A stretch of DNA of 60,888 bases, the filler included, from Coriobacteriales bacterium (GTDB lineage Bacteria > Actinomycetota > Coriobacteriia > Coriobacteriales > UBA8131), in NCBI GenBank assembly GCA_031263105.1. It is 5 parts of 5 records of this genome, joined end to end, with 100 filler letters (N's around TTAATTAATTAA, not from the genome) between each part and the next. Parts side by side here need not be neighbours in the genome. Positions count along the whole stretch, not along the records: positions 50,978 to 60,888 come from JAISGJ010000219.1; 4 more parts are not named here. One strand, written 5' to 3'. A program made the position numbers and the translations under genes. Below are positions 1 to 60,888 of the stretch, piece by piece; within the stretch, counting starts at the first letter, position 1, and each line of letters starts with the position of its first letter. The notes beneath the pieces are model-generated. The model saw only the letters and a list, made by a program, of their open reading frames with translations. It was not told where the DNA came from and made no database searches.

Positions 1-87
1 GCGGCCTGAACGCCCGGTCCAGTAGTCGTACTCCTTTTTTACCTCGTCGGAGGCGTTCTCGTAGTCGGTCAATGGCAGGTAACTCAT
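1..87 (-). CDS. N-terminal fragment of a protein running off the window (MSYLPLTDYENASDEVKKEYDYWTGRSGR...), possibly carboxymuconolactone decarboxylase/AhpD-like family
   Basis: Manual translation; ATG at 87-85 preceded by GAAGGAG RBS. The family guess rests on 29 residues only. Confidence 0.45.
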   Translation of the reverse strand, partial: MSYLPLTDYENASDEVKKEYDYWTGRSGR

Positions 88-262
88 GGTGTGCTCCTTC
101 CCCGTGTGGCCCGTGTCGCCTGTGCCGCAGTGTCGCTAATACGACGGGTCTGCTGCTACGGTTTCGCTCGGCCACAGTTGAAACTATTGGAATCTTATAA
201 GCGTAGTATACAACCTCATCCGGCATGATGGGGCCATAAACAACGAATAGCCAAAACAGAAG

Positions 263-1021
263 CTACGGTTCAAAAGGCGGCGGGTCAACCAGCAACTTGG
301 CGAGCGCCCGATAATGTGCCGTCATCTCGCTTGCGGGATACGCCTCCACCACCGTTTTGCCGAGGCTTTCCGCACGCTGGATGTCGGGATGACGGGGCAG
401 ACGGTATACAACATCGGTTCCTATCTCACGGGCGGCCCTGTCCACCAGGGCATCCTCGTCCTCTATGCCCTTCGCGTTCAAGATGATGCCGCGAAGCGCC
501 GCGTATCCCTGCTTGGAAAAGTTCCTGACTGCGGTGGCGATGTTTGATGCCGCGTACAGGGACATCATCTCTCCTGAGCTCACGATACAGACCTCATCGG
601 CGTAGCCCTGCCGGATGGGCTGCGTAAAGCCACCGCAGACCACATCTCCCAGCACGTCATAAAGGACGATGTCAGGCTCGTAAACTGCATAGGCATCGAG
701 TTCCTCCAACTTCTCAAAGGCCGTGATGATGCCTCGCCCAGCGCAGCCTACCCCCGGGAGCGGTCCGCCGGCCTCCACGCAAAGCACGCCGCAGGCTCCT
801 TTTACTACCAACTCATCCAAGTTCACCTCTCTGCGCGTGCGGAGAAGGTCGAGTACGGTGGGGATGCCAACGCCCCCGGTGAGGCTTCTTGTCGAGTCCG
901 CCTTGGGATCGCATCCTATCTGCAGAACCCTCAGACCCATGCCTGCCAGTGCCGCCGCAAGGTTGCCGGTGGTCGTGGACTTGCCGATGCCGCCCTTGCC
1001 GTAGACAGCCAGTTTCTTCAT
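263..1021 (-). CDS. Nitrogenase iron protein-like reductase (NifH/BchL/CfbC family, group IV-like)
   Basis: [12 protein letters not shown]-loop, [24 protein letters not shown] and [11 protein letters not shown] with both 4Fe-4S cysteines; short 252-aa form. Confidence 0.93.
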
Positions 1022-2568
1022 AATGCCCCATCCTCGGATTCGGTAGTGTCGGATGATGACGGGCCCTTGCCGTCCCGTCCGTCCCGTCCGCTCCGCTCGT
1101 CCCGCTCATCCCGCCCATCCCGTCTGTTCTGTCCATCCCGCCCGTCTCGTCTGTTCTGTCCGCTCGGCTCATCCCGTCCGTCCCGTCCATCCCACTCGTC
1201 CCGCTCATCCCACTCGTTCCTCGTGTCGTGCTCATAGGCCAGCCCGGCGTTAAGCCAGAAGTCGAGCAGGTTCAAGGCGCCGCGGAAGCCCAGGAAGGGA
1301 GGCTCGTAGGGATTGACGCGCCAGCGGAGGTCGGGGTTTGCTATCTGTAAGCCCCTGAGTCTCTGCGAGGTCTCTGCGCCGCGGTCTCTCAGGGAGAGTG
1401 CCTCGCCGCTTGCCATAAGCAGCCCAGCCCTGTGACGCACGACCTCTTGTGACCACGCATCCTCCGTAAGAAAGGGAAGCCCCTCCGTACCCATTTCAGG
1501 ATCGTCGCACCAGCACAGGCCACGAGAGCCACCCAGCTCCTCATCCGCAAAGGCGAGGATACCCTTCACGACATCGATGTGTCCTCCGATTGACAACCGT
1601 ACCGCGCGGGGGCTTTTGTTTGCCAGATGCGAGAAAACGGGCGCAAGCCGTGCGCTCAGTGTCTGAGACTCCTCGTTCTCCCTGGCAAGGAAGCGCTCGT
1701 CGACTGGCAGACCGCTCGCTTGCGCAACCTGTCGTATCCAACGGGTTGTGGCCGGGGCACCATAAGGGCGTCCTATCACGAAAGCTGTGCCAAAACGTTT
1801 GTGCAGGCAGCGCGCGGCCGCCTCTCCCTCGTGTCGGATGACCAGGTTTACCCGCGCGTTGCTCATGTGCCGGATCTGTTCCACCGAACAATCGGAGGTC
1901 ATAACGCACAACGGCGTCATCCCAAAGGCCCCGGTCATTATCCGCTCCAGCTCCTGCGCGTCCGCTTTGAAGCGGAACAGGTCGGCACACGAGCCGATGA
2001 TGTTGAACGATAATGGCTCCGCCTGTCCTGCCGCCCGTCCTCCCGCCCGTCCTCCCGCCCGTCCTCCCGCCGGTGCTACCCCCGCCCCCGCCGCATCTAC
2101 TCGCGTCGTCTGTCCCGGTCTGCCAGCAAGGGACTCAGCCAGACGAAGGAGTGCCCCGCGTACTCCCTGAGGCTGTGTTGCGTCGAGGCTCCCGTGCCCA
2201 AAGGGAATGAGCAGGGCTTCAGGGTACTTCTCGCGTAATCCCTGACAGAGAGACGCAAGGTCCACACCGATGATCTGGGGTATGGATGAGGGGAGAAGGA
2301 ATACGACGTGGTGTCCGTCTTTCCGTATGATGACGTCAAGCGCCTCATCCAGCCGGTCGGTTCTGCCCAGCGCTATGTCCGTCTCGTCAAGATGCGTGGA
2401 GTACAGGCTGCACGATACGGGCACACCGGCCCTGTCCAGAAGCGAATGACTGTAGAGCAGGTGCCCCATGCACCCGAATTCCAGGAGCGCGGCGCCTCGG
2501 ATGGGCGCAAGCGTCCAGAGCGTCCCCATGCGCCCGGAAGAAGGCGGTGTGAATCGGTACAGGCCCAT
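1018..2568 (-). CDS. Nitrogenase component 1-like subunit (K/BchB/BchZ-like), with a repeat-derived C-terminal tail
   Basis: [40 protein letters not shown] and PFLGFRGA motifs; TGA overlaps the nifH-like ATG (ATGA). Confidence 0.85.
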
Positions 2569-2571
2569 GTC

Positions 2572-4053
2572 TCATCCCCGTCCCTGCCGTGTGATCGCAG
2601 CAGTCGCAGCGGTCGCAGTAGTCGCAGTAGTCGCAGAGGATGAGGAGCCCACGTTTGCGCTGCCCTCTTTTTCTTCGACGGCACGCAACAGAAGTTCCAG
2701 CAGGCCGATCATCCGGTCGTAGCCGAGCTTTGTTCGCAGGGTGCCCACAGAAGGCAGGCACATGCTTGGGCTTTTGCCGGGCAGTGCGCCGAAGCAGAAA
2801 TCAGGGTCGAGGTCCTGCAGCGCTGCCGCATCCTGTCGCACGTTCACCAGGTGGCAGACCAAAGGGTCATAGCCCTTTGCGTTGAGTTGCTGTGCCTGCG
2901 CCCGTTGCGCAGGCGCGAAGTCATCGATATGGAGGAGCAGCGGTTCCATGCCGAGCTCCGCAAGATAAAGGGCCAGCGGGATGGGCGAGACCTCGCCGAG
3001 GGGTGCGCAGACATACCGCGTGCCCCTCAGCGCGTCCTTTGCCTGTTGGTGGAGAATGGCGGCGTGCTCCCGTCTCTTTGAGGAGAACAGGGGAGCATCG
3101 AGTCGCAGGAGCTCCGTGATTCTGGCAAAGACCTCATCCAGGGTGGCTATGCCGTACGCATCGCAGAGCGTACAAAAGGGGACGGCGAAGCTGCGCTCCA
3201 TCTCCTGTGCCAGTTGCTCTGCCCACGGAGAAAGCACGAGGTTCAAAACGGCGTCTGGTGCCTCGCAAAAGCCCTCGATCGGCGTTCCCGTGCCTAGGAA
3301 GCGCAGGTGAAACCCCTGGTTTCTGATGACCTGAAGCTCCTCTGGCAGCTCGCCGCGTGCCGTGTCCGGTGTCCAGCCCAGCACATTGACGCTTCGAGTG
3401 GTCGCGCCTTGGCGGGCCCCCGCATCTCGGCGACCGCTCTCGTCTCGGCGAACCCCCGCGCCCCGGCAGTCACTCTCGTCTCGGTAAGCTTCCGCATCTC
3501 GGCGACCGCTCTCGTCTCGGCCAGCCCCCGCGCCTTGAGGCTCCATCAACGCGCAGAGCGACGCCAGCGCCTTGCGTAGCCCCTGGGGATGGCTGTTGCA
3601 TTTGAAATGCCCTGCCGGAAGGGGGATAAGCGACGCTGAGACCTGGGGACGCAGTCCATAGAGGATGCCTTCGATGTCCTCGCCCGTCAGTTCGGGAACG
3701 CAGGTGAAAATGACCATGATGGCGCGCGCCCCGCCGCGATCCATCTCTCTGATCGCGGCGGCCAGTCCCTCTCCGCAACCGAATATCACCTCGCTGTCGT
3801 CAAGCACGTAGCTCCAGTGCCGCGCTGTCGCATCATGGCTGCGTGCGGCGACGACGCGACTGTACACCGTGCATTCCGGCATACCCACAACCAGCGTTGA
3901 AAGGCCGGGCACCGTTGTCGCGAACGCCAGGGCGGTATGCATGGGGCAATGGTTGCCGGGCGTGGCCGCCGGTGTCAGGAACCTCACGCCGGCGTCGGAG
4001 CGGACGGCGGAGAGTCGCTGAAGATGCGACAGGCACGCTGGTCTTTCGCTCAT
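2572..4053 (-). CDS. Nitrogenase component 1-like subunit (D/BchN/BchY/CfbD-like)
   Basis: Three spaced Cys motifs (NHCPMH, GMPECTVY, FTCVPELTGED), EVIFG, VNVLG, ELGME and GYD motifs; ATG overlaps the upstream ATPase stop. Confidence 0.85.
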   Translation of the reverse strand: MSERPACLSHLQRLSAVRSDAGVRFLTPAATPGNHCPMHTALAFATTVPGLSTLVVGMPECTVYSRVVAARSHDATARHWSYVLDDSEVIFGCGEGLAAAIREMDRGGARAIMVIFTCVPELTGEDIEGILYGLRPQVSASLIPLPAGHFKCNSHPQGLRKALASLCALMEPQGAGAGRDESGRRDAEAYRDESDCRGAGVRRDESGRRDAGARQGATTRSVNVLGWTPDTARGELPEELQVIRNQGFHLRFLGTGTPIEGFCEAPDAVLNLVLSPWAEQLAQEMERSFAVPFCTLCDAYGIATLDEVFARITELLRLDAPLFSSKRREHAAILHQQAKDALRGTRYVCAPLGEVSPIPLALYLAELGMEPLLLHIDDFAPAQRAQAQQLNAKGYDPLVCHLVNVRQDAAALQDLDPDFCFGALPGKSPSMCLPSVGTLRTKLGYDRMIGLLELLLRAVEEKEGSANVGSSSSATTATTATAATAAITRQGRG

Positions 4054-4895
4054 GTTCGCACATCGCCTTCGGACGGGGGTAGCGCGTTGGGCGCCGGATG
4101 CCTGAGCGGGGCATGCTTCAGGTCATACGAGATGCAAATGGGTCGCCCGGTGCGTGGGTCGGGCCCTACTTCCGCGTCGATATGGAAGGTGTCGCCCAGC
4201 ACCTTTGCCGAGACCACCACCTCCGGCGTCCCGTGCTCAATGATAGAGCCGCCTCGCACGGCGACCATGTAATCGGAGAAACGCGCCGCGAGGTTTATGT
4301 CGTGAAGCACCATGATTATCGTACGGCCCTGCCCGCGATTGAGGTGGTGCAGGAGCTCCAGTATTTCCAGTTGATAGGCCAGGTCGAGATAGGTCGTCGG
4401 TTCATCGAGCAGGATGAGGTCGGTCTGCTGGGCAAGCGCCATGGCTATCCACGCGCGCTGGCGCTGTCCGCCGGACAGGCTGTCTATCGCTGTGGTCTCA
4501 TCATCGGCAAGCCGAGTGGCCTCCAATGCCCAGGTTATGACCCGTTTTGACTCCTGATCGAGTCTGCCCATGCCCCGCTGATGGGGGAAGCGACCATAGG
4601 CGACCAGCTCGCCCACGGTAAGCCCCTCCGGGGCCTGAGGAGCCTGAGGCAATATCGCCATCCTTTGGGCGACTTCCCGCGTCGAGAGACTACGGATGTC
4701 ATCGCCGTTCAGGTAGATCAGTCCGCTTTGAGGCTTGAGGATGCGCCCGATTGCTTTGAGTATGGTCGACTTGCCGCAGCCGTTTGGCCCGATAATGGCG
4801 GTTATCCTGCCCTGCGGTATCCGCATGCACAAATCATCGAGTACCCGTTTTTCGTCATAGGCGACTGCCAGCCGTTTTGTCTCAATGCTGTCCAT
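4050..4895 (-). CDS. Iron-siderophore/heme/cobalamin ABC transporter ATP-binding protein (FecE/FhuC-like)
   Basis: GPNGCGKST, LSGGQRQRAWIAMALAQ, LLDEPTTYLD, VLHDIN; start chosen at MDSIETK. Confidence 0.92.
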   Translation of the reverse strand: MDSIETKRLAVAYDEKRVLDDLCMRIPQGRITAIIGPNGCGKSTILKAIGRILKPQSGLIYLNGDDIRSLSTREVAQRMAILPQAPQAPEGLTVGELVAYGRFPHQRGMGRLDQESKRVITWALEATRLADDETTAIDSLSGGQRQRAWIAMALAQQTDLILLDEPTTYLDLAYQLEILELLHHLNRGQGRTIIMVLHDINLAARFSDYMVAVRGGSIIEHGTPEVVVSAKVLGDTFHIDAEVGPDPRTGRPICISYDLKHAPLRHPAPNALPPSEGDVRT

Positions 4896-4926
4896 CACTG
4901 CTCTCGCTTTCATCACTCGCTTTTCA

Positions 4927-6120
4927 TCAGAATTTGCTCTTTGCGAGCAGGTAGAGGAAGTAGGGCGCGCCGATGACCGCCACGATGATGCCAACAGGTA
5001 TCTCGGCGGGCTGAACGATGCTGCGGGCGATGGTGTCGGCGACCGAGACCAGGACTGCCCCGGTCAGGGCGCAGACGGGGAGCAGGATATGGTGCCGTGA
5101 GCCCACCAGCCGTCGAGCGAGATGTGGGGCTATGAGTCCCACAAAGCCGATGCTCCCACTCACCGCGACGCTCGACGCGGCAAGGGCAACGGCAATCGCC
5201 AGCAGCTTGACCTGCTCTCTGCCGAGTGGCACGCCCAGACTGATGGCGGTCTCGTTGCCAAGAAGCAGCACATCGAGGACGCGGCTTTTTGTCAGCACGA
5301 GAGGAACGAGCAGCGCAAACCAGGGCAGAAGTGCCAGCACATACTGCCAGTTCGAGCCCCAGATGCTGCCCGCCTGCCAGGTGGCGAAGTTCGCGAGCTG
5401 TGTGTCATCGAGCTTGACCACCAGCAGCAACGTGGCGGCCGCTATGCCCGCCTGCACGGCGATACCCACCAGTATCAGCCGCAGCGGCGCGACGCCATCG
5501 GATCTTCGGTAGGCCAGCGCATAGATGAGGACGGCCGTCAGCGAGGCTCCGCAAAGTGCCAGAAAGGGGAGCAGGAACACCGAATAAAACGACATCCTGC
5601 CGATGAACAGGGTAAATAGGATGACCATGATGCCTGCCCCCGCGTTGATACCGAGCAGTCCGGGGTCGGCGAGGGCGTTGCGCGTCACGCTCTGTATGAT
5701 GCAGCCGGCCAGTGCCAGCCCCATCCCCACGAGGACGGAGATGACGATACGCGGCAACCTGAACTCGAACAGGATAAGCTCTTCCTGCGGCGTGCCGCTT
5801 CCCGTGAGGATGCGTGCGATGTCCAGAGGGGACAGCCCGGTATAGCCGGTGCTCATGCTGACGACAAAGGACAGGAGGAGCAGGGCGGAGAAGATGGCAA
5901 CGACGAGCGCGCAGCGGCGGCGCACTCGTTGCCTGTGTCTGGCCGTCTTTTCCTGGCGCGCCTCCCCTTGGTGTGTGTCCTGCTGGTGCGCCTCCCCCCG
6001 GGGCGTGTCCCCTTGGCGTGCGTTCTCCCGCAGCGCTTCCCCTTGGCGCGCATCCTCCTGCCGCATCTCCCCCTGCCGCGCATCCCCCTGCCGCGCGTTC
6101 CGCTCCTCCTCCCTCGTCAC
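4927..6120 (-). CDS. FecCD-family ABC permease (FhuG-like) with N-terminal 5-aa repeats
   Basis: RLPR, TRNALADPGLLG, IGFVGLIAPH and GAPYF motifs; GTG at 6120 overlaps the upstream TGA. Confidence 0.9.
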   Translation of the reverse strand: MTREEERNARQGDARQGEMRQEDARQGEALRENARQGDTPRGEAHQQDTHQGEARQEKTARHRQRVRRRCALVVAIFSALLLLSFVVSMSTGYTGLSPLDIARILTGSGTPQEELILFEFRLPRIVISVLVGMGLALAGCIIQSVTRNALADPGLLGINAGAGIMVILFTLFIGRMSFYSVFLLPFLALCGASLTAVLIYALAYRRSDGVAPLRLILVGIAVQAGIAAATLLLVVKLDDTQLANFATWQAGSIWGSNWQYVLALLPWFALLVPLVLTKSRVLDVLLLGNETAISLGVPLGREQVKLLAIAVALAASSVAVSGSIGFVGLIAPHLARRLVGSRHHILLPVCALTGAVLVSVADTIARSIVQPAEIPVGIIVAVIGAPYFLYLLAKSKF

Positions 6121-7196
6121 TGAGCCCTCCTCTGTCTGCGTGCCAGATGCAGGAAGAACGGCACACCGATGAGCGCTATGATCGCGCCGATTGGTGCCTC
6201 GAACGGCGGAGCGAGCGTGCGTGCGCCTAAGTCTGCCAGAACCACGAGAAGGGCGCCGAGAACCGCTGAGGAAGGAATTATCCAACGATAGTCGACCCCA
6301 ACCAGGAAGCGGGCGAGATGCGGGACAATCAGGCCGACGAAGCTGACAGCACCCACAACGGCGACCGCGGTGCCGGCCAGGAGCAGGACGACGACCGAGC
6401 AGAGGACGCCGACAAGCATCGTGTTGACCCCCAGCCCTCGGGCGACCTCATCACCCAGGCTCAGGATTGAGACAAAGCGCGACAGGGCCAGCGCTCCGAG
6501 CAGAGCCGCGCCTATCAGAGGCGCAACGATTGCGAGTTGTTCCCAATCGCAGCCGGCGACGCCTCCCAGAGTCCAGAACGTGATGCTGCGCACCACCTTG
6601 AAGTACAGCGTGATGCCCTGGCTGAGCGCCACAAGGAGAGCGCTGACCGCTGCTCCGGCCAGGACGAGGCGCATGGGTGTCGCTCCTCCGCGTCGCAGCG
6701 ACGCGACGCCGTTGACGAGCCCCGCTCCCAAGGCGGCTCCGACAAACGAGAAGATGATGATCTGCAGGTACGATACCTGCGGAAAAAAGGCGAAACAGAG
6801 CGCAAGGGCAAGACCCGCGCCAGCGTTGAGCCCCATGAGCCCGGAGTCCGCCAGGGGGTTACGCGTTATCCCCTGCATGATGGCCCCCGCGACGGCGAAC
6901 GCCGCTCCGACCAGTGCGCTCGCGATGACCCGTGGCAGGCGCAGTTGCGTGATTATCACATGGTGGGTGTTGCTCCCATCAAAGCGAAGGAACGCATCCA
7001 GCACCGAACTGAGCGGTATGGTGATGGAGCCCCGCGTGACGGAAAAGGCCATACACAGCACCAAAAGCGCACTGCCACCCGTGATGATGAGCAGGGCTAC
7101 TCCCGCGCGTCCCTTCCCTTTCTGTCTCTTAGGGGTGTCCCGTGCGGCCTGTTTGTCCCGTGCGGCCCGTGTGCTCTGTCTGCTCTGTCGTGTCAA
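6117..7196 (-). CDS. FecCD-family ABC permease (FhuB-like)
   Basis: RLPR, QGITRNPLADSGLMG, SFVGLIVPH and GVPFF motifs. Confidence 0.9.
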   Translation of the reverse strand: MTRQSRQSTRAARDKQAARDTPKRQKGKGRAGVALLIITGGSALLVLCMAFSVTRGSITIPLSSVLDAFLRFDGSNTHHVIITQLRLPRVIASALVGAAFAVAGAIMQGITRNPLADSGLMGLNAGAGLALALCFAFFPQVSYLQIIIFSFVGAALGAGLVNGVASLRRGGATPMRLVLAGAAVSALLVALSQGITLYFKVVRSITFWTLGGVAGCDWEQLAIVAPLIGAALLGALALSRFVSILSLGDEVARGLGVNTMLVGVLCSVVVLLLAGTAVAVVGAVSFVGLIVPHLARFLVGVDYRWIIPSSAVLGALLVVLADLGARTLAPPFEAPIGAIIALIGVPFFLHLARRQRRAQ

Positions 7197-7213
7197 CCGT
7201 CTGCCTCTCTGTC

Positions 7214-8929
7214 CTACCGGGCGGTCTGTGCCTGATAAAGCATCGCGTACGTCCCCCGGTTTCGCAGGAGCTCGTCGTGGGTTCCCTGCTCGGCAATGCC
7301 GTCTTTGTCCAAGACGATGATGTGGTCGGCCGAGCGCATCGTGGCAAGGCGATGGGCGATGATGAGCGTCGTCCTGCCCTGCGACAACTCCGCGAGTGCC
7401 CGTTGGATGCCGGCCTCCGTTTGGGTATCCAACGAGGACGTTGCCTCATCGAGGATGAGGATGGGCGGGTTCTTGAGGAACATCCTCGCTATGGAGACGC
7501 GCTGCTTCTGTCCACCTGAGAGCTTGACGCCGCGCTCGCCGATGGGGGTATCCAGACCGGCGGGCAACTCGCTGATCAGGGTATCCAGTTGCGCGCGTCG
7601 CACGGCCTCTGCCACCTCCTCCTCCGTCGCGTCGAGACGGCCAAAACGGATGTTTTCACCAATCGTGCCTGAGAACAAAAATACGTCCTGCTGCACTACG
7701 CCGATCTGTTTGCGCAGAGAGCGCAGCTTCAGCGTCCGTATGTCCGTGCCGTCTATTGTGATGCGCCCACAATCCGGCTCATAGAACCGGGGGATCAGAC
7801 TGCACAGGGTCGTCTTGCCCACACCGGACATGCCAACGATGGCGGTGGTCTTTCCCGCCGGCATGCACAGGCTTATCCGCCTCAGTATTGGCCGGTTGCT
7901 CTCATAGGAAAAGCTCACGTCCTCGTAGCGAATCTCACCGTTGGGGAAGCACCGGTCTTTTGCGTCAGGCGCATCCTGAATTTCCGGCCGGGTGTCCATG
8001 AGCGTGGCGAAGTTCCTGAATCCCGCCATTCCCTTGGGGAAGCGGACGGAGAACGAGGCGAGCATCTGTATCGGCATGACCATGATGTTTGCCAGCAGGA
8101 TGAAGCTGAAGAGGTCGCCGCCGGTCATGCTGTTGGCGAGCGTGAACCAACTGCCTACCAGCAGGGCGGTGAGGGGCAGGATGCTGCGCAGGAGATAGGT
8201 AATCGCCTCGTTGGTGGCAAGGTTTTTGATGCTGTCTGCCTTTGCCGCGCAGAAGCGTTGGTTATCGGCAAAGAACAGGTTTCGGTAGTGCTCCTCGTTT
8301 GTGAAGGACTGCACGACGCGAATGCCGCCGATGCCGTCTTCCAGGCGGGAGACAAAGCCTGCTATCGCGGAGAGCATCTCCTTATGTGAATGTATCAACC
8401 TGCGGAAGAAGTACATATTGCACGCGATAAGAAACGCAACAACAGCGCTCATGACGAGTGCCAACAGGAGGTTGGTATGCAGCATGAGCGCGAAAGAGCC
8501 CGTCAGCGTGCACAGGGCGATAAACAGGTGTTCGGGCCCATAGTGGGCCATATTGCTCACGTCGAGCAGGTCGTTGGAGATGCGGGACGCGAGCTTGCCC
8601 GTCTTGTTGTTGTCAAAGAAGCTGAACGAGAGCTTCTGGAGGTGGTCGTAGAGCTCCAGGCGCAGGTCGGTCTCGATATACATTCCCAGGCGCTCGCCCC
8701 AGTAGTTCACCACAAACTTCAGGCCGGTGCTGACAACATAGACGCCCGCGAGAAAGGCGCAGGCGGACAGGATGAGGCTCCAGTTGCCCTGCGGCAGGAG
8801 GTCGTCCACGATGCGGCTCACCGTCAGGGGAAAGAACAACTCCAGCGCTGCCGAGATGACAGCGCAGGAGAAGTCCAGAAAAAACAGCCCCTTGTACGGC
8901 CGATAATAGCGTATGAACCTGCGTAGCAT
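7214..8929 (-). CDS. Fused ABC transporter permease/ATPase (exporter fold)
   Basis: N-terminal TM domain followed by GMSGVGKTT, LSGGQKQR and LDEATSSLD. Confidence 0.9.
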   Translation of the reverse strand: MLRRFIRYYRPYKGLFFLDFSCAVISAALELFFPLTVSRIVDDLLPQGNWSLILSACAFLAGVYVVSTGLKFVVNYWGERLGMYIETDLRLELYDHLQKLSFSFFDNNKTGKLASRISNDLLDVSNMAHYGPEHLFIALCTLTGSFALMLHTNLLLALVMSAVVAFLIACNMYFFRRLIHSHKEMLSAIAGFVSRLEDGIGGIRVVQSFTNEEHYRNLFFADNQRFCAAKADSIKNLATNEAITYLLRSILPLTALLVGSWFTLANSMTGGDLFSFILLANIMVMPIQMLASFSVRFPKGMAGFRNFATLMDTRPEIQDAPDAKDRCFPNGEIRYEDVSFSYESNRPILRRISLCMPAGKTTAIVGMSGVGKTTLCSLIPRFYEPDCGRITIDGTDIRTLKLRSLRKQIGVVQQDVFLFSGTIGENIRFGRLDATEEEVAEAVRRAQLDTLISELPAGLDTPIGERGVKLSGGQKQRVSIARMFLKNPPILILDEATSSLDTQTEAGIQRALAELSQGRTTLIIAHRLATMRSADHIIVLDKDGIAEQGTHDELLRNRGTYAMLYQAQTAR

Positions 8930-8944
8930 TATGCTATGACGCGC

Positions 8945-9925
8945 CTATTTGGCAAGCAGGAAATCGACCATCTTGTCAGCGGTGTACTCGGTCGAGACGA
9001 TGCTCGTCGAGTGCGCCGCGCCATCGATGGTAAAGACCATGCCGTCTTTTACTGCCTGAATGGTCTGCCAGACGGGACTACTCTGGAGCTCTTCGGCAAT
9101 GGCTTCGTCTCCGTTGAATACCGCGAGGAAGAGTATGTCCGGGTTCATCTCCGCCAATGTCTCCAGCGGCACCTGTTGGTAGCCGGCACCGAACTCTGGG
9201 TAACCCGTTGGCGCGGTAAAGCCCAGGCCAAGTGCGGGATCATAGAACTCGCCTCTGCGGGCGCTGAAGTACCTGTCCTTGCCCATCACCGAAAGCATGA
9301 CGACGGTCTTTCCTTCCAGGGTGGCGCTCAGTTGTTCCCTGTCGCTGGCAAGCTGTGCATCGAACTGGGTGATCCGCTCCTCTGCCTCGTCTTCCAGGCC
9401 AAGTATCTTCCCAAATTCCCGAAGGGCGTAGCGGCTGTCCTGCCCAAGCTGCCCATCCATGACGATGACCGGTGCTATCTTCTCCAGGTTCTCGACGCCA
9501 TCGGGTGTGGCGATGAAGATAAGGTCGGGTGCGAGTGCTGTGAGCTTCTCAAGGTTGAGCGTGGGGTCGCCCATGTCCTCGACGCCACTCACCTCATAAT
9601 CCTCAAACGCGTCCCAGGTCTGCCGGTAGTGCTCCGCGCTTGACGCGCCGGCGGGCATGATGCCAAGGGCCATCAGGTATTCCCAGTAGGGGAGGTAGTC
9701 GACGACTATCTTCTCCGGGAACTTCTCAAGGGTGACCGTTCTGCCGGCTGCGTCGGTATAGGTGCGTGGCCAGGCGCTATCCTCCGTTGTGGTTGTTGAT
9801 GATGTTGAGGCGGGCGGTTGGTTCTGCGGCTCGTCGGTGGCGGGGTTGCCGCATCCTGCGATCCCCGCGATTCCTCCGCCTATGAGCAGGGTGATGAGCA
9901 GCAGGCTGATGAAACGACGTGTCAT
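8945..9925 (-). CDS. Iron-siderophore/heme-type ABC substrate-binding lipoprotein
   Basis: AAAAGGAGG RBS, signal peptide with IAGC lipobox, WPRTYTDAAG, NLEKLTALAPDLI and WQTIQAVKDG. Confidence 0.88.
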   Translation of the reverse strand: MTRRFISLLLITLLIGGGIAGIAGCGNPATDEPQNQPPASTSSTTTTEDSAWPRTYTDAAGRTVTLEKFPEKIVVDYLPYWEYLMALGIMPAGASSAEHYRQTWDAFEDYEVSGVEDMGDPTLNLEKLTALAPDLIFIATPDGVENLEKIAPVIVMDGQLGQDSRYALREFGKILGLEDEAEERITQFDAQLASDREQLSATLEGKTVVMLSVMGKDRYFSARRGEFYDPALGLGFTAPTGYPEFGAGYQQVPLETLAEMNPDILFLAVFNGDEAIAEELQSSPVWQTIQAVKDGMVFTIDGAAHSTSIVSTEYTADKMVDFLLAK

Positions 9926-9938
9926 GGTTCCTCCTTTT

Positions 9939-9954
9939 GTTAGCAAGAGCTAAC
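9939..9954. promoter_or_regulatory. Putative DtxR/IdeR/MntR-family operator GTTAGC-AAGA-GCTAAC
   Basis: Palindrome with perfect 6-bp arms immediately upstream of the RBS of the binding-protein gene; a similar site lies at 11089-11104. Confidence 0.6.
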
Positions 9955-10020
9955 TCCTTGTGTGCAAAAAACCGCTGCGAGAACGGCTCTGATGGCGCGC
10001 CCTGTTCCTGGCGCCATGCG

Positions 10021-10049
10021 AGTGTAATGAGAGTCGGCTCGACGGTCAA
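10021..10049 (-). promoter_or_regulatory. Sigma70-type promoter TTGACC-N17-TACACT for the transport/nitrogenase-like operon
   Basis: -35 at 10049-10044 and -10 at 10026-10021, with 17-bp spacing. Confidence 0.6.
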
Positions 10050-10083
10050 TGGACGCATTCCAGGAAGGGATGGACTTTCTCCA
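10049..10083. promoter_or_regulatory. Direct repeat ATGGAC-N4-TCCA x2 with 21-bp period; candidate AraC-family activator site
   Basis: ATGGACGCATTCCA (10049-10062) and ATGGACTTTCTCCA (10070-10083) abut the -35 element; an AraC gene is adjacent. Confidence 0.5.
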
Positions 10084-10105
10084 TGTTGCCGTTCGCGCGC
10101 TACCC

Positions 10106-10141
10106 TGTCATTGCGAGGGAGCGAAGCGACCGCGGCAATCT
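10106..10141. repeat. Half REP-like element (TGTCATTGCGAGGGAGCGAAGCGACCGCGGCAATCT)
   Basis: Has the GTCATT...AATC architecture of the other palindromic repeat ends in the window, with a variant core. Confidence 0.45.
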
Positions 10142-10214
10142 TTCTCCGCGTCGCAGCGCGCGAGGCAACAGGGTGGGCACGACGGGTCAGGCATGATAAG
10201 TCAGGCACGACGAG

Positions 10215-11051
10215 TCAGGCTGTGGGCGTTGCTTCTTTTGAGCGTGAGGCAAAGACACTCGGTGCCATGCCCGTGTGTTTCTTAAAGAGCCTGCTGAAAT
10301 AGTAACTGTCGCTGAAGCCGACACTTCTGGCGACCTGCTCTATCGTATAAAGGCCGGTGCCGAGCAGCTCTTTGGCATGGCGCATGCGTATGTTGACGAG
10401 GTAATGGGATGGCGCCATGCCAACGTGCTTGGAGAAGAGATAACCAAAGTGTTTCGCGCTCATGTCGTACAGGGCTGCCACCTGCTGGATGCTCAGTTCT
10501 TCTCCGTAGCTTTTGTCGAGGAAGGCAAGGGCATCGTCTATCAGGCTGCGCTCGTCAGCCTGGTTGTGGCGATGAACGGCGGTAACGACCTCCTCTATCA
10601 GACCGGCAAAAAGCGTTCGTGAGCGCAGCGTCGCCAGGCACCCGTTGTTCCGCGTGCTCGCGTGAAGCTGACGCGCGTGCTCAAGCAGGCGGATGTTGCT
10701 GCCTGTCTCGGCGCAGAAGTGCGAACGATAGAGAGGAAAGCTGCTCTCCTCCTGCTTGGGGATGGTGTAGTGTATCAGCACGCAACCCCAGTGGCTATCG
10801 CCCATGACCCGTTTCTCCAGCTCCATGGCGGCTCCGGCATGCAATACGACTCCGGGTTTGAGCTCATAGGAAACGCCGTTGAGGGTATAGCGCGCTTTTC
10901 CGCATAAGGGTATGACCAGCCCACTTCCCTCGGGGCTCGTTGTGGGGTCTGAAAGCTCCGTGTGAGCCGGAACGACGCCCTCAAAGGTGTCGTGCAGGGA
11001 CGGCTGGGCAAAGGTGTAATACTCGGCGAGCTCATTGGCATCGATAGTCAT
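10215..11051 (-). CDS. AraC-family transcriptional regulator
   Basis: C-terminal double HTH (VARSVGFSDSYYFSRLFKKHTGMAPS); AGGAG RBS. Confidence 0.93.
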   Translation of the reverse strand: MTIDANELAEYYTFAQPSLHDTFEGVVPAHTELSDPTTSPEGSGLVIPLCGKARYTLNGVSYELKPGVVLHAGAAMELEKRVMGDSHWGCVLIHYTIPKQEESSFPLYRSHFCAETGSNIRLLEHARQLHASTRNNGCLATLRSRTLFAGLIEEVVTAVHRHNQADERSLIDDALAFLDKSYGEELSIQQVAALYDMSAKHFGYLFSKHVGMAPSHYLVNIRMRHAKELLGTGLYTIEQVARSVGFSDSYYFSRLFKKHTGMAPSVFASRSKEATPTA

Positions 11052-11086
11052 GATAACTCCTGGCGAGGGTAGGGCTTTCCGTCGTT

Positions 11087-11106
11087 AAGTTAGTGTATCA
11101 TAACTT
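11087..11106. promoter_or_regulatory. Putative DtxR-family operator AAGTTAG-TGTATC-ATAACTT overlapping a TATGAT -10 of the AraC gene
   Basis: Near-palindrome matching GTTAG-N6-CTAAC with one mismatch, about 35 bp upstream of the AraC ATG. Confidence 0.55.
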
Positions 11107-11184
11107 CATCGACCGACAGCCCGGCATTCGCATGTGCACAACGGACGGGCGTCGCCGCAGCCCGTAACCATGTCGCCGTCGTGC

Positions 11185-11616
11185 TCATGTGGGTAGTTTG
11201 GCCATGCAGTATTGGGTGAGGCCCAACTCCCTGTTGGTGGTGAGGCGGATGATCTCAAAGCCTTTGTGCATGTAGATATTCATGGAGCGTTCCGCGTAGG
11301 TCTCAAGGCACAGGGGGATGCGCAGGCGTTCCGCGCGGGCGATGACCGGGTCAAAAAGCGCGCTCAGTACGCCTCGGCCCCGGTAGTGCGGGTTCACGCA
11401 TGCGGCGGCCAGGTAACCGTAACCATCAGGAAAAGCCTGCGTACACCAGGAGTCGCTGTCCAGGACTTTCAAGCGGTGCGCGTGTTCTCTGATCAGGCGC
11501 GCCTCGGCTGTGCTCAGAGTGCTGCAACCACGCTGGAGCCCGCGCTCCCAGAGCGCCGCGTAGTCGGCGGAGCTAAAGGCACCCGCCGTGTCAAAGAGCA
11601 GCGTGCCGGCCGGCAG
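11185..11616 (-). CDS. GNAT-family acetyltransferase, 5'-partial at contig end
   Basis: YLAAACVNPHYRGRGV, CLETY and IYMHKGF motifs; the frame stays open up to the N-gap. Confidence 0.75.
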   Translation of the reverse strand: MPAGTLLFDTAGAFSSADYAALWERGLQRGCSTLSTAEARLIREHAHRLKVLDSDSWCTQAFPDGYGYLAAACVNPHYRGRGVLSALFDPVIARAERLRIPLCLETYAERSMNIYMHKGFEIIRLTTNRELGLTQYCMAKLPT

Positions 11617-11716
11617 NNNNNNNNNNNNNNNNNNNNNNNNNNNNNNNNNNNNNNNNNNNNTTAATTAATTAANNNNNNNNNNNNNNNNNNNNNNNNNNNN
11701 NNNNNNNNNNNNNNNN
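11617..11716. other. Artificial contig linker
   Basis: N44-TTAATTAATTAA-N44 (stops in six frames). Confidence 0.98.
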
Positions 11717-12006
11717 TTCATCTCCACTGTCATCCCGAGCCTGCCGAGGGATCCTCGACGTGCCAAGTCTCAGTCTCCTTTCCTGCATTCCTTCATCTCC
11801 ACTGTCATCCCGAGCCTGCCGAGGGATCCTCGACCGCGCCAGCGGTCGACCGCAGGCCGAGGGGCCCTGCGACCTGCCGTTGGACACTGCGTGATCCGTG
11901 GGCCTGCCGGCCCGTCCTCGCTGAAAAAGCGATTGGTTTTGCGGGCGCTCGGACCCAAAGATTCCTCGGCGGAGCTCGGAATGACAGTGGGGGTGTGAAC
12001 TGTAAC
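11717..12006. mobile_element. MITE/REP-like palindromic element with duplicated left end, carrying 62 bp of the coding-hairpin element
   Basis: CACTGTCATCCCGAGC at about 11725 and 11800; right end GGAATGACAGTGGGGGTGTGAACTGTAAC. Confidence 0.8.
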
Positions 12007-12046
12007 GCTGCGACGCCTATGATATGACGCAGCTCCGACGCACGCC

Positions 12047-13006
12047 TCAGGCGTGCGGGGCGAGGGCGGCTTGGCGCATGAGGGAACGGGGGGCGCAGGC
12101 GGCAAGGCCTTGGCCGCGCGCCCATATCTCGATGGTGAGCGCCGCCTGCTCTATCAGCATGCCGAGGCCGTCGATGGCGACGGCCCCTGCCCGACGCGCA
12201 TCCCCGATGAGCGCGGTCTCGCCATGGCCGTACACCACGTCGAGCACGACAAGCCCCTCCCTGAGCGCCTGCGCCGGAACCGGCGACCCGTCGCCCGCAT
12301 GCATCCCCAGCGTAGTGGCATCGACCAGGACGTCGGCGGTAGCGAGGCAGCGGGCGGCCTCCTCGTAGCCGACGACCTGTACCGCAGTCGGCGGCCTGTG
12401 CCCGTCGTCGGCCCCCAGCCCGGGACAGCGGTCCAAACCCGTGTCTCGGGTGTCAAGCGATACGTCCCCCTGGCACACGTCCCCCTGCATCAGGCGCCTG
12501 ATGCGCTCGGCCGCTTGGACGACGTCGCGGCTCACCACGCTCACGGCCGCCGTCCCCGCCTCGACGAGCGCCAGCAGCGCGGAGAGGGCGACGGCCCCTG
12601 TTCCGCAGAGGACGACCGACGAGCCGGCCAACGTCACGTTGCCCTCCCGTTGGAGCGAGGCCACCAGGCCGCGGCCGTCGGTGTCGTCCCCGCACAGGAC
12701 GGGCAGGCCCTGCGCGGGAGACGGGCACAGGCGTATCACGTTCGTGCTGCCCGTCGCTGCGGAGAAGGACGAATGCTCGGCGCACAGCCTGTGGGCATCG
12801 TGCTTGTAGGGCGTGGTCACGTTGAAGCCCACGAAGGCGTCCGGCACCCGTTGCGCCTCGGCCAGCACGCGCTCGAACGAGGCCCGGTCCTCGCAGGGGT
12901 ACAGCCCGTACTCCCAGTCCAGGCCGAGGGCCGCATAGGCCGCGTTGTGGATGGCCGGCGAGAGCGAGTGTCCGATGGGATGCCCGAGCAGCCCTGTCCT
13001 CATCAT
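12047..13006 (-). CDS. aroE: Shikimate dehydrogenase
   Basis: GHPIGHSLSPAIHN, NVTTPYK, DTDGRG, DVVYG and DGLGMLIEQA motifs. Confidence 0.92.
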   Translation of the reverse strand: MMRTGLLGHPIGHSLSPAIHNAAYAALGLDWEYGLYPCEDRASFERVLAEAQRVPDAFVGFNVTTPYKHDAHRLCAEHSSFSAATGSTNVIRLCPSPAQGLPVLCGDDTDGRGLVASLQREGNVTLAGSSVVLCGTGAVALSALLALVEAGTAAVSVVSRDVVQAAERIRRLMQGDVCQGDVSLDTRDTGLDRCPGLGADDGHRPPTAVQVVGYEEAARCLATADVLVDATTLGMHAGDGSPVPAQALREGLVVLDVVYGHGETALIGDARRAGAVAIDGLGMLIEQAALTIEIWARGQGLAACAPRSLMRQAALAPHA

Positions 13007-13096
13007 GATGCCTCCTGGGTCGCCGCCCCGCGTGCAGCGGGCCCGCCCTCCGCAGCGCACTGCCGTCCCGATGCCCCTGCCCTGCTCCCCATGTCC

Positions 13097-13594
13097 CTAC
13101 ACACGGGGACGCCTGCCGTGCATGAGGCGGCGCTCGAAGCGGCGGAACAGCTGCGTGTACCAGAGGTCCTTCGTCGCCTGGGGCTCGACGAGTATGGCCT
13201 TCAGGCCGAGCAGGTGAGCGCCCCAGACGTCCGTCACGATCTGGTCGCCCACGCAGACGACCTTCTCGCCCCTGCGCCTGCCCATCTTGCGCAGCGCGCG
13301 CATATAGGCGAAGGGCGCGGGCTTCATCGCCCGGTGGACCAGCGGGAGGTCGAGCTCCCTCGCGTAGTCGAACACCACCCGATGCCAGTTGTTCGAGAGC
13401 AGGCAGACACGGAGCCCCTCCTCGCGCAGCCGGGCGACCCAGCGTGCCACCCCTGCGGGCAGGCGTCGCGTGTCGCGCGGCACCAGCGTGTTGTCGATGT
13501 CGAGCAGGACGATGCCGAAACCCTGTTCGACGAGGGCAGAAGGGTCGATGCGCTCGACGGAGCCGAGGTAGTCGTCAGGCGTGAGGAAGGGCAT
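13097..13594 (-). CDS. yqeG: HAD IIIA phosphatase (YqeG-like)
   Basis: LLDIDNTL, LSNN, AMKP and VGDQIVTDVWGA motifs; start at MPFLTPD. Confidence 0.88.
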   Translation of the reverse strand: MPFLTPDDYLGSVERIDPSALVEQGFGIVLLDIDNTLVPRDTRRLPAGVARWVARLREEGLRVCLLSNNWHRVVFDYARELDLPLVHRAMKPAPFAYMRALRKMGRRRGEKVVCVGDQIVTDVWGAHLLGLKAILVEPQATKDLWYTQLFRRFERRLMHGRRPRV

Positions 13595-13605
13595 CGTCCC
13601 TCTAC

Positions 13606-14883
13606 CTAGTTGGGGACGTTGAAGAGCTCGTGGTACACGACATTCGCCGCCTCGAACTCCTCGTAGGTCACGCAGAAGGTGTGGGTGCCCTCCTTGGACG
13701 TGAGCACATAGTACAGGTAGTCGGTCTCGGCGGGATTCGCCGCCGCCTCGATGGAGCTGATGTGCGGGGAGCATATGGGGCCTGCGGGCAACCCTGCGTT
13801 CTGATAGGTGTTGTAGGCGCTCTCGATGGCAAGATCCGTCTCCAACAGGGGGTGCCCGTCGTAGTTCTCAAGGCCGATGGCAAAGACGACCGTGGAGCAT
13901 ATCTGCAGGAGCATGCCCTCGTGCAGGCGGTTGTAGAGGACGGATGAGACCATAGGGCGCTCATCGGGCTCGGCGGTCTCCTTCTCGATCATCGACGCCA
14001 TGATGACCAGGTCGTACAGCGTGAGGTTCCTCTCCGCCGCATAGCTCAAATCCAGCCCGCTCGTCTCGATGGCGAACTGGTCGAGCAGGACGCGGACGAC
14101 GTAGGCGGCATCCGAGCCTGCGGGGATCTGATAGGTCTTGGGATACAGGAAGCCCTCCATCGAATTGTCGTAGACGCCTTCGAGGAAGGGATAGTCCGCG
14201 ACGTACTTGTCGGCAGAGTGCGCCTCTGCGACGAACTGGTCGGCCGGAATGCCGCAGGCCTCCTCGACACGCGCCGCAGTCGCCTCGATCGTGAGCCCTT
14301 CGGGGATGGTGAGCTTGTTGCCCCCCTGGGAGTCCGGCTGCGGCCCCGCGAGCAGGGCATCGACCGCATCGTTGTCCTCCATGCCGGTCTTCAGCGCATA
14401 GTGCCCCGGCTGGAGCCTGCTCTCCACGCCGCGACCCGTGACGGCGGAGATGAAGGAGCTTTCCTTGGAAATGACGCCCGTCTCCCTGAGGGCGCGGGCG
14501 ATATCGGCGGTGGAAGAGCCTTCGGGGATAAACACGGCGACCTCCACGCCCTTGCTGCCCCCGCCTCCCCCGACGATGCCGAGGGACTGCGCCAGCTTGA
14601 AGGCGCCAAAGGCCAAGGCAGCGAGCACCACGACCGCAACGACGACGGGCACGACCGTATGCCAGGGCGAACGTCCCTTTGCGCCCCATGCCCCTTGGGA
14701 GCCTCCGACCGTGTAGTCGACAAAGGCCCTTTCCTGGTCGGGTGACAGCTGCGACGGCTGCGAGAACATGCCCGTGCGCACGTTCTTGCGGGAGAAGCGC
14801 GAGAAATCCTCTTTGGAGGGGTCCTGGGCAGCATGCCGCGTGCCATCGGCGGAAACCCGGTGTTTCCCGGAATAGTCAGACAT
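13606..14883 (-). CDS. mltG: Endolytic transglycosylase MltG
   Basis: Single TM helix, TIPEG, EGFLYP, ASMIEKE, YNTYQNAGLPAGPI. Confidence 0.92.
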   Translation of the reverse strand: MSDYSGKHRVSADGTRHAAQDPSKEDFSRFSRKNVRTGMFSQPSQLSPDQERAFVDYTVGGSQGAWGAKGRSPWHTVVPVVVAVVVLAALAFGAFKLAQSLGIVGGGGGSKGVEVAVFIPEGSSTADIARALRETGVISKESSFISAVTGRGVESRLQPGHYALKTGMEDNDAVDALLAGPQPDSQGGNKLTIPEGLTIEATAARVEEACGIPADQFVAEAHSADKYVADYPFLEGVYDNSMEGFLYPKTYQIPAGSDAAYVVRVLLDQFAIETSGLDLSYAAERNLTLYDLVIMASMIEKETAEPDERPMVSSVLYNRLHEGMLLQICSTVVFAIGLENYDGHPLLETDLAIESAYNTYQNAGLPAGPICSPHISSIEAAANPAETDYLYYVLTSKEGTHTFCVTYEEFEAANVVYHELFNVPN

Positions 14884-14889
14884 CAGATC

Positions 14890-15345
14890 CTACCTCACCA
14901 TATCTCGGTGCTCTTCAAGCTTCCCCTTCTGCCTGGAAGCCGCCTCGAAGTATGCCCGAAGGATGAGCGAGGCAGCCACCCTGTCTATTTTACCGCGCAT
15001 CTCCCGTTCAGTACAGCCGGCCTGGCGCAGCGAGCGCTTCGCCTCGACGCTCGTGAGCCGTTCGTCCTGGTACACGACAGGAAGCCCCGTCCGCTCGGCA
15101 AGGCGCCCGGCGACCTTGCGCACGCGCACGGCCTGTGCGCCCTCCGTGCCGTCGAGCGACAGGGGCAGGCCGACGACGAGCAGCTTTGGCCCGTGGTCCT
15201 CGACAAGGCGCCTGAAGGCAGGCAGGTCGGCGAGCTGTCCTCCCGACGTCTCTATCGTGGCGACCGGCAAGGCGACCCCTGACGCCGTGTCGCCGCCCGC
15301 GACGCCGACGCGCCTCTCCCCTATGTCCAGGGCAAGTACCCGCAT
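14890..15345 (-). CDS. ruvX: Holliday junction resolvase-like/pre-16S rRNA nuclease RuvX (YqgF)
   Basis: LALDIGERRVGVA, VVGLP, DERLTS and DRVAA motifs. Confidence 0.93.
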   Translation of the reverse strand: MRVLALDIGERRVGVAGGDTASGVALPVATIETSGGQLADLPAFRRLVEDHGPKLLVVGLPLSLDGTEGAQAVRVRKVAGRLAERTGLPVVYQDERLTSVEAKRSLRQAGCTEREMRGKIDRVAASLILRAYFEAASRQKGKLEEHRDMVR

Positions 15346-15354
15346 GGCGCTGCG

Positions 15355-18198
15355 TCAGGCCGCGCCTGCATCGAGGGCGGCGCCCCTGGCTGCCTCTCGG
15401 GCGGCGTCGAGGGCGGCGTCGAGGGCGGAGGCGTCCTTTCCCCCTGCCTGCGCCATGGCGGGCCTGCCGCCGCCGCCGCCCTTGATGAGCGGGGCTGCCT
15501 GCCTGACAAGGGCGCCGGCATCGAAGCCGGCATCGACGGCGGCGTCGGTGCCGGCGGCAAGCAGCAGCGGGGCGCCTGTGGGCGCAAGCCCTCCGAGCAC
15601 GACGGCCGAGCCTGCGCCGAGCCGGTCGCGGAGCAGGTCCCAGAGCTTGCGGAGGCCCTCCACCTCATGCCCGTCGATGCGGGCGACGACAAGCCGGTAG
15701 CCCACGTCCATGGCGGCCTCGACAAGGCCGTCGACGTCGCCTGCGGCAGAGGTAAGCCGTTGCTGCCTCAGCTCGCCCTCGAGTTCCTGGACGCGCCGCT
15801 GCAACGTCTCCACCTTGCCGGCAAGCTCGCCGGGCTGCGCCTTGAGCACGCGGGCCGCATGCACGAGCTCGGCCTGCATGCGGTTGACGTACTGGAGCGC
15901 ATCGAAGCTCGTCACGGCCTCGATGCGGCGCAGGCTGGCACCGACCGACGACTCGCCGGTGACCTTCAGGAAGCCGATCTGTGCGGTGTGCGTGACATGG
16001 GTGCCGCCGCACAGCTCCCGTGAGTCCGCCCCCGCCTCGAGCACGCGCACGCGCTCCCCGTACTTCTCGCCGAACAGCGCCGTCACACCGCTTGCGCGCG
16101 CCTCGTCGAGCGAGGTCTCGTAGGCGCTTACGTCCGAGTCCTTCATGATGAGGCTGTTGACGAGCTCCTCTATCCGGCCTATCTGTTCGGGCGTCACCGC
16201 CTCGAAATGCGTGAAATCGAAGCGCAGCCGGTCGGGCGCGACGAGCGAGCCTGCCTGCCTGACGTGCTCGCCGAGCACCGTGCGCAGGGCGAGGTGCAGC
16301 AGGTGCGTCGCCGTATGGTTGCGCTCGATGCGCTCGCGGCGCATGCTGTCTATCTGCGCGACCACGGCATCGCCCACGGCAAGCGTGCCGTAGGCGACGC
16401 CGCTGTGGGCGTAGACGGCCTTCTCGTGGACCTTCGTGTCCTCGACCTGGAAGTCGCCTGTGCCGTCGGAGATGGCGATGAGGCCGGTGTCGCCCACCTG
16501 GCCGCCCATCTCCCCGTAGAAGGGCGTTCGGTCGAGGACGACCTGCGCGCGTTGGCCGGCGCCTATGCGGTCGACCGCAACGAGGCGGCCTCCGTCCTCG
16601 GCGGCGACGACGAGTGCGACGACCGTTGCGGGGGCCTCATGCGCCCCATGGCCGACGAACGCCGTAGGGCCGTGCGCGCCGAGGATGTCGTTGAACACGC
16701 TGCCGCTGGCCCAAGCGTCGTCCTTCACGGCGGCACGGGCGCGTTCGCGCTGGTCGTCCATATGCCGCTCGAAGCCGTCGCGATCGACCTCGACGCCCTG
16801 TTCGGCGGCGATCTCGATGGTCAGCTCGATGGGGAACCCGTAGCGGTCGTGCAGCTCGAAGGCCGCCGCGCCGGAGAGCGTCGGAGCGCTGGGGCCATCG
16901 GCCGCGCCCTCGGCGCCCGCCAAGCCCTCCGCAGCCGCAGCACCCTCGACGTCTTCAGCGCCCGCCAGGCCCTCAGCGCCCTCCGCGCCCACAGCGCCCA
17001 ACGCAGCTGTGTCCGCAGCCGCCGCGCCGGCCCCGTCCCCCGCGCCTGCCTTGGTTGCGGCAAGGGCCTCCAGATGGGCATCGAGATAGACCTGCCCGGA
17101 TCGCAGGGTCTGGTTGAAGCGCTCCTCCTCCGCGTGCACGATGCGCTCGATGAGCTCCTGGTTCTCGCGAAGCTCGGGGTAGGGGCCGCCCATCTCGTCG
17201 ATGACGGTGGTCACATAGCTGCCGAGGAAGGACGGCTCGATGCCGAGCAGCTGCCCGTGGCGCACGGCCCGGCGCAGCAGGCGGCGCAGCACATAGCCTC
17301 GGCCCTCGTTGGCGGGCAGGATGCCGTCGGCTATCATGAAGGTCACGGCGCGCGCATGGTCGGCGCAGATGCGCAGGCTCAGGTCGTCTGTGGCCTCGCG
17401 CCCGAAGCTGTCGCCGTATGCCTTGCCCGAGAGCTCCTCCCCCACCGCGATGAGCCCGCGCAGGATGTCGGTCCCATAGTTGGACTGTGCGCCCTGAAGG
17501 ATGGCGGCGGTGCGCTCAAGGCCCATGCCGGTGTCGATGTTCTTATGGGGGAGCGCAACGAACGTGCCGTCCTCCTGACGGTCGTACTGGGTAAAGACGC
17601 AGTTCCAGTACTCAAGGAAGCGGTCGCAGCCGCAGCCGGGGGCGCACTCAGGGCGCCCGCAGCCAAAGCGCTCCCCTTGGTCGTAGTACAACTCGCTGCA
17701 AGGGCCGCAGGGGCCGGTAGGGCCCGCCGTCCAGAAGTTGTCCTTCTCGCCGAGGCGCGTGATGTGGCTCTCCGGCACGCCGAGGGACCTCCATATCGCC
17801 ACGGTCTCGTCGTCGTCGAGGTAGACGGTGAAGTACAGCCGCTCAGGATCGAAGCCCAAGACCTCGGTCGAGAACTCGTAGGCCCAGGCGCACATCTCCT
17901 GCTTGAAGTACGAGCCGAAGCTGAAGTTGCCCAGCATCTCGAAGAAGCTCAGGTGCCGCCCCGTGGTTCCGATGATGTCTATGTCGGTGGTGCGCACGCA
18001 TTTCTGGACCGTGGCGGTGCCGATATAGGGCCTCTCGAGCTGCTTCTGCTGGAGGAAGTACGGCTTGAACTGCACCATGCCCGCACTCGTGAGCAGAAGG
18101 GAGGGGTCGTCGGGGACAAGCGACGACGAGGGCAGCCGCTTGCAGCCCTTCTCCTCGAAGAAGCCCAGGTACCTCTCGCGCAACTCGCTACTCTTCAC
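15355..18198 (-). CDS. alaS: Alanine--tRNA ligase, with an Ala/Gly-rich insertion
   Basis: SAGMVQFK, FFEMLGNFSFG, IDTGMGLER, NHTATHLL, ELCGGTHV and GGGGG motifs; GTG start at 18198. Confidence 0.97.
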   Translation of the reverse strand: MKSSELRERYLGFFEEKGCKRLPSSSLVPDDPSLLLTSAGMVQFKPYFLQQKQLERPYIGTATVQKCVRTTDIDIIGTTGRHLSFFEMLGNFSFGSYFKQEMCAWAYEFSTEVLGFDPERLYFTVYLDDDETVAIWRSLGVPESHITRLGEKDNFWTAGPTGPCGPCSELYYDQGERFGCGRPECAPGCGCDRFLEYWNCVFTQYDRQEDGTFVALPHKNIDTGMGLERTAAILQGAQSNYGTDILRGLIAVGEELSGKAYGDSFGREATDDLSLRICADHARAVTFMIADGILPANEGRGYVLRRLLRRAVRHGQLLGIEPSFLGSYVTTVIDEMGGPYPELRENQELIERIVHAEEERFNQTLRSGQVYLDAHLEALAATKAGAGDGAGAAAADTAALGAVGAEGAEGLAGAEDVEGAAAAEGLAGAEGAADGPSAPTLSGAAAFELHDRYGFPIELTIEIAAEQGVEVDRDGFERHMDDQRERARAAVKDDAWASGSVFNDILGAHGPTAFVGHGAHEAPATVVALVVAAEDGGRLVAVDRIGAGQRAQVVLDRTPFYGEMGGQVGDTGLIAISDGTGDFQVEDTKVHEKAVYAHSGVAYGTLAVGDAVVAQIDSMRRERIERNHTATHLLHLALRTVLGEHVRQAGSLVAPDRLRFDFTHFEAVTPEQIGRIEELVNSLIMKDSDVSAYETSLDEARASGVTALFGEKYGERVRVLEAGADSRELCGGTHVTHTAQIGFLKVTGESSVGASLRRIEAVTSFDALQYVNRMQAELVHAARVLKAQPGELAGKVETLQRRVQELEGELRQQRLTSAAGDVDGLVEAAMDVGYRLVVARIDGHEVEGLRKLWDLLRDRLGAGSAVVLGGLAPTGAPLLLAAGTDAAVDAGFDAGALVRQAAPLIKGGGGGRPAMAQAGGKDASALDAALDAAREAARGAALDAGAA

Positions 18199-19402
18199 AG
18201 GTTTCCCTCTCGTCCTCGACCGCCTGGGCGGTGTCCTCCTCCTCCTCGGAGCCTTGCGCGCCACGCCCCTTGAACAGGGCGCCGGCCTCGCCGACGAGCC
18301 TGCGGCCCGTGCGCCTCTCGAAATAGTAGACGAAGAACGCCTTGAGCGACGAGAGCAGGGGGATGGCGACGATAAGCCCGAGGATGCCCCCCAGCGCACC
18401 GCCCGCAAAGACGCCCACCAGCACGACGGCAGGATGGAGCTCCACCACCGACGACATCACCCGTGGCGTGATGAAGTTGTCGGTGAACTGCTGTGCGAGC
18501 ACCGTGATCACGATTGCCAGCAGGGCGGTGAGCGGGCTGACGAACAGGCCGATGAGCGTGGCCGTCGCCCCTGCGATCCAGGGGCCGACATAGGGGATGA
18601 AGTTCATGAGCCCCGTGAAAAGCCCCAGGACCGCAGGGTACGGAAGCCCTATAAGGTAGTAACCGATGCCCGCGATGGTACCGGTGCACAGGCCAGCGAC
18701 CGTGACGCCGCGCAGGTAGCCGCCGAAGGCGCGGGAGAGCACCGCCGAGGCGAACCGCACGGTCTCCTCATGGCGCGGCCCCGCCAGGACGCGCATCTCG
18801 CGACCCAAGGCAGGGAGGTCCTTGAGGATCCAGTAGCCGGCGATCAGCGCGATGGTGAACACCACCACGCTCGTGACCATGCCCATCCCCAGGGTTATCA
18901 CGCCCTGGCCTGCCTGCGACGCGACGTTGCCCGCCCATCGGGAGAGGTCGGTCGCCACATTGCCCAGCAGCTGCTGGATGTTGATGTCCTCCAACAGGTA
19001 GCTGTACTGTTGGTAGAACCCGTCGAGCGCGGCGGTCGCGGAGGTGATGTAGCCCGGTATGAGCTGGATAAGGTCTATCGCCTGGTTCCAGATGATGGGG
19101 ATGAAGATGAGCATGACCAGCGCGACGACGAGCAGGCCGCCCAGATAGGCCACAAGGGAGCCGAGCCAACGTGCGACCCCTTTGCGCTCCAGCCAGGCGA
19201 CGGGCACGCGCAGGACGAACACGATGAACGCGGCGAGCCCCACGATGACGAGCGCGGTTGACACCTGCAGAAGGGCATAGCCCACCGCAACCGCCAGCAG
19301 CACGATGCCGATGGTCGCCCATATGAGGAAGGCGAGGTGCCGCACGCGCTCCGAGCGCTCCTGCGTGTCAGTTGTCGGGTCCTGCGGTCGATCCTGTGGC
19401 AT
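18188..19402 (-). CDS. AI-2E family transporter
   Basis: Multi-TM protein with FIPYVGP, QQFTDNFITP and ELHP motifs. Confidence 0.85.
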   Translation of the reverse strand: MPQDRPQDPTTDTQERSERVRHLAFLIWATIGIVLLAVAVGYALLQVSTALVIVGLAAFIVFVLRVPVAWLERKGVARWLGSLVAYLGGLLVVALVMLIFIPIIWNQAIDLIQLIPGYITSATAALDGFYQQYSYLLEDINIQQLLGNVATDLSRWAGNVASQAGQGVITLGMGMVTSVVVFTIALIAGYWILKDLPALGREMRVLAGPRHEETVRFASAVLSRAFGGYLRGVTVAGLCTGTIAGIGYYLIGLPYPAVLGLFTGLMNFIPYVGPWIAGATATLIGLFVSPLTALLAIVITVLAQQFTDNFITPRVMSSVVELHPAVVLVGVFAGGALGGILGLIVAIPLLSSLKAFFVYYFERRTGRRLVGEAGALFKGRGAQGSEEEEDTAQAVEDERETCEE

Positions 19403-20108
19403 GGGGCTCCGTTGTCCATTTGAAGGGGTCGTCGAAAGGCGGGGAGGCACCGGGAGGGGCAGTGCCTACATCGGGAGCGGTGGAAGCAGGGGCAGCGGTG
19501 GAGACCACCCCGGCGCTTCGCGCCGTCCGGGGGCCTGTCGGCCCGTTCTCGCTGGAAACGCTATGCGTTTCCCGGGCGCTCGAACCCCCTCCGAAGGAGG
19601 GGAATGTCGATGCCGCAGCCGTAGGGCCGGTGCCAGGGTTGTCGGGGGATGCAGGGTCGTCTGCATCCGCCTGCTCGTGGACGTGCTCCGCGCGCTTCTC
19701 CGCGCGCTTGTCGACGAACACGCTGCGCAGCTTGTCCGTCGCGCTCGTCAGCAGGTTGAGCGGGGCATCGGTGATGTCCGAGACCTTCTTTGCCGCCCCG
19801 CTGGCAACGCCGGTGACGTCCGAGACGTCGGACAGTATCTGGTCGGCGCGCATGATCTCGAGGTTGACGGCATCGACCGTCAGCGACACCCGCTCCAAGA
19901 GAGGGTCGACGCGCTTCAGGGACGGGTCGAGCGAATCCATGGCCGCATTGGCCCTGGCGACGGTGCCGTTGAGCGTCGGCACGAGGACATCGACGGACTC
20001 CCGCAGCTTCCGCACGGTCCTGATGACCTCGATCGCAACGGCTATCAAGGCGACGAGGAGCACGATGGCAACCGCTATGAGGATCATGGTCAGGAACTCT
20101 CCGCTCAT
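19368..20108 (-). CDS. DUF948/YoxC-like membrane-anchored coiled-coil protein whose tail contains the coding-hairpin element
   Basis: N-terminal TM helix followed by heptad-like region; start at MSGEFLT. Confidence 0.65.
   Translation of the reverse strand: MSGEFLTMILIAVAIVLLVALIAVAIEVIRTVRKLRESVDVLVPTLNGTVARANAAMDSLDPSLKRVDPLLERVSLTVDAVNLEIMRADQILSDVSDVTGVASGAAKKVSDITDAPLNLLTSATDKLRSVFVDKRAEKRAEHVHEQADADDPASPDNPGTGPTAAASTFPSFGGGSSARETHSVSSENGPTGPRTARSAGVVSTAAPASTAPDVGTAPPGASPPFDDPFKWTTEPHATGSTAGPDN
19504..19615 (-). repeat. 112-bp coding palindromic element, copy 1
   Basis: Colinear with 50193-50304 and 59750-59861; encodes ASTFPSFGGGSSARETHSVSSENGPTGPRTARSAGV. Confidence 0.92.
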
Positions 20109-20212
20109 GGTCAACGCCTCTCTCGCACGTCGTCTCGCCCACCTCTGCCCTTGGAAGCGCCGCTTGGGTGCCGACACTTCCTTTACGATACTATCATAGC
20201 AGAATACCCGCC

Positions 20213-20345
20213 CTGCCCGCAGCTACGGCCGCAATGCGGTCTGCCCGCGGTCTGCCAGCTGTTGCCGCTCACGCCCGCAACGCGGTCTGCCAGCTGTTGC
20301 CGCTCGCGCCCGCAATGCGGTCTGCCAGCTGTTGCCGTTCACGCC
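20213..20345. repeat. Imperfect ~35-bp tandem repeat (GCAAYGCGGTCTGCCAGCTGTTGCCG...)
   Basis: About three units visible in intergenic DNA. Confidence 0.7.
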
Positions 20346-20359
20346 TTCCACGGATACCC

Positions 20360-20678
20360 CACTGTCATTCCGAGCCTGCCGAGGAATCTTCGACCGCGCA
20401 GCGGTCGACCGCAGGCCGAAGGGCCTCCCAACCTACCGTTTCACTGTCATTCCGAGCCTGCCGAGGAATCTTCGACCGCGCAGCGGTCGACCGCAGGCCG
20501 AAGGGCCTTTCGGCCTACCGTTTCACTGTCATTCCGAGCCTGCCGAGGAATCTTCGACCGCGCAGCGGTCGACCGCAGGCCGAAGGGCCTTTCGGCCTAC
20601 CGTTGGTCGCTTTGCGATCAAAGATTCCTCGGCTTCGCTTCGCTACGCTCGGAATGACAGTGAGGTGTGAAAGGTAAC
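20360..20678. mobile_element. MITE/REP-like element with left part tandemly triplicated (~81-bp period)
   Basis: CACTGTCATTCCGAGCCTGCCGAGGAATCTTCGACCGCGCAGCGGTCGACC occurs three times; right end GGAATGACAGTGAGGTGTGAAAGGTAAC. Confidence 0.85.
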
Positions 20679-20797
20679 TGCCAGTTCGTCACCGCACCTG
20701 TCCCATTTGGGCGTACAATGTAGCTTAGGGATACGGACACAGGACCGAGGGAGGCGATGGGCGTCCATCGCCTCCCCACGAAAGACAGAGCCCTACG

Positions 20798-22339
20798 ATG
20801 AACAGGCAAAGAATCCTCCAGAGGCACTCTGAGCGCCGTGCGATGTTCGCGCAGCTTCTCTCCAGTGTCCGGCAAAGGCCCCTGCTCTGCCTGGGGCTCA
20901 TGTTCTATTGGATATGGATAAACATCTCCTTTCAGAGCCCGCTGCTGTATCCTCTCGTTCGGCTCTCGCCCGACCTCGTGGCGCCCAGCATCGTCGGTCC
21001 CATAGCCGCCAGCATACTCGCCTATTTCGTTTTGGGGATGTGGTTCAGACACAGCAGCAAGGTGTTCCGGCAGCGATGGTACCTGTTCTTGCTCGTAGGG
21101 CTCATGGTGCTCGGCATCGGCGCCCATGCGCTCTGGCTCGAGCTGACCTGGCCCACCTCGCTTCTTGACGCCCACCTCCTTGCCGAGCAGTCGGGGGCCG
21201 TCACGGCGGGCAGCATCGCGCTCTACGCCATAAGCTCGCTCTGCGCCGGCACGGCCACCGCCTGCCTCTGCATAGAATGGGGGCGCATCTTCGGGGAGCA
21301 CGGGCCACGTCAGGTGCTGTTCCATGGAATCGTCTCCTTCCTTGGGGCCGCCCTCATAACGGCGCTCATCTCGCAGCTCCCTCCCGCCGCCTATCTTCTG
21401 ACCTCGCTTGTCATCCTCGCGCCGATGGCATTGTGCATCGACCGTTCGCAGCGCGAGTTCCCTCGCAACCCCTTCTTCGACCACGGCCTCGACGCCGCGC
21501 TCAACGTCCCTGGCAAGTTCCTTGTCACGGCGCTGCTCCACGGCCTCTCGTTCGGCATCCTCATCGGCCTGTTCTCGGTCCACGGGCATGAGGACAACAC
21601 CGCGCTGCTCGTCAGCTACGCCGCAGCCGCCGTCTTCCTTCTCATCACCGCCGTCGCCGTGATGATGGACTTCAACCACCTGATCTACCAGATGGGTTTC
21701 TCCCTCGTCGCGCTCGGGTCGCTGCTCATCGCCTTCCTTTATCCTGCCTTCCAACTGGGCAGCTCGATCCAGCTCATAGGATTTTGCTACCTCCATCTGC
21801 TCATGTGGGGCCTCTGCTCCTACCTCATCAAGAACTTCAAGCTGCCGGCGACCTGGGTCGTCGCGTGGCCGACCTGTAGCTTCATGCTCGGCAAGCTCGT
21901 GGGGATAGTGGCGAGCAGCCTGGTGGCGCGGCTCCCCTCGGCCTCGCTGGGGTTCACGCGCCTGTTCCTTGTCCTCACCTTTGTCATGCTCATCGCCGCG
22001 CTCTTCCTCATGAGCTACCGCAACTACCGGACCGCCTGGGGCCTTGCCCGCCCAGGCTCCAGCGACGTGGACGAGGACAAGGTCGCCACGGTCGTCCAGC
22101 TCCTCTCCACCACCAACGGGCTCTCGCAGCGCGAGGCCCAGACCTTCACGCTCCTTGTACGCGGCAAGAACCGCCGGTCGATAGCGCAGGAGCTCTTCGT
22201 CTCCGAGGAGACCGTCAAGAGCCACACGCACAGCATCTACCGCAAGCTCATCGTCCACTCCCAGCAGGAGCTCATCGAGCTGTGCGAGCAGCACGTGCAC
22301 CGCCTCAGCGGCTCCGAGCCCCCCGCATTGGGCACCTGA
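20798..22339 (+). CDS. Multi-transmembrane LuxR-family one-component regulator (Eggerthella-type)
   Basis: About 12 hydrophobic segments followed by LSQREAQ...IAQELFVSEETVKSHTHSIYRKL; exact start uncertain. Confidence 0.9.
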   Translation: MNRQRILQRHSERRAMFAQLLSSVRQRPLLCLGLMFYWIWINISFQSPLLYPLVRLSPDLVAPSIVGPIAASILAYFVLGMWFRHSSKVFRQRWYLFLLVGLMVLGIGAHALWLELTWPTSLLDAHLLAEQSGAVTAGSIALYAISSLCAGTATACLCIEWGRIFGEHGPRQVLFHGIVSFLGAALITALISQLPPAAYLLTSLVILAPMALCIDRSQREFPRNPFFDHGLDAALNVPGKFLVTALLHGLSFGILIGLFSVHGHEDNTALLVSYAAAAVFLLITAVAVMMDFNHLIYQMGFSLVALGSLLIAFLYPAFQLGSSIQLIGFCYLHLLMWGLCSYLIKNFKLPATWVVAWPTCSFMLGKLVGIVASSLVARLPSASLGFTRLFLVLTFVMLIAALFLMSYRNYRTAWGLARPGSSDVDEDKVATVVQLLSTTNGLSQREAQTFTLLVRGKNRRSIAQELFVSEETVKSHTHSIYRKLIVHSQQELIELCEQHVHRLSGSEPPALGT

Positions 22340-22382
22340 GTACCAAGCACCCCCACTGTCGGCGCCCGAGCGCCATGCACGC

Positions 22383-22558
22383 CCACTGTCATTCCGAGCC
22401 TGTCGAGGAATCTTCGGCTGCGAAGCAGCCGACCGCTGGCAGGGGCGTCTCCCGATCGAGGTTGGCCGCTCTGCGGCCAAAGATTCCTCGACAGGCTCGG
22501 AATGACAGTGGGGGTACGAGATGACAGTGGGGGTACGAGATGACAGTGGGGGTACGAG
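22383..22558. mobile_element. MITE/REP-like element followed by three tandem 19-bp copies of its right end
   Basis: CCCACTGTCATTCCGAGCCTGTCGAGGAATCT ... AGATTCCTCGACAGGCTCGGAATGACAGTGGG; (ATGACAGTGGGGGTACGAG)x3. Confidence 0.85.
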
Positions 22559-22697
22559 CAGTAGCCCCTCACCCCTTGGGGTGAAACGCCTCGGTGCGCC
22601 CCATTCCCCCGACCTAGGGCGCCTAAGCCCTCGGGCCGCAGGCTATAATGGGGCGTCCCATACACAAGGAAGAACACGGAAAGACAAGGAGCGAAGC

Positions 22698-24356
22698 ATG
22701 TACGAAGAGAAAAACGAGGTTGAACAGCGCACGACCGACGGCACGCAGGGCGTCTCACGCCGCGCATTCCTGGCAGGAGGCGCCGCTGCAGGTGCGCTTG
22801 CCGTGGCGGGCTCCCTGCTCGGCTGCGCGCCTGCGGCGCCGAAGGCGGACGACGCGCCTGCGGGCACAGGCACCGGCGGGGGCAGCGCCCCTGCGGCAGA
22901 CGCCGCGACAGGCCCTGCGGTGCCCGCGAACATCGACAAGGAGTACACGACCGACCTCCTCATCATAGGGGTCGGCGGCTCGGGCATGACCTGCTGCGTG
23001 CAGGCCGCCCTCAACGGCACCGACTTCATCGCCATCGAGAAGGCGAGCGTCATCGGCGGCAACGCCAACTTCGTCGAGGGGATGTTCGCCATCGGCTCGA
23101 AGTTCCAGAAGGAGCTGGGCATCGACGTGACGCCCGCCCAGATCATCGAGGCCGAGATGTCGCGCGGCCAGTACCGCCAGAACGGCTCGATGTGGATGGA
23201 CCTGTGCGTCAAGAGCGCCGAGAACATCGACTGGTGCCTCGAGCAGGGCGTCCTGTACAGCGGGACCATCGACAACTACTACGGCGGCCTGTACCCCACC
23301 TTCCACTGGTTCAAGGACAACAAGTCGAAGGTCGGCTTCGTCGAGCCGATGACGAAGCGGCTGGAGGAGCTGGGCGCGACCATCCACCTCGAGACCGCGG
23401 CGACCTCGCTCGTGCTCGCGGGCGGCGCGGTCGCCGGCGCCTACGCCGAGGGGCCCGAGGGCGTCGTCAAGTACAACGCGAAGGCGGTCGTGCTCGCGGG
23501 AGGCGGCTTCGGAGGCAACCCCGAGGTCATCGCCAAGCAGGGCTGGGACACCGAGGGCATCTTCGTCGTCGGCTCGCCCAACGCGGCCGGGGACGGCTAC
23601 CGCATGGCCACCGAGGCGGGCGCCATGGACATGCTCACCGACGCGGCGCAGAGCATCCTGTACGGCATCCAGGCCTTCCCGAACATCGACTTCGCCAACG
23701 ACGCGCAGAACCCCATCAACGGCTACTTCGGCATCGCGGCCGGCGGCCCGATGCTCTGGGTCAACGAGTACGGCGACCGCTTCGCGCGCGAGAACCTCAC
23801 GACGGACAACCTCGTGCTCCAGTGCATCCCCGGGAAGGTCAACAAGGCCAACTACTGCATATTCGACCAGGGGTACTGCGACGCGACCTTCGGGGCCGAC
23901 GAGGCCGCGAAGAAGATGTTCGAGGACTCCCTCGCGTCGAACAGCGGCAAGACCCTGTTCAAGGCGGAGAGCGTCGAGGAGCTCGCCGGCTTCTTCGGCC
24001 ACGACCCCGCAGCCCTCAAGGAGACCGTTGAGCGCTACAACGAGCTCGCCGCCAAGGGCGTCGACGAGGACTTCGGGAAGCCCGCCGAGCTGATGGTCCC
24101 CCTCGCCGGCCCCTTCTACATCGCCAAGCTGACCTACAGCTTCTTCTTCAGCGTGGGAGGCTTCCTGGTCAACCGCAAGCGCCAGGTGCTCGACACCGCC
24201 AAGGAGCCCATCGAGGGCCTGTACGCCATCGGCAACGACGGCAACAACAACTACCGCAACGTCTACACCATCAACATGCCCGGCACCGCCTTCGGCAACC
24301 AGGTCAACTCCGGTCGCGAGGCCGCGAACTACATCCAGGAGTACCTGGCGGGCTAG
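22698..24356 (+). CDS. Tat-exported FAD-dependent oxidoreductase lipoprotein (flavocytochrome c/fumarate reductase flavoprotein-like)
   Basis: SRRAFL Tat motif, LLGC lipobox, IIGVGGSG FAD fold, GGFGGN, GDGYRM and IEGLYAIGND; AAGGAG RBS. Confidence 0.9.
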   Translation: MYEEKNEVEQRTTDGTQGVSRRAFLAGGAAAGALAVAGSLLGCAPAAPKADDAPAGTGTGGGSAPAADAATGPAVPANIDKEYTTDLLIIGVGGSGMTCCVQAALNGTDFIAIEKASVIGGNANFVEGMFAIGSKFQKELGIDVTPAQIIEAEMSRGQYRQNGSMWMDLCVKSAENIDWCLEQGVLYSGTIDNYYGGLYPTFHWFKDNKSKVGFVEPMTKRLEELGATIHLETAATSLVLAGGAVAGAYAEGPEGVVKYNAKAVVLAGGGFGGNPEVIAKQGWDTEGIFVVGSPNAAGDGYRMATEAGAMDMLTDAAQSILYGIQAFPNIDFANDAQNPINGYFGIAAGGPMLWVNEYGDRFARENLTTDNLVLQCIPGKVNKANYCIFDQGYCDATFGADEAAKKMFEDSLASNSGKTLFKAESVEELAGFFGHDPAALKETVERYNELAAKGVDEDFGKPAELMVPLAGPFYIAKLTYSFFFSVGGFLVNRKRQVLDTAKEPIEGLYAIGNDGNNNYRNVYTINMPGTAFGNQVNSGREAANYIQEYLAG

Positions 24357-24403
24357 GCTGCGCAGCAGAACGAGGCAGCACGGCACAGGGCATACCTCTC
24401 TAA

Positions 24404-24443
24404 AAGGGTGAGGGAGCGAAAGGGGTTTCGCTCCCTCACCCTT
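24404..24443. terminator. 18-bp-stem hairpin between convergent genes
   Basis: AAGGGTGAGGGAGCGAAA-GGGG-TTTCGCTCCCTCACCCTT. Confidence 0.75.
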
Positions 24444-24446
24444 CCA

Positions 24447-25220
24447 TCATTTGAGTTTTTCCAGGTTGGCTAGCTTCCACAGCGCCTCTGGGTTTCGCTC
24501 GGCGGCTACGGCCACCTCATCGTGACCGGCGAACAGCAAAGCAGGCTGGTAATCGGCCATTGCAAAACGCTCCAAGTACTCCTGTTCCGCCTCGGTGCGG
24601 GGCAATACGTACTCGCTAACGAAAGACTCGCCGGTCTCAATGAGCGACTCCAGAGTCGGACGCTCGCTCTCTCTGAGCATGGGATACAGCTGCGCTTTCA
24701 GCTCGTTTTCGCGTCCCGCAAACCTATCCGCCACTCTCTTGTCAAGCGGAAGCGGAAAGTGCCTGGAGATCGAGGCGCAGTACAGCATCACTTTGTGGCA
24801 GAGCTCGCCCAGCTCGGGCTGCTCGGCGACAAGCGAGTCAAGATGGTGCTTCAGGTTGGATATATCGTAGATATCGCGGGCAGCGACCCTGTCATAAAGC
24901 GCCTTTACCTTTCCGCCGACGAGCTCAAAGTCGGAAAACGCGAGAACCGAAAGCATGGGGCGCAGCCGGCATGCTCTCATCAGCGGCGCAAGCAGAGGGG
25001 ATCTGTTGAGGTATATCAGGTCGATCTTGATCTGGTCTGGGCCCCAGTCGCCCGAGTACCTCAGATGGAAGGTCCTCCCCGCATGGTCGCCGGCATTCCC
25101 GCTCGAGGTATACCCGGCAAAAGCAGCCGCTTCTTCTACCGCGCGCTCGATTGCTGGGCGCTCAACAAGCATCTGTTCTTTTTTCACTGTTCCGATGTAG
25201 GACATGTCGGCATCAATCGA
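24447..25220 (-). pseudogene. 5'-truncated AbiEii-family nucleotidyltransferase (type IV TA toxin-like)
   Basis: Frame begins S-I-D-A-D-M-S-Y right after an in-frame TAA (25223-25221); IKIDL, GKVKALYDR and RDIYD motifs present; N-terminal GGT motif absent. Confidence 0.65.
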
Positions 25221-25336
25221 TTATTCCGACTTTTCACTTATTCCGCTTCTTTGAATAACCGCTGTTGTTCACTGTTGTTTCTTCCAAACATCGGAATAAG
25301 ATAAGACCTCCCATCAAGCGCGAACTGAACAGGAGG

Positions 25337-25436
25337 NNNNNNNNNNNNNNNNNNNNNNNNNNNNNNNNNNNNNNNNNNNNTTAATTAATTAANNNNNNNN
25401 NNNNNNNNNNNNNNNNNNNNNNNNNNNNNNNNNNNN
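25337..25436. other. Artificial contig linker
   Basis: N44-TTAATTAATTAA-N44. Confidence 0.98.
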
Positions 25437-25518
25437 TGGGAGCGCTCATAGCCCTTCTGAGGTAACAGAGGCCACAGGCCGCACCCTCCACAGACACCCC
25501 GCTGCCGCCCCGAGCCCC

Positions 25519-25652
25519 CGCTGTCATCCCGAGCCTGCCGAGGGATCCTCGACCGCGCCAGCGGTCGACCGCAGGTTGAAGGATTCCTCGGCTGCGGCGC
25601 TGCCGGAGGCAGCGCCTCCGCTCGGAATGACAGTGGGAGTGTGACCTGTAAC
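25519..25652. mobile_element. MITE/REP-like element
   Basis: CTGTCATCCCGAGCCTGCCGAGGGATCC ... GCTCGGAATGACAGTGGGAGTGTGACCTGTAAC. Confidence 0.8.
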
Positions 25653-25714
25653 TGACAGGGGCCCGTGTGTCGGGGACGTGCACGGCGCACGTCGGCCGCG
25701 TTCTCGCGCCCCGC

Positions 25715-26911
25715 TCAACGGGCGAACATGACTCGCTCGCTGCCGAACATCCGGGTGAGCGCAAGGACGCACAGGGCGCTGACCACGACGTTGACCGCGA
25801 TGCTCGCGCACACCAGAAGGGGAGCGGCGCTGAACGAGAAGATGCCCGCCATGCTCTGCACGCTGTTATAGACGGGGAGAAGGTAGGGCCACAGCTCCGT
25901 CGGTGCGCCTTGGGAGAACATGCCGAGCACCCCGACGAGCATGACGAGGATGTACAGCGGCATGACCAGGGTGCCTGCCTCCTTCACCGACCGTGCGAAG
26001 GCGCTTATCACGGCGATGAGCCCCACGAACACCAGGACGGTCGAGAGCGTCACGGCAAGCAGCAGCGCGTAGTCGCCCACGCTGTAGACCGCTGCGCTGA
26101 TGCCCCCGCCCCCGCCCATTATCTGCGGCAGCGTCAACATGACGCCGATGAAGCTCGACAGGCCCGAGAGCAGGGCGATGAACCCGAGGCTGACCACCTT
26201 CCCGAGCGCCAGCTCCCAGCGCGCCAGCGGCGTGACGAGCATCGTCGCTATGGTGCCGCGCTCCTTCTCCCCGGCGATGGACTCGGTGGCGACCCCCATG
26301 CAGCCGGAGAACAGGAAGATGATGATGAGGAACGGGAGCATCGAGGCGAAGGTGAACCCCGCCCTGTCCTTCTCGGTCACGAGGTCGTAGGTGCCCTCGT
26401 CGGCGTTGACGGAGAACAGCGGCATCAGGGTGTTCTTGTAGCCGTCGAGCAGTGCGCTCATCGTCGCGTACTGGGCGTTCGACTCGGTCCGTGTCGAGTT
26501 GTAGTAGAGCTCGACCTGCGGCGCCGTCCCGAGTCCACCGCCCCCGCTTGTCGAGCGCTCGACCATCGCATCGAAGTCCTCGGGGAAGATGGCGAGAAGA
26601 TCGACCTCCTTCTCGGCGATCAGCCCCTTGGTGGCGTCCGCCTCGTCGGCGGAAAGCGGCATGAGGGAAAGCCCGCTCCCTTGTGTCAGCGCCTCGATGG
26701 AGGGAGGCAGGTTCACGGCATAGGCGACGGGCTCGTAGTCCTCGTCCACCGTGAACATCGAGGTCAACGCGTTTCCCATAAAGGAGTAGATCGCAAAGAT
26801 CATAAGGCCGGGAAGCAGAAGGGTGGTCAGGACCATGCGCCGGTCGGTGAAGAAGCGCTTGAACTCTTTTTTGACGATGGCCGCGAGGCCCGAGGCGGAC
26901 GTGCCCATCAT
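25715..26911 (-). CDS. ABC-2 type permease (NatB-like)
   Basis: KKEFKRFFTDRR, ESIAGEKERGT, LGK and ARSVKEA motifs; multi-TM. Confidence 0.85.
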   Translation of the reverse strand: MMGTSASGLAAIVKKEFKRFFTDRRMVLTTLLLPGLMIFAIYSFMGNALTSMFTVDEDYEPVAYAVNLPPSIEALTQGSGLSLMPLSADEADATKGLIAEKEVDLLAIFPEDFDAMVERSTSGGGGLGTAPQVELYYNSTRTESNAQYATMSALLDGYKNTLMPLFSVNADEGTYDLVTEKDRAGFTFASMLPFLIIIFLFSGCMGVATESIAGEKERGTIATMLVTPLARWELALGKVVSLGFIALLSGLSSFIGVMLTLPQIMGGGGGISAAVYSVGDYALLLAVTLSTVLVFVGLIAVISAFARSVKEAGTLVMPLYILVMLVGVLGMFSQGAPTELWPYLLPVYNSVQSMAGIFSFSAAPLLVCASIAVNVVVSALCVLALTRMFGSERVMFAR

Positions 26912-27684
26912 GCCACCTCCCCGTGGACGGCGACGTACAGGTCGAAGAACGTCTGCTCGAGGTCGCGCCCTTCGCAGACCTCGGGCAGCGTGCCCGCCGC
27001 CGCCATGCGGCCGTCGATGATGACGCCCACGCGGTCGCAGAGCCTCTCGGCAAGGCTGAAGATGTGGGTGCTCAAGATGATGCTCTTGCCCTCGGCGCGC
27101 AGCTCGAGCAGGTAGTCCGTCACGACCTTCGCGGTTAGCACGTCGAGCCCGTTCGTCGGCTCGTCGAAGACGATGAGGGGCGGGTCGTGGACGATGGAGA
27201 CCACGAGCGAGACCTTCTGCTTCATGCCGGTCGACAGGTCGGAGACCTTGACCTGCGCGAACTCGTCGATGCCGAAGCGCGCGAACAGGGCCTGCTTGCG
27301 CGTGGCGGCGACGGCCGCAGGCACCTTGTGCAGGGTCGAGAAGAAGTCGAACAGGTAGTCCGGCGTGAAGAAGTCCTCGAGCTTCAGTTCGCTCGTGAGG
27401 AAGCCGATGGCCGTGCGTACCTGTCCGGGCTCGTTGACGACGCTGTGGCCCCTGACGAACGCGTCGCCGGAATCGGGCCTGATGAGCGTGGCGAGCATGC
27501 GCAGCGTCGTGGTCTTGCCTGCGCCGTTGGGTCCGAGCAGCCCGAATATCTCGCCTTCGAAAGCGGAAAGCGAAAGGCGGTCGACCGCGACGCGCAGCCG
27601 CTCCTGGGAGCGCTCGAGCCTTTGCTGGCGGGCACTGAGCCGGAAGGTCTTACAGAGCCCCTCGGCCTTGACGATCTCGTTCAT
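26908..27684 (-). CDS. ABC transporter ATP-binding protein (NatA-like)
   Basis: GPNGAGKTT, LSTGMKQK, FDEPTNGLD and STH motifs; start at MNEIVK. Confidence 0.88.
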   Translation of the reverse strand: MNEIVKAEGLCKTFRLSARQQRLERSQERLRVAVDRLSLSAFEGEIFGLLGPNGAGKTTTLRMLATLIRPDSGDAFVRGHSVVNEPGQVRTAIGFLTSELKLEDFFTPDYLFDFFSTLHKVPAAVAATRKQALFARFGIDEFAQVKVSDLSTGMKQKVSLVVSIVHDPPLIVFDEPTNGLDVLTAKVVTDYLLELRAEGKSIILSTHIFSLAERLCDRVGVIIDGRMAAAGTLPEVCEGRDLEQTFFDLYVAVHGEVA

Positions 27685-27828
27685 GCGGTTCCTTTCCCTG
27701 TAGTGCGCACACCCGTCTCCTCCCGTTTCTGTGTATAAAGGAGTCATGCCGACAAGGATCTGTCGCGCCTCACGATACCACATCCCATTTTTGCCCCCCC
27801 CCCCCCCCCCCCCGTCAACTATAGGTGA

Positions 27829-28274
27829 TCACCTTCGATACACATCACTTCTTTTGGTTACTGTTCACACCCCACTGTCATTCCGAGTCCCGCCGAGGAA
27901 TCTTTGGACACGTAGTGTCCAACGGCAGGTCAGGGGGCCTCTCGACCTGCGGTCGACCGCTGGCGCGGTCGAAGATCCCTCGGCAGGCTCGGGATGACAG
28001 TGGGGTGTGAACAGTAACTTCTTTTGCCGACCTTTACAACCAGCACTTTGAAAATCCCATCCTGGATGTCTGCGATAAGGCGGTACTTTCCAATGCGGTA
28101 GCGCCACAGGTTCTCATATTCCCCCTCCAGTGCCTTGCCGAACAATCGGGGGTTCTCGCAGTTTTGAATATTTGACTCGATCCATCTGAGGATTCTTGCC
28201 TGGACGGGTCTGTCGAGCCTGCAGAATTGCTTCTCTGCTCTCGCATCGAAGCTCCAGCTGTAGTTCCTAGGCAT
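27829..28274 (-). pseudogene. relE: RelE/ParE-family toxin interrupted near its 3' end by a MITE
   Basis: LWRYRIGKYRLIADI motif; removing the element and one TSD restores ...VKVGKRSDVYRR* (91 aa, stop 27831-27829). Confidence 0.85.
27857..28018. mobile_element. 162-bp MITE with terminal inverted repeats and 8-bp target-site duplication
   Basis: TIR GTTACTGTTCACACCCCACTGTCAT is perfect over 25 bp; TTCTTTTG at 27849-27856 and 28019-28026. Confidence 0.92.
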
Positions 28275-28482
28275 ACTTCTTGAGCATCTCTTCTCTGGAG
28301 ATGCTCTTGTTATGCTCTTTGAGCACGGTCATTGCGTCATGGTAATCTTCTTCATCTTGGATCTTCTCAGCCAGTAGCTCCACGATAAAGGCGTTCAGTG
28401 AGACACCGCTGAATGCAGCCTCTTCTTTGACTCGGCCAAAGAGCTCCTCGCTCATTCGTATCGAGGTGTTTATCGTTGGCAT
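28267..28482 (-). CDS. Ribbon-helix-helix antitoxin
   Basis: 71 aa (TSIRMSEEL...SLNAFI...EKIQDEED) overlapping the relE start. Confidence 0.8.
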   Translation of the reverse strand: MPTINTSIRMSEELFGRVKEEAAFSGVSLNAFIVELLAEKIQDEEDYHDAMTVLKEHNKSISREEMLKKYA

Positions 28483-28552
28483 AGCGTCTGCTCCTCAGCG
28501 TCGGGTTCTGTTGCGGCCCTATTGTACCACAGGCGTAATGCAAGCAGCTCCC

Positions 28553-29935
28553 TCACTGCCCTTCGACAGTAGGGTCGGCAGGCGTCTCGCCGTCAGGCAT
28601 CTCGACAGGCGTCCCGATGGGAGGCTCGGGGAGAAGGCCGGCCTGTCTGAGGGTGCGGCTCGCCACGACGCATGCGCCGAGGAGCATGATCCCCGCACCG
28701 GTGCCCACGAGCAGCCAGTCGATCGAGACCACGTCGGCGAGAGGGCCGAAGACGACCATCCCCACCGGCATGGCGAGGCTCCCCGCCATCATCGAGACCG
28801 AGAACACGCGCCCCATGTAGTCGGGGTCGACGCGCGCCTGAAGGATCGCCATGGAAGGCGCGTTGAACACCGGTAGGGTGATCCCCACGAAGAGCATGCA
28901 GCCCAGATAGACCCAGAAGTTCCCGAGAAGGCCGAGGCCGATCGTGCCGGCACCGAAAAGCGTGGTGGCGAGCGCCATCGACCAGGTGCGGTTCTTGAAC
29001 CCGCCCCAGATGCCGATGAGCACGCCGCCTGCCATCATGCCCACGGCGAACGCCACCTCGATGGCTCCGAGCCGCCACGGGTCGGCACCGAAGTCGCGCA
29101 CCACCTGCAGGGGCGTGAGAAAGGAAGGCGGTGTCGCAAGGATGCTGAACACGATGCTCAGGAGCGTGAAAGCGAGGATGAAGGGGTTCCTCCACATATA
29201 GCGAAGGCCGGCCTTGAACTCCGAGAGGAAACCGGGGCGGTCTGGAGCCCCGGCTGCGGCGATCCCGGCCGCTGCCCCTGCGGCCCCGGCCCCGACGGCG
29301 GCCCCTCCGCCCCCGGCCGCCGCGCCCGCCGTCGCCGAGGCGCCCGGTATTCTCCGCATTCCCTTGTGGGTGTGGACGAAGAAGAACACGATGGCGATGC
29401 CGATGGCGGCCGTGACCACGTCGATGTACATGAGTATCTGAATGGGAAAGAACGTGAGCAGCGCCGCCGCGATCATGGGCGATGCGAACATCGAGAGCGA
29501 CTGGATGGAGGCGTTGAAGCCGTTCACGCGCACGAGCTGGTCGGGCGGCACGATGTCGGGGAGGATGGCCGTGACGGTGGGCATCTGGATGCCTTGGCCG
29601 AAGCCGCGTATGACGACGCAGACGAACAGAAGCCCCAGCCACTCGAAGCCTGCGGAGAAGAACAGCGCCATGACGAGGGTCACGAGCGCGATGGCGCCAT
29701 CGACGAGGTTGATGAGGTACTTGCGGTTGTAGCGGTCCGCCCATACGCCGCCGAGCGGGGAGGAGAGCGCCATGGGCACCATCATCGCCACCGTGAACAG
29801 CGTGAGGACCGTGCCGGACTGCGTCTGCAGGGTGACGTACCAGCTGATGGCATGACCGGTGATCATCGTGCCGAAAAGCGTGATCGCCTGACCGACGAGG
29901 AACAGCGCGACCGTGCGTTGCCAAGTATGCCTCAT
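28553..29935 (-). CDS. MFS transporter (MefA/DHA3-like efflux family)
   Basis: GQAITLFG, GGVWADRYNRK and YMGRVFS motifs; about 12 TM helices with an Ala/Gly-rich central loop. Confidence 0.85.
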   Translation of the reverse strand: MRHTWQRTVALFLVGQAITLFGTMITGHAISWYVTLQTQSGTVLTLFTVAMMVPMALSSPLGGVWADRYNRKYLINLVDGAIALVTLVMALFFSAGFEWLGLLFVCVVIRGFGQGIQMPTVTAILPDIVPPDQLVRVNGFNASIQSLSMFASPMIAAALLTFFPIQILMYIDVVTAAIGIAIVFFFVHTHKGMRRIPGASATAGAAAGGGGAAVGAGAAGAAAGIAAAGAPDRPGFLSEFKAGLRYMWRNPFILAFTLLSIVFSILATPPSFLTPLQVVRDFGADPWRLGAIEVAFAVGMMAGGVLIGIWGGFKNRTWSMALATTLFGAGTIGLGLLGNFWVYLGCMLFVGITLPVFNAPSMAILQARVDPDYMGRVFSVSMMAGSLAMPVGMVVFGPLADVVSIDWLLVGTGAGIMLLGACVVASRTLRQAGLLPEPPIGTPVEMPDGETPADPTVEGQ

Positions 29936-30032
29936 ACAAGCCTTTCCCGTCTGGCTGTGGAAGGTACGGAGTGTGCGGAGAGGACATTCTATCATAGCCG
30001 TTGCTCGATTCTACAGAGTTGCCGTTTATGCT

Positions 30033-30078
30033 CCGCTGCCCGCTGCCCGCTGCCCGCTGCCCGCTGCCCGCTGCCCGC
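30033..30078. repeat. 7-bp microsatellite (CCGCTGC)n, about six copies
   Basis: Directly visible. Confidence 0.85.
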
Positions 30079-30080
30079 AC

Positions 30081-30290
30081 GTCACACGTCACGCCCTCAC
30101 TGTCATTCCGAGCCCCGCCGAGGAATCTTCGACCGCTCCAGCGGTCGACCGCAGGTCGAAGGGCCCCCGACCTACCGTTGGTCGCTTTGCGACCAAAGAT
30201 TCCTCGACAGGCTCGCAATGACAGTGAGGGCGTGACGTGTAACTCGCGATCAAGGATTCCTCGGCAGGCTCGGAATGACAGTGTGGTGTG
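30081..30290. mobile_element. MITE/REP-like element (30081-30243) plus an additional right half
   Basis: TIR GTYACACGTCACGCCCTCACTGTCATT at both ends, followed by GATTCCTCGGCAGGCTCGGAATGACAGTG. Confidence 0.85.
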
Positions 30291-30351
30291 TCCTGCGGCA
30301 GTTTAGTACAATGGGGTGCATACAGGTGAAACGGATTAGAAAGGGCCCGTC

Positions 30352-31110
30352 ATGTCTGGACATTCCAAATGGGCGACCACGAAGTACCGCAAGGCGGCCC
30401 AGGACGCCAAGCGCAGCGCGCTGTTCTCCAAGCTCTCGCGCAACATCACGGTTGCTGCGAAGGAGGGCGGCGACCCCAATCCCGAGAACAACGCCTCCCT
30501 CGCGGCGGCCGTTGCCAAGGCGAAGAGCTACTCGCTCCCCAAGGACAGGATAGACACCGCCATAAAGAAGGCCTTCGGCTCCGGGAGCGACGGCGCTCGC
30601 TTCGAGAACGTCGTCTACGAGGGCTATGGCCCGGCAGGCGTGGCGGTCTACATCGAGGCGCTCACCGACAACCGCAACCGCACCGCTGCCGACGTGCGGA
30701 GCGCCTTCAGCCACAGCGGCGGCAACCTGGGCACGACGGGCAGCGTCGCCTTCCAGTTCGAACGGAAGGGCCAGATAACCGTCGAGAGGTCCCAGGCGTC
30801 CGACGAGGACGAGTTCATGATGCTCGTCGCCGAGGCCGGCGGCGACGACTACGAGGACGCAGGCGACGAGTGGGTCGTCCTCACGGCGCCCGCCGAGCTT
30901 GCCAACGTGAAGAAGGGGCTGGAGGACGCAGGCGTGGAGGTGAAGGGCTACGAGCTCGTCATGGAGCCGACGACGCCTGCCGAGGTGGGCGTGGGCGACG
31001 CGAAGAAGGTCATGCGCCTCATCGACCGCCTCGAGGAGCTCGAGGATTTGCAGAACGTCTACCACACGATGGGCCTGACCGACGAGATCGCCCAAGCCCT
31101 CGACGCGTGA
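30352..31110 (+). CDS. yebC: YebC/PmpR family protein
   Basis: MSGHSKWA, YEGYGPAGVA and TDNRNRT motifs. Confidence 0.96.
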   Translation: MSGHSKWATTKYRKAAQDAKRSALFSKLSRNITVAAKEGGDPNPENNASLAAAVAKAKSYSLPKDRIDTAIKKAFGSGSDGARFENVVYEGYGPAGVAVYIEALTDNRNRTAADVRSAFSHSGGNLGTTGSVAFQFERKGQITVERSQASDEDEFMMLVAEAGGDDYEDAGDEWVVLTAPAELANVKKGLEDAGVEVKGYELVMEPTTPAEVGVGDAKKVMRLIDRLEELEDLQNVYHTMGLTDEIAQALDA

Positions 31111-31116
31111 CGCGTC

Positions 31117-32397
31117 ATGCGCCTTCTCATCGCACAGGTCATAGAGGCCCAGCCGCCACAGCACGGCGTCCAGCACCTCGCCGTCGAATGCGCCGAGGGG
31201 GAGGATGCCGGGCATGAGAGGGAGGCGCACGCCGCCCCTGCCGAGGGCGGCCGTCCCGCCCGCGCCGCGTCCGTCCGCGCCGTGCGCTACGAGGCCGTGC
31301 GCTACGAGGCGCTCGCCCCTTTGTGCGAGGCCGGCGACAGGGTGCTCGTGAACACCACGGCACTCGACCTCGGGCTCGGCACCGGCGGCGTGTGCTTCGT
31401 GGTCGCGAACCTCACGGCGGCCGAGCGGAGCGGGCCGGTCGCCTTCGACGACGCTTCCGATTGCGGCGGCGACGACACCTGTGGCGACACCGACGGCGAC
31501 GCCCCCGCCTCCGCCAAGCGCACGTCCCTCTCGGGCCACATCATAAAGCTCCGGTACACCCCCTTCCAGCACGAGGTGCTCTCTGTGGAGGAGGACGCCT
31601 CGCCGCATCACGAGGCCATGAAGCATGCCTGCTCGCTTGCAGGCGCCCCCGTGGTCTGCTGCGAGCTGCACAGCCAGGTGCCCCTGGTGGCCGCAGCCGT
31701 CAAGCATGCGGACCCGGGCGCCCGCATCGTCTACTGCATGACCGACGAGGCCGCACTGCTCGCGGCCTTCTCAAGGATACTGGTGCGGATGCGGGAGACC
31801 GGGCTCCTTGACGCGTGCATCACCTGCGGCCAGGCCTTCGGCGGCGACCTGGAGGCGGTGAACGTCTACTCGGGCCTTCTGGCGGCGGTTGCGGTCGGCA
31901 AGGCCGACGTGGTGCTCTGCTCCCAGGGCCCCGGCATCGTCGGGACCGCGACGCGCTTCGGGCACGGCGGCCTCGCCCAGGCCCAGGCCCTCAATGCGGT
32001 CGCCGTCCTCGATGGCGTGCCCATAGCCCCGCTGCGCCTTTCCTTCGCCGACGCGCGGAGCCGCCAGCGCGGTGTGAGCCACCACACCCTCACCGCCCTG
32101 GGGACGGCCTGCCTCGCCCGTGCGCTCGTTCCCTTGCCCGACGACCTGCTGCGCGAGCAGGCGACGACGGCCGCCCGCCAGCTCGAGGAGGCGGGGATAC
32201 TCGACCGCCACAGGCTCGTGGACGTTCCCCTGCCGTCGGAGGCCATCGACCTGCGGGGCCTGAAGGTCACGACCATGGGGCGCGCACAGGCCGACGACCC
32301 CGCGTTCTTCTCGGCTGCCTTCGCCGCAGGCATGCTCGCCGCACGTCTCGCAGGCGGCCCCGCAGACGGCCCTGCGGGCGAGAAGGCACGGGCGTGA
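31117..32397 (+). CDS. DUF3866 family protein
   Basis: NTTALDLGLGTGG, GHIIKLRYTP, ELHSQ, GQAFGGDLEAVN and TTMGR motifs. Confidence 0.8.
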   Translation: MRLLIAQVIEAQPPQHGVQHLAVECAEGEDAGHEREAHAAPAEGGRPARAASVRAVRYEAVRYEALAPLCEAGDRVLVNTTALDLGLGTGGVCFVVANLTAAERSGPVAFDDASDCGGDDTCGDTDGDAPASAKRTSLSGHIIKLRYTPFQHEVLSVEEDASPHHEAMKHACSLAGAPVVCCELHSQVPLVAAAVKHADPGARIVYCMTDEAALLAAFSRILVRMRETGLLDACITCGQAFGGDLEAVNVYSGLLAAVAVGKADVVLCSQGPGIVGTATRFGHGGLAQAQALNAVAVLDGVPIAPLRLSFADARSRQRGVSHHTLTALGTACLARALVPLPDDLLREQATTAARQLEEAGILDRHRLVDVPLPSEAIDLRGLKVTTMGRAQADDPAFFSAAFAAGMLAARLAGGPADGPAGEKARA

Positions 32398-32403
32398 GCG
32401 GCA

Positions 32404-33390
32404 GTGGGCGGCGGCACAAAAGGCGCCCGGCCTGCCCGGCCCGCCCGTCCTGCGGGCAGTGGCACGGCGACCGCCCCTGCCCTCCGGGCGCTTGACGAGT
32501 TCCTGTCCTACCTCGTCGTCGAACGGGGCGTCTCCCCGCTGACGGTCGCGGCCTACGGGCACGACCTCGGGCGCTACCTCCGCCGCTTCGCCGAACAGGG
32601 GACGGATGAGGTCGGGCGCATCGGGCGCGAGGGGATAACCGCGTACCTCATGGAGGTACAGGCGCAGGACCCCGCGCCCGCGCCCGCCTCGCTCAAGCGC
32701 CTGGTCTCGTCCCTCAAGAGCTTCCATCGCTTCTGCGTGCGCGAGGGCATCGCCCCCGGCGACCCCACGGCCACGCTGCGCCTTCCCCGGGTGCCCGCCG
32801 CCCTCCCGGACGTGCTCGGCATCGAGCAGGTCACAGCCCTGCTCGACCAGGGCTTCCCTCCCACGCCCGTCGGCACACGGGACAAGGCGGTGCTGGAGGT
32901 CCTGTACGGCTGCGGGCTTAGGGCCAGCGAGCTCGTCGGCCTCGACCGGACGGCGGTGCTGCTCGACGAGGGCTGCCTGCGGGTCGTCGGCAAGGGGAAC
33001 CGTGAGCGCATCGCGCCTTTGGACGGCACCGCGCGCACGGCCCTTGAGGCCTATCTCGGGACCGCGCGCGCCCTGCTGCACCCCCGTCGCACCGCTGCGC
33101 CGGTCGACGGCATCGCCGTCTTCCTCAGCACGAGGGGGCGCCGCATCACGCGGCAGGCGGTGTTCGGCATCGTCAGGCAGTATGGCGCCTTGGTCGGCAT
33201 CGACGGCCTGCACCCGCACACGCTGCGCCACAGCTTCGCCACCCATCTCCTCGAAGGCGGGGCCGACCTCCGGGCGATACAGGAGATGCTCGGTCACGTC
33301 GATATCGCCACCACGCAGATATACACCCATGTCGACCGCACCCATCTCAAGGCGGAGTACCTCTCCACCCATCCCCGCGCCCGTCTGTGA
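32404..33390 (+). CDS. xerD: Site-specific tyrosine recombinase XerD
   Basis: LYGCGLRASEL, GKGNRER, HPHTLRHSFATHLL, MLGH and TTQIYTHV motifs; start uncertain. Confidence 0.88.
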   Translation: MGGGTKGARPARPARPAGSGTATAPALRALDEFLSYLVVERGVSPLTVAAYGHDLGRYLRRFAEQGTDEVGRIGREGITAYLMEVQAQDPAPAPASLKRLVSSLKSFHRFCVREGIAPGDPTATLRLPRVPAALPDVLGIEQVTALLDQGFPPTPVGTRDKAVLEVLYGCGLRASELVGLDRTAVLLDEGCLRVVGKGNRERIAPLDGTARTALEAYLGTARALLHPRRTAAPVDGIAVFLSTRGRRITRQAVFGIVRQYGALVGIDGLHPHTLRHSFATHLLEGGADLRAIQEMLGHVDIATTQIYTHVDRTHLKAEYLSTHPRARL

Positions 33391-33619
33391 CCGTGAGGGC
33401 GTGACGCGCGTCACGTCCTCATCCCCGTCCTCATCCCCGTCTCTACCCCATGTAGCCGTCGAGCGACGAGTACACACTATATATAGTGGTATGTCTGAGC
33501 CATCAGTTGGCATCTTCTGTGTCTGCGCCCCCCGTGCATTCAACGGATGCAAATTTATGCCACCAAAAATTATGCCGCTTACCAGTAAAAATCAAAAGTA
33601 TTTTACAAATTTCGTTGCT

Positions 33620-33643
33620 AAGTGTTGAAAAGTGGGATACTAT
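33620..33643 (+). promoter_or_regulatory. Candidate MraZ-binding repeats and -10 of the dcw promoter
   Basis: AAGTGT and AAGTGG 10 bp apart, then TACTAT, in AT-rich DNA upstream of mraZ. Confidence 0.45.
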
Positions 33644-33694
33644 ACCAGTGACACAAGAGAATCAGGAAGCGACACACACAGAAGGGAGGTCGGC

Positions 33695-34132
33695 ATGAGC
33701 CGGTTCGGTGGCAACACCTCCCATCCCATGGATGGGAAAGGACGCGTCTCGCTGCCCTCCAAATACCGCAGGGAGCTTCCTGACGATCTCGTGGTCGTGC
33801 GCTCGCCCGACCGGCAGTTCCCCTCGTTGTGGGTCTACTCGGACGAGGCCTTCTCGGAGTGGGTCGACGAGCTCTTCGAGAGCAGGGGCGGCTTCAAGGC
33901 GAACAGCGCATCGGACAACGCCCTCAAGCGGAGGCTGTACGGGAGCAGGGAGGCCGTCACCGTCGACCAGGCGGGCAGGATACTCGTCCCCTTGGCCCTC
34001 AGGCAGTACGCGTCCCTGGGGAAGTCGGTGGTGATGGTCGGCGTGGACAACCATATCGAGATATGGGATGCCGACGTCCTGGCGCGAAGCGACGAGGCTT
34101 ACGACGGCGTCGAAGTGTTCGACCTTCCGTGA
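33695..34132 (+). CDS. mraZ: Transcriptional regulator MraZ
   Basis: DGKGRVSLP and DQAGRILVP repeats, HIEIWD; GGAGG RBS. Confidence 0.93.
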   Translation: MSRFGGNTSHPMDGKGRVSLPSKYRRELPDDLVVVRSPDRQFPSLWVYSDEAFSEWVDELFESRGGFKANSASDNALKRRLYGSREAVTVDQAGRILVPLALRQYASLGKSVVMVGVDNHIEIWDADVLARSDEAYDGVEVFDLP

Positions 34133-34149
34133 CCTGCGAGGGCGACGTC

Positions 34150-35109
34150 TTGACAGCAGAATATCGGCATACCCCCGTCATGCTTCCTGAGTGCAGGGAG
34201 GCCTTGGCGCTCAAGGCAGGCGGGTCCTACTGCGACTGCACCCTCGGAGGGGCAGGCCATGCGCTCGGACTGGCACGGGACATCGTGCCGGGCGGGACGC
34301 TCATCGGCATCGACCAGGACCCGGCGGCCCTTGCGGCGGCGGGCGAGCGCATCGGCAAGGCGCATCTCGACCTGCGGTTCGTTCCCCTCCATGGCAATTT
34401 CTCCTCCCTCGACGACCTGCTCGTCGAGGCGCAGGTCCCCGGCATCGACGGGTTCCTTTTCGATCTGGGCGTATCGTCGCCACAGCTCGACCATCCCCAG
34501 CGGGGCTTCTCGTATGCTCGCGAGGCCCCCCTTGACATGCGGATGGATCCAGGCAACCGAACCACAACCGCAGCAGAGGTCATACACACCTTCAACGAAG
34601 CAGACCTCACCTGGATCCTCCGGGAGTACGGCGAGGAGCGTTGGGCCCCTCGCATCGCGCGCTTTATCGTAGAGGCGCGTGCGCAGCGTCCGCTGAGGAC
34701 CACGACGGAGCTTGTGGACCTTGTGAAGGCGGCCATACCCGCACGGGCCCGCAGGACAGGGGGCAACCCCGCCAAACGGGTCTTCCAGGCGCTGCGCATA
34801 GCGGTCAATGGGGAGATGGACGCGCTCAGGTGCGGCCTGGAGGCCGCCTTGCGCTGGCTCAACCCCCACGGCCGTATCGCGGTGCTCAGCTATCACTCGT
34901 TGGAGGACCGCATCGTCAAGGAATGCTTCGCCCAGGCGGCGAAGGGGTGTATCTGTCCGCCGGAGGCACCGGTCTGCACCTGCGGTCATGAGCCGATACT
35001 CGCACACGTGACAAGAAGGCCCCTTCGCGCAAGCGAGGAGGAGACAAAGGAGAACCCGCGCAGCAGGAGCGCGAAGCTGCGCGTGGCGGTCAAGGTGGGG
35101 ACAAGGTAG
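34150..35109 (+). CDS. rsmH: 16S rRNA m4C1402 methyltransferase
   Basis: HTPVM, DCTLGGAGH, DLGVSSPQLD, YHSLEDR and NPRSRSAKLR motifs. Confidence 0.96.
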   Translation: MTAEYRHTPVMLPECREALALKAGGSYCDCTLGGAGHALGLARDIVPGGTLIGIDQDPAALAAAGERIGKAHLDLRFVPLHGNFSSLDDLLVEAQVPGIDGFLFDLGVSSPQLDHPQRGFSYAREAPLDMRMDPGNRTTTAAEVIHTFNEADLTWILREYGEERWAPRIARFIVEARAQRPLRTTTELVDLVKAAIPARARRTGGNPAKRVFQALRIAVNGEMDALRCGLEAALRWLNPHGRIAVLSYHSLEDRIVKECFAQAAKGCICPPEAPVCTCGHEPILAHVTRRPLRASEEETKENPRSRSAKLRVAVKVGTR

Positions 35110-35217
35110 GACGACGACGGGCTGCGGCCCGTTGCCGACAGAAAGGCGGCGAGGAAGGGCCTCGCCACGAAACGGACCAAGGCGGTGGCAAGACCCGCCG
35201 GAAACGAAGTAGCAGCC

Positions 35218-35625
35218 ATGGCACCAGCACTCGCATACCAACAGCCGGCACGGCGCAGGCACGAGCAGGAACAGCCGCTCAGGCAGCCTCTGCGCGTGCT
35301 TCCGGGCAAGGCCCCGAAGACCGGGACGCAGCAGGGGCTCGCGCCGCTGTGGCGCACCCTGTTCGTCGTCGGCATCGTCGCGGCGCTTCTGGTGGGCGCG
35401 GTCTGGGTCGTGCGCGTCGGCCTTGTGAACGCCACCATGGAGCTCCTTGCCGATTCGGCCCAGACGGCCCGTTTGACGCAGGATGCGCGCGCGGAAGGCG
35501 CGCGCCTCGAGGTGCGCTACTCCATTGCCACGAACCCCACGACCATCCAAGAGGCTGCGGCGGCAAGCCTGGGCATGTCCTCTGACCCCCAGGTGGACTA
35601 TCTCCGTATACCTGCAGGCGAGTAG
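35218..35625 (+). CDS. ftsL: FtsL-like cell division protein
   Basis: Located between rsmH and ftsI; single TM helix, coiled coil, AAASLGM. Confidence 0.65.
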   Translation: MAPALAYQQPARRRHEQEQPLRQPLRVLPGKAPKTGTQQGLAPLWRTLFVVGIVAALLVGAVWVVRVGLVNATMELLADSAQTARLTQDARAEGARLEVRYSIATNPTTIQEAAAASLGMSSDPQVDYLRIPAGE

Positions 35626-35631
35626 GTCGCC

Positions 35632-37647
35632 GTGAGCGCACGGGATCCTAGGACGCGGCCCCCCCGACCACCCCGGTCACCCGCCCCGGCAGCGGGGAAG
35701 TCTTCGGGCGGCGGCAGGGCGGGCGGCGGCCCCCGCAACAGCGGCGGGGCAGGTGGCGGCGGCCCCCGCAACAGGGGCGCCAAGGCCTCGGCATCCTCCC
35801 AGAAGGCGGCCCTGACGTCGGGCGGCAGGGTCGTCGGCTCCAACCGCGACTGGCGGCTGTTCGTTTTCTTCTGCTTCGCGTCCGTCATCCTCATCGGCCA
35901 GCTCGTGTACCTGCAGGTGTTCGCGGCACCCGACCTGCGCGCGGAGGCGCATGCCCAACGGACGAGCGAGGTGGCCGTCCCTGCCAGGCGCGGCGCCATC
36001 TACGACCGCGACGGAAACGTGCTCGCCATGAGCGTCGATGCGGTCACCATCTATGCGAACCCCCGGCAGGTCGCCGACCCCTTTGCGACGGCGGCCGTCC
36101 TTGCAGACGTGCTCGGAGGGAGCCCTGACGACTACTATGGGAGGCTCACCGAGGACACGACCTTCGTCTATATTCTCCAGAAGGCGGACATGGAACTGGC
36201 CGAGCAGCTGAAGGAGCGCGACCGCAGCCTGCGCAAGGAGCTGGAGGAGAAGGCCGAGGCCGCCGCCGCTGCTGGCACCGCTGGCGCCGGTACCGCCGCC
36301 GAGGCTCCTGTCTCCGCCCTGCACGGCATCGACTACCTCACCGACACGAAGCGGGTCTATCCCTACGGCTCCATCGGTGCGCAGGTCATCGGCATGGTGG
36401 ACGTCGACAACAAAGGGATATTCGGGCTGGAGCAGATGTACGACAGCGTCCTTCGCGGCACCGACGGCAAGCTCTCCACCGAGTACTCGCTTGCCATGGA
36501 GCAGCGGCCCCTCAGCGGCCAGCCCATACCCGGCTCCGAGCGCGAGGAGGTCGCGCCCGTCCACGGGCAGGACATCGTCCTGTCCCTCGACATCGAGCTG
36601 CAGCAGTACCTTGAGGCCGAGCTTGTCCGTATGGGGACCGAGCGCGCGACCGAGGAAGGCAACGCGCTGGTGCTCGACGGGGCGACCGGCGAGATCTACG
36701 CAAGCGCCTCGTTGCCGCTCCTTGACCGCGACAACATCACGGCCGAGGCGATAGAGAAGGGCGCGACGACCCTCAAGTCGGTCTGCCTGTCCTATGAGCC
36801 CGGCTCGATCTTCAAGTCGCTGACGGCCGCCGCCGCCCTGGAGGCCCACGTCATGGACGTCGAGGAGGAGATAGCCGTCCCTGCCACGCGGGTCTATGAG
36901 GAGTACACGGTCAGCGACTCCCACGAGCGCTTCGACACGGTCATGAGCTTCCGCACCATACTTGCCCAGTCGAGCAACGTCGGCATAAGCCTCGTGAAGG
37001 ACCGGCTGGACGACGAGTCCTATTACGGGTACCTGAGGCGCTTCGGGGTCAAGGAGGCGACCCATGTGGACTTCCCGGGTGAGGCGCTGGGGAGCCTGGA
37101 CCCTTGGGAGAGCTGGTCGGCCGTGCAGGCGGCCAACATCTCCTTCGGGCAGGGCGTCTCGCTCACCTCGCTGCAGGCGGCGGACTTCTATGGCGCCGTC
37201 GTAAACGACGGCTTGAAGTATCGGCCGCACTTCCTCATCGACCGGCCCCAGGCCCCCCTTGGGGCGAAGGATGCGATCAAGGGCGAGCAGGTCATGCGCA
37301 CCGACACCGCGCAGGCCTTGCGGTCCATGCTCGCCTCGGCGGTGTCCGAGGGCACCGGCCATGCAGCTGCGATCGAGGGCTACGAGGTGGCGGGAAAGAC
37401 CGGGACCGCACAGAAGGCGTCGCCGGACGGGGGCTATCTGCCCGACGAGTACATCGTGTCGTTCGTGGGCTTCCTCGTCGGCTCTCAGAGCAAGCTCGTC
37501 TGCATCACCTCGATGGACAACCCGATCGGGGCGGAGGGCAACGCGCCGACCGGCCCCTTGTTCGCCTCCATCATGCAGTTCGCCGCGAACCGGTATATGA
37601 TAGAGCCCGGGACGGTCGGGCAGCCGCAGCAGCCGCAGCAGCCATAG
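35632..37647 (+). CDS. ftsI: Class B penicillin-binding protein FtsI
   Basis: RGAIYDRDG, YEPGSIFK, SSN and KTGTAQK motifs. Confidence 0.92.
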   Translation: MSARDPRTRPPRPPRSPAPAAGKSSGGGRAGGGPRNSGGAGGGGPRNRGAKASASSQKAALTSGGRVVGSNRDWRLFVFFCFASVILIGQLVYLQVFAAPDLRAEAHAQRTSEVAVPARRGAIYDRDGNVLAMSVDAVTIYANPRQVADPFATAAVLADVLGGSPDDYYGRLTEDTTFVYILQKADMELAEQLKERDRSLRKELEEKAEAAAAAGTAGAGTAAEAPVSALHGIDYLTDTKRVYPYGSIGAQVIGMVDVDNKGIFGLEQMYDSVLRGTDGKLSTEYSLAMEQRPLSGQPIPGSEREEVAPVHGQDIVLSLDIELQQYLEAELVRMGTERATEEGNALVLDGATGEIYASASLPLLDRDNITAEAIEKGATTLKSVCLSYEPGSIFKSLTAAAALEAHVMDVEEEIAVPATRVYEEYTVSDSHERFDTVMSFRTILAQSSNVGISLVKDRLDDESYYGYLRRFGVKEATHVDFPGEALGSLDPWESWSAVQAANISFGQGVSLTSLQAADFYGAVVNDGLKYRPHFLIDRPQAPLGAKDAIKGEQVMRTDTAQALRSMLASAVSEGTGHAAAIEGYEVAGKTGTAQKASPDGGYLPDEYIVSFVGFLVGSQSKLVCITSMDNPIGAEGNAPTGPLFASIMQFAANRYMIEPGTVGQPQQPQQP

Positions 37648-37779
37648 CAGCCGCAGCAGTTGCAGCGGCCGCAGAGGACAGGGGAGACGTTGGAAGAAGG
37701 GAAGGAGCGGGGACGGGGCAGATCGGTCGGAAGGCGACATGCAATGACCAGTCATCGTCTCCCAAAGGAAACGGAGCGC

Positions 37780-39408
37780 ATGGACACCAGCTTCAAGCGG
37801 CTCGGCGACCTTGTCGCCGCGCTCGGTCAACGGACGGATGCCGCCGGCTGCCCTGCGGCGCCTCTCTCGCAGGAGGCGGCCCTGCAGGAGGTGCGCGGCC
37901 TTGCCTACCGCTCGGACGAGGTCTCGCCGGGCGACCTGTTCTTCTGCGTGCCGGGCAGCCGCGCCGACGGCCATGACTTCGCCTCCGATGCCGCCGCACG
38001 TGGCGCCGTCGCGTTGGCCGTCGAGCATCCGGTGCCGGTCGCACTGCCCCAGGTGCTCGTCGATGATGCCCGCCTGGCGCTTGCCTTCGCCTCCCGCGCC
38101 TTCTATGACGACCCCTCGGCCGCCCTGAGCATCGCTGCGGTCACGGGCACGAACGGCAAGACGACGACCACCTATCTCCTCGACTGGGTCTGCCGCCATG
38201 CCCTCGCCCGCCGCCTGGGCGCGTCCCCCGCTGCCCTCACGGGCCTCATCGGCACTGTCGAGACCCGCGTCGGTGCCGCCCGCCTCCCCTCGAAGTCCAC
38301 CACGCCGGAGAGCCTCGACCTCCAACGGCTGCTGGCGCAGATGCGCGAAGCGGGCATACGCCACGTCAACATGGAGGTCTCGAGCCATGCCCTCGCCCTG
38401 CACCGCGTCGCAGGCGTCCGCTTTGCCGTGGCGGCGTTCTCGAACCTCTCGCAGGACCACCTCGACTTCCACGGGAGCATGGAGGTCTACTTCGAGGCGA
38501 AGGCCGCCCTGTTCGACTCGCCGCTCGTCGCAGGGCGCGCCATAGACATCGACACGGAATACGGGCGGCGCCTTGCCCGCCGGTGCGAGGCCGCAGGCCG
38601 TCCGGTGCTGACCTGCGGGCTTTCCAAGGACGCCCAGGTGGGTGCCCACGACATCGTCTACAGCGCCGAGCGCACCTCCCTCACGATGCGCACGCCTGCA
38701 GGCGACCTCCCGCTCGTCTTTCCCCTCATCGGCCCCTTCAACGTGAGCAACGTCCTCCTTGCGTCGGCCGCAGCCTTCCTGCTGGGCTTCTCCTTCGGCG
38801 AGACGGCCGCCGCGCTTGCGGCCGCCCCGCAGGTCCCCGGTCGCCTTGAGCGCGTGTGGGCATCCGGCCTTGCGCCCGACGGTGCCTGCCAGCCCCCCTT
38901 CGGCGTGTTCGTCGATTACGCGCACACCCCCGACTCCATCGCGAAGGCCCTCGACGCCCTCAACACCCTGAAGGGCGCCCGTGCCCGCACGCTCATCGTC
39001 TTCGGCTGCGGCGGCGACAGGGACAAGGGCAAGCGCCCCCTCATGGGGGCCGCCGCGCTTGCGGCCGACTACGCCGTCGTCACGAGCGACAACCCGCGCA
39101 GCGAGGAGCCCGAGGCCATCATCGCCGACATCCTGCCCGGCATGGCGCAGGGCGCAGGGCGCTACGTGGTCGAGTGCGACCGGCGCAGGGCGATCGCGCG
39201 CGCACTTGCCCTCGCCGCTCCCGGCGACCTCGTTCTTGTCGCCGGCAAGGGCCATGAGGACTACCAGCTCGTCAAGGACCGGGTCCTTGCCTTCGACGAC
39301 CGCCTTGTCGCCGCCGAGGAGCTGCGCGCCTTGGTCGATGCAGGCCTGTGGCCCCAACGAGGGCCCCAACGAGGACCCCAACCGGACGGCGGTGCCCCAT
39401 GCAGCTGA
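37780..39408 (+). CDS. murE: UDP-MurNAc-tripeptide synthetase (DNPR motif, meso-DAP type)
   Basis: TGTNGKTTT, MEVSSH, DHLDFH, DYAHTPD, SDNPR and AGKGHEDYQ motifs. Confidence 0.95.
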   Translation: MDTSFKRLGDLVAALGQRTDAAGCPAAPLSQEAALQEVRGLAYRSDEVSPGDLFFCVPGSRADGHDFASDAAARGAVALAVEHPVPVALPQVLVDDARLALAFASRAFYDDPSAALSIAAVTGTNGKTTTTYLLDWVCRHALARRLGASPAALTGLIGTVETRVGAARLPSKSTTPESLDLQRLLAQMREAGIRHVNMEVSSHALALHRVAGVRFAVAAFSNLSQDHLDFHGSMEVYFEAKAALFDSPLVAGRAIDIDTEYGRRLARRCEAAGRPVLTCGLSKDAQVGAHDIVYSAERTSLTMRTPAGDLPLVFPLIGPFNVSNVLLASAAAFLLGFSFGETAAALAAAPQVPGRLERVWASGLAPDGACQPPFGVFVDYAHTPDSIAKALDALNTLKGARARTLIVFGCGGDRDKGKRPLMGAAALAADYAVVTSDNPRSEEPEAIIADILPGMAQGAGRYVVECDRRRAIARALALAAPGDLVLVAGKGHEDYQLVKDRVLAFDDRLVAAEELRALVDAGLWPQRGPQRGPQPDGGAPCS

Positions 39409-41012
39409 CCATCGCCCAGATAGCGGCTTTCTCCCAGGCGTTGACCATCGTGCCGGCGCGCGACGCCCAGCGCGTCGTCCAGCGCGTCGTCTGGGACACG
39501 CGCGCGCTTCAGCCGGGGACGCTGTTCGTCGCCCTGCCGGGCGAGAGGGCCGACGGCAACGACTTCATCCGCGAGGCCTTCGAGAAGGGCGCCGCTGCGG
39601 TCGTCGCGTCACGACAGGTCGTCGAGGCCGAGCGTTTCGCTGCCGAGAGGCACAAGGCGGCCCTGCTGTACGCGCCCGACGGGCTGCTCGCGCTGCAGAG
39701 GCTGGCATCCGCCTGGCGCGGCCAGCTGGATGCGCAGGTGGTCGGCATCACCGGCTCCAGCGGCAAGACCAGCACCAAGGCGCTCGTGAGCGCCGTGTTG
39801 GAGCGGGCCTTTCTCACGGTGTCCTCGCTCGGCAACCGCAACAACGAGGTCGGCCTGCCCGCCACGGTGCTCTCGGCCTCCCTTGCGACCGAGGCCCTCG
39901 TCGTCGAGATGGCCATGAGGGGGCGCGGGCAGATAGCGGACCTGTGTGCCATCGCCCGCCCGCAGACGGGCATCGTCACGAACGTCGGGCCCGTGCACCT
40001 CGAGCTCCTCGGCACCAAGGACAACGTCGCCCGTGCCAAGGCAGAGCTCGTCGAGGCCCTGCCGGACGGGCGGGGCGTCGCCGTCCTGGGCGGCGACGAC
40101 CCCTACACGCCGCTCATCCGCGAGGTCGCCCGGACCGCCGAGCGCGACCTGCGCGTGCTCCTGTTCGGCCTGGGGGCGCACAACGACATCCGTGCGACCG
40201 CCATCGAGTACGACGAGGCCGCCCGTCCCTCCTTCGACCTCTGGCTTCCTGACGGCGACCCGCGACGGGTGAGGCTCCGTCTTCAGGGGAGGCATTCGGT
40301 CGTCAACGCGCTCGCGGCCGCCGCAGCGGGCACGAGCCTGGGGGTGCCCGCCTCGCAGCTCGTCTCCGCCCTCGAACAGGTACAGCCCGTCCCCATGCGC
40401 CAGGTGGAACACGGGCTCGACGACGGCACCCTCCTCATAGACGACACCTACAACGCGAACCCCGACTCGATGCGCGCCGCCCTGGAGCTGCTGGGGCGCT
40501 TCCCCGCAGGCCGCCTGCGCGTCGCCGTCCTCGGTGACATGGGGGAGCTGGGCGAGGGCGAGGCGGCCCTGCACGAGGGCGTGGGCGCCGCCGTCCGACA
40601 GAACGGCATCGACGTGCTCGTATGCGTCGGCGCACGGGCGCGCTCCTATGCCCAAGGCGCCCGCGCTGCCGGCATGGACGGCGCGTCGGTCGTCGTCTGC
40701 GACGACATCGAGGGCGCCGCAGCGACCCTCGCGCCCCTGCGCGACGAGGCCCCCGTCATCCTCGTGAAGGCCTCGCGCTTCATGCGGCTCGAACGCCTCG
40801 TCACCCTCCTCATCGAGGGGCGGCACGACGACGGGCAGCCGCCCGAGGGCCGCAACGACGACGGGCAGGACGGGCAGGCCCCCGGCGGGGGAGGGGACGC
40901 CGAGGCGATGTGGTATGCTGAGAGGGACGGGCAGGCCCCTGAAGGCGGGCAAGCCATCGACGACGGACAGACCCCCGACGACGGACAGGACGAGGAGGAA
41001 GGCGCCCCATGA
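39399..41012 (+). CDS. murF: UDP-MurNAc-pentapeptide synthetase
   Basis: TGSSGKTSTK, NNEVGLP, DDTYNANPDS, GDMGELG and VKASR motifs; acidic repetitive tail. Confidence 0.95.
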   Translation: MQLTIAQIAAFSQALTIVPARDAQRVVQRVVWDTRALQPGTLFVALPGERADGNDFIREAFEKGAAAVVASRQVVEAERFAAERHKAALLYAPDGLLALQRLASAWRGQLDAQVVGITGSSGKTSTKALVSAVLERAFLTVSSLGNRNNEVGLPATVLSASLATEALVVEMAMRGRGQIADLCAIARPQTGIVTNVGPVHLELLGTKDNVARAKAELVEALPDGRGVAVLGGDDPYTPLIREVARTAERDLRVLLFGLGAHNDIRATAIEYDEAARPSFDLWLPDGDPRRVRLRLQGRHSVVNALAAAAAGTSLGVPASQLVSALEQVQPVPMRQVEHGLDDGTLLIDDTYNANPDSMRAALELLGRFPAGRLRVAVLGDMGELGEGEAALHEGVGAAVRQNGIDVLVCVGARARSYAQGARAAGMDGASVVVCDDIEGAAATLAPLRDEAPVILVKASRFMRLERLVTLLIEGRHDDGQPPEGRNDDGQDGQAPGGGGDAEAMWYAERDGQAPEGGQAIDDGQTPDDGQDEEEGAP

Positions 41013-42112
41013 TAGGCTTTGCCGCATATCCCACCTTCCAAGTGTTCCTGGCCATCTTCGTCTCCATGGCGATCACGATGGTGCTCCTCCCTATCTGGAT
41101 ACGGATACTGCGCTTCCGCCAGATCGGGCAGCAGATACGCGCCGACGGCCCCCAGCGCCATCTCGTCAAGCAGGGCACCCCCACGATGGGAGGGGTCATC
41201 CTCCTGGTCTCGGTGCTCATCACGGTGTTCCTGCTTGCCAAATCGACTTCCCAGACGAACATGCTCTCGCTGCTGCTCGTCTGCGGCGTGACGCTGCTCA
41301 CCGGCATCATGGGGCTCATCGACGACCTCTCGAAGGTCGTGATGGAGCGCTCGCTCGGCCTGCGGCCCAACGTGAAGATGATCTGCCTCACGCTCATATC
41401 CACGGCCTTCTGTCTGGCCGCCGTCAACTTCGCGGGCATCGAGCCGACCGTCACCATCCCCTTCCTCCCCCCGATCGACCTGGGGGCGTTGACGACCGTC
41501 ATCCCCGTGGGCGATGCGACCTTCGGCATCCCCTGGCTCTACCTCCTCTTCGTGATTCTCCTCATGGCGGGCATGTCGAACGCCGTCAATCTGACCGACG
41601 GGCTCGACGGCCTGGCGAGCGGGACCGTCATGATAGCCATGGTGGTCATGGCCGCCATCGCCTACCGCAGCGACCAGCTCAACACCGCGCTGTTCGCCGC
41701 TGCAGTCACCGGGGCCTGCGTCGGCTTCCTCTGGTTCAACGCGCATCCGGCCGACATCTTCATGGGGGACACCGGCTCGCTTGCCCTCGGCGCCTCCTTC
41801 GCCGCCCTGGCAATCATGACGAAGAGCGAGGTCGTCTCCCTCGTCGTCGGCGGCATCTTCGTGATCGAGGCCCTGAGCGTCATGATCCAGGTGGGGCACT
41901 TCAAGCTGACGCGCAAGCGGGTCTTCCTCATGGCGCCCCTGCACCACCACTTCGAGCAGAAGGGCTGGTCGGAGAACAAGGTGGTCATCCGCTTCTGGAT
42001 CGTCACCGCGCTCTTCGCCTGCGTCGGCTTCGCCCTGTTCTTCTACCAGAGCATGCAGGCATTCCAGGGGTCCGGCCTGTCAGACGCTCTCAGGCACTTC
42101 GTTCTGCGCTGA
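41009..42112 (+). CDS. mraY: Phospho-MurNAc-pentapeptide transferase
   Basis: KQGTPTMGG, NAVNLTDGLDGL, FMGDTGS and MAPLHHHFE motifs. Confidence 0.97.
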   Translation: MIGFAAYPTFQVFLAIFVSMAITMVLLPIWIRILRFRQIGQQIRADGPQRHLVKQGTPTMGGVILLVSVLITVFLLAKSTSQTNMLSLLLVCGVTLLTGIMGLIDDLSKVVMERSLGLRPNVKMICLTLISTAFCLAAVNFAGIEPTVTIPFLPPIDLGALTTVIPVGDATFGIPWLYLLFVILLMAGMSNAVNLTDGLDGLASGTVMIAMVVMAAIAYRSDQLNTALFAAAVTGACVGFLWFNAHPADIFMGDTGSLALGASFAALAIMTKSEVVSLVVGGIFVIEALSVMIQVGHFKLTRKRVFLMAPLHHHFEQKGWSENKVVIRFWIVTALFACVGFALFFYQSMQAFQGSGLSDALRHFVLR

Positions 42113-42325
42113 GCACATCCCCAAAACCGGAGCGGCACAGGGGCACAGGCGCAAGCCCCCATGACGCTGCCGAGTCGCCGCTGCCTGGCCCTTGTGTGGC
42201 TGTTTTTAGGACGAGTTTGAGCCAAGGCATGGCTGTTTTTAAGATGTATTTTAGCCAATATGTGGCTATTTCCTCTGTGAATCTGATATCATCTTCAAGT
42301 TGGCCCACGAATGCAGGGAGACGTG

Positions 42326-43648
42326 ATGGAACGGCGGCTGATGCGGCAGCTCGTAGCTTGGAAGGACTCGGCGGGGAGAATGCCCCTGCTGCTCAACGGT
42401 GCGCGCCAAGTCGGCAAGACGTGGCTGCTTCGTGAGTTCGGCAATCGGCAGTTCGAGAATGTGGCCTATGTCATCTGCGAGAACAACCCGGTGATGGAAA
42501 GGGTGTTCGACAGCTATTCCGATGTCAAGCAGGTTATCCAGGCCATCTCGGCGCAGACCGAGACCCGGATCGTGCCCGGCCATACGCTCATACTGCTGGA
42601 TGAGATCCAAGAGATACCCTTCGCCCTCTCGTCGTTGAAGTACTTTTGCGAAAATGCCCCCGAGTACCATGTCGCTGCCGCAGGCTCCTTGTTGGGCGTG
42701 AAGTTCCGGAGGAACAATGCACCCTACCCGGTCGGCAAGATACAGACCCTCGACCTCTACCCCCTTTCCTTTACCGAGTATCTTGACGCGGTAGGCGCCC
42801 AGGCCTTGGGCGACCTGTTGGCGCAGCGGAACCATGGCCTGATAGCGGCTTTCGACGAGCAGTTCGTCAGACACCTTGCAAACTATTGCTATGTCGGCGG
42901 CATGCCGAACGCAGTGGGCGCGTTCATTCGGCAGAACGACTACCGTGCCGCACGTGCCGTCCAGACGCAGATCGTCGAGGACTACATAAACGACGTCTCC
43001 AAGCATCTGGACATCGGTGACGCATCGCGGGCACACGAGCTCTGGCGCTCGATTCCCGCGCAGCTCGGCAGAGAACAGGGCAAGCGCTTCTTCTTCAGCG
43101 AGGTCTCGCAGAGCAGGCGTGCACGCGATTTCAAGCGTGCCCTGCAATGGCTTGTAGATGCCGGGCTTGTGGTAAAAGTGCCGAGGGTGTCCAAGCCGGG
43201 TATCCCGCTCAGGCACTATGCGTCGGAAACCCTTTTTGAACTGTTCTTGCCCGATGTGGGGCTCTACTCCGCCCTGTGCGAGCTCGACGTGCAATCTGTG
43301 CTCCTCAGAGACCCTCTGTTCAAAGAGGGCAAAGGCGCGCTGAGCGAGCAGTTCGTCTGCCAACAGATACTGAGCGAACTCGGCAGCACGCCCTTTTACT
43401 GGGCGAACAACGACAACCAGATCGACTTCATCATCAGCAACGAAGGCTCCCTCTATCCCATCGAGGTCAAGGCGGCACAGAACCTGCATTCGAAGAGCCT
43501 GCGCAGCTTCTGTGACACCTACGGGCTTCACGGTTACCGGCTGTCCTTGGCCGGGTACGAGCGTCAGGACTGGATGACCAATATCCCCCTGTATGCGACA
43601 AGCACTCTGCTCGCCCCTGCGCCTGTCGCCCCCGCCCCCTTCTCCTAG
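42326..43648 (+). CDS. AAA_14 ATPase with C-terminal DUF4143/PD-(D/E)xK-like domain
   Basis: GARQVGKT, LDEIQ, AAGSLLG, VGGMP and QIDF...PIEVKA motifs. Confidence 0.85.
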   Translation: MERRLMRQLVAWKDSAGRMPLLLNGARQVGKTWLLREFGNRQFENVAYVICENNPVMERVFDSYSDVKQVIQAISAQTETRIVPGHTLILLDEIQEIPFALSSLKYFCENAPEYHVAAAGSLLGVKFRRNNAPYPVGKIQTLDLYPLSFTEYLDAVGAQALGDLLAQRNHGLIAAFDEQFVRHLANYCYVGGMPNAVGAFIRQNDYRAARAVQTQIVEDYINDVSKHLDIGDASRAHELWRSIPAQLGREQGKRFFFSEVSQSRRARDFKRALQWLVDAGLVVKVPRVSKPGIPLRHYASETLFELFLPDVGLYSALCELDVQSVLLRDPLFKEGKGALSEQFVCQQILSELGSTPFYWANNDNQIDFIISNEGSLYPIEVKAAQNLHSKSLRSFCDTYGLHGYRLSLAGYERQDWMTNIPLYATSTLLAPAPVAPAPFS

Positions 43649-43725
43649 CAGGGCCTGCAGGGAGGAAGGCAGTCCTCCTCGACGTGCGACGCTGCGAAGT
43701 CCGCCCAGGTGGTGTAGTAGCCGCA

Positions 43726-43810
43726 GGTCCGTCAGACCGCGTCCCCCCGTCAGGCCGTCTGTCAGACTGCGTCCCCCTGTCAGACTGTCAGATTCCCCCA
43801 CTGTCAGATT
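43726..43810. repeat. Imperfect repeats of GTCAGAC/GCGTCCCCC between convergent genes
   Basis: About five GTCAGA units; the minus strand includes TGACAGTGGGGG, as in the MITE end. Confidence 0.55.
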
Positions 43811-44456
43811 CAGAAGAAAAGCCGGTTTGTAGAGCCAAAAGGCTTTTATCGTTCAGGTAGCGCGTGATGATGGGTAGGCTTATGACATCGGCAATCGGGA
43901 TGAACTGAAGGACGATGTAGAGGGCGCGCAGGCCGCGGTGGATATTCAGCCGTCTGCAGGTTAAGAGAATATCCGAAGTAGAATGAACAGATGTGGCAAC
44001 AATCTGCAGGTAGCATACTGCCAAAAGAAGGAACAGAAACACTGAAACCGCAACACCCGCCACAATGCCAGAGATAATGGGAAGTTTTGGAAAAAACAAA
44101 GCAATAAATGATGCCAAGTAACCAGATAATGCGACTAGTCCGATACATAATATTGAGAGCAGAAAATACGGTATCATAATGACCTTGAATACGAAAGGCG
44201 CTCGCCCTGCTCCTTCCGGCTCGCTCTGCTTGCGGCGAGCGCGTCCATACATTATTGCCGTGACACAATTAAACAAAGCAAGAACAGCGGATGCAAGCAT
44301 CAAATAGCCGATCAAGGAGGTGACCAGATTAAGACTGTCAGCAGACTGGGCATATTCCTGATGGGATCCCGAAAAATAATACCAACCTATACAGAAGTAA
44401 AATCCATAGGCACAAAGGGCGGTAAGGGTTAACAGAGCAATTCGTACAGTCTTCAC
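43788..44456 (-). CDS. Hypothetical multi-pass membrane protein, visibly lower GC than flanks
   Basis: 222-aa ORF with about five hydrophobic segments and AT-rich codons. Confidence 0.7.
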   Translation of the reverse strand: MKTVRIALLTLTALCAYGFYFCIGWYYFSGSHQEYAQSADSLNLVTSLIGYLMLASAVLALFNCVTAIMYGRARRKQSEPEGAGRAPFVFKVIMIPYFLLSILCIGLVALSGYLASFIALFFPKLPIISGIVAGVAVSVFLFLLLAVCYLQIVATSVHSTSDILLTCRRLNIHRGLRALYIVLQFIPIADVISLPIITRYLNDKSLLALQTGFSSESDSGGI

Positions 44457-44562
44457 AGGTCACCCGTCCCAAAGTCAAACTGATAATTTGCAGTTAGTAT
44501 AGCAAATCAAATCAGCGAGCAGACGATCAGGATAAAAGGTTGTCAGGGCCGCTGACGCTATC

Positions 44563-44672
44563 GCTACTGCTCACACCCCACTGCCACCCCGAGCCCCACT
44601 GCCACCCCGAGCCCCACTGCCACCCCGAGCCCCACTGCCACCCCGAGCCCCCCTGCCACCCCGAGCCCCCCT
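44563..44672. repeat. Degenerate MITE left end expanded as an 18-bp tandem repeat (CCCCACTGCCACCCCGAG) x5
   Basis: GCTACTGCTCACACCCCACTGCCACCCCGAGC resembles the TIR GTTACTGTTCACACCCCACTGTCATCCCGAGC. Confidence 0.75.
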
Positions 44673-44715
44673 GGCAAGCCGAGCGACGCCGAGGACGCTG
44701 GGGACACGCCGGGGC

Positions 44716-44815
44716 NNNNNNNNNNNNNNNNNNNNNNNNNNNNNNNNNNNNNNNNNNNNTTAATTAATTAANNNNNNNNNNNNNNNNNNNNNNNNNNNNN
44801 NNNNNNNNNNNNNNN
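44716..44815. other. Artificial contig linker
   Basis: N44-TTAATTAATTAA-N44. Confidence 0.98.
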
Positions 44816-44898
44816 GGGGCGGCGGGCGGCGGGGCGGCGGCGGGGCCGGGCGGCGGCGGGGCGGCGGGGCGGCGGCGGGCGGCGGGGCGGCGGCGGGG

Positions 44899-44931
44899 GC
44901 TCGGGATGACGGTGGGGGCGTGAACAGTATC
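44899..44931. repeat. MITE right end near contig start
   Basis: GCTCGGGATGACGGTGGGGGCGTGAACAGTATC. Confidence 0.65.
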
Positions 44932-45058
44932 CAGGAACAGTAACCACGCCGTGACGGCGCCGTGACGGCCGTGACGGCCCTGTGCATGGCCGCCCTGCAC
45001 GGCCGGAAGATATGCTATACTACCCAATCGATGCCTTCCCAACCGCATCAGGTGCCGT

Positions 45059-45133
45059 TCCTCGGTAGCTCAATGGCAGAGCAATCGGCTGTTAACCGAT
45101 TTGTTGTAGGTTCGAGTCCTACCCGGGGAGCCA
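45059..45133 (+). tRNA. tRNA-Asn (GTT)
   Basis: Acceptor stem TCCTCGG/CCGGGGA, anticodon arm ATCGG-CTGTTAA-CCGAT, GGTTCGAGTCC T-arm, encoded CCA. Confidence 0.97.
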
Positions 45134-45143
45134 ATGGATGTCC

Positions 45144-45178
45144 CAGGCCCGCGAGACCCTGCGGGCCTGTTCGTTTTT
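45144..45178 (+). terminator. Intrinsic terminator after tRNA-Asn
   Basis: CAGGCCCGC-N8-GCGGGCCTG followed by TTCGTTTTT. Confidence 0.7.
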
Positions 45179-45222
45179 CAGGGAGCCTGTGCGGTCGATC
45201 CTGGAGAGGATGCGCACGACCT

Positions 45223-46221
45223 ATGGACGTACAACTGCTCGAACTGCTCAAGGCCCTGCTCGTCGGCATCGTCGAGGGCGTCACCGAGTGGCTGCCCATC
45301 TCGAGCACGGGGCACATGATCCTGTTCGACGAGTTCGTCAGGATGGACGTGTCGCCGAGGTTCCTTGAGATGTTCCGCGTCGTCATACAGCTCGGTGCCA
45401 TCATGGCGGTCGTCATCCTGTACTTCCATCGGCTCAACCCCTTCTCGCCGCGCAAGGCGCCCGCCCAAAGACGCGCGACCCTCGGCCTGTGGGCAAAGGT
45501 CGTCGTCGCCTGCGTGCCTGCGGCGATCGTCGGCTTCCTGCTGGACGACTGGGTGGAGGCGCACGTCTTCAACGCGGTGGTTGTGGCCTGTGCGCTCGTC
45601 GTCTACGGCATCGCCTTCATCGTGATCGAGCGCATCAAGGGCAGCGGGGAGGGCCCTGGGCGGGAGGAGGGCCGCGCACACCGTGCAAACGGTGCCGGGC
45701 GAGGGGAGGGCCGTCGTTACAAGGGGGAGGACCACGGGCGCTACCGTGGCAGGCACGCACGCCCTGCCAGCGGGGGTGCCGGTGCCGCAGGCGGCGGGGG
45801 CGGCGAGGAGCTTGCCTCCCTCTCGTTTCCGCGTGCGCTTGCCATCGGCCTTTTCCAGTGCCTTGCCATAGTCCCGGGCACCTCGCGTTCCGGCTCCACC
45901 ATCCTCGGCGCCCGCATCCTCGGCGTCTCGCGGCAGGTGGCCGCCGAGTTCTCGTTCTTCCTCGCCATACCGGTCATGCTCGGCTGGAGCCTGCTCAAGG
46001 TGCTCAAGGTGTTCGTGCTCGACGGCCTCTCGCCGACCGCGACGGAGTGGGGCGTGCTCGCAGTGGGCCTCGTCGCCGCCTTCGCCGTCTCGGTCGCCGC
46101 CATCAGGTTCCTCATGGGCTACATCAAGGGCCACAGCTTCGAGGCCTTCGGCTGGTACCGCATCGTGCTCGGCATACTGGTGCTGGCGTTCTTCGCCCTG
46201 ACCGGCTCCCTGTTCGGCTAG
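45223..46221 (+). CDS. uppP: Undecaprenyl-diphosphate phosphatase, with a Gly/Arg-rich loop insertion
   Basis: GIVEGVTEWLPISSTGHM, PGTSRSGSTI and AEFSFFLAIP motifs. Confidence 0.95.
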   Translation: MDVQLLELLKALLVGIVEGVTEWLPISSTGHMILFDEFVRMDVSPRFLEMFRVVIQLGAIMAVVILYFHRLNPFSPRKAPAQRRATLGLWAKVVVACVPAAIVGFLLDDWVEAHVFNAVVVACALVVYGIAFIVIERIKGSGEGPGREEGRAHRANGAGRGEGRRYKGEDHGRYRGRHARPASGGAGAAGGGGGEELASLSFPRALAIGLFQCLAIVPGTSRSGSTILGARILGVSRQVAAEFSFFLAIPVMLGWSLLKVLKVFVLDGLSPTATEWGVLAVGLVAAFAVSVAAIRFLMGYIKGHSFEAFGWYRIVLGILVLAFFALTGSLFG

Positions 46222-46312
46222 CTGCGTGCGCATGCGCGGGATGGCGTACAATGGATGAATCGGCCCTTCCTTAGAGGAAGGTAACGGGCAGGAGCAGGCA
46301 GGATGTGAGGGG

Positions 46313-49300
46313 ATGGCGTACCGTCTCGGCATAGACGCGGGGTCGAAGACCATCAAGCTCGTCCTTCTCGACGAGCAGGGCGCCACGGTGTTCTCCCAAT
46401 ACATGCTGCATCGCTCGGACATCGTCACCACGACGAGGGACGTGCTCCACGACACGGTCTGGCGCTTCGGGGATGCGGAGGTCACCGTCTGCGTCACGGG
46501 GTCGGCGGGCATGCGGCTCGCGGAGCTGCTCGGTGTGCCCCATGTCCAGGAGGTCGTCTCGGCGCGCCATGCCCTCGGCGCGCTTGTCCCCGAGGCCGAC
46601 GCCGCCATCGAGCTGGGCGGCGAGGACGCGAAGGTCATCTACCTGACCGGCGGCGTCGAACAGCGCATGAACGGGAGCTGCGCCGGCGGCACGGGCGGCT
46701 TCATCGACACGATGTGTGCGCTTTTGGGCGTGAGGGCCCGGCAGTTCAACGCCATGGCCCTCGGCTACCAGACGGTCTACCCCATCGCGTCGCGCTGCGC
46801 CGTGTTCGCGCAGGCCGACGTCCGGCCGCTGCTCAACGAGGGGGCGCGCCGCAGCGACGTCGCCGCGTCCATCCTCCAGGCGGTCGTGACGCAGACGGTC
46901 GCAGGGCTCTCCTGCGGGCGCCCCCTCAAGGGGACGGTCGTCTTCCTCGGAGGCCCCTTCGAGGTCTATCCCGAGCTGGTCTCCCGCTTCCGCCGCACCC
47001 TCGGCCTCACGTCCGCGCAGGCCGTGAAGCCTCCCGACGCCCATCTCTTCGTCGCAAAGGGGGCCGCGCTGCTGAGTGCGCAGGAGGCGTCGGCGGCCGT
47101 CGTCGGCCCCGCCTCCTGCGCCACCAGCCTCCGGGCGCTCCATGACGCCCTTGCGGCCGCCCCGCTCGAGGAGGACGGCGGCATCGGCCGGCTCGGGCCC
47201 CTGTTCGGCTCCGAGGAGGAGCTTGCGGCCTTCCGGTCGCGCCACGGGCGGCACAAGGTGCCGCGCGCCCCGCTCATGGATGCGACGGGCGGCCTCTTCG
47301 TCGGCATCGACGCCGGCTCGACGGCCGTCAAGCTCGCGGCGCTCGACGAGGCCGGAAGGCTCGTCTACTCGGGCTACGAGAAGTCGAAGGGCGAGGTCCT
47401 CGAGGTTGCTCGCGGGATGCTGGAGGAGCTCTACCGCAGCATGCCGCACGAGTACGGAGGGGATGCGCTCGTCAGCATCAGGCACACGAAGGTGACCGGC
47501 TACGGGGAGCGGCTCCTGCGGGTCGCGTTCAACGCGGATTCCGGCGTCGTCGAGACGGTCGCGCACCTGAGGGCCGCCCAGGCCTTCGATCCCGAGGTCG
47601 ATTTCGTGCTGGACATCGGAGGGCAGGACATCAAGTGCATGCGCGTCAGGAACGGCGCGGTAGACGACATCATGCTCAACGAGTCCTGCTCATCGGGCTG
47701 CGGTGCGCTCGTCGACGGCTTCAGCCGTTCGCTCGGCTTCACCCCGTGGGGCTTCTCGGACGTCGCGCTCCTGGCCCCTCGCCCGGTCGATCTGGGCACG
47801 CGCTGCACGGTCTTCATGACCTCGCGGGTGCGCCACGCCCAGAAGGAGGGCATCGGTGCCCCAGACATCGCGGCCGGCCTCGCCTACAGCGTCGTGCGCA
47901 ACGCCCTGTACAAGGTGATAGGCTGCACCGACCCTGCGCGGCTCGGCGAGCGCGTGGTCGTGCAGGGCGGGACCCTGAAGAGCGACGCGGTGCTCAGGGC
48001 CTTCGAGCTCGAGAGCGGCCTTGAGGCCGTGCGCCCGGACATCGCCGAGATGATGGGCGCCTACGGCGCGGCGCTCCTTGCGCGCGACGAGGGCATGGGA
48101 GGGCGTTCGGGGCAGGGCGCGGGGCGGGCGGGCGGGGCATCGTCTCTGCTGCGACCGATGGAGCTGGCATCCCTCAAGCGCGCACAGGCCACGCGCCGTT
48201 GCCAGGGATGCACCAACAACTGCCTGCTCACCGTCAACACCTTCACTCCCTGTGGCGAGGACGAGTGTGCGCAGGGGGCGCCTCTCGCACAGCGCGTGCT
48301 CGTCACCGGCAACCGCTGCGAGCAGGGCGGGGCAGAGCCGGGGGCCGCGCACGGGCTTCCCAACCTCTTCGCATACGAGCGTCGGCTCCTTGCGTCCTTG
48401 GGCAGGCAGGACGGGGAGAGGGAGGAGGGCCGCGCCCCGACCGTCGGCATCCCGAACGTCCTCGACCTCTACGAGAGCTACCCGTTCTGGCGGGCCTTCT
48501 TCTCCCATCTGGGGCTGCGGGTCGTCGGGGCCCAGCCCTCGGACTCGGACACCTACCGCAGGGGTGCCCACGCCGTCCTCTCGGAGGGCGTCTGCTATCC
48601 GGCGAAGCTCGCGCACGGGCACGTGTCGCGCCTCGTCGCCGAGGGCGCCGACTTCGTCTTCATGCCCACGGGTGGCTCCGTCGCGTCCGCACGGGAGGGC
48701 GTGTGCGGGGCGGGGCGCTGCCTCACGGTCGAATGCCCGGTCTCCGGCGGCTATGCGCGCCTCGTCGCCGAGGACCTCGCGGGGCCGGACGCCACGGGGC
48801 CGGACGCCACGGCCCGCTTCCTGACCTGCGACCTGGGCTCGGCGGCCCCGTTGGCGCAGCAGCTGCACAGGATGCTCGACGAGGCAGGGCTTGTCGCAGG
48901 CCTCTCGCTCGACGGGAGGCGGGTGGAGGCCGCCCTCGCGCAGGCCGCGCACGAACAGGAGGCCTTCTACGAACGGCTTGCCGAGCGCAGCGGCGAGGTG
49001 CTCGCCCGGCTTGAGGAGGAGGGCGCACGCGGCATCGTCCTTGCCGGGCATCCCTATCACGTCGATGCCGGCACGAGCCACGGGGTTGACTCGCTGCTGG
49101 GCAGCCTCGGCTTCCCGGTGCTGAGCGCCTCCGGCATCCTCGCCTGGCATCGGACGCACGGAGGCACGGGCGGCACGCCCGCCCTCGGCCCGGCATCCCG
49201 CGACCTCGTCGCCGCCACGTGGACCCAGCCGGCGGCGCTCTACGAAGTGGCGCGCATCGTCGCTGCGCACGAGTGCCTCGACCTCGTGCAGCTCTACTCC

Positions 49301-50755
49301 TTCGGCTGCGGCGTGGACGCCCTGTCCGTCGGGCAGGTGCGGGAGGTGCTCGAAGGCGCGGGCAAGCCCTACACGGCGCTCAAGATGGACGAGATGGTCG
49401 ACCTCGCCGCCATCCGCATCCGCCTGCGCTCGCTTGCCGTCGCCCTCCAGGCGCGGGCGCGGCGGAAGACGGAAGGCGAAGGAGGCCATGGGGGAGTGCA
49501 GGCAGGGGAGAAGGCCGGCGAGGGGCCGCAGGGGCGCCGGGGGCCGCAGGGTCCTCGGGGGACAGGCGAGGGCCCACAGGGCCTCCGGGAGGCGCAGGGC
49601 CTTCGGCCCGTCCAACAGCCCGTCCAGCCCATCCGGGCAATCCGGCCCCCCTCGCCCTCTGTGCCGCTGCTCGTCATGCCTGCGCTCGCCCCCCGGCACC
49701 TTGCTGCCGTCAAGGGGGTCGTCGAGGAGGCGGGGCACCGCCTTGAACTTCTGCCCGAGTTGGGAACCCGGGACATCGATGCCGGCCTGCGCCTGTGCAA
49801 CAACGACCTCTGCCATCCGATGGTCGCGGTCGCCGGGCAGGTCGTCGAGGCCGTGCGCGGGTGTCGGGGGACCGCTCCCGTCACGGTCGTGGTCCCGCAG
49901 ATGTGCTGCGGCTGCCGTGCTATCGAGCTCGAGCAGGTCATACGCAGGCAGCTGGGGAAGCACCGACCAATTGCCTGTGCGCCATCTGGCCGCCATCTTG
50001 CGCACAGGCAATTGATCGGCACTTCCCTGGAAAGCGCCCCCGACAACGCCGACATCGAGGTCGTCGGACTGCCGAGCCGCACCGGCTCCCTCACCCTGTC
50101 CGCCCGGCTTGCAGCGCGCATCTACGACGCCCTCGCCGCCGCCGACCCCGCTTCCGACCCCGCCGCTCCCGCCCTCGCCCCGAAATCCACCTCGGCATCG
50201 ACATTCCCCTCCTCCGGAGGGGGTTCGAACGCCCGGAAAACGCACCGCGTTTTCAGCGAGAACGGGCCAGAAGGCCCTCGGACGGCGCGAAGCGCCGGGG
50301 CGGTCTCCACCGCTGCCGGTACCTCCTCCGCCCTCGATGCAGGCATTGCCCCCGCCGCTCCCGCCCCTCTCCCCCTGCCCCCCGTCGGCGTCGTCGGAAC
50401 CGCCGCGCTGCTCTATACGCCTCAGCTCAACCGCAGCCTCCTGCAGCGCATCGAGGCGGAGGGCTGCAGGCCGTGCATGCCGCCCTTCGTCGAGACGCTC
50501 ACCACGAACGCCCCTCTGGAACGCTTCGCCGGGCGCTTCGTCGATGCGGGGATACACGACATCGTCTGCGTGCAGAGCTTCGGCTGCCTGACCGGCCACG
50601 TCAACGGGCGCGGCGCGGCACGGCGGCTCAGGAGGCGCTACCCCGACCTGAACATCAGCTTCATCGACTACGACTCCGGCGCATCCGAGGTCAACCAGGA
50701 CAACCGCCTCAAGCTCGCCCTGACCCTCGCCCGCGAACGGGCCCGCATGTCGTAG
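46313..50755 (+). CDS. Large 2-hydroxyacyl-CoA dehydratase activase-like protein (two BadF/BadG/BcrA/D ATPase domains plus DUF2229-like region)
   Basis: GIDAGS twice, ELGGEDAK/DIGGQDIK, CAGGTG/CSSGCG, RCAVF/RCTVF, CYPAKLAHGH and SFGC motifs. Confidence 0.88.
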   Translation: MAYRLGIDAGSKTIKLVLLDEQGATVFSQYMLHRSDIVTTTRDVLHDTVWRFGDAEVTVCVTGSAGMRLAELLGVPHVQEVVSARHALGALVPEADAAIELGGEDAKVIYLTGGVEQRMNGSCAGGTGGFIDTMCALLGVRARQFNAMALGYQTVYPIASRCAVFAQADVRPLLNEGARRSDVAASILQAVVTQTVAGLSCGRPLKGTVVFLGGPFEVYPELVSRFRRTLGLTSAQAVKPPDAHLFVAKGAALLSAQEASAAVVGPASCATSLRALHDALAAAPLEEDGGIGRLGPLFGSEEELAAFRSRHGRHKVPRAPLMDATGGLFVGIDAGSTAVKLAALDEAGRLVYSGYEKSKGEVLEVARGMLEELYRSMPHEYGGDALVSIRHTKVTGYGERLLRVAFNADSGVVETVAHLRAAQAFDPEVDFVLDIGGQDIKCMRVRNGAVDDIMLNESCSSGCGALVDGFSRSLGFTPWGFSDVALLAPRPVDLGTRCTVFMTSRVRHAQKEGIGAPDIAAGLAYSVVRNALYKVIGCTDPARLGERVVVQGGTLKSDAVLRAFELESGLEAVRPDIAEMMGAYGAALLARDEGMGGRSGQGAGRAGGASSLLRPMELASLKRAQATRRCQGCTNNCLLTVNTFTPCGEDECAQGAPLAQRVLVTGNRCEQGGAEPGAAHGLPNLFAYERRLLASLGRQDGEREEGRAPTVGIPNVLDLYESYPFWRAFFSHLGLRVVGAQPSDSDTYRRGAHAVLSEGVCYPAKLAHGHVSRLVAEGADFVFMPTGGSVASAREGVCGAGRCLTVECPVSGGYARLVAEDLAGPDATGPDATARFLTCDLGSAAPLAQQLHRMLDEAGLVAGLSLDGRRVEAALAQAAHEQEAFYERLAERSGEVLARLEEEGARGIVLAGHPYHVDAGTSHGVDSLLGSLGFPVLSASGILAWHRTHGGTGGTPALGPASRDLVAATWTQPAALYEVARIVAAHECLDLVQLYSFGCGVDALSVGQVREVLEGAGKPYTALKMDEMVDLAAIRIRLRSLAVALQARARRKTEGEGGHGGVQAGEKAGEGPQGRRGPQGPRGTGEGPQGLREAQGLRPVQQPVQPIRAIRPPSPSVPLLVMPALAPRHLAAVKGVVEEAGHRLELLPELGTRDIDAGLRLCNNDLCHPMVAVAGQVVEAVRGCRGTAPVTVVVPQMCCGCRAIELEQVIRRQLGKHRPIACAPSGRHLAHRQLIGTSLESAPDNADIEVVGLPSRTGSLTLSARLAARIYDALAAADPASDPAAPALAPKSTSASTFPSSGGGSNARKTHRVFSENGPEGPRTARSAGAVSTAAGTSSALDAGIAPAAPAPLPLPPVGVVGTAALLYTPQLNRSLLQRIEAEGCRPCMPPFVETLTTNAPLERFAGRFVDAGIHDIVCVQSFGCLTGHVNGRGAARRLRRRYPDLNISFIDYDSGASEVNQDNRLKLALTLARERARMS
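50193..50304 (+). repeat. 112-bp coding palindromic element, copy 2
   Basis: Encodes ASTFPSSGGGSNARKTHRVFSENGPEGPRTARSAGA in frame. Confidence 0.92.
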
Positions 50756-50799
50756 GACCCGCATCTCGACGGCGACGAGGCTCTCGTCCCCCAGGCGCG

Positions 50800-50830
50800 C
50801 CCCCACTGTCATCCCGAGCCCGCCGAGGGA
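50800..50830. repeat. MITE left end at contig end
   Basis: CCCCCACTGTCATCCCGAGCCCGCCGAGGGA. Confidence 0.7.
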
Positions 50831-50841
50831 GCGTTGGTGGT

Positions 50842-50877
<36 letters not shown>

Positions 50878-50977
50878 NNNNNNNNNNNNNNNNNNNNNNN
50901 NNNNNNNNNNNNNNNNNNNNNTTAATTAATTAANNNNNNNNNNNNNNNNNNNNNNNNNNNNNNNNNNNNNNNNNNNN
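50878..50977. other. Artificial contig linker
   Basis: N44-TTAATTAATTAA-N44. Confidence 0.98.
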
Positions 50978-52738
50978 ATGCGCCAGTACGTCAACCTCTC
51001 CGACGAGCGCGCGATGATCCCGCGCCTCATGGAGCAGGCCACGTCCTTCGAGTACCTCGTCACGGAGAGCGAGCACGAGTCGCTCGTACTGGAGAAGAAC
51101 CTCATCAACCAGTATTCGCCGCCCTTCAACGTCGACTTCAAGGACGACAAGAGCTATCCCTTCATCGCGCTCACCAAGGGCGACGTCTTCCCCGCCCTCA
51201 AGTACACGCGCGAGAAGCAGGTCCCCTCGACGCGCTACTTCGGCCCCTACACCGACGCCCGCGCCGCGCGCACGATGATAGACGTCGCCCGCCGCGTGGT
51301 GCCGCTGTGCCACACGGGCTGCGTGGAGTGGAAGCGGCTCCGACGCAGGCTTGAAAGCGACCCGGAGCAGGCGCCCGCAGGCGACAAGCCCTGCTTCGAC
51401 CATCACGTCGGCCTCGGCCCCGGGCCCTGCGCAGGCGCCTGCACCCCTCAAGAGTACGCGGAGCACGTGCGCCGCATCGAGCGCTTCCTCTCCGGGCATC
51501 GCCGGGAGTTCCTCCGTGCGATGGAGCGCGAGATGCGGGCGGCGGCAGACGGGCTCGACTTCGAGCGCGCGGCTCGGACGAAGGCCCGCATCGAGACCGT
51601 GCGCTCGCTCGACGAGCGCCAGCACGTGCAGCTCTCCCCAAGGCTCTCCGCCGACGTCGTCGGCTTCTTCCGCGAGGAGACCGTCACGGGCGTCCATGTG
51701 CTCACGGTCCGCGAGGGGAGCGTCATCATCTCCAACGAGTTCGTGCTCGACAAGGGCCTCGACGTCTCCGGCGACGACCTCATCGACGGCTTCTTGGTGC
51801 GCTACTACGAGCAGGCGACCGACATTCCGCACGAGGTGGTGCTCGCTGCGGCTCCCGAGGACGCGCCGACCGTCGAGGAATGGCTCACCTCCAAGCTGGC
51901 ATCCCGTCACGGTGCCCGCGTGCGCCTGGCCGTCCCGGTGCGCGGGGAGCGCCACGAGCTGCTCGGGCTCGCCGAGCGCAACGCCCGCCACACGCTCATG
52001 CGCTACAAGGTGCGCACGCGCTACGACGAGGAGCGCATCAACACCGCCCTGCTGCAACTCGAAAGCGCGCTCGCGCTTCCACGCGCCCCTCTGCGCATCG
52101 AGTGCTTCGACGTCTCGACCATCCATGGGCGCCATTCGGTGGCCTCGATGGTGGTCTTCACGGCAGGCGGCCCCGACAAGTCGCAGTACCGGCGCTTCAA
52201 GGTGAGGCTCGATGCGGGCGAGGCGAACGACTTCGCCATGATGTCCGAGGTGCTGGGCCGCCGTTATTCCCCCGAGCGCATGGCCGACGGGCGCTTCGGC
52301 TCGAGGCCGGACCTGCTCATCGTCGACGGCGGCAAGCCGCAGCTGACCGCTGCGCTGCAGCAACTCGGACAGCTGGGGATCGACATCCCGGTCGCGGGGC
52401 TCGCGAAGTCCGACGAGGAGCTCTTCGTCCCCTGGGACAACGAAGGGCCCGTCGTGCTGCCGAGCGGCTCGGCGGCGCTGTACCTCGTGAAGCAGATACG
52501 CGACGAGGCGCACCGCTTCGCGATCGCCTTCCACCGCGAGCTGCGGGGCAAGGCCATGACGGCGAGCGTGCTCGACGAGGTGTGCGGGCTCGGCCCCAAG
52601 CGCAAGAAGGCCCTGCTGCGCGCCTTCGGCTCGTTCAAGCGCCTGCGCGAGGCGGGCGTCGAGGACATGGCCGCCGTCAAGGGCGTCCCCCGCGAGGTGG
52701 CCGAGGAGGTCTTCGCGGTCCTTCGCCAGCAGGAGTGA
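50978..52738 (+). CDS. uvrC: Excinuclease ABC subunit C, 5'-partial (GIY-YIG start lost in gap)
   Basis: KDDKSYP, YFGPY, IECFDVS, VDGGKPQ, IRDEAHRFA and HhH tail. Confidence 0.95.
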   Translation: MRQYVNLSDERAMIPRLMEQATSFEYLVTESEHESLVLEKNLINQYSPPFNVDFKDDKSYPFIALTKGDVFPALKYTREKQVPSTRYFGPYTDARAARTMIDVARRVVPLCHTGCVEWKRLRRRLESDPEQAPAGDKPCFDHHVGLGPGPCAGACTPQEYAEHVRRIERFLSGHRREFLRAMEREMRAAADGLDFERAARTKARIETVRSLDERQHVQLSPRLSADVVGFFREETVTGVHVLTVREGSVIISNEFVLDKGLDVSGDDLIDGFLVRYYEQATDIPHEVVLAAAPEDAPTVEEWLTSKLASRHGARVRLAVPVRGERHELLGLAERNARHTLMRYKVRTRYDEERINTALLQLESALALPRAPLRIECFDVSTIHGRHSVASMVVFTAGGPDKSQYRRFKVRLDAGEANDFAMMSEVLGRRYSPERMADGRFGSRPDLLIVDGGKPQLTAALQQLGQLGIDIPVAGLAKSDEELFVPWDNEGPVVLPSGSAALYLVKQIRDEAHRFAIAFHRELRGKAMTASVLDEVCGLGPKRKKALLRAFGSFKRLREAGVEDMAAVKGVPREVAEEVFAVLRQQE

Positions 52739-52862
52739 CAGTGGGGCGCGAACAATGACCTCCGGCCTCGGCGGCCCCGAAGGCCGGGTGCTGTGACGCA
52801 GGGCCGCCGGGCCGTTTCTGCTACACTGGAAGCCGCATAGGAACGCCACGCAGGGAGACGAC

Positions 52863-53780
52863 ATGGAACCACAGAACGAAGCCTTCCTCACCGAAGATGC
52901 GGTCGCAGGCCCCGACCTTGTCATCATCACGGGGATGTCGGGCGCGGGGCGGACCGAGGCCATGCACACCTTCGAGGACCTCGGGTACTTCTGCATCGAC
53001 AACCTGCCCCCTTCGCTCCTGCTCAACCTCGTCTCCCTCGCGGGCCTGTCCACAGGAGGCATGCGGAAGCTCGCCGTGGTCTGCGACCTGCGCGCCAAGG
53101 AGTTCTTCTACGAGTTGAACGAGGAGTTGCGCCGCATCGCGGAGGCGGGGGTCTCGTACCGCATCCTCTTCCTCGACTCGCGCGACGAGGTGCTGCTCGC
53201 CCGCTTCAAGGCGTCGCGCCGCCGCCACCCGCTCACCGAGGGCGGCATGACCATCATCGCAGGCATCCAACGCGAACGCGCCCTGCTCTCCTCCGTCCGC
53301 GAGATGGCGGACTCCGTCCTCGACACCTCGGCGGTCGATCCGAGGGACCTCAGGCGGAGCATCCGCTCGCTCTTCTCCCAACAGACGGACCAGGAGAGCC
53401 TCTCCGTCTCGGTCTTCTCCTTCGGCTTCAAGCACGGCATGCCCGCCGACGCCGACATCGTCATCGACGTGCGCTTCCTCCCCAACCCCTATTACGAGGC
53501 ACGGCTGCGGGCGCTCACCGGCCTGAGCGACGAGGTGCGCTCCTTCGTGCTCGGCCAGGACGAGACCCGCCGCTTCCTCGAGAGCTGGCGCGGCCTGCTC
53601 GACGTGATAATGCCCGGCTACGTGAAGGAGGGGAAGCAGGTCCTCTCGGTAGGCGTCGGCTGCACCGGCGGGCAGCACCGCAGCGTCGTGCTCGCCGAGG
53701 AGACGGGGCGCCACCTCATGCAGACCGGCTACAACACGGCCATAACCCACCGCGACCTCGCGTTGGCGGAGATGGGCTGA
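52863..53780 (+). CDS. rapZ: RNase adapter RapZ/YvcJ
   Basis: TGMSGAGR, CIDNLP, SFGFKHG, DVRFLPNP and GCTGGQHRSV motifs. Confidence 0.95.
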   Translation: MEPQNEAFLTEDAVAGPDLVIITGMSGAGRTEAMHTFEDLGYFCIDNLPPSLLLNLVSLAGLSTGGMRKLAVVCDLRAKEFFYELNEELRRIAEAGVSYRILFLDSRDEVLLARFKASRRRHPLTEGGMTIIAGIQRERALLSSVREMADSVLDTSAVDPRDLRRSIRSLFSQQTDQESLSVSVFSFGFKHGMPADADIVIDVRFLPNPYYEARLRALTGLSDEVRSFVLGQDETRRFLESWRGLLDVIMPGYVKEGKQVLSVGVGCTGGQHRSVVLAEETGRHLMQTGYNTAITHRDLALAEMG

Positions 53781-53784
53781 CGCC

Positions 53785-54933
53785 ATGGGACGGGCCGTTG
53801 AGGCAGCATCGGGAGAGGGGCGGCGTCGGCCTCAAGGCTTCGAGGCGTCCCTTGGCACGCGGCGGCGCCTCCGTGACGCCCCTGCGCCCGCCCCGCTCCG
53901 CCCCGCCGCCGCCCCGCCCCGCGCCGTCGTCATCGGGGGCGGCACGGGCGCACCGGTCAGCATCCGCGCCCTGCTCGACCTCGGGGTCCAGACGGGCGCG
54001 GTGGTCGCCATGGCCGATGACGGAGGCTCGACGGGCATGCTCCGTGAGCACACCGGCATGGTGCCGCCGGGGGACATCCGCAAATGCCTTGCGGCGATGG
54101 CGGCCGACCCTGCGGGCACGTGGACGAGGGCGTTCCGGCAGCGGTTCTCCTATGTGAACGACCATACGCTCGGCAACCTCATGCTCACCGCGCTCTACGA
54201 GGCCTCCGGCTCCTTCCCCCGTGCCATCGCGCTCTGCGGGCAGCTGCTGGAGGCGCGCGGCATGGTCTATCCCTCGACGCTCGAGAGCGTCAAGCTCACA
54301 GGGCTCACGCGCGACGGCCGCCGCATCAGCGGCCAGGCGAACATCTGCGCCTCCGACACGGCGCTCGCATCGGTCACCTTGGAGCCGTCGCGCCCAAAGG
54401 CCTACGGCCCCGCCCTCGACGCCCTGCGCGAGGCCGACCTCATCGTCCTCGGCCCCGGCTCGCTGTTCACCTCCATCATCCCGAACCTGCTGGTCCCCGG
54501 CGTGACGGACGCCATCCGCGCGAGCCGTGCCGTCACGGTGTTCCTCTGCTCGCTTGCGGACATGCAGGGCGAGACCTGGGGGCTCAACAGCGCCGAGCTC
54601 GTCGAGGCGCTGCTCGAGCACGGCATGGAGGGCCTGCTCGACGTCGTGGTCGTCCACCGGCCCGCCGAGGGTGCGGCCCCGTCCGGGTCCGTGACGGCGA
54701 GTTTCGCCGCCGTCGCCGCCGACATGCCGCCCGTGCGCGAGAGGGACAGGCCCGCCGCCTCGGTGCGCCGCGTCCTCATCGACCCTGCGCTCGCCCGGCG
54801 CATCGAGGCCCTCGGCCCCCTGCTCGTCGCCCGCGACCTCGTCGACCCGCTCAGGCCGACCTGGCACGACGTCCCCACCCTGTCCGAGGTCCTCGAGGGG
54901 GTTCTGGGCGCATGTCCTTCACGGCGGAGATAA
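53785..54933 (+). CDS. yvcK: YvcK/GlmR (CofD-like) protein
   Basis: IGGGTG, ADDGGSTG, PPGDIR and GPGSLFTSIIPNL motifs. Confidence 0.92.
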   Translation: MGRAVEAASGEGRRRPQGFEASLGTRRRLRDAPAPAPLRPAAAPPRAVVIGGGTGAPVSIRALLDLGVQTGAVVAMADDGGSTGMLREHTGMVPPGDIRKCLAAMAADPAGTWTRAFRQRFSYVNDHTLGNLMLTALYEASGSFPRAIALCGQLLEARGMVYPSTLESVKLTGLTRDGRRISGQANICASDTALASVTLEPSRPKAYGPALDALREADLIVLGPGSLFTSIIPNLLVPGVTDAIRASRAVTVFLCSLADMQGETWGLNSAELVEALLEHGMEGLLDVVVVHRPAEGAAPSGSVTASFAAVAADMPPVRERDRPAASVRRVLIDPALARRIEALGPLLVARDLVDPLRPTWHDVPTLSEVLEGVLGACPSRRR

Positions 54934-55835
54934 AAGACGAGCTCTCCCGGCTGCTGCCCGAGCACCTGCCCTGCCGCAAGGCGGAGCTCTCTGCGCTCGT
55001 CCGCATACAGGGCAGGCTCTCGGGCAACTACCGGCTCGAGGTGACGACGGAGATAGCCCCCGTCGCGCGCATCGTCGTGCGCCTCCTCCACGGCATCTAC
55101 GGCCTCAAGACCGAGATCACCACGCGGCGCAGCGTCCTGCACAGGACCTACAACTACCTTATCACCGTGCCCAGCCAGATCGGCCTTGAGGACGCCATCC
55201 GCGACATGGGGATACTCTCCTCCTCCGGCCTGGAGATGGGGGTGGACCCCGACCTCGTGAGGAAGCCCTGCTGCACGGCCTCCTACCTGCGCGGCGCGTT
55301 CCTCGGCGGCGGGTTCATCTCCAACCCGCAGGGGGACTTCCACTTCGAGCTGGCCTGCGGGCACGAGGCTTTGGCGAACGGGCTGGTCGCGCTCCTCGCG
55401 AGGTCCGAGATACCGGCGCGGAGCATCCGTCGCAGGGGCGCCTGGATCGTCTACATCAAGGGGGCGGAGCCCATCCTCGACTTCCTCGCCCTCGTCGGCG
55501 CGCATCGCGGCATGCTCGCCATGGAGAACGTGAGGGTCACGAAGTCGGTGCGCAACGACGTCAACCGCAGGCTCAATGCGGAGATGGCGAACCAGGCGAA
55601 GTCCATCGACGCCTCCATGGGGCAGGTGAAGGCGATACGCCTGCTCGTGGAGCACTGCGGCGTCGAGTCCCTTCCGCCGGCGCTGCGCGAGTTCGCATTG
55701 CTGCGCCTCTCACACCCCGATGCGTCCCTTAGGGAGTTGGGGGAGCTGGCCTCGCCCCCGCTCACCAAATCCGCTGTGTATCATAGGGTCAGACGCATAG
55801 AGGCGATAGCGAGAGAGTGTCTGGGAAGCGAATAG
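54912..55835 (+). CDS. whiA: DNA-binding protein WhiA
   Basis: MSFTAEIKDEL, YLRGAFLGGG, VNRRLNAEMAN and SLRELG motifs. Confidence 0.95.
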   Translation: MSFTAEIKDELSRLLPEHLPCRKAELSALVRIQGRLSGNYRLEVTTEIAPVARIVVRLLHGIYGLKTEITTRRSVLHRTYNYLITVPSQIGLEDAIRDMGILSSSGLEMGVDPDLVRKPCCTASYLRGAFLGGGFISNPQGDFHFELACGHEALANGLVALLARSEIPARSIRRRGAWIVYIKGAEPILDFLALVGAHRGMLAMENVRVTKSVRNDVNRRLNAEMANQAKSIDASMGQVKAIRLLVEHCGVESLPPALREFALLRLSHPDASLRELGELASPPLTKSAVYHRVRRIEAIARECLGSE

Positions 55836-55849
55836 GAAGGAGTATCGGA

Positions 55850-56854
55850 ATGTCGATTCGGGTAGGCATCAACGGTTTTGGACGGATCGGTCGCCTGGTG
55901 CTTGCGGCCATGATCGACGACCCTGCGGTCGAGGTCGTGGCCGGCAACGACCTCAGCAGGCTCGACACCGTCGCCCATCTCCTGAAGTACGACTCCGTCC
56001 ATGGGCGCCTGTTCAAGGACGTCGCGGTCGCAGACGGCGGCCTCATGGTCAACGGGCGCTTCATCAAGGCGCTCACGGAGCGCGACATCACGAAGCTGGA
56101 CTGGGCCGGTGTGGGGGCAGACCTCGTGGTGGAGGCCTCGGGCCACTACAACGACGCCCTCGCCGCACGGGCCCACATCGACAACGGCGCGAGGAAGGTG
56201 CTCATCACCGCCCCTGCGAAGAACGAGGACCTCACCGTCGTCCTGGGCGTCAACGACGCCCTGTACGACCCTGAGCGGCACCATGTCGTGTCCAACGCCT
56301 CGTGCACGACGAACTGCCTGGCGCCGGTCGCGAAGGTGCTGCTCGACAGCTTCGGCGTCACGCGCGGCTACATGAACACGATCCATGCCTACACGGGCGA
56401 CCAGCGCATCCTCGACGGCTCGCACAAGGACCTCCGCCGCGCCCGCGCGGCGGCGATGTCCATCGTCCCCACGACGACGGGCGCCGCCCGCGCGGTCGCG
56501 CTCGTGCTGCCCGCGCTCAAAGGCAGGCTCGACGGGCTGGCGACGCGCGTGCCCGTGCCGGACGCCTCGATGGTCGACCTCACGGTCGAGCTGGGGCGCA
56601 AAGTCACCAAGGAGGAGGTCAACGCCGCGATGAAGGCCGCTGCGGACGGCCCGCTCGCCGGCATCCTCGAGTACTGCACCGACCCCATCGTCTCGACCGA
56701 CGTCATCGGCAACACCCATTCGTCCGTCTTCGACAGCGAGCTGACCCAGGTCCTCGGGGGCGAGGACGAGCTCGTCAAGGTCATCTCGTGGTACGACAAC
56801 GAGCGGGGCTACGCGACGCGCGTCGCCGACCTCGCCAAGCTCATGCTCGCATAG
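55850..56854 (+). CDS. gap: Glyceraldehyde-3-phosphate dehydrogenase (type I)
   Basis: GINGFGRIGR, SNASCTTNCLAP and WYDNE motifs. Confidence 0.98.
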   Translation: MSIRVGINGFGRIGRLVLAAMIDDPAVEVVAGNDLSRLDTVAHLLKYDSVHGRLFKDVAVADGGLMVNGRFIKALTERDITKLDWAGVGADLVVEASGHYNDALAARAHIDNGARKVLITAPAKNEDLTVVLGVNDALYDPERHHVVSNASCTTNCLAPVAKVLLDSFGVTRGYMNTIHAYTGDQRILDGSHKDLRRARAAAMSIVPTTTGAARAVALVLPALKGRLDGLATRVPVPDASMVDLTVELGRKVTKEEVNAAMKAAADGPLAGILEYCTDPIVSTDVIGNTHSSVFDSELTQVLGGEDELVKVISWYDNERGYATRVADLAKLMLA

Positions 56855-56872
56855 GGAGGCGATGAGAAGGCC

Positions 56873-58060
56873 ATGAGACTCGTCAACGAGGCCGACGTCG
56901 CCGGTAGGCGCGTCCTGCTCCGCGTGGACTTCAACGTGCCGGTCGCGGACGGCAGGGTCACCGACGACACGCGTATCCGTGCCGTGCTCCCCACCATGCG
57001 CTACCTCATCGACAACCGTGCGCGCATCGTCGTCATCGCCCACCAGGGGCGCCCCAAGGGGGAGGGCTACGAGCGCAGGTACACCTTGGCGCCCATCGCC
57101 TACGCCCTCGGCAAGCTGCTGCGGCAGGAGGTGCGCCTCACGCACGACATCCTCGGCATGCAGACCACCGCCGACGTGGCCGCGCTCGGCGACGGCGAGG
57201 TGCTCATGCTGGAGAACCTGCGCTTCGATGCGGGCGAGAAGGCCTGCGACCCGCTGTTCGCCCGCCGCCTCGCCGAGCTCGCGGACCTCTTCGTCAACGA
57301 CGCCTTCGCCGCCGCGCACCGCCCCCATGCCTCCATCACCGGCGTGACGGGCTTCCTACCGAGCTATGCCGGCTTCCTCATGAACAAGGAGCTGGGCACC
57401 TTCGAGCGCATGCTGGCGCATCCCGCGCATCCCTTCGTCGCCATCCTCGGCGGGTCGAAGGTCTCCGACAAGATAAAGGTCATCGACAAGCTCATCGACG
57501 TGGTCGACGTCATCGTCATCGGCGGCGCGATGTGCTTCACCTTCCTCCATGCCCAGGGCCATGCCGTCGGGGCCTCCCTCAAGGAGGACGACTGGACGGA
57601 GCCTGCGCGCGCCCTGCTCAAAAAGGCGCGGGAGAAGGGCGTCCAGTTCCTGCTCCCCATAGACCTCGTAGTCGCATCCGAGGCCTCCGCCGACGCCGAG
57701 ACCTCCGTCTGCGACGTCGCCGCCGGCATACCGGACGACCGGATGGGCCTCGACATAGGGCCTGCGACCGTCGAACTCTACCGCAAGGCGATAGCCGAGG
57801 GGCGCACGGTGTTCTGGAACGGCCCGATGGGCGTGTTCGAGCTGGAGCCCTTCGCGGACGGCACGCGCCAGGTGGCGACGGCCGTCGCCATGAACAGCGG
57901 CGCCGCCACCATCATCGGCGGCGGCGACAGCATCGCGGCCATCAACAAGTTCGGCTACAACGACCTCGTGACCTTCATCTCGACCGGCGGCGGCGCCGCC
58001 CTCGAGCTGCTCGAGGGGCGCGAGCTCCCCGGTGTCGCCGCCTTGGAGGGGACGCCATGA
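56873..58060 (+). CDS. pgk: Phosphoglycerate kinase
   Basis: RVDFNVP, LENLRF, GGSKVSDKI, WNGPMGVFE and STGGGA motifs. Confidence 0.98.
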   Translation: MRLVNEADVAGRRVLLRVDFNVPVADGRVTDDTRIRAVLPTMRYLIDNRARIVVIAHQGRPKGEGYERRYTLAPIAYALGKLLRQEVRLTHDILGMQTTADVAALGDGEVLMLENLRFDAGEKACDPLFARRLAELADLFVNDAFAAAHRPHASITGVTGFLPSYAGFLMNKELGTFERMLAHPAHPFVAILGGSKVSDKIKVIDKLIDVVDVIVIGGAMCFTFLHAQGHAVGASLKEDDWTEPARALLKKAREKGVQFLLPIDLVVASEASADAETSVCDVAAGIPDDRMGLDIGPATVELYRKAIAEGRTVFWNGPMGVFELEPFADGTRQVATAVAMNSGAATIIGGGDSIAAINKFGYNDLVTFISTGGGAALELLEGRELPGVAALEGTP

Positions 58061-58159
58061 CCCGCAGGCCGCCTGCATCGACGCAGAGGCCGCCCGCCCC
58101 GCCTCGCAGGCCGCCCGTCGCATGACCCGAGAACCGCCCGTCGCATCGGAGGGAGCACC

Positions 58160-59032
58160 ATGACCCGCAAGCCGCTCGTCGCAGGCAACTGGAAGATGAA
58201 CAGGACCACCGTCGAGGCGGCCATCCTCGCCCAGGACATCAGCAACCGCTTCTATCAGGACTACGACCGGGTGGACACGGTGCTCTGCCCGCCCTTCATC
58301 GACCTCAAGACCGTGCGCACGGTGCTCGAGTTCGACCGGTCGCCCCTCATGCTCGGCGCCCAGGACGTGTTCTGGGAGGACGCCGGGGCCTTCACGGGCG
58401 CGACCTCGCCCCTCATGCTCAAGGAGGTCGGCTGCAGCTACTGCATCGTGGGCCACTCGGAGCGCCGCGAGCTCTTCGCGGAGACCGACCTCACGGTGGG
58501 CAGAAAGGCCCGTGCGCTGCTCGGCCACGGCATCGTCCCCATCGTCTGCGTCGGCGAGGGGCCGTCTGTGCGCGAGGAGGGGGAGAAGGCCGCCATCGCC
58601 TTCGTGACGGCGCAGCTCGAGGCGGCGCTGCGCTCGGCGGGCCTTGAGGGCTTCGAGGGCCTTGCGGGCCTTGCGGGCCTTGAGGGCTCGGGGAACGGCG
58701 AGGAAAGCGGGCCCCCCGAGGGCCTCAGCCTCCCCGGCGGGCCGGCGGGCCTGGAGAAGGTCGTCGTGGCCTATGAGCCCGTCTGGGCGATAGGGACGGG
58801 GCGCACCGCCACGCCGGAGGCCGCCCAGGCGGTCTGTGCGGCGATCCGGGAGCGCCTTGCCGCCGTGGTGGGGCCGAGGACGGCCGAGGGGGCCCGCATC
58901 CTGTACGGCGGCTCCCTGAACGCAGGCAACGCCGCGCTGTTCGTCTCGCAGCCGGACATCGACGGGGGCCTTGTCGGCGGCGCGGCGCTCGACGCGGACT
59001 CCTTCGTCGAGATCGTGAGGGTCTTCCTGTGA
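58160..59032 (+). CDS. tpiA: Triosephosphate isomerase, with a ~35-aa insertion
   Basis: AGNWKMN, GHSERR, AYEPVWAIGTG, LYGGS and GGLVGGA motifs. Confidence 0.97.
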   Translation: MTRKPLVAGNWKMNRTTVEAAILAQDISNRFYQDYDRVDTVLCPPFIDLKTVRTVLEFDRSPLMLGAQDVFWEDAGAFTGATSPLMLKEVGCSYCIVGHSERRELFAETDLTVGRKARALLGHGIVPIVCVGEGPSVREEGEKAAIAFVTAQLEAALRSAGLEGFEGLAGLAGLEGSGNGEESGPPEGLSLPGGPAGLEKVVVAYEPVWAIGTGRTATPEAAQAVCAAIRERLAAVVGPRTAEGARILYGGSLNAGNAALFVSQPDIDGGLVGGAALDADSFVEIVRVFL

Positions 59033-60807
59033 GGCTGCCCGCCCTGCTCGCCATACTCGACGGGGTCGGCATCGCCGCCCCCTCGCCCACGAACGCCGTG
59101 ACCAGCGCCGACGCCCCCTTCCTGCAGGGGCTCTTCGGCGGCGCCGTCTGGCCCTGCCGCCTGCTCGGCGCCTCGGGGCGCGACGTCGGCCTGCCCGAGG
59201 GGCAGATGGGCAACTCCGAGGTGGGGCACCTCAACATCGGGGCCGGCCGCGTCGTGGACCAGGAGCTGACCCGCATCGACCGCGCCATCGAGGAGGGGGC
59301 CCTGCGCGGGAACCCAGCCCTGCTCGCGGCCTTCGAGGCCGCGCGGGAGCGGGGCACGGCCGTGCATCTCATGGGCCTGCTCTCCGACGGCGGCGTCCAC
59401 AGCATGGACGGCCATCTGAGGGCACTGCTTGCGATGGCCGCCGACTGCGGGGTGCGACGCATCCGCGTCGACGCCTTCCTCGACGGGCGCGACGTGCCCC
59501 CTGCCAGCGGGAAGGCCTACGTGGAGCGCATCTGCGCCTTCCTGCGGGGGCTTAAGGAGGCCCATCCCGGCCTCGACGCGCGCATAGGGATGCTCGCGGG
59601 GCGCTACTATGCCATGGACCGCGACAACCGCTGGGAGCGCGTCGAGCGGGCCTGGCGGGCGCTGGTCGTGCCCGGTGCGTCCGACGGTGCCGAGTCTGTC
59701 GCGCCCACAGCGTCCGCAGCGCCCGACGGTGCCGCCCCGTTCGCCGCTTCGGCATCGACATTTCCCTCCTTCGGAGGGGGTCCGAGCGCCCGGGAAACGC
59801 GCAGCGTTTCCCGCGCGGACGGGCCGACAGGCCCATGGACGGCGCGAAGCGCCGGGGTGGTTCTCCCGGCCGTCGACTCCTCTGCGATCGCCCCCGCAGA
59901 CGCCGACCCCGCGCACCTGGTGCAGGCCTCCTACGACGCCGGCGTGACCGACGAGTTCGTCGTGCCGGTCGCCATCGGGGAGGACGCCCTGGCCAGCGGG
60001 GACAGCGTCGTCTTCTTCAACTTCCGCCCCGACCGTGCGCGCGAGCTCACCCGCGCCCTCATCGACCCTGCGTTCACGGGCTTCGTGCGCCCCTCCGTGC
60101 CGGAGCTTGCCTACGTCTGCATGACGGAGTACGACCCCGCCTTCGAGCGCGACCTCGGCGCACGGGTCGCCTTCCCCAAGGCCTTCCCGGAGAACGTGCT
60201 CGCCGACTGCCTGGCCTCGCACGGCCTCAGGCAGCTGCACATCGCCGAGACGGAGAAGTACGCGCACGTGACCTTCTTCTTCAACGGGGGCGTGGAGGAG
60301 CCGAAGCCCGGGGAGCAGCGCATCCTCGTCCCCAGCCCCAAGGCGGCGACCTACGACCTCAAGCCGCAGATGAGCGCACCTGAGCTCACGCGGGCGCTGG
60401 TGGGCGCCATCGAGTCCGACGCGGCCGACGTCTACATCGTCAACTACGCCAACGGAGACATGGTGGGCCATACCGGCAGCCTTCCGGCGGCGGTTGAGGC
60501 CATGGAGGCGGTGGACCGGGGGCTCAAGTGCGTCATCGACGCGATCGTCGGGGCGGGCGGCGTCGCGCTCGTCACCGCCGACCACGGCAATGCCGAGCAG
60601 ATGGCCGACGTCGAGGGCGGCGCATGGACGGCGCACACGCTCTCGCCGGTCCCGCTCGTCCTCATCGCTCCGGGAGACGACCGGGCCGACCTCGACCGCA
60701 GCGCCCCCGCGCGCCTCGCCGACGTCGCCCCGACCCTGCTCGACCTCATAGGCCTCCCCGTCCCCGAGGAGTGGACCGGTCGCTCGCTGCTTGTGCGCCG
60801 TGGTTGA
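59029..60807 (+). CDS. gpmI: 2,3-BPG-independent phosphoglycerate mutase with an in-frame repeat-element insertion
   Basis: MGNSEVGH, SDGGVHS, GRYYAMDRD, FNFRPDRA, AETEKYAHVT, DMVGHTG and TADHGNAE motifs. Confidence 0.97.
   Translation: MRLPALLAILDGVGIAAPSPTNAVTSADAPFLQGLFGGAVWPCRLLGASGRDVGLPEGQMGNSEVGHLNIGAGRVVDQELTRIDRAIEEGALRGNPALLAAFEAARERGTAVHLMGLLSDGGVHSMDGHLRALLAMAADCGVRRIRVDAFLDGRDVPPASGKAYVERICAFLRGLKEAHPGLDARIGMLAGRYYAMDRDNRWERVERAWRALVVPGASDGAESVAPTASAAPDGAAPFAASASTFPSFGGGPSARETRSVSRADGPTGPWTARSAGVVLPAVDSSAIAPADADPAHLVQASYDAGVTDEFVVPVAIGEDALASGDSVVFFNFRPDRARELTRALIDPAFTGFVRPSVPELAYVCMTEYDPAFERDLGARVAFPKAFPENVLADCLASHGLRQLHIAETEKYAHVTFFFNGGVEEPKPGEQRILVPSPKAATYDLKPQMSAPELTRALVGAIESDAADVYIVNYANGDMVGHTGSLPAAVEAMEAVDRGLKCVIDAIVGAGGVALVTADHGNAEQMADVEGGAWTAHTLSPVPLVLIAPGDDRADLDRSAPARLADVAPTLLDLIGLPVPEEWTGRSLLVRRG
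59750..59861 (+). repeat. 112-bp coding palindromic element, copy 3 (inside gpmI)
   Basis: Encodes ASTFPSFGGGPSARETRSVSRADGPTGPWTARSAGV in frame. Confidence 0.92.
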
Positions 60808-60808
60808 G

Positions 60809-60862
60809 TTTCGTGACAGAGGGGACGGTACTGTTTTTCGTGACAGAGGGGACGGGACTGTT
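60809..60862. repeat. 27-bp direct repeat x2 (TTTCGTGACAGAGGGGACGGKACTGTT)
   Basis: Directly visible just after the gpmI stop. Confidence 0.8.
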
Positions 60863-60888
60863 TTTGAATCACCCGCGCCAGCGGGGGC

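Follow-up and report, generated by a model that had tools for sequence, protein, structure and literature searches.

Ferric-siderophore reductases of the FhuF, FchR and SIP/ViuB types are encoded in uptake operons and are small proteins of the flavin or [2Fe-2S] kind, drawing on NAD(P)H or ferredoxin and using no ATP. A nitrogenase-like clade has been described in Clostridium botulinum (CLM_0808/0809) and Alkaliphilus oremlandii (Clos_0313/0314), and the passages concerned place NifH and an ABC ATPase upstream, co-locate ABC transporters, and report that the E/D-like subunit has three P-cluster cysteines and that the N/K-like one conserves none (Dos Santos et al., 2012; PMC3464626). The link of this clade to ABC transporters was thus published in 2012, as the initial annotation had stated of homologs near transporters; in these passages only a coupling of metal transport with cofactor assembly is suggested, and the transporter type is not analysed. 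DPOR (BchL/BchNB, Group V), in the sections that treat it, combines an ATP-dependent Fe protein with a heteromeric catalytic component and an asymmetric single [4Fe-4S] cluster to which one subunit contributes three Cys and its partner a ligand that is variable or not Cys, with neither a FeMo-co-type cofactor nor NifB (PMC13474568). MarBHDK and IsrBHDK (Groups IV-C, IV-F) are described in the relevant sections as processing a scavenged nutrient together with a co-expressed ABC importer (PMC13474568; PMC11423573).

The locus analysed here lies in a window of 60,888 nt from Coriobacteriales bacterium GCA_031263105.1, which consists of five MAG contigs concatenated with filler, and occupies positions 263-11051 on the minus strand of a single 11.6-kb MAG contig, C221 (window 1-11616). 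Because the window is a concatenation and C221 ends at 11616, no linkage to sequence past that position is implied. The contig terminates 262 nt beyond the H gene, and its GC content of 0.614 is within the 5th-95th percentile range of the genome's contigs (0.596-0.699). The nine-gene minus-strand run claimed in the initial annotation was recovered in full by domain searches and sequence reading:

10215..11051, minus strand: AraC-family transcriptional regulator of 278 aa, at the head of the module (HTH_18 6.1e-20, HTH_AraC 1.5e-16)
9926..10214, minus strand: intergenic stretch upstream of the gene for the binding protein, likely holding operon promoter/regulator sites
8945..9925, minus strand: Fec/Fhu-type substrate-binding lipoprotein, cluster A (Peripla_BP_2 1.2e-21; signal peptide, lipobox IAGC)
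7214..8929, minus strand: fused ABC half-transporter of exporter fold, 571 aa (ABC_membrane 1.9e-45 and ABC_tran 2.3e-35)
6117..7196, minus strand: FecC, FecCD-family permease 1 (FecCD 7.6e-87)
4927..6120, minus strand: FecD, FecCD-family permease 2 (FecCD 2.5e-94; GTG at 6120 after GAGGAGGG)
4050..~4913, minus strand: FecE-type ABC ATPase (ABC_tran 3.5e-32)
2572..4053, minus strand: nitrogenase-like D, 493 aa (Oxidored_nitro 1.7e-55)
1018..2568, minus strand: nitrogenase-like K, 516 aa (Oxidored_nitro 2.9e-42)
263..1021, minus strand: NifH-like Fe protein H, 252 aa (Fer4_NifH 3.2e-90)
1..87, minus strand: partial ORF, first 29 codons, truncated at the contig end (ATG after GGAAGGAG, 175 nt past the H stop)

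Direct reading of the sequence located 4-bp ATGA overlaps between the FecE stop and the D start (4050-4053) and between the K stop and the H start (1018-1021), and a gap of three bases between D and K (2569-2571). These junctions stand as claimed earlier, while the further overlap claimed at 6117-6120, a GTGA joining the FecC stop to the FecD start, is conditional on the GTG after GAGGAGGG being the FecD start. By these 4-bp overlaps and the 3-bp gap, enzyme and transporter genes are tightly coupled. C221 lacks nifB/E/N, bch, cfb and sulfur genes, in agreement with their claimed absence from the cluster.

In phylogenetic analyses, D, K and H formed clades of their own (SH-aLRT 99, 99 and 95, respectively), apart from NifD/K, BchN/B/Y/Z, CfbD and NifB-linked group IV, and thus fell outside the included reference clades as expected; Groups IV-D/E, IV-F, VI and MarD were absent from the references, so that the clade may belong to an already labelled, uncharacterised group. 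The C. botulinum locus sits within the D, K and H clades, which makes the cluster of Dos Santos et al. (2012) a member of the same clade, and the literature searched assigned no function to it. The NifB-linked H-D-K set that the host itself carries on contig C113 falls in another clade. NCBIfam equivalog cut-offs were reached by none of the three proteins: the top model for D was nifE (39.7 bits, cut-off 505), and for H it was CfbC (318 bits, cut-off 402), with nifH at 309 against 394. Profile searches of the PDB with D returned remote matches only, from NifE (1.5e-21, the best) to BchN (1.8e-3), with a MarD chain at 4.9e-13. CfbCD resembles the module as a simple-cluster nitrogenase-like enzyme whose CfbC model ranks first for H; however, the clades are separate, D has no CfbD model match whereas the genuine CfbD of a Methanoplasma genome scores 377 bits, and distinct D and K subunits stand here in place of the CfbD homodimer. 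MarBHDK and IsrBHDK differ in having a radical SAM partner resembling NifB and neighbours from sulfur metabolism, neither of which occurs in the module. Compared with the H-D-K clusters of Dos Santos et al. (2012), the window has the order D-K-H, an inserted exporter-type ABC gene, and low-complexity insertions in D, K and FecD.

The alignments give an indication of the cofactor. Cys36, Cys61, Cys118 and Cys400 of D are invariant in 75/75 family members; Cys61 aligns with NifD Cys88 and Cys118 with Cys154, and Cys36 lies 25 residues N-terminal of Cys61. The position of NifD Cys275 is taken by Ser275 (74/75), and no His of D aligns with NifD His442. The structure model of D had a pLDDT of 80.8, falling below 50 in the C-terminus and in a disordered insertion (residues 177-217). 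In K, which carries low-complexity insertions and a low-complexity tail, His36 is invariant (70/70) and aligned with the bridging Cys of the NifK HGSQGC motif, Ser95 occupies the position of the TTC-motif Cys, and Cys194 and Cys221 are present in 69/70 members. H retains the Walker A motif GKGGIGKS, Cys93 and Cys129 in 71/71 members. Because three cluster Cys of D are kept, Ser replaces Cys275 and a K His replaces the bridging Cys, this pattern suggests a DPOR-like enzyme with a single [4Fe-4S] cluster and no FeMo-co-type cofactor, and the predicted clusters would amount to about 12 Fe per complex. The module would thus share with DPOR the two-component ATP-dependent architecture, the asymmetric cluster and independence of NifB. 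In contrast to DPOR, it forms separate clades, scores far under the BchL, BchN and BchB cut-offs, has no chlorophyll genes, and is linked to an importer, which implies a substrate that is taken up and not made.

The neighbourhood was surveyed through a pattern scan that yielded 142 relatives, the best 80 of whose loci were analysed, 62 of them fully flanked. K stood beside D in all 62 of these loci and H in 60, FecCD permeases and binding proteins each in 54, FecE in 44, and an AraC gene lay within 8 kb in 54/62; adjacent permeases were absent from 8/62, and no further gene family recurred in more than 13/80 loci. The linkage of the enzyme to FecCD permeases is therefore beyond chance, as the initial annotation had predicted. 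The shared gene order was seen in Bacillota, Spirochaetota, Chloroflexota and one archaeon. H was found upstream of D in 72/80 loci and downstream in none, and it comes first of H/D/K wherever adjacent in relatives, whereas in the window it is the last of the three. The co-transcription expected for the module finds a weak counterpart in RNA-library contigs from four studies that, for close relatives of a single homologous locus, span FecE-H-D, H-D and D-K; these hint at co-transcription of that locus, short of proving transcription or a single transcript.

With respect to the transported substrate, the nearest solved relatives of the binding protein are the ferrichrome-binding FhuD of B. subtilis (7.3e-26), YfmC, FepB and FeuA, and none of its 43 solved-protein matches is a named heme or B12 binder. 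FecB and FepB models match 69/69 homologous binding proteins and the FhuD model 66/69; the IsdE heme model matches 58/69 weakly (best 2e-16) and BtuF 2/69. These binding proteins are 25-44% identical to that of the window and reach no curated cut-off. FecE scores 310.8 bits with the FecE model (cut-off 375), the ATPase and permeases hit NCBIfam heme and BtuC models at sub-cut-off scores, and the FecD N-terminus is of low complexity, rich in Arg, Gln and Glu. TonB-dependent receptors of the Negativicutes loci pass the siderophore-receptor cut-off (TIGR01783, 339.6 and 352.4 bits against 223.5) but obtain only 81 and 57 bits with the heme-receptor model (cut-off 317) and 55 and 49 bits with BtuB (cut-off 600). 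Moreover, PF00756 esterases (Fes/BesA family) occur in 9/80 loci and on a Sporomusa termitida plasmid, and in several loci two AraC/binding-protein pairs precede one permease/enzyme set. The fused ABC gives an MsbA-like score of 447 bits, under cut-off, and a Sav1866 match of 5.4e-108; orthologues (729-869 bits) hold the same position in three Pelosinus loci (L043, L051, L056) and in Lacrimispora (L075), and a paralogous operon on host contig C232 has a copy that is 63% identical. The host genome (86% complete) yielded 16 FecCD matches above cut-off and neither an NRPS condensation domain nor an IucA/IucC synthetase, which fits a scavenger of foreign chelates.

Regarding regulation, the AraC protein finds its top NCBIfam match in the DNA-binding part of the bacillibactin transport regulator Btr (78.9 bits, far under cut-off). 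A promoter-like TTGACC-17-TACACT site is present at 10049-10021, in a promoter scan that overall was not above shuffled expectation, and three 17-nt direct repeats with 14-nt spacing are located at 10176-10220. Iron responsiveness had been expected: the promoter regions of the window itself gave no Fur-box match at a tolerance of up to 3 mismatches, and upstream of homologous loci Fur-box-like 7-1-7 sites are enriched, namely in 19/79 loci at up to 2 mismatches against 1.47 expected and in 6 loci at up to 1 mismatch against 0.08, counted with an assumed consensus, against a mononucleotide shuffle, and including related, hence non-independent, Paenibacillus and Pelosinus loci. AT-rich intergenic composition may inflate this contrast, and 60/79 loci have no such site at up to 2 mismatches. 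A DtxR/MntR-family repressor gene follows K in 4 homologous loci. Since an Rfam search of C221 and 6 homologous loci gave no match, these sequences contain no recognisable cobalamin riboswitch. Because of the Fur-box-like sites, TonB receptors, Fes/BesA esterases and FhuD/FecB/FepB-like binding proteins, and with no B12 riboswitch, the accessory context points to ferric siderophores over heme or B12, which narrows the earlier proposal of a siderophore, heme or other tetrapyrrole.

Taken together, we consider it about 50% probable that the locus is a self-contained iron-acquisition module that imports a chelate and reduces it, the operon probably freeing the iron of imported siderophores by means of ATP-driven electrons of very low potential. 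Following this, we propose that the AraC-type regulator, probably sensing the chelate, turns on the Fec/Fhu-type importer of lipoprotein receptor, two FecCD permeases and FecE ATPase, with Fur layering iron control on this regulation in many relatives, and that a ferric siderophore or similar Fe-chelate would be carried into the cytoplasm. There, the H dimer, with its [4Fe-4S] cluster and ATP, would deliver very low-potential electrons to D2K2, whose one inter-subunit [4Fe-4S] cluster would be held by three Cys of D and a His or Cys of K, and the bound chelate would be reduced, giving up its iron under anoxia. The most probable reaction would be reduction of Fe(III) to Fe(II) in chelates of a potential too low for ordinary reductases; alternatively, a ligand bond may be reduced. 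The exporter-type ABC, here and in some other versions, may send the emptied ligand or product outside. The proposed role, a cytoplasmic reductase that frees chelate iron beside a Fec/Fhu-type importer, is that of the FhuF/FchR/SIP/ViuB-type proteins, which are unrelated to the module in sequence and fold. Counting against siderophore reduction, a low-potential reductase seems less needed where Fes-type esterases occur, a complex of about 12 Fe is costly for an iron-starved cell, and reducing a metal by one electron departs from the bond reductions that known family members carry out.

The parallel with DPOR, COR and CfbCD, which are simple [4Fe-4S] enzymes reducing tetrapyrroles (in the sections of PMC13474568 on them), would instead favour a heme-like substrate. 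Heme or another metallo-tetrapyrrole might be imported and its macrocycle reduced, for oxygen-independent iron removal or for conversion of a salvaged tetrapyrrole; the DPOR-like ligand pattern without FeMo-co ligands, the capacity of FecCD-type importers to carry heme and B12, the sub-cut-off heme/BtuC and IsdE matches and an iron regulation compatible with heme as iron source all agree with this. Nevertheless, it appears unlikely given the receptor scores, the siderophore- or ferric citrate-binding character of the nearest solved binding proteins, the esterases, the scarcity of BtuF matches and the riboswitch result. Somewhat less likely still is another Fec-imported compound, be it a Ni/Co metallophore, a sideromycin-type antibiotic to be detoxified or a nutrient reductively cleaved, as Mar and Isr of group IV cleave C-S bonds of small nutrients in the parts of PMC13474568 and PMC11423573 that describe them. 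The divergence of the binding proteins leaves room for such a ligand and the exporter-type ABC of some versions suits detoxification, but Fur-box enrichment, siderophore-type receptors, Fes-family esterases and DtxR-family repressors point to iron, and neither sulfur-metabolism nor nickel/cobalt genes recur nearby.

It is quite improbable that D/K acts as a NifEN-like scaffold on which metal delivered by the transporter goes into the assembly or repair of some other enzyme's metallocofactor. This would accord with the suggestion made for the clade in Dos Santos et al. (2012) and with NifE as top PDB match; however, a NifB-like radical SAM gene is absent from the module and a conserved client enzyme from its surroundings, the Cys275 equivalent that holds the cluster in NifD is Ser, His442 has no counterpart, and the importer belongs to a chelate-carrying type rather than to a free-metal or molybdate one. 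Least credible of all is that adjacency is a regulatory convenience, an iron-rich enzyme with an unrelated cellular substrate being merely co-expressed with an iron importer. The iron content inferred for the complex and the 8/62 loci without adjacent permeases are compatible with this, whereas translational coupling in the window, recurrence of the gene order in three bacterial phyla and an archaeon, and the restriction of the D, K and H clades to the importer context among the loci examined, with no alternative conserved partner, speak against it.

An operon that joins a chelate importer to a relative of nitrogenase thus recurs across many anaerobic bacteria. If the import and reduction of siderophores proposed here is true, the operon would encode an ATP-driven two-component siderophore reductase, reaching potentials far below those of FhuF/FchR/SIP/ViuB-type reductases.

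The nitrogenase-like genes H, D and K (a NifH-like Fe protein and two component-1-type subunits) lie together with a regulator and an importer in a minus-strand operon that is located entirely on contig C221 (window 1-11616):

10215-11051, minus strand: AraC regulator
8945-9925, minus strand: Peripla_BP_2 binding protein with lipoprotein signal
7214-8929, minus strand: fused ABC half-transporter, exporter fold
6117-7196, minus strand: FecCD permease (FecC)
4927-6120, minus strand: FecCD permease (FecD)
4050 to about 4913, minus strand: FecE-type ATPase
2572-4053, minus strand: nitrogenase component 1 protein D (PF00148, Oxidored_nitro, 1.7e-55)
1018-2568, minus strand: nitrogenase component 1 protein K (PF00148, Oxidored_nitro, 2.9e-42)
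263-1021, minus strand: NifH-like Fe protein H (Fer4_NifH, 3.2e-90)
1-87, minus strand: ORF of 29 codons cut off by the contig end, starting 175 nt past H with a good ribosome-binding site

Reading of the sequence bore out the gene junctions described in the initial annotation: ATGA overlaps are present at 4050-4053 and 1018-1021, the GTGA junction at 6117-6120 holds with the GTG downstream of a GAGGAGGG ribosome-binding site as the start, and D and K are separated by three bases. Its statement that nifB, nifE and nifN are absent was likewise correct for C221. The contig ends 262 nt past H, within another ORF. Promoter and terminator scans of C221 did not exceed the shuffled expectation, and no internal terminators were detected at the gene junctions. 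The GC content of C221 (0.614) is within the spread of the contigs of the source genome, an assembly of 2.9 Mb in 250 contigs with 86% completeness and 6.5% contamination. The window comprises at least five MAG contigs (C221, C222, C223, C224 and C226) with paired N runs between them, and neighbourhoods are not readable across these spacers (11617-11716, 25337-25436, 44716-44815 and 50878-50977). Around the AraC stop codon and extending into the intergenic region that precedes the binding-protein gene, window 10176-10220 contains three 17-nt direct repeats (GGCACGACGGGTCAGGC and variants) at a spacing of 14 nt; they could be regulator sites. Three of the proteins carry insertions or tails of low complexity that are specific to the lineage and have a high content of Arg, Asp, Glu, Gly and Gln:

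3403-3525: insertion in D, residues 177-217, with repeated RDESGRRDA
1018 to about 1230 and about 2010-2120: stretches in K, e.g., GRDGRDE
about 5925-6120: N-terminal stretch of FecD, e.g., ARQGE

The insertion in D is disordered in the predicted model; one of similar kind occurs in the relative sharing 64% identity (P0002) and is absent from every other relative.

The coupling of the enzyme genes to the transporter, which the initial annotation had proposed from the window, was found to be conserved among homologues. Besides the one close relative of D at 64% identity, about 80 further relatives were detected at 29-45% identity, chiefly in Bacillota and annotated only as 'nitrogenase component 1'. 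A pattern scan with the D-family alignment, using one genome per species, yielded 142 relatives, of which the 80 best loci were taken further by scoring their ORFs against the nine proteins of the window, a partner being counted when located within 8 kb of D. Loci with at least 6 kb upstream and at least 1.5 kb downstream (62 loci) were treated as fully flanked.

Partners near D in the best 80 of 142 loci and in the 62 fully flanked loci
K: 76/80; 62/62
H: 72/80; 60/62
at least one FecCD permease: 65/80; 54/62
binding protein: 64/80; 54/62
AraC: 64/80; 54/62
FecE: 52/80; 44/62
all seven partners together: 34/62 fully flanked loci

When the other neighbouring ORFs were clustered, every family occurred in at most 13 of the best 80 of 142 loci, and the module is thus closed, consisting of regulator, importer and enzyme. 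The commonest gene order is AraC-binding protein-FecC-FecD-FecE-H-D-K; since H is found upstream of D in 72 of the best 80 of 142 loci and downstream in none, the order D-K-H of the window represents a peculiarity of its lineage. The hosts of the best 80 of 142 loci belong to Clostridia, Tissierellia, Negativicutes and Paenibacillaceae, with single loci in a Treponema, a Flexilinea (Chloroflexota) and a Methanoplasma archaeon, i.e., the module extends over Bacillota, Spirochaetota and Chloroflexota and to an archaeon. Searching 1.84 billion cluster representatives with a profile gave 165 proteins at E <= 1e-30, and at the same threshold a D homologue was present in one of 150 other genomes sampled from the order of the window. 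This points to a patchy distribution within the order, like that of an accessory trait, and leaves vertical inheritance there unsupported, many of the sampled genomes being incomplete. In five Paenibacillus loci (L062, L065, L073, L078 and L079) D and K directly follow FecD without an adjacent H or FecE, and another set of binding protein, FecC and FecD, together with PF00756 esterases and a FecE, follows just downstream; the Fe protein of these loci must be encoded elsewhere or shared. The exporter is present in the window and in a paralogous operon of the host, as single-gene orthologues (140-869 bits) at four Pelosinus loci (L043, L048, L051 and L056) and one Lacrimispora locus (L075), and as paired genes in three more loci.

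H, D and K were assigned to the NFL superfamily: H possesses the GKGGIGKS P-loop of the Fe proteins as well as Cys93 and Cys129 (in 71 of 71 sequences) and matched the NifH structure 1cp2 at 4.2e-76, and D and K are paired component-1 subunits. D-K and H-DK pairings are textbook for the superfamily. None of the NCBIfam curated cut-offs was reached by H, D or K: H scored 318 bits on the CfbC model (cut-off 402), 309 on nifH (cut-off 394) and 210 on BchL (cut-off 345), the BchB score was 47 (cut-off 490), D and K stayed at or below 49 bits on all Nif or Bch models, and D gave no match to TIGR03282 (CfbD) at 1e-3. Compared with the PDB, the D-family profile matched NifE (1.5e-21), VnfK (5.8e-16) and NifD (about 1e-15), all remotely, followed by a methylthio-alkane reductase chain (4.9e-13), BchB (7.8e-6) and BchN (1.8e-3). 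The top matches in a fold search with the AlphaFold model of D (pLDDT 80.8) were all nitrogenase component-1 chains with similar scores; NifK, VnfK, NifD, NifEN, MarD and ChlN were about equal (TM 0.5-0.6, 14-19% identity), and no single relative was favoured.

Phylogenetic trees were built with NifHDK from annotated plasmids of Sinorhizobium fredii and Nitratidesulfovibrio vulgaris, BchLNB and BchXYZ from an annotated plasmid of Sulfitobacter guttiformis, CfbD of the Methanoplasma genome (above its curated cut-off) and the remaining nitrogenase-like sets encoded by the source genome of the window and by the Methanoplasma archaeon. The transporter-linked proteins formed one clade each (SH-aLRT 99 for D, 99 for K and 95 for H). 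The stem of the H clade measured 0.4 changes per column, while those of D and K were long, at about 1.3. These clades lie outside the Nif, Bch, Cfb and NifB-linked group IV sets among the references included, in trees that derive from a quick search, have weak deep nodes and several long reference branches (Bch included), and were built without sequences of Groups IV-D/E, IV-F and VI, MarD and IsrD. The clade may already be labelled in published group schemes (Ghebreamlak and Mansoorabadi, 2020; trees of North et al., 2020).

Comparison with the known systems revealed differences from each of them. The alpha subunit of true nitrogenases (Nif/Vnf/Anf) provides Cys275 and His442 as FeMo-co ligands, whereas D of the clade shows neither in the alignment; similarly, three of the six P-cluster cysteines of true nitrogenases come from the beta subunit, whereas in K of the clade two of the Cys of NifK align with His36 and Ser95. 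From DPOR and COR (Group V) the clade is distinguished by scores below the Bch curated cut-offs and by its separate position in the trees, and from CfbCD (Group IV-B), which has one homomeric catalytic subunit, by two distinct subunits, D and K. The Mar/Isr-type systems of group IV are accompanied by an adjacent NifB-like radical SAM gene and a sulfur-metabolism context, both of which the module lacks: no radical SAM gene was found on C221, none recurs in the best 80 of 142 loci, and the clade is separate from the host's own NifB-linked H-D-K set in the trees. Group VI NFL proteins (Elusimicrobia type) are described in the accessible part of the source as residing in radical-SAM-rich neighbourhoods (bioRxiv 10.1101/765248), which were not seen around the best 80 of 142 clade loci.

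Conservation of potential cofactor ligands was analyzed in 75 D, 70 K and 71 H proteins. Cys36, Cys61, Cys118 and Cys400 of D and His36 of K are invariant, and K possesses Cys194 and Cys221 in 69/70, Cys33 in 60/70 and Cys53 in 62/70 sequences. Here, we take the A. vinelandii residue numbers and motifs (Cys62, Cys88, Cys154, Cys275, His442, HGSQGC and TTC) to be the ligand sites of NifD and NifK. In the hhalign profile alignment D Cys61 corresponds to NifD Cys88 and D Cys118 to Cys154, Ser275 (74/75) is opposite NifD Cys275, and no His is opposite His442; Cys36 was placed by its spacing of 25 residues to Cys61, comparable to NifD Cys62-Cys88, the alignment being inexact there. At an hhalign probability of only 62%, K His36 is opposite the Cys of NifK HGSQGC and Ser95 opposite the Cys of TTC, and the N-terminal segment of K has no Cys at the NifK P-cluster positions. 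As far as can be judged from sequence, this suggests the pattern of DPOR, i.e., a single inter-subunit [4Fe-4S] cluster held by three Cys and an unusual ligand from the partner, and suggests that D and K would have no FeMo-co-type site and no requirement for NifB. The lack of NifB in the module is consistent with this prediction. The Cys pattern matches the account of the Clostridium botulinum and Alkaliphilus members in the accessible part of Dos Santos et al. (2012; PMC3464626).

Two nitrogenase-like loci are present in the host genome besides the operon of the window. The paralogous operon on contig C232 (L088 167-8563) encodes fused ABC, FecC, FecD and FecE proteins 63-69% identical to those of the window; after FecE follow 236-aa D-like and 286-aa K-like proteins, which fall inside the D and K clades, are devoid of their C-terminal halves and may represent either remnants or a functional mini-version. 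Further along, the operon encodes a binding protein and a NifH that, with 439 bits, exceeds the nifH cut-off. The locus on contig C113 (L087 26-9584) contains AraC, intervening genes with a PIN-domain gene among them, H, D, K and a NifB-like radical SAM gene; its H scored 405 bits on the nifH model, and the radical SAM protein stayed under the nifB cut-off with 259.8 bits. This layout is similar to that of Mar/Isr, and the proteins belong to a clade other than the transporter-linked one. The Methanoplasma genome (L095-L111) carries five NifH-like genes, each with D/K-like partners; among these five are a 763-aa H-D fusion (L098 490-2781), a true CfbC/CfbD/CfbE set and the transporter-linked module. 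The D gene of the latter contains one in-frame TAG. Pyrrolysine is known from the order of Methanoplasma, and the TAG may represent read-through or a break.

Regarding transport, all parts of a Fec/Fhu-type importer are encoded in a single operon according to Pfam: the binding protein belongs to cluster A, both permeases are FecCD proteins and the ATPase is of the FecE/FhuC type; the best NCBIfam models were FecE, FhuB/FecD/FecC and FecB/FepB/FhuD, all scoring below the equivalog cut-offs. Several independent lines, drawn from homology and gene context, point to a ferric siderophore as the putative ligand. Among solved structures, the binding protein of the window is nearest to the ferrichrome binder FhuD of Bacillus subtilis (7.3e-26) and to YfmC, FepB, FeuA and others like them, and named heme or B12 binders were absent from its 43 solved matches. 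Among 69 binding proteins of the module, all matched the FecB and FepB models, 66 FhuD, 58 IsdE and two BtuF, none of them at equivalog level. In diderm Negativicutes, TonB-dependent receptors flank the module in four of the best 80 of 142 loci and on a Sporomusa termitida plasmid; two of these receptors scored 339.6 and 352.4 bits on the siderophore-receptor model (cut-off 223.5), as compared to 81 and 57 on the heme model (cut-off 317) and 55 and 49 on the B12 model (cut-off 600). Esterases of PF00756, the family of Fes and BesA, were found in 9 of the best 80 of 142 loci, and the Sporomusa plasmid has one following K. A DtxR/MntR-family repressor gene is located downstream of K in four loci. 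Several loci possess two AraC/binding-protein pairs ahead of one permease/enzyme set, which is the layout of several xenosiderophore receptors sharing one permease. The host genome (2.9 Mb) showed 16 FecCD-family matches above cut-off, and neither an NRPS condensation domain nor an IucA/IucC synthetase was found in its assembled 86%, which fits a scavenger of foreign chelates. Cobalamin import was judged unlikely, given the two BtuF matches and the lack of a riboswitch: no Rfam family was detected in C221 (E <= 0.1) or in six homologous loci (gathering score).

Fur-box-like sites upstream of the module, defined by the 7-1-7 consensus (TGATAATNATTATCA), were detected with at most two mismatches in 19/79 loci, compared to 1.47 expected from mononucleotide shuffles, which are a lenient control, and with related loci not being independent; with at most one mismatch they were detected in 6/79 loci, compared to 0.08 expected. 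Such sites occur in Paenibacillus, Pelosinus, Sporomusa, Tissierella, Metaclostridioides, a Clostridium and further Bacillota. The whole window contained no match to this consensus with up to three mismatches; its genome is GC-rich, and another repressor, or the AraC protein alone, may be in use. For the homologous module L022, RNA-library contigs of four studies account for most of its length, with identities of 90-99%: one links the 3' part of FecE, via H, to D, one extends across the H-D junction and one across D and K. These assembled contigs show presence in RNA libraries and bridging of junctions, and not transcription, its strand or level, a single transcript or an iron response.

For the substrate, reaction and regulation of the module we infer, with a probability of about one half, that it serves the import and reduction of an iron chelate. 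Following this, we propose that the Fec-type system would import the chelate, that H, with ATP, would drive very low-potential electrons into the cluster of a D2K2 complex and that the bound chelate would then be reduced, releasing its iron. The reaction might be Fe(III) to Fe(II) in chelates beyond the reach of ordinary reductases, or reduction of a bond in the ligand, and the exporter-type ABC protein would expel the emptied ligand or the product. More tentatively, the clade could be the first nitrogenase-type, ATP-driven ferric-siderophore reductase, obtaining iron from pirated siderophores of very low potential (e.g., catecholates) without hydrolysis, with the exporter recycling the intact ligand. 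Import and reduction of an iron chelate has to be reconciled with an enzyme that is itself iron-rich, with esterases at some loci, where a low-potential reductase would be less needed, and with the absence of a recognisable Fur box from most loci and the window.

A further point against it is that the relatives with simple clusters, namely DPOR, COR and CfbCD, act on tetrapyrroles. Heme or another tetrapyrrole as the substrate would agree with their chemistry, but the binding-protein matches and TonB receptor scores favour siderophores, and we consider such a substrate doubtful. That some other imported compound, e.g., a non-iron metallophore or a sideromycin, is processed appears unlikely; the importer reached no equivalog cut-off, which would allow it, but the siderophore-receptor scores and Fur-box-like sites argue for iron. 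A role of D and K as a NifEN-like cofactor scaffold, as suggested in 2012, finds its counterpart in NifE as the best profile match of D, but the predicted lack of a FeMo-co-type site and the missing NifB make it improbable. Mere co-regulation of enzyme and importer we regard as very improbable.

The clade and its adjacency to ABC transporter genes were described in 2012, in the accessible part of that paper (PMC3464626), and full-text literature searches retrieved no functional study of it. In the portion of a 2026 review that was accessible (PMC13474568), functions are given as verified or proposed only for Nfa, CfbCD, MAR, ISR, DPOR and COR, most nitrogenase-like clades are described as lacking a function, with gene context of little help beyond sulfur and tetrapyrrole links, and the words 'siderophore' and 'iron transport' do not appear in its main text. 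New in this work are the extent and closure of the module, the position of H, D and K in clades of their own, a His in the place of a K ligand, and the finding that accessory genes and Fur boxes alike point to siderophore iron. The context of the clade is unusually clean and testable, being a closed set of regulator, chelate importer and reductase. If the proposed reaction were confirmed, it would constitute a new function for the nitrogenase superfamily and add metal-chelate reduction for nutrient acquisition to its known chemistry. Should the substrate be heme, the module would provide a new oxygen-independent route to heme iron; if iron is freed from siderophores, these would be a new substrate class for the superfamily, with a role in iron competition in guts, digesters and sediments, and the module would explain how strict anaerobes use ferric chelates lying below the potentials of ordinary reductases.

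What the first reader, a model, noticed from the sequence alone, without database searches (positions are those of the whole stretch)
59750..59861. A 112-bp multi-hairpin repeat inserted in frame into three unrelated proteins, including gpmI
Seen: colinear copies at 19504-19615 (minus strand, DUF948-like gene), 50193-50304 (plus, activase) and 59750-59861 (plus, gpmI). All are in sense orientation and the same frame, giving ASTFPS[F/S]GGG.[S/N]AR[E/K]T..V....GP.GP.TARSAG. In gpmI the element lies in a ~60-aa insert between WERVERAWRAL and ASYDAGVTDEFV, and all catalytic motifs remain intact. Established: Rickettsia palindromic elements are the precedent for repeats that add peptides to existing proteins. 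Inference: this is an RPE-like coding element in a coriobacterial lineage. Three coding copies in 60 kb suggest many more genome-wide.
Basis: partly seen in the sequence, partly recalled or inferred. Interest (0 to 1): 0.85.

Follow-up and report, generated by a model that had tools for sequence, protein, structure and literature searches.

The report
Hairpin repeat translated inside housekeeping genes
A small hairpin-forming DNA repeat has been copied, without breaking the reading frame, into many unrelated and mostly essential genes of an uncultured termite-gut bacterium, as in the palindromic elements of Rickettsia.

Summary
The three copies are real: 85-92% identical, BLAST E 4e-30 to 5e-41, same sense frame.

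The 112-mer is not the unit. A 60-nt two-hairpin module, otherwise found in over 90 mostly non-coding repeats of this genome, is nested between hairpins 1 and 4 of a roughly 110-nt outer element, which also occurs without it.

I found 18 coding copies or fragments. They sit in GpmI, PheT, Dxs, a citramalate/isopropylmalate-synthase-like protein (here CimA), CopA, a SufS-like protein and others. Thirteen are sense and 5 antisense, and they use only 2 of 6 frames.

Orthologs lack the inserts: 0 of 24 (GpmI), 0 of 19 (PheT), 0 of 19 (Dxs), 0 of 11 (CimA). In an AlphaFold model the GpmI insert is a low-confidence loop on an intact fold.

Variation among copies follows base pairing, not codon position.

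Best reading (0.72): an RPE/intragenic-REP-like selfish repeat, translated as a tolerated loop. Translation and the copying mechanism are inferred.

Unexpectedly, the hairpin-1+4 doublet is multi-copy in distant phyla, with no known mobilising enzyme.

This scan has noted RPE-like in-frame repeats before on other DNA, mostly CPR genomes. I rate this a new member of a known kind.

The parts
59671..59892 (+). Lineage-specific insert in gpmI (residues 215-288). It holds the element plus about 70 nt of Ala/Pro/Ser-rich 5' flank.
   Evidence: Missing from 24 of 24 aligned orthologs. It corresponds to 3 residues of the solved chain 1EJJ. AlphaFold pLDDT is below 50 for residues 220-281.
59741..59912 (+). 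The gpmI copy of the element as matched by the two profiles (5' part and 3' part). Its 3' tail is the Dxs-type variant.
   Evidence: nhmmer hits on C226:8764-8935, merged. The RNA fold gives a closing stem plus four hairpins.
59763..59779 (+). Hairpin 1: TCCCTCC / TTC / GGAGGGG.
   Evidence: The stem is kept in 6 of 6 composite copies, one of them through a U-G pair.
59780..59840 (+). Inner module (hairpins 2 and 3). It adds a net 60 nt compared with copies that lack it.
   Evidence: Outer-only copies join hairpin 1 directly to hairpin 4. The same module occurs in 93 listed genome hits and in tandem arrays.
59841..59853 (+). Hairpin 4: GGCGC / GAA / GCGCC.
   Evidence: The stem covaries: GCCCC/GGGGC in other G000 copies, and 7 complementary stem types across phyla.
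59029..60807 (+). Host gene gpmI (2,3-bisphosphoglycerate-independent phosphoglycerate mutase, 592 aa).
   Evidence: ORF. Pfam PF06415 and PF01676. Foldseek TM-score 0.94, normalised to the target, against 4MY4.
50186..50355 (+). Activase copy of the composite element, sense frame.
   Evidence: C224:5371-5540.
50158..50181 (+). Left arm of a 24/25-nt direct repeat flanking the activase copy. Candidate target duplication.
   Evidence: score 17.5 against a maximum of 16.5 in 132 mismatched flank pairs. Sequence read.
50350..50374 (+). Right arm of the same direct repeat.
46313..50755 (+). Host gene: fused CoA-enzyme activase (1480 aa).
   Evidence: ORF. Pfam BcrAD_BadFG and DUF2229.
19456..19622 (-). 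Composite copy in the C-terminal tail of a DUF948-like protein, sense frame.
   Evidence: C222:7740-7906.
19368..20177 (-). Host gene: DUF948-like membrane protein (269 aa).
   Evidence: ORF. Pfam DUF948 at E 3.3e-5, below the curated cut-off. Atlas feature hits at 0.95 to DUF948 clusters.

Best explanation
The 112-mer is the core of a non-autonomous, multi-hairpin selfish repeat.

- **Anatomy.** The outer element is about 110 nt. It has a 6-bp closing stem (GCATCG/CGATGY), hairpin 1, hairpin 4 and a third stem (GGGGTGGT/ACCGCCCC).
- **Composite.** In six copies a separate 60-nt two-hairpin module sits between hairpins 1 and 4. That module otherwise lives in the abundant intergenic repeats of this genome.
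- **Spread.** The element has been copied into many genes of this one lineage. The copies that persist add a multiple of three bases, lie in one of the two least basic reading frames, and sit in variable loops, domain linkers or protein ends.
- **Product.** There it is transcribed and translated with the host gene as a disordered, hydrophilic loop that the enzyme tolerates.
- **Constraint.** What the copies conserve is the nucleic-acid hairpins. The peptide is a by-product.
- **Shown here.** Repeat identity, frames, absence from orthologs, loop position, the pairing-biased pattern of variation, and long flanking direct repeats at some copies.
- **Inferred.** That it is translated, that it is neutral or nearly so, and how it is copied. 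The enzyme is unknown. Flanking duplications of 15-25 nt at some copies point to staggered cuts or template switching, and away from a Y1 (IS200-type) transposase.
For: - **Repeat family.** Six full composites share 85-100% identity, and there are outer-only copies. In all, 18 coding copies or fragments lie in hosts named by Pfam: GpmI, PheT, Dxs, an HMGL-like/LeuA_dimer synthase, a P-type ATPase, Aminotran_5, Aminotran_1_2, CCG, ABC_tran x2, DNA_pol3_delta2, MurJ and Big-domain proteins.
- **Insertions specific to this lineage.** The inserts are missing from 24/24 GpmI, 19/19 PheT, 19/19 Dxs and 11/11 CimA orthologs. The coding-type flanks were not found in the 300 other genomes of the order that were searched. 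Only 2 candidates per genome were scored there.
- **Frames.** All 13 sense copies use one frame and all 5 antisense copies use one frame, although 4-5 of the 6 frames are stop-free in the two copies translated in all six frames. The used frames have the best codon score of their orientation and the lowest Arg+Lys content, equal lowest in the antisense outer-only copy.
- **Constraint on structure.** Among the 6 composites, 10 of 78 paired columns vary against 18 of 36 unpaired columns (Fisher p 4e-5). By codon position the counts are 11, 11 and 6 of 38. Three pairs carry compensatory double changes.
- **Tolerated site.** In the AlphaFold model of GpmI, residues 220-281 have pLDDT below 50, while 404 of 592 residues have pLDDT of 90 or more. 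The fold matches solved iPGM structures, with a target-normalised TM-score of 0.94. Some relatives carry their own unrelated short inserts at the same GpmI, PheT and CimA sites.
- **Real DNA.** A 660-nt Logan contig of run X1 spans window 59614-60273 with 2 differences and no gap.
- **Single copy.** GpmI and PheT have no second copy in this 86%-complete assembly.
- **Flanking direct repeats.** Activase 24/25 nt and CimA 17 nt; the peptide GARGxGx is duplicated in CimA where the ortholog has one copy.
Against: - No RNA or protein data exist, so translation is inferred from the frame pattern alone (one search listed no RNA holder).
- No empty site was found in a strain of the same species.
- Only 2 of 12 near-full-length copies have flanking repeats above the 95th percentile of mismatched flank pairs, and the flanks are low-complexity.
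- No source copy outside genes and no mobilising gene were found.
- The pairing-biased variation uses a structure predicted from the same six sequences, so it is partly circular.
- Compensatory changes may have arisen in source copies before insertion, so they do not prove selection at the present sites.
- The genome is a MAG: 86% complete, 6.5% contamination, 250 contigs.
- Several copies sit at protein ends (SufS-like N-terminus, HolB-like, upstream of the MurJ domain), where they could lie outside the true coding region.
Confidence: 0.72

Rival explanations
1. The element is a selected functional module. Either its hairpins act in the mRNA or DNA of the host genes (ribosome pausing at domain boundaries, mRNA stabilisation, a binding site for a conserved factor), or the peptide serves as a flexible linker.
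For: - Hairpins are kept with compensatory changes in the coding copies.
- The hairpin 1+4 doublet is conserved across phyla, with a fixed stem in hairpin 1 and a covarying stem in hairpin 4.
- Several inserts lie between Pfam domains, in PheT, Dxs and the ABC ATPase.
Against: - The hosts are functionally unrelated, and both orientations occur.
- The peptide is not conserved: variable sites show no third-position excess.
- All 24, 19, 19 and 11 orthologs do without the insert.
- The same modules are overwhelmingly intergenic elsewhere.
- Conserved hairpins are equally expected if only structured copies can be copied.
Confidence: 0.1
2. The copies spread between genes by ectopic recombination or template switching between GC-rich Ala/Pro-coding low-complexity stretches, not by an element-specific transposition. 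This is a variant of the main reading that differs in mechanism.
For: - The flanks of nearly all copies are Ala/Pro/Gly-rich.
- Flanking direct repeats are long and vary in length: 10, 17 and 24 nt, and about 15 nt beside the second SufS insert.
- Frames are fixed in each orientation, as expected if the target's codon phase sets the frame.
- No transposase partner was found.
Against: - The homology ends sharply at similar points (GCGGCATCGA ... GATGTGGGC) in most copies, which looks like defined element ends.
- CimA and GpmI orthologs have no low-complexity tract at the site.
Confidence: 0.12
3. The insert never reaches the protein. It is removed from the RNA, or skipped by the ribosome as in programmed bypassing.
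For: The multi-hairpin structure is very stable (-87 kcal/mol for 165 nt). Matching direct repeats flank some copies and could in principle serve as take-off and landing sites.
Against: - Removal or bypassing would lift any constraint on frame, length and stop codons. Yet all 18 copies are stop-free, keep the host frame, and use only the 2 mildest of 6 frames.
- No Rfam intron or ribozyme family matches.
Confidence: 0.04
4. The copies are an assembly or binning artefact, that is, repeat-induced chimeric contigs.
For: The assembly is a fragmented MAG with many contigs ending in repeats.
Against: - Each insert is flanked on both sides by the same gene in the same frame.
- An independent Logan contig bridges the whole gpmI insert, although it probably comes from the same reads.
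- The copies differ from each other by 8-15%, so they are not collapsed repeats.
Confidence: 0.02

Closest known systems
Rickettsia palindromic elements (RPE-1 to -3 in particular). I read passages of the review PMC10969869 and of PMC3767692. The original papers (Ogata 2000, 2002) were not held.
   Same: - A palindromic repeat of about 100-150 bp inserted in frame into unrelated metabolic and housekeeping genes.
- It encodes a recurring peptide.
- The hosts stay intact.
- The insert sits where the fold tolerates it.
   Different: - No sequence relation was tested, and the host is a GC-rich termite-gut bacterium (an Actinomycetota hint only).
- This element is modular, with a second repeat nested in it.
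- It is used in both orientations.
- Some copies have 15-25-nt flanking direct repeats.
- Its core hairpin doublet also occurs in distant phyla.
Intragenic GTAG/CGTC-tagged REPs (Di Nocera et al. 2013, PMC3733652; abstract and passages read).
   Same: - Short GC-rich stem-loops, normally extragenic.
- Also found inside genes of known function, as single units or dimers that encode 20-30 residues.
- Regarded as tolerated selfish DNA.
   Different: - The G000 copies of hairpin 1 carry no GTAG or CGTC tag.
- The element is a five-stem unit of 110-170 nt, not a 20-40-bp REP.
- 4 of 5 other genomes that carry the hairpin doublet have no Y1 transposase match.
BOX elements of Streptococcus pneumoniae (boxA-boxB(n)-boxC). 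Named in the review passage and in earlier finding e1-2968871. The primary paper was not read here.
   Same: A modular repeat in which an internal module is present in 0, 1 or several tandem copies between conserved flanks.
   Different: BOX elements are essentially intergenic, and no homology was tested. In this genome the module-bearing form sits in coding frames.
Enterobacterial RU/ERIC small mobile sequences found inside genes (Delihas 2007, PMC2759123; search listing and abstract start only).
   Same: MITE-like intergenic repeats that carry open frames and are occasionally found within genes.
   Different: In those repeats intragenic copies are the exception. All 12 near-full-length copies of the coding-type element in G000 lie in ORFs.

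Membership tests
Rickettsia palindromic elements (RPE) | Sequence homology to one of the described RPE families of Rickettsia or Wolbachia. | not tested
Rickettsia palindromic elements (RPE) | A palindromic, hairpin-forming repeat of about 100-150 bp. | tested here: met
   The outer element is about 110 nt and the composite about 170 nt. The consensus structure has 49 pairs in a closing stem plus five stems. The RNA fold gives -87.3 kcal/mol with z -2.05, and the DNA fold gives z -2.97.
Rickettsia palindromic elements (RPE) | Inserted in frame in unrelated pre-existing ORFs without destroying them. | tested here: met
   18 coding copies lie in Pfam-named hosts. Orthologs lack the inserts. The residues invariant across the GpmI alignment are kept.
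Rickettsia palindromic elements (RPE) | Insert compatible with the host protein's fold (surface or loop position). | tested here: met
   Tested for GpmI only. The insert is a low-pLDDT loop between helices 202-213 and 294-303, and the rest of the model matches solved iPGM structures.
REP / REPIN mobilised by RAYT (GTAG- or CGTC-tagged REPs) | A 20-40-bp palindrome with a GTAG or CGTC tag at one end. | tested here: not met
   In the 12 near-full-length coding copies hairpin 1 is preceded by ATT, or GTC in C12. The intergenic G000 copies have AATT or CATT. The GTAG tag occurs only in the Acidobacteriota copies, as GTAGTC-CCCTCC.
REP / REPIN mobilised by RAYT (GTAG- or CGTC-tagged REPs) | A Y1 (RAYT) transposase gene flanked by the repeat. 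| tested here: inconclusive
   G000 has 4 PF01797 matches. One is flanked by inverted repeats whose outer 13 nt match, with one mismatch in one arm, the end of the 809-hit intergenic repeat; they do not match the coding element. 4 of 5 other doublet-bearing genomes have no PF01797 match.
MITE (non-autonomous derivative of a DDE insertion sequence) | Terminal inverted repeats. | tested here: inconclusive
   Only a 6-bp terminal complementarity, GCATCG / CGATGY.
MITE (non-autonomous derivative of a DDE insertion sequence) | Target-site duplication of fixed short length. | tested here: not met
   Flanking direct repeats are seen at 2-3 of 12 copies and measure 10, 17 and 24 nt. The other copies show none above background.
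MITE (non-autonomous derivative of a DDE insertion sequence) | A parent insertion sequence with the same ends in the genome. | not tested
   No systematic search for insertion sequences was made.
BOX-like modular repeats | Conserved flanking modules with a variable number of an internal module. | tested here: met
   The inner module is absent or present once in coding copies, and occurs in tandem runs of up to four in intergenic arrays. This is an architectural likeness only.
Inteins, introns and translational bypass elements | Removal of the insert before the mature protein, so that frame and stop codons are unconstrained. | tested here: not met
   Frames are tightly constrained. No Rfam intron or ribozyme family matched. 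The insert is far shorter than an intein; intein size is recalled.

The most novel reading that the evidence does not exclude
The hairpin 1+4 doublet at the heart of the element is a very small mobile unit (about 35-50 nt) of a kind not yet described, and it crosses phylum boundaries.

- It is multi-copy in Acidobacteriota, Oscillospiraceae, a Rickettsiales MAG, Advenella and others.
- The hairpin 1 stem is fixed in sequence, the loops are free, and the second stem covaries.
- It has no associated transposase.

In this termite-gut lineage it has given rise to a derivative that can sit in coding sequence. That derivative enters genes with 15-25-nt target duplications and survives as translated loops.

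This would make it a mobile element with a new copying mechanism, possibly dependent on a host factor, and a source of new protein segments.
Probability: 0.2. Interest if true: 0.8.

Novelty: new member of a known kind. Interest (0 to 1): 0.55.

Why it matters
Protein-coding palindromic repeats were first described as a peculiarity of Rickettsia. Later, REPs were seen inside genes of a few species.

This case puts a dense, well-delimited example in an uncultured, GC-rich termite-gut bacterium. At least ten enzymes are affected, among them single-copy GpmI and PheT, and also Dxs.

It adds three handles for study:
- The strict use of two of six frames argues that the inserts are translated and filtered by selection.
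- A nested, modular build links the coding copies to the genome's intergenic repeats.
- Long flanking duplications constrain the insertion mechanism.

If the shared hairpin doublet really moves between phyla, it would be a new kind of minimal mobile DNA.

Tried and rejected
- **Protein search with the insert peptide** (GpmI residues 226-300): only the window's own protein among 592 candidates. At that database size a 40-50-bit match cannot pass, so this says little.
- **Exact pattern for the coding-type 5' end plus hairpin 1:** 0 hits in genome contigs and 0 in metagenome contigs. Records of the window's own genome may be left out of these scans.
- **Rfam, E up to 1, on 11 loci:** no family covers the element. 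The only hits at or above gathering score were two tRNAs and an RNase P RNA nearby.
- **Literature:**
  - Four 21-nt strings of the doublet gave 0 papers.
  - A search on Coriobacteri + palindromic + in-frame insertion + repeat element found nothing relevant.
  - PMC186582 (Ogata 2002) is not held.
- **Sequencing runs:** no RNA holder was listed, so expression is untested.
- **Reads laid on gpmI**:
  - No contig joins cleanly across the insert as an empty site.
  - The joints that skip 287 nt have short sides at 85% likeness and are probably other organisms' gpmI.
  - A 93%-alike contig of run X2 stops at the element's 3' edge, which tells nothing either way.
- **Shared neighbour gene around 80 doublet loci:** none across organisms, apart from translated repeat and three chance UvrA hits.
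- **Repeated sequence upstream of the Acidobacteriota copies:** it is not the end of a real gene.
- **Y1 transposase as mobiliser of the doublet:** not supported, because 4 of 5 genomes lack PF01797.
- **Copies in relatives G003, G021 and G012:** they lie in DNA without coding signal. That codon model was trained on G000, so this is only indicative.
- **'Always inside genes' as a statistic:** I rejected it. With an assumed coding density near 86% (not measured here), 12 of 12 would have about a 16% chance under random insertion. The contrast with the intergenic repeat family (3 intragenic of 534 classified) is the informative figure.
- **Ancestral peptide, intein, intron and ribosomal bypass:** considered and rejected (see the rival explanations).
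Full report
**1. Observation**

The three stretches are present as described.
- They align with 86% mean column identity over 171 columns.
- In the laid genome G000 (2,905,931 bases, 250 contigs, 64.5% G+C), blastn with the gpmI 112-mer gave 124 hits.
- Six hits span all, or all but one, of the 112 positions, at 84.8-100% identity with E from 4e-30 to 2e-53: C226 (gpmI), C222, C43, C110, C117 and C224.
- The window itself is several contigs joined by N spacers.
- The sample label of the run that holds 94% of the sampled words is a termite gut metagenome.

**2. Anatomy: the 112-mer is a composite**
- Four further loci match only query positions 1-30 and 92-112, lying next to each other (C126, C190, C77, C12). 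So an outer element exists without the middle.
- Most of the other hits match only positions 29-90/105. I extracted 93 of these.
- This inner module adds a net 60 nt. Elsewhere it is part of an abundant intergenic repeat of about 240 nt with ends CCCCACTGTCATTCCGAGCC. That end has 809 short-BLAST hits and the module has 67. The module also occurs in tandem arrays.
- Homology among the coding copies continues about 50 nt 3' of the 112-mer, to ..CCGCCCCCGATGTGGGC. The gpmI and Dxs copies share a different 3' tail.
- RNAalifold on the six composites gives 49 pairs: a closing stem GCATCG/CGATGY, hairpins 1 to 4, and a fifth stem GGGGTGGT/ACCGCCCC.
- Folds of the gpmI copy alone show the same hairpins: RNA -87.3 kcal/mol with z -2.05, DNA z -2.97.
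- An earlier finding of this scan on another piece of this genome (e1-2968871) described the 60-nt module as a small optional insert in larger palindromic repeats. My searches agree with that.

**3. Where the copies are**

I built profiles of the 5' and 3' parts and a codon-usage score trained on 428 long ORFs. With these I found 18 coding copies or fragments. The frames of the 10 copies found first came.

Thirteen lie in the sense frame (..AASTFPSFGG..ARSAGVVST..):
- GpmI.
- The DUF948-like protein.
- The C-terminal part of a CCG-domain protein.
- The N-terminal region of an Aminotran_5 (SufS-like) protein.
- The activase.
- Dxs.
- A class I/II aminotransferase.
- The linker between the two ABC_tran domains of an ATPase (a 30-nt remnant).
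- A DUF4430 protein.
- The N-terminal region of a DNA_pol3_delta2 protein (a remnant).
- A 3793-aa protein without a Pfam match.
- Two partial copies in a 2669-aa Big-domain protein.

Five lie in one antisense frame (..SPTS..VETTPALRATPPKEGN.DAA..):
- PheT.
- An HMGL-like/LeuA_dimer synthase, called CimA here.
- A P-type ATPase with an HMA domain, called CopA here.
- The same Big-domain protein.
- A stretch upstream of the MurJ domain.

Host names rest on Pfam. CimA, CopA, SufS and HolB are my labels for those domain sets.

Twelve copies are near full length, and all twelve lie in ORFs.

The intergenic repeat family behaves differently. Of its classified end-motif hits, 501 lie in DNA without coding signal, 30 at ORF ends and 3 inside genes.

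**4. The inserts are specific to this lineage**

| Protein | Genomes searched (call) | Genomes with a match (counts include G000) | Aligned orthologs with the insert (call) |
|---|---|---|---|
| GpmI | 31 | 28 | 0 of 24 |
| PheT | 21 | 20 | 0 of 19 |
| Dxs | 21 | 21 | 0 of 19 |
| CimA | 21 | 19 | 0 of 11 |

- In every relative the match is split around the insert.
- A few relatives carry their own unrelated short inserts at the same places: three for GpmI, and at least one each for PheT and CimA. These places therefore tolerate insertions.
- A DNA search with the composite found only inner-module or hairpin-doublet matches, in 5 of 40 relatives.
- A search with the outer element in 300 other genomes of the order found only the doublet part, in 3 genomes of the family, plus one weak 28-nt match. 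Only 2 candidates per genome were scored in that search.
- The relatives' copies that I inspected lie in DNA without coding signal.

**5. Is the DNA real?**
- A 660-nt Logan contig of run X1 covers window 59614-60273 with 2 differences and no gap, bridging the whole insert. X1 is probably the source sample, so this is a second assembler and not a second sample.
- GpmI and PheT have no second copy in G000.
- For Dxs, the only other G000 match is 35% identical and covers the C-terminal half.
- The assembly is 86% complete.

**6. Effect on the protein**
- Against the solved chain 1EJJ, query residues 3-214 and 289-590 align to chain residues 4-207 and 211-511.
- An AlphaFold2 model built with the 25-sequence alignment has mean pLDDT 84.8. 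Residues 220-281 fall below 50, between helices 202-213 and 294-303.
- Foldseek matches the model to iPGM structures, best target-normalised TM-score 0.94 with 4MY4.
- The PheT and Dxs inserts lie between Pfam domains. The GpmI, CimA, aminotransferase and SufS-like domain models are each matched in two stretches. For GpmI the break lies at the insert (iPGM_N stops at residue 216), and the CimA and class I/II aminotransferase inserts lie just past the end or before the start of the listed stretch.

**7. Frames and constraint**
- In the two copies that I translated in all six frames, 4 (C222 composite) or 5 (C126 outer-only) frames are stop-free. One C222 stop lies in a variant that only that copy carries. 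Across the ten first-found copies, one search lists 4 to 6 frames in which an ORF spans the core.
- All 13 sense pieces use one frame and all 5 antisense pieces use one frame.
- These two frames have the best codon score of their orientation.
- They also have the lowest Arg+Lys share, equal lowest in the antisense outer-only copy: 0.03-0.10 against 0.10-0.40 in the other frames. The sense frame has no Cys or Trp, and the antisense frame has at most one Cys.
- This is what a filter acting on a translated product would leave. A target preference tied to codon phase could give the same result.
- Among the six composites, over 114 core columns, 10 of 78 paired columns vary against 18 of 36 unpaired columns (Fisher p 4e-5).
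- By codon position the variable sites are 11, 11 and 6 of 38. Three pairs carry compensatory double changes.
- So the copies conserve hairpins and not the peptide.
- Two caveats apply. The structure was predicted from the same sequences, and compensation may have happened in source copies before insertion.

**8. Ends and flanking repeats**

I compared 70 nt on each side of the 12 near-full-length copies, with all 132 mismatched pairs of flanks as control.
- The activase copy has a 24/25-nt direct repeat right at its ends. Its score is 17.5, against a control maximum of 16.5.
- CimA has a 17-nt repeat, score 12, against a control 95th percentile of 11.7.
- PheT has a 10-nt GCC-repeat match.
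- The other nine copies show nothing above background.
- At codon level, the CimA insert of 43 codons is bounded by GARGAGV and GARGRGT, where the closest ortholog has the single ..KRAGIGV.
- The SufS-like gene carries a second in-frame insert of about 330 nt, made of the intergenic repeat family. It is bounded by GGGCCTGGAGG(T/C)GGG on both sides.

Such long and variable duplications do not fit a Y1 (IS200-type) transposase, which leaves none. They also do not fit ordinary short fixed duplications. Both statements are recalled knowledge.

**9. Who moves it?**
- G000 has four PF01797 (Y1_Tnp) matches.
- One, at C168:12773-13138, is flanked by 18-nt inverted repeats. Their outer 13 nt match the end of the 809-hit repeat, with one mismatch in one arm. 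This makes it a candidate partner for the intergenic family, not for the coding element.

**10. An unexpected wider family**
- The doublet of hairpins 1 and 4, written as a 34-letter IUPAC pattern, has exact matches at 111 loci of the species-representative genome collection. The records are labelled Oscillospiraceae, Acidobacteriota, Defluviitaleaceae, Rickettsiales, Advenella (including a cultured strain), Cellvibrio, Muribaculaceae and others.
- Allowing up to 2 mismatches, five such genomes hold 47, 19, 15, 7 and 7 copies. The reversed pattern gives 0 in each.
- At the two stem positions that the pattern left free, 78 of 80 and 80 of 80 copies are complementary, in seven stem types. The loop of hairpin 1 takes 12 different dinucleotides.
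- Bases outside the pattern are also alike..TTC before it and TGGT after it.
- 14 of 80 loci have a spanning ORF of 60 aa or more on both sides. Most of these read in Arg-rich frames, which I take as non-coding.
- No Rfam family matches.
- No neighbouring gene within 1.2 kb is shared across organisms.
- 4 of 5 genomes lack PF01797.
- GCGAAGC is known as an unusually stable DNA mini-hairpin, and C(UUCG)G as a stable RNA tetraloop. Both points are recalled.
- I cannot say what copies this doublet.

**11. Comparison with what is known**
- **RPEs.**
  - The review PMC10969869 (passages) describes them as elements of about 150 bp, found in frame in unrelated metabolic genes of R. conorii. Each encodes a conserved peptide.
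  - The review adds that a similar mechanism in other prokaryotes is 'conceivable'.
  - PMC3767692 (passages) says RPE-1 to -3 are frequent in ORFs.
- **Intragenic REPs.** PMC3733652 (abstract and passages) reports GTAG/CGTC REPs inside known genes of several species, most in Opitutus terrae and R. conorii. It treats them as tolerated selfish DNA.
- **This case.** The kind is therefore known. This is a new family in a new host group, with a modular nested build, use of both orientations, and long flanking repeats. My searches found no description of it.
- **Earlier in this scan.** RPE-like in-frame hairpin repeats have been noted many times on other DNA: 53 notes in at least 52 genomes, mostly CPR bacteria. 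None shares sequence words with this element.

**12. Verdict**
- Best explanation: a selfish multi-hairpin repeat, translated as a tolerated loop (0.72).
- Translation, neutrality and the copying mechanism remain inferences.

Noticed in passing
G000:C117:694-2529 (locus L039), outside the window: The SufS-like gene carries a second in-frame insert of about 330 nt. It is built from the intergenic repeat family: 4-5 tandem CCCCACTGTCACCCCGG units, a central part and inverted units. It reads as ..PLSPRAPLSPRAPLS..GDSGARGDSGG.. and is bounded by a 15-nt direct repeat.
   Followed up: partly
G000:C168:12773-13138 (locus L102): A Y1 transposase gene is flanked by 18-nt inverted repeats, CCTCACTGTCATTGCCAT / ATGGCAATGACAGTGGGG. 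Their outer 13 nt match the end of the 809-hit intergenic repeat, with one mismatch in one arm. This is a candidate REPtron/TIRtron.
   Followed up: partly
Loci L106-L185 (genome contigs) and handles G301-G305: The hairpin 1+4 doublet is a multi-copy repeat in distant phyla: 7 to 47 copies per genome, against 0 for the reversed-pattern control. Its second stem covaries, and no transposase or Rfam family is associated with it.
   Followed up: partly
window 20359-20605 and 44558-44701: Three tandem 82-nt units of the intergenic repeat lie upstream of the DUF948-like gene. Near a contig end there is a run of 18-nt units CCCCACTGCCACCCCGAG.
   Followed up: no
window 60810-60870: Just downstream of the gpmI stop there are two copies of TTCGTGACAGAGGGGACGG.ACTGTTTTT, each ending in a T run. 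They may act as terminators or be repeat ends.
   Followed up: no
window 46313-50755 (activase), and G000:C3 and C190: The activase has a second low-complexity insert (..GPQGRRGPQGPRGTGEGPQGL..). The giant surface proteins on C3 and C190 contain several repeat-derived peptides, including TVIPS units that translate ACTGTCATTCCGAGC.
   Followed up: no
window 11604-11728, 25324-25448, 44703-44827, 50865-50989: The 109-nt 'repeat family' D1 coincides with the N spacers between the contigs that make up the window. It is not a biological repeat.
   Followed up: partly
window 59680-59745: The 5' flank of the gpmI copy holds a 16-nt direct repeat, GCG(T/C)CCGACGGTGCCG, twice, 45 nt apart. The two copies bracket ..GCGCCCACAGCG.., which resembles the element's 3' end read antisense. 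This may be the trace of an earlier insertion.
   Followed up: no
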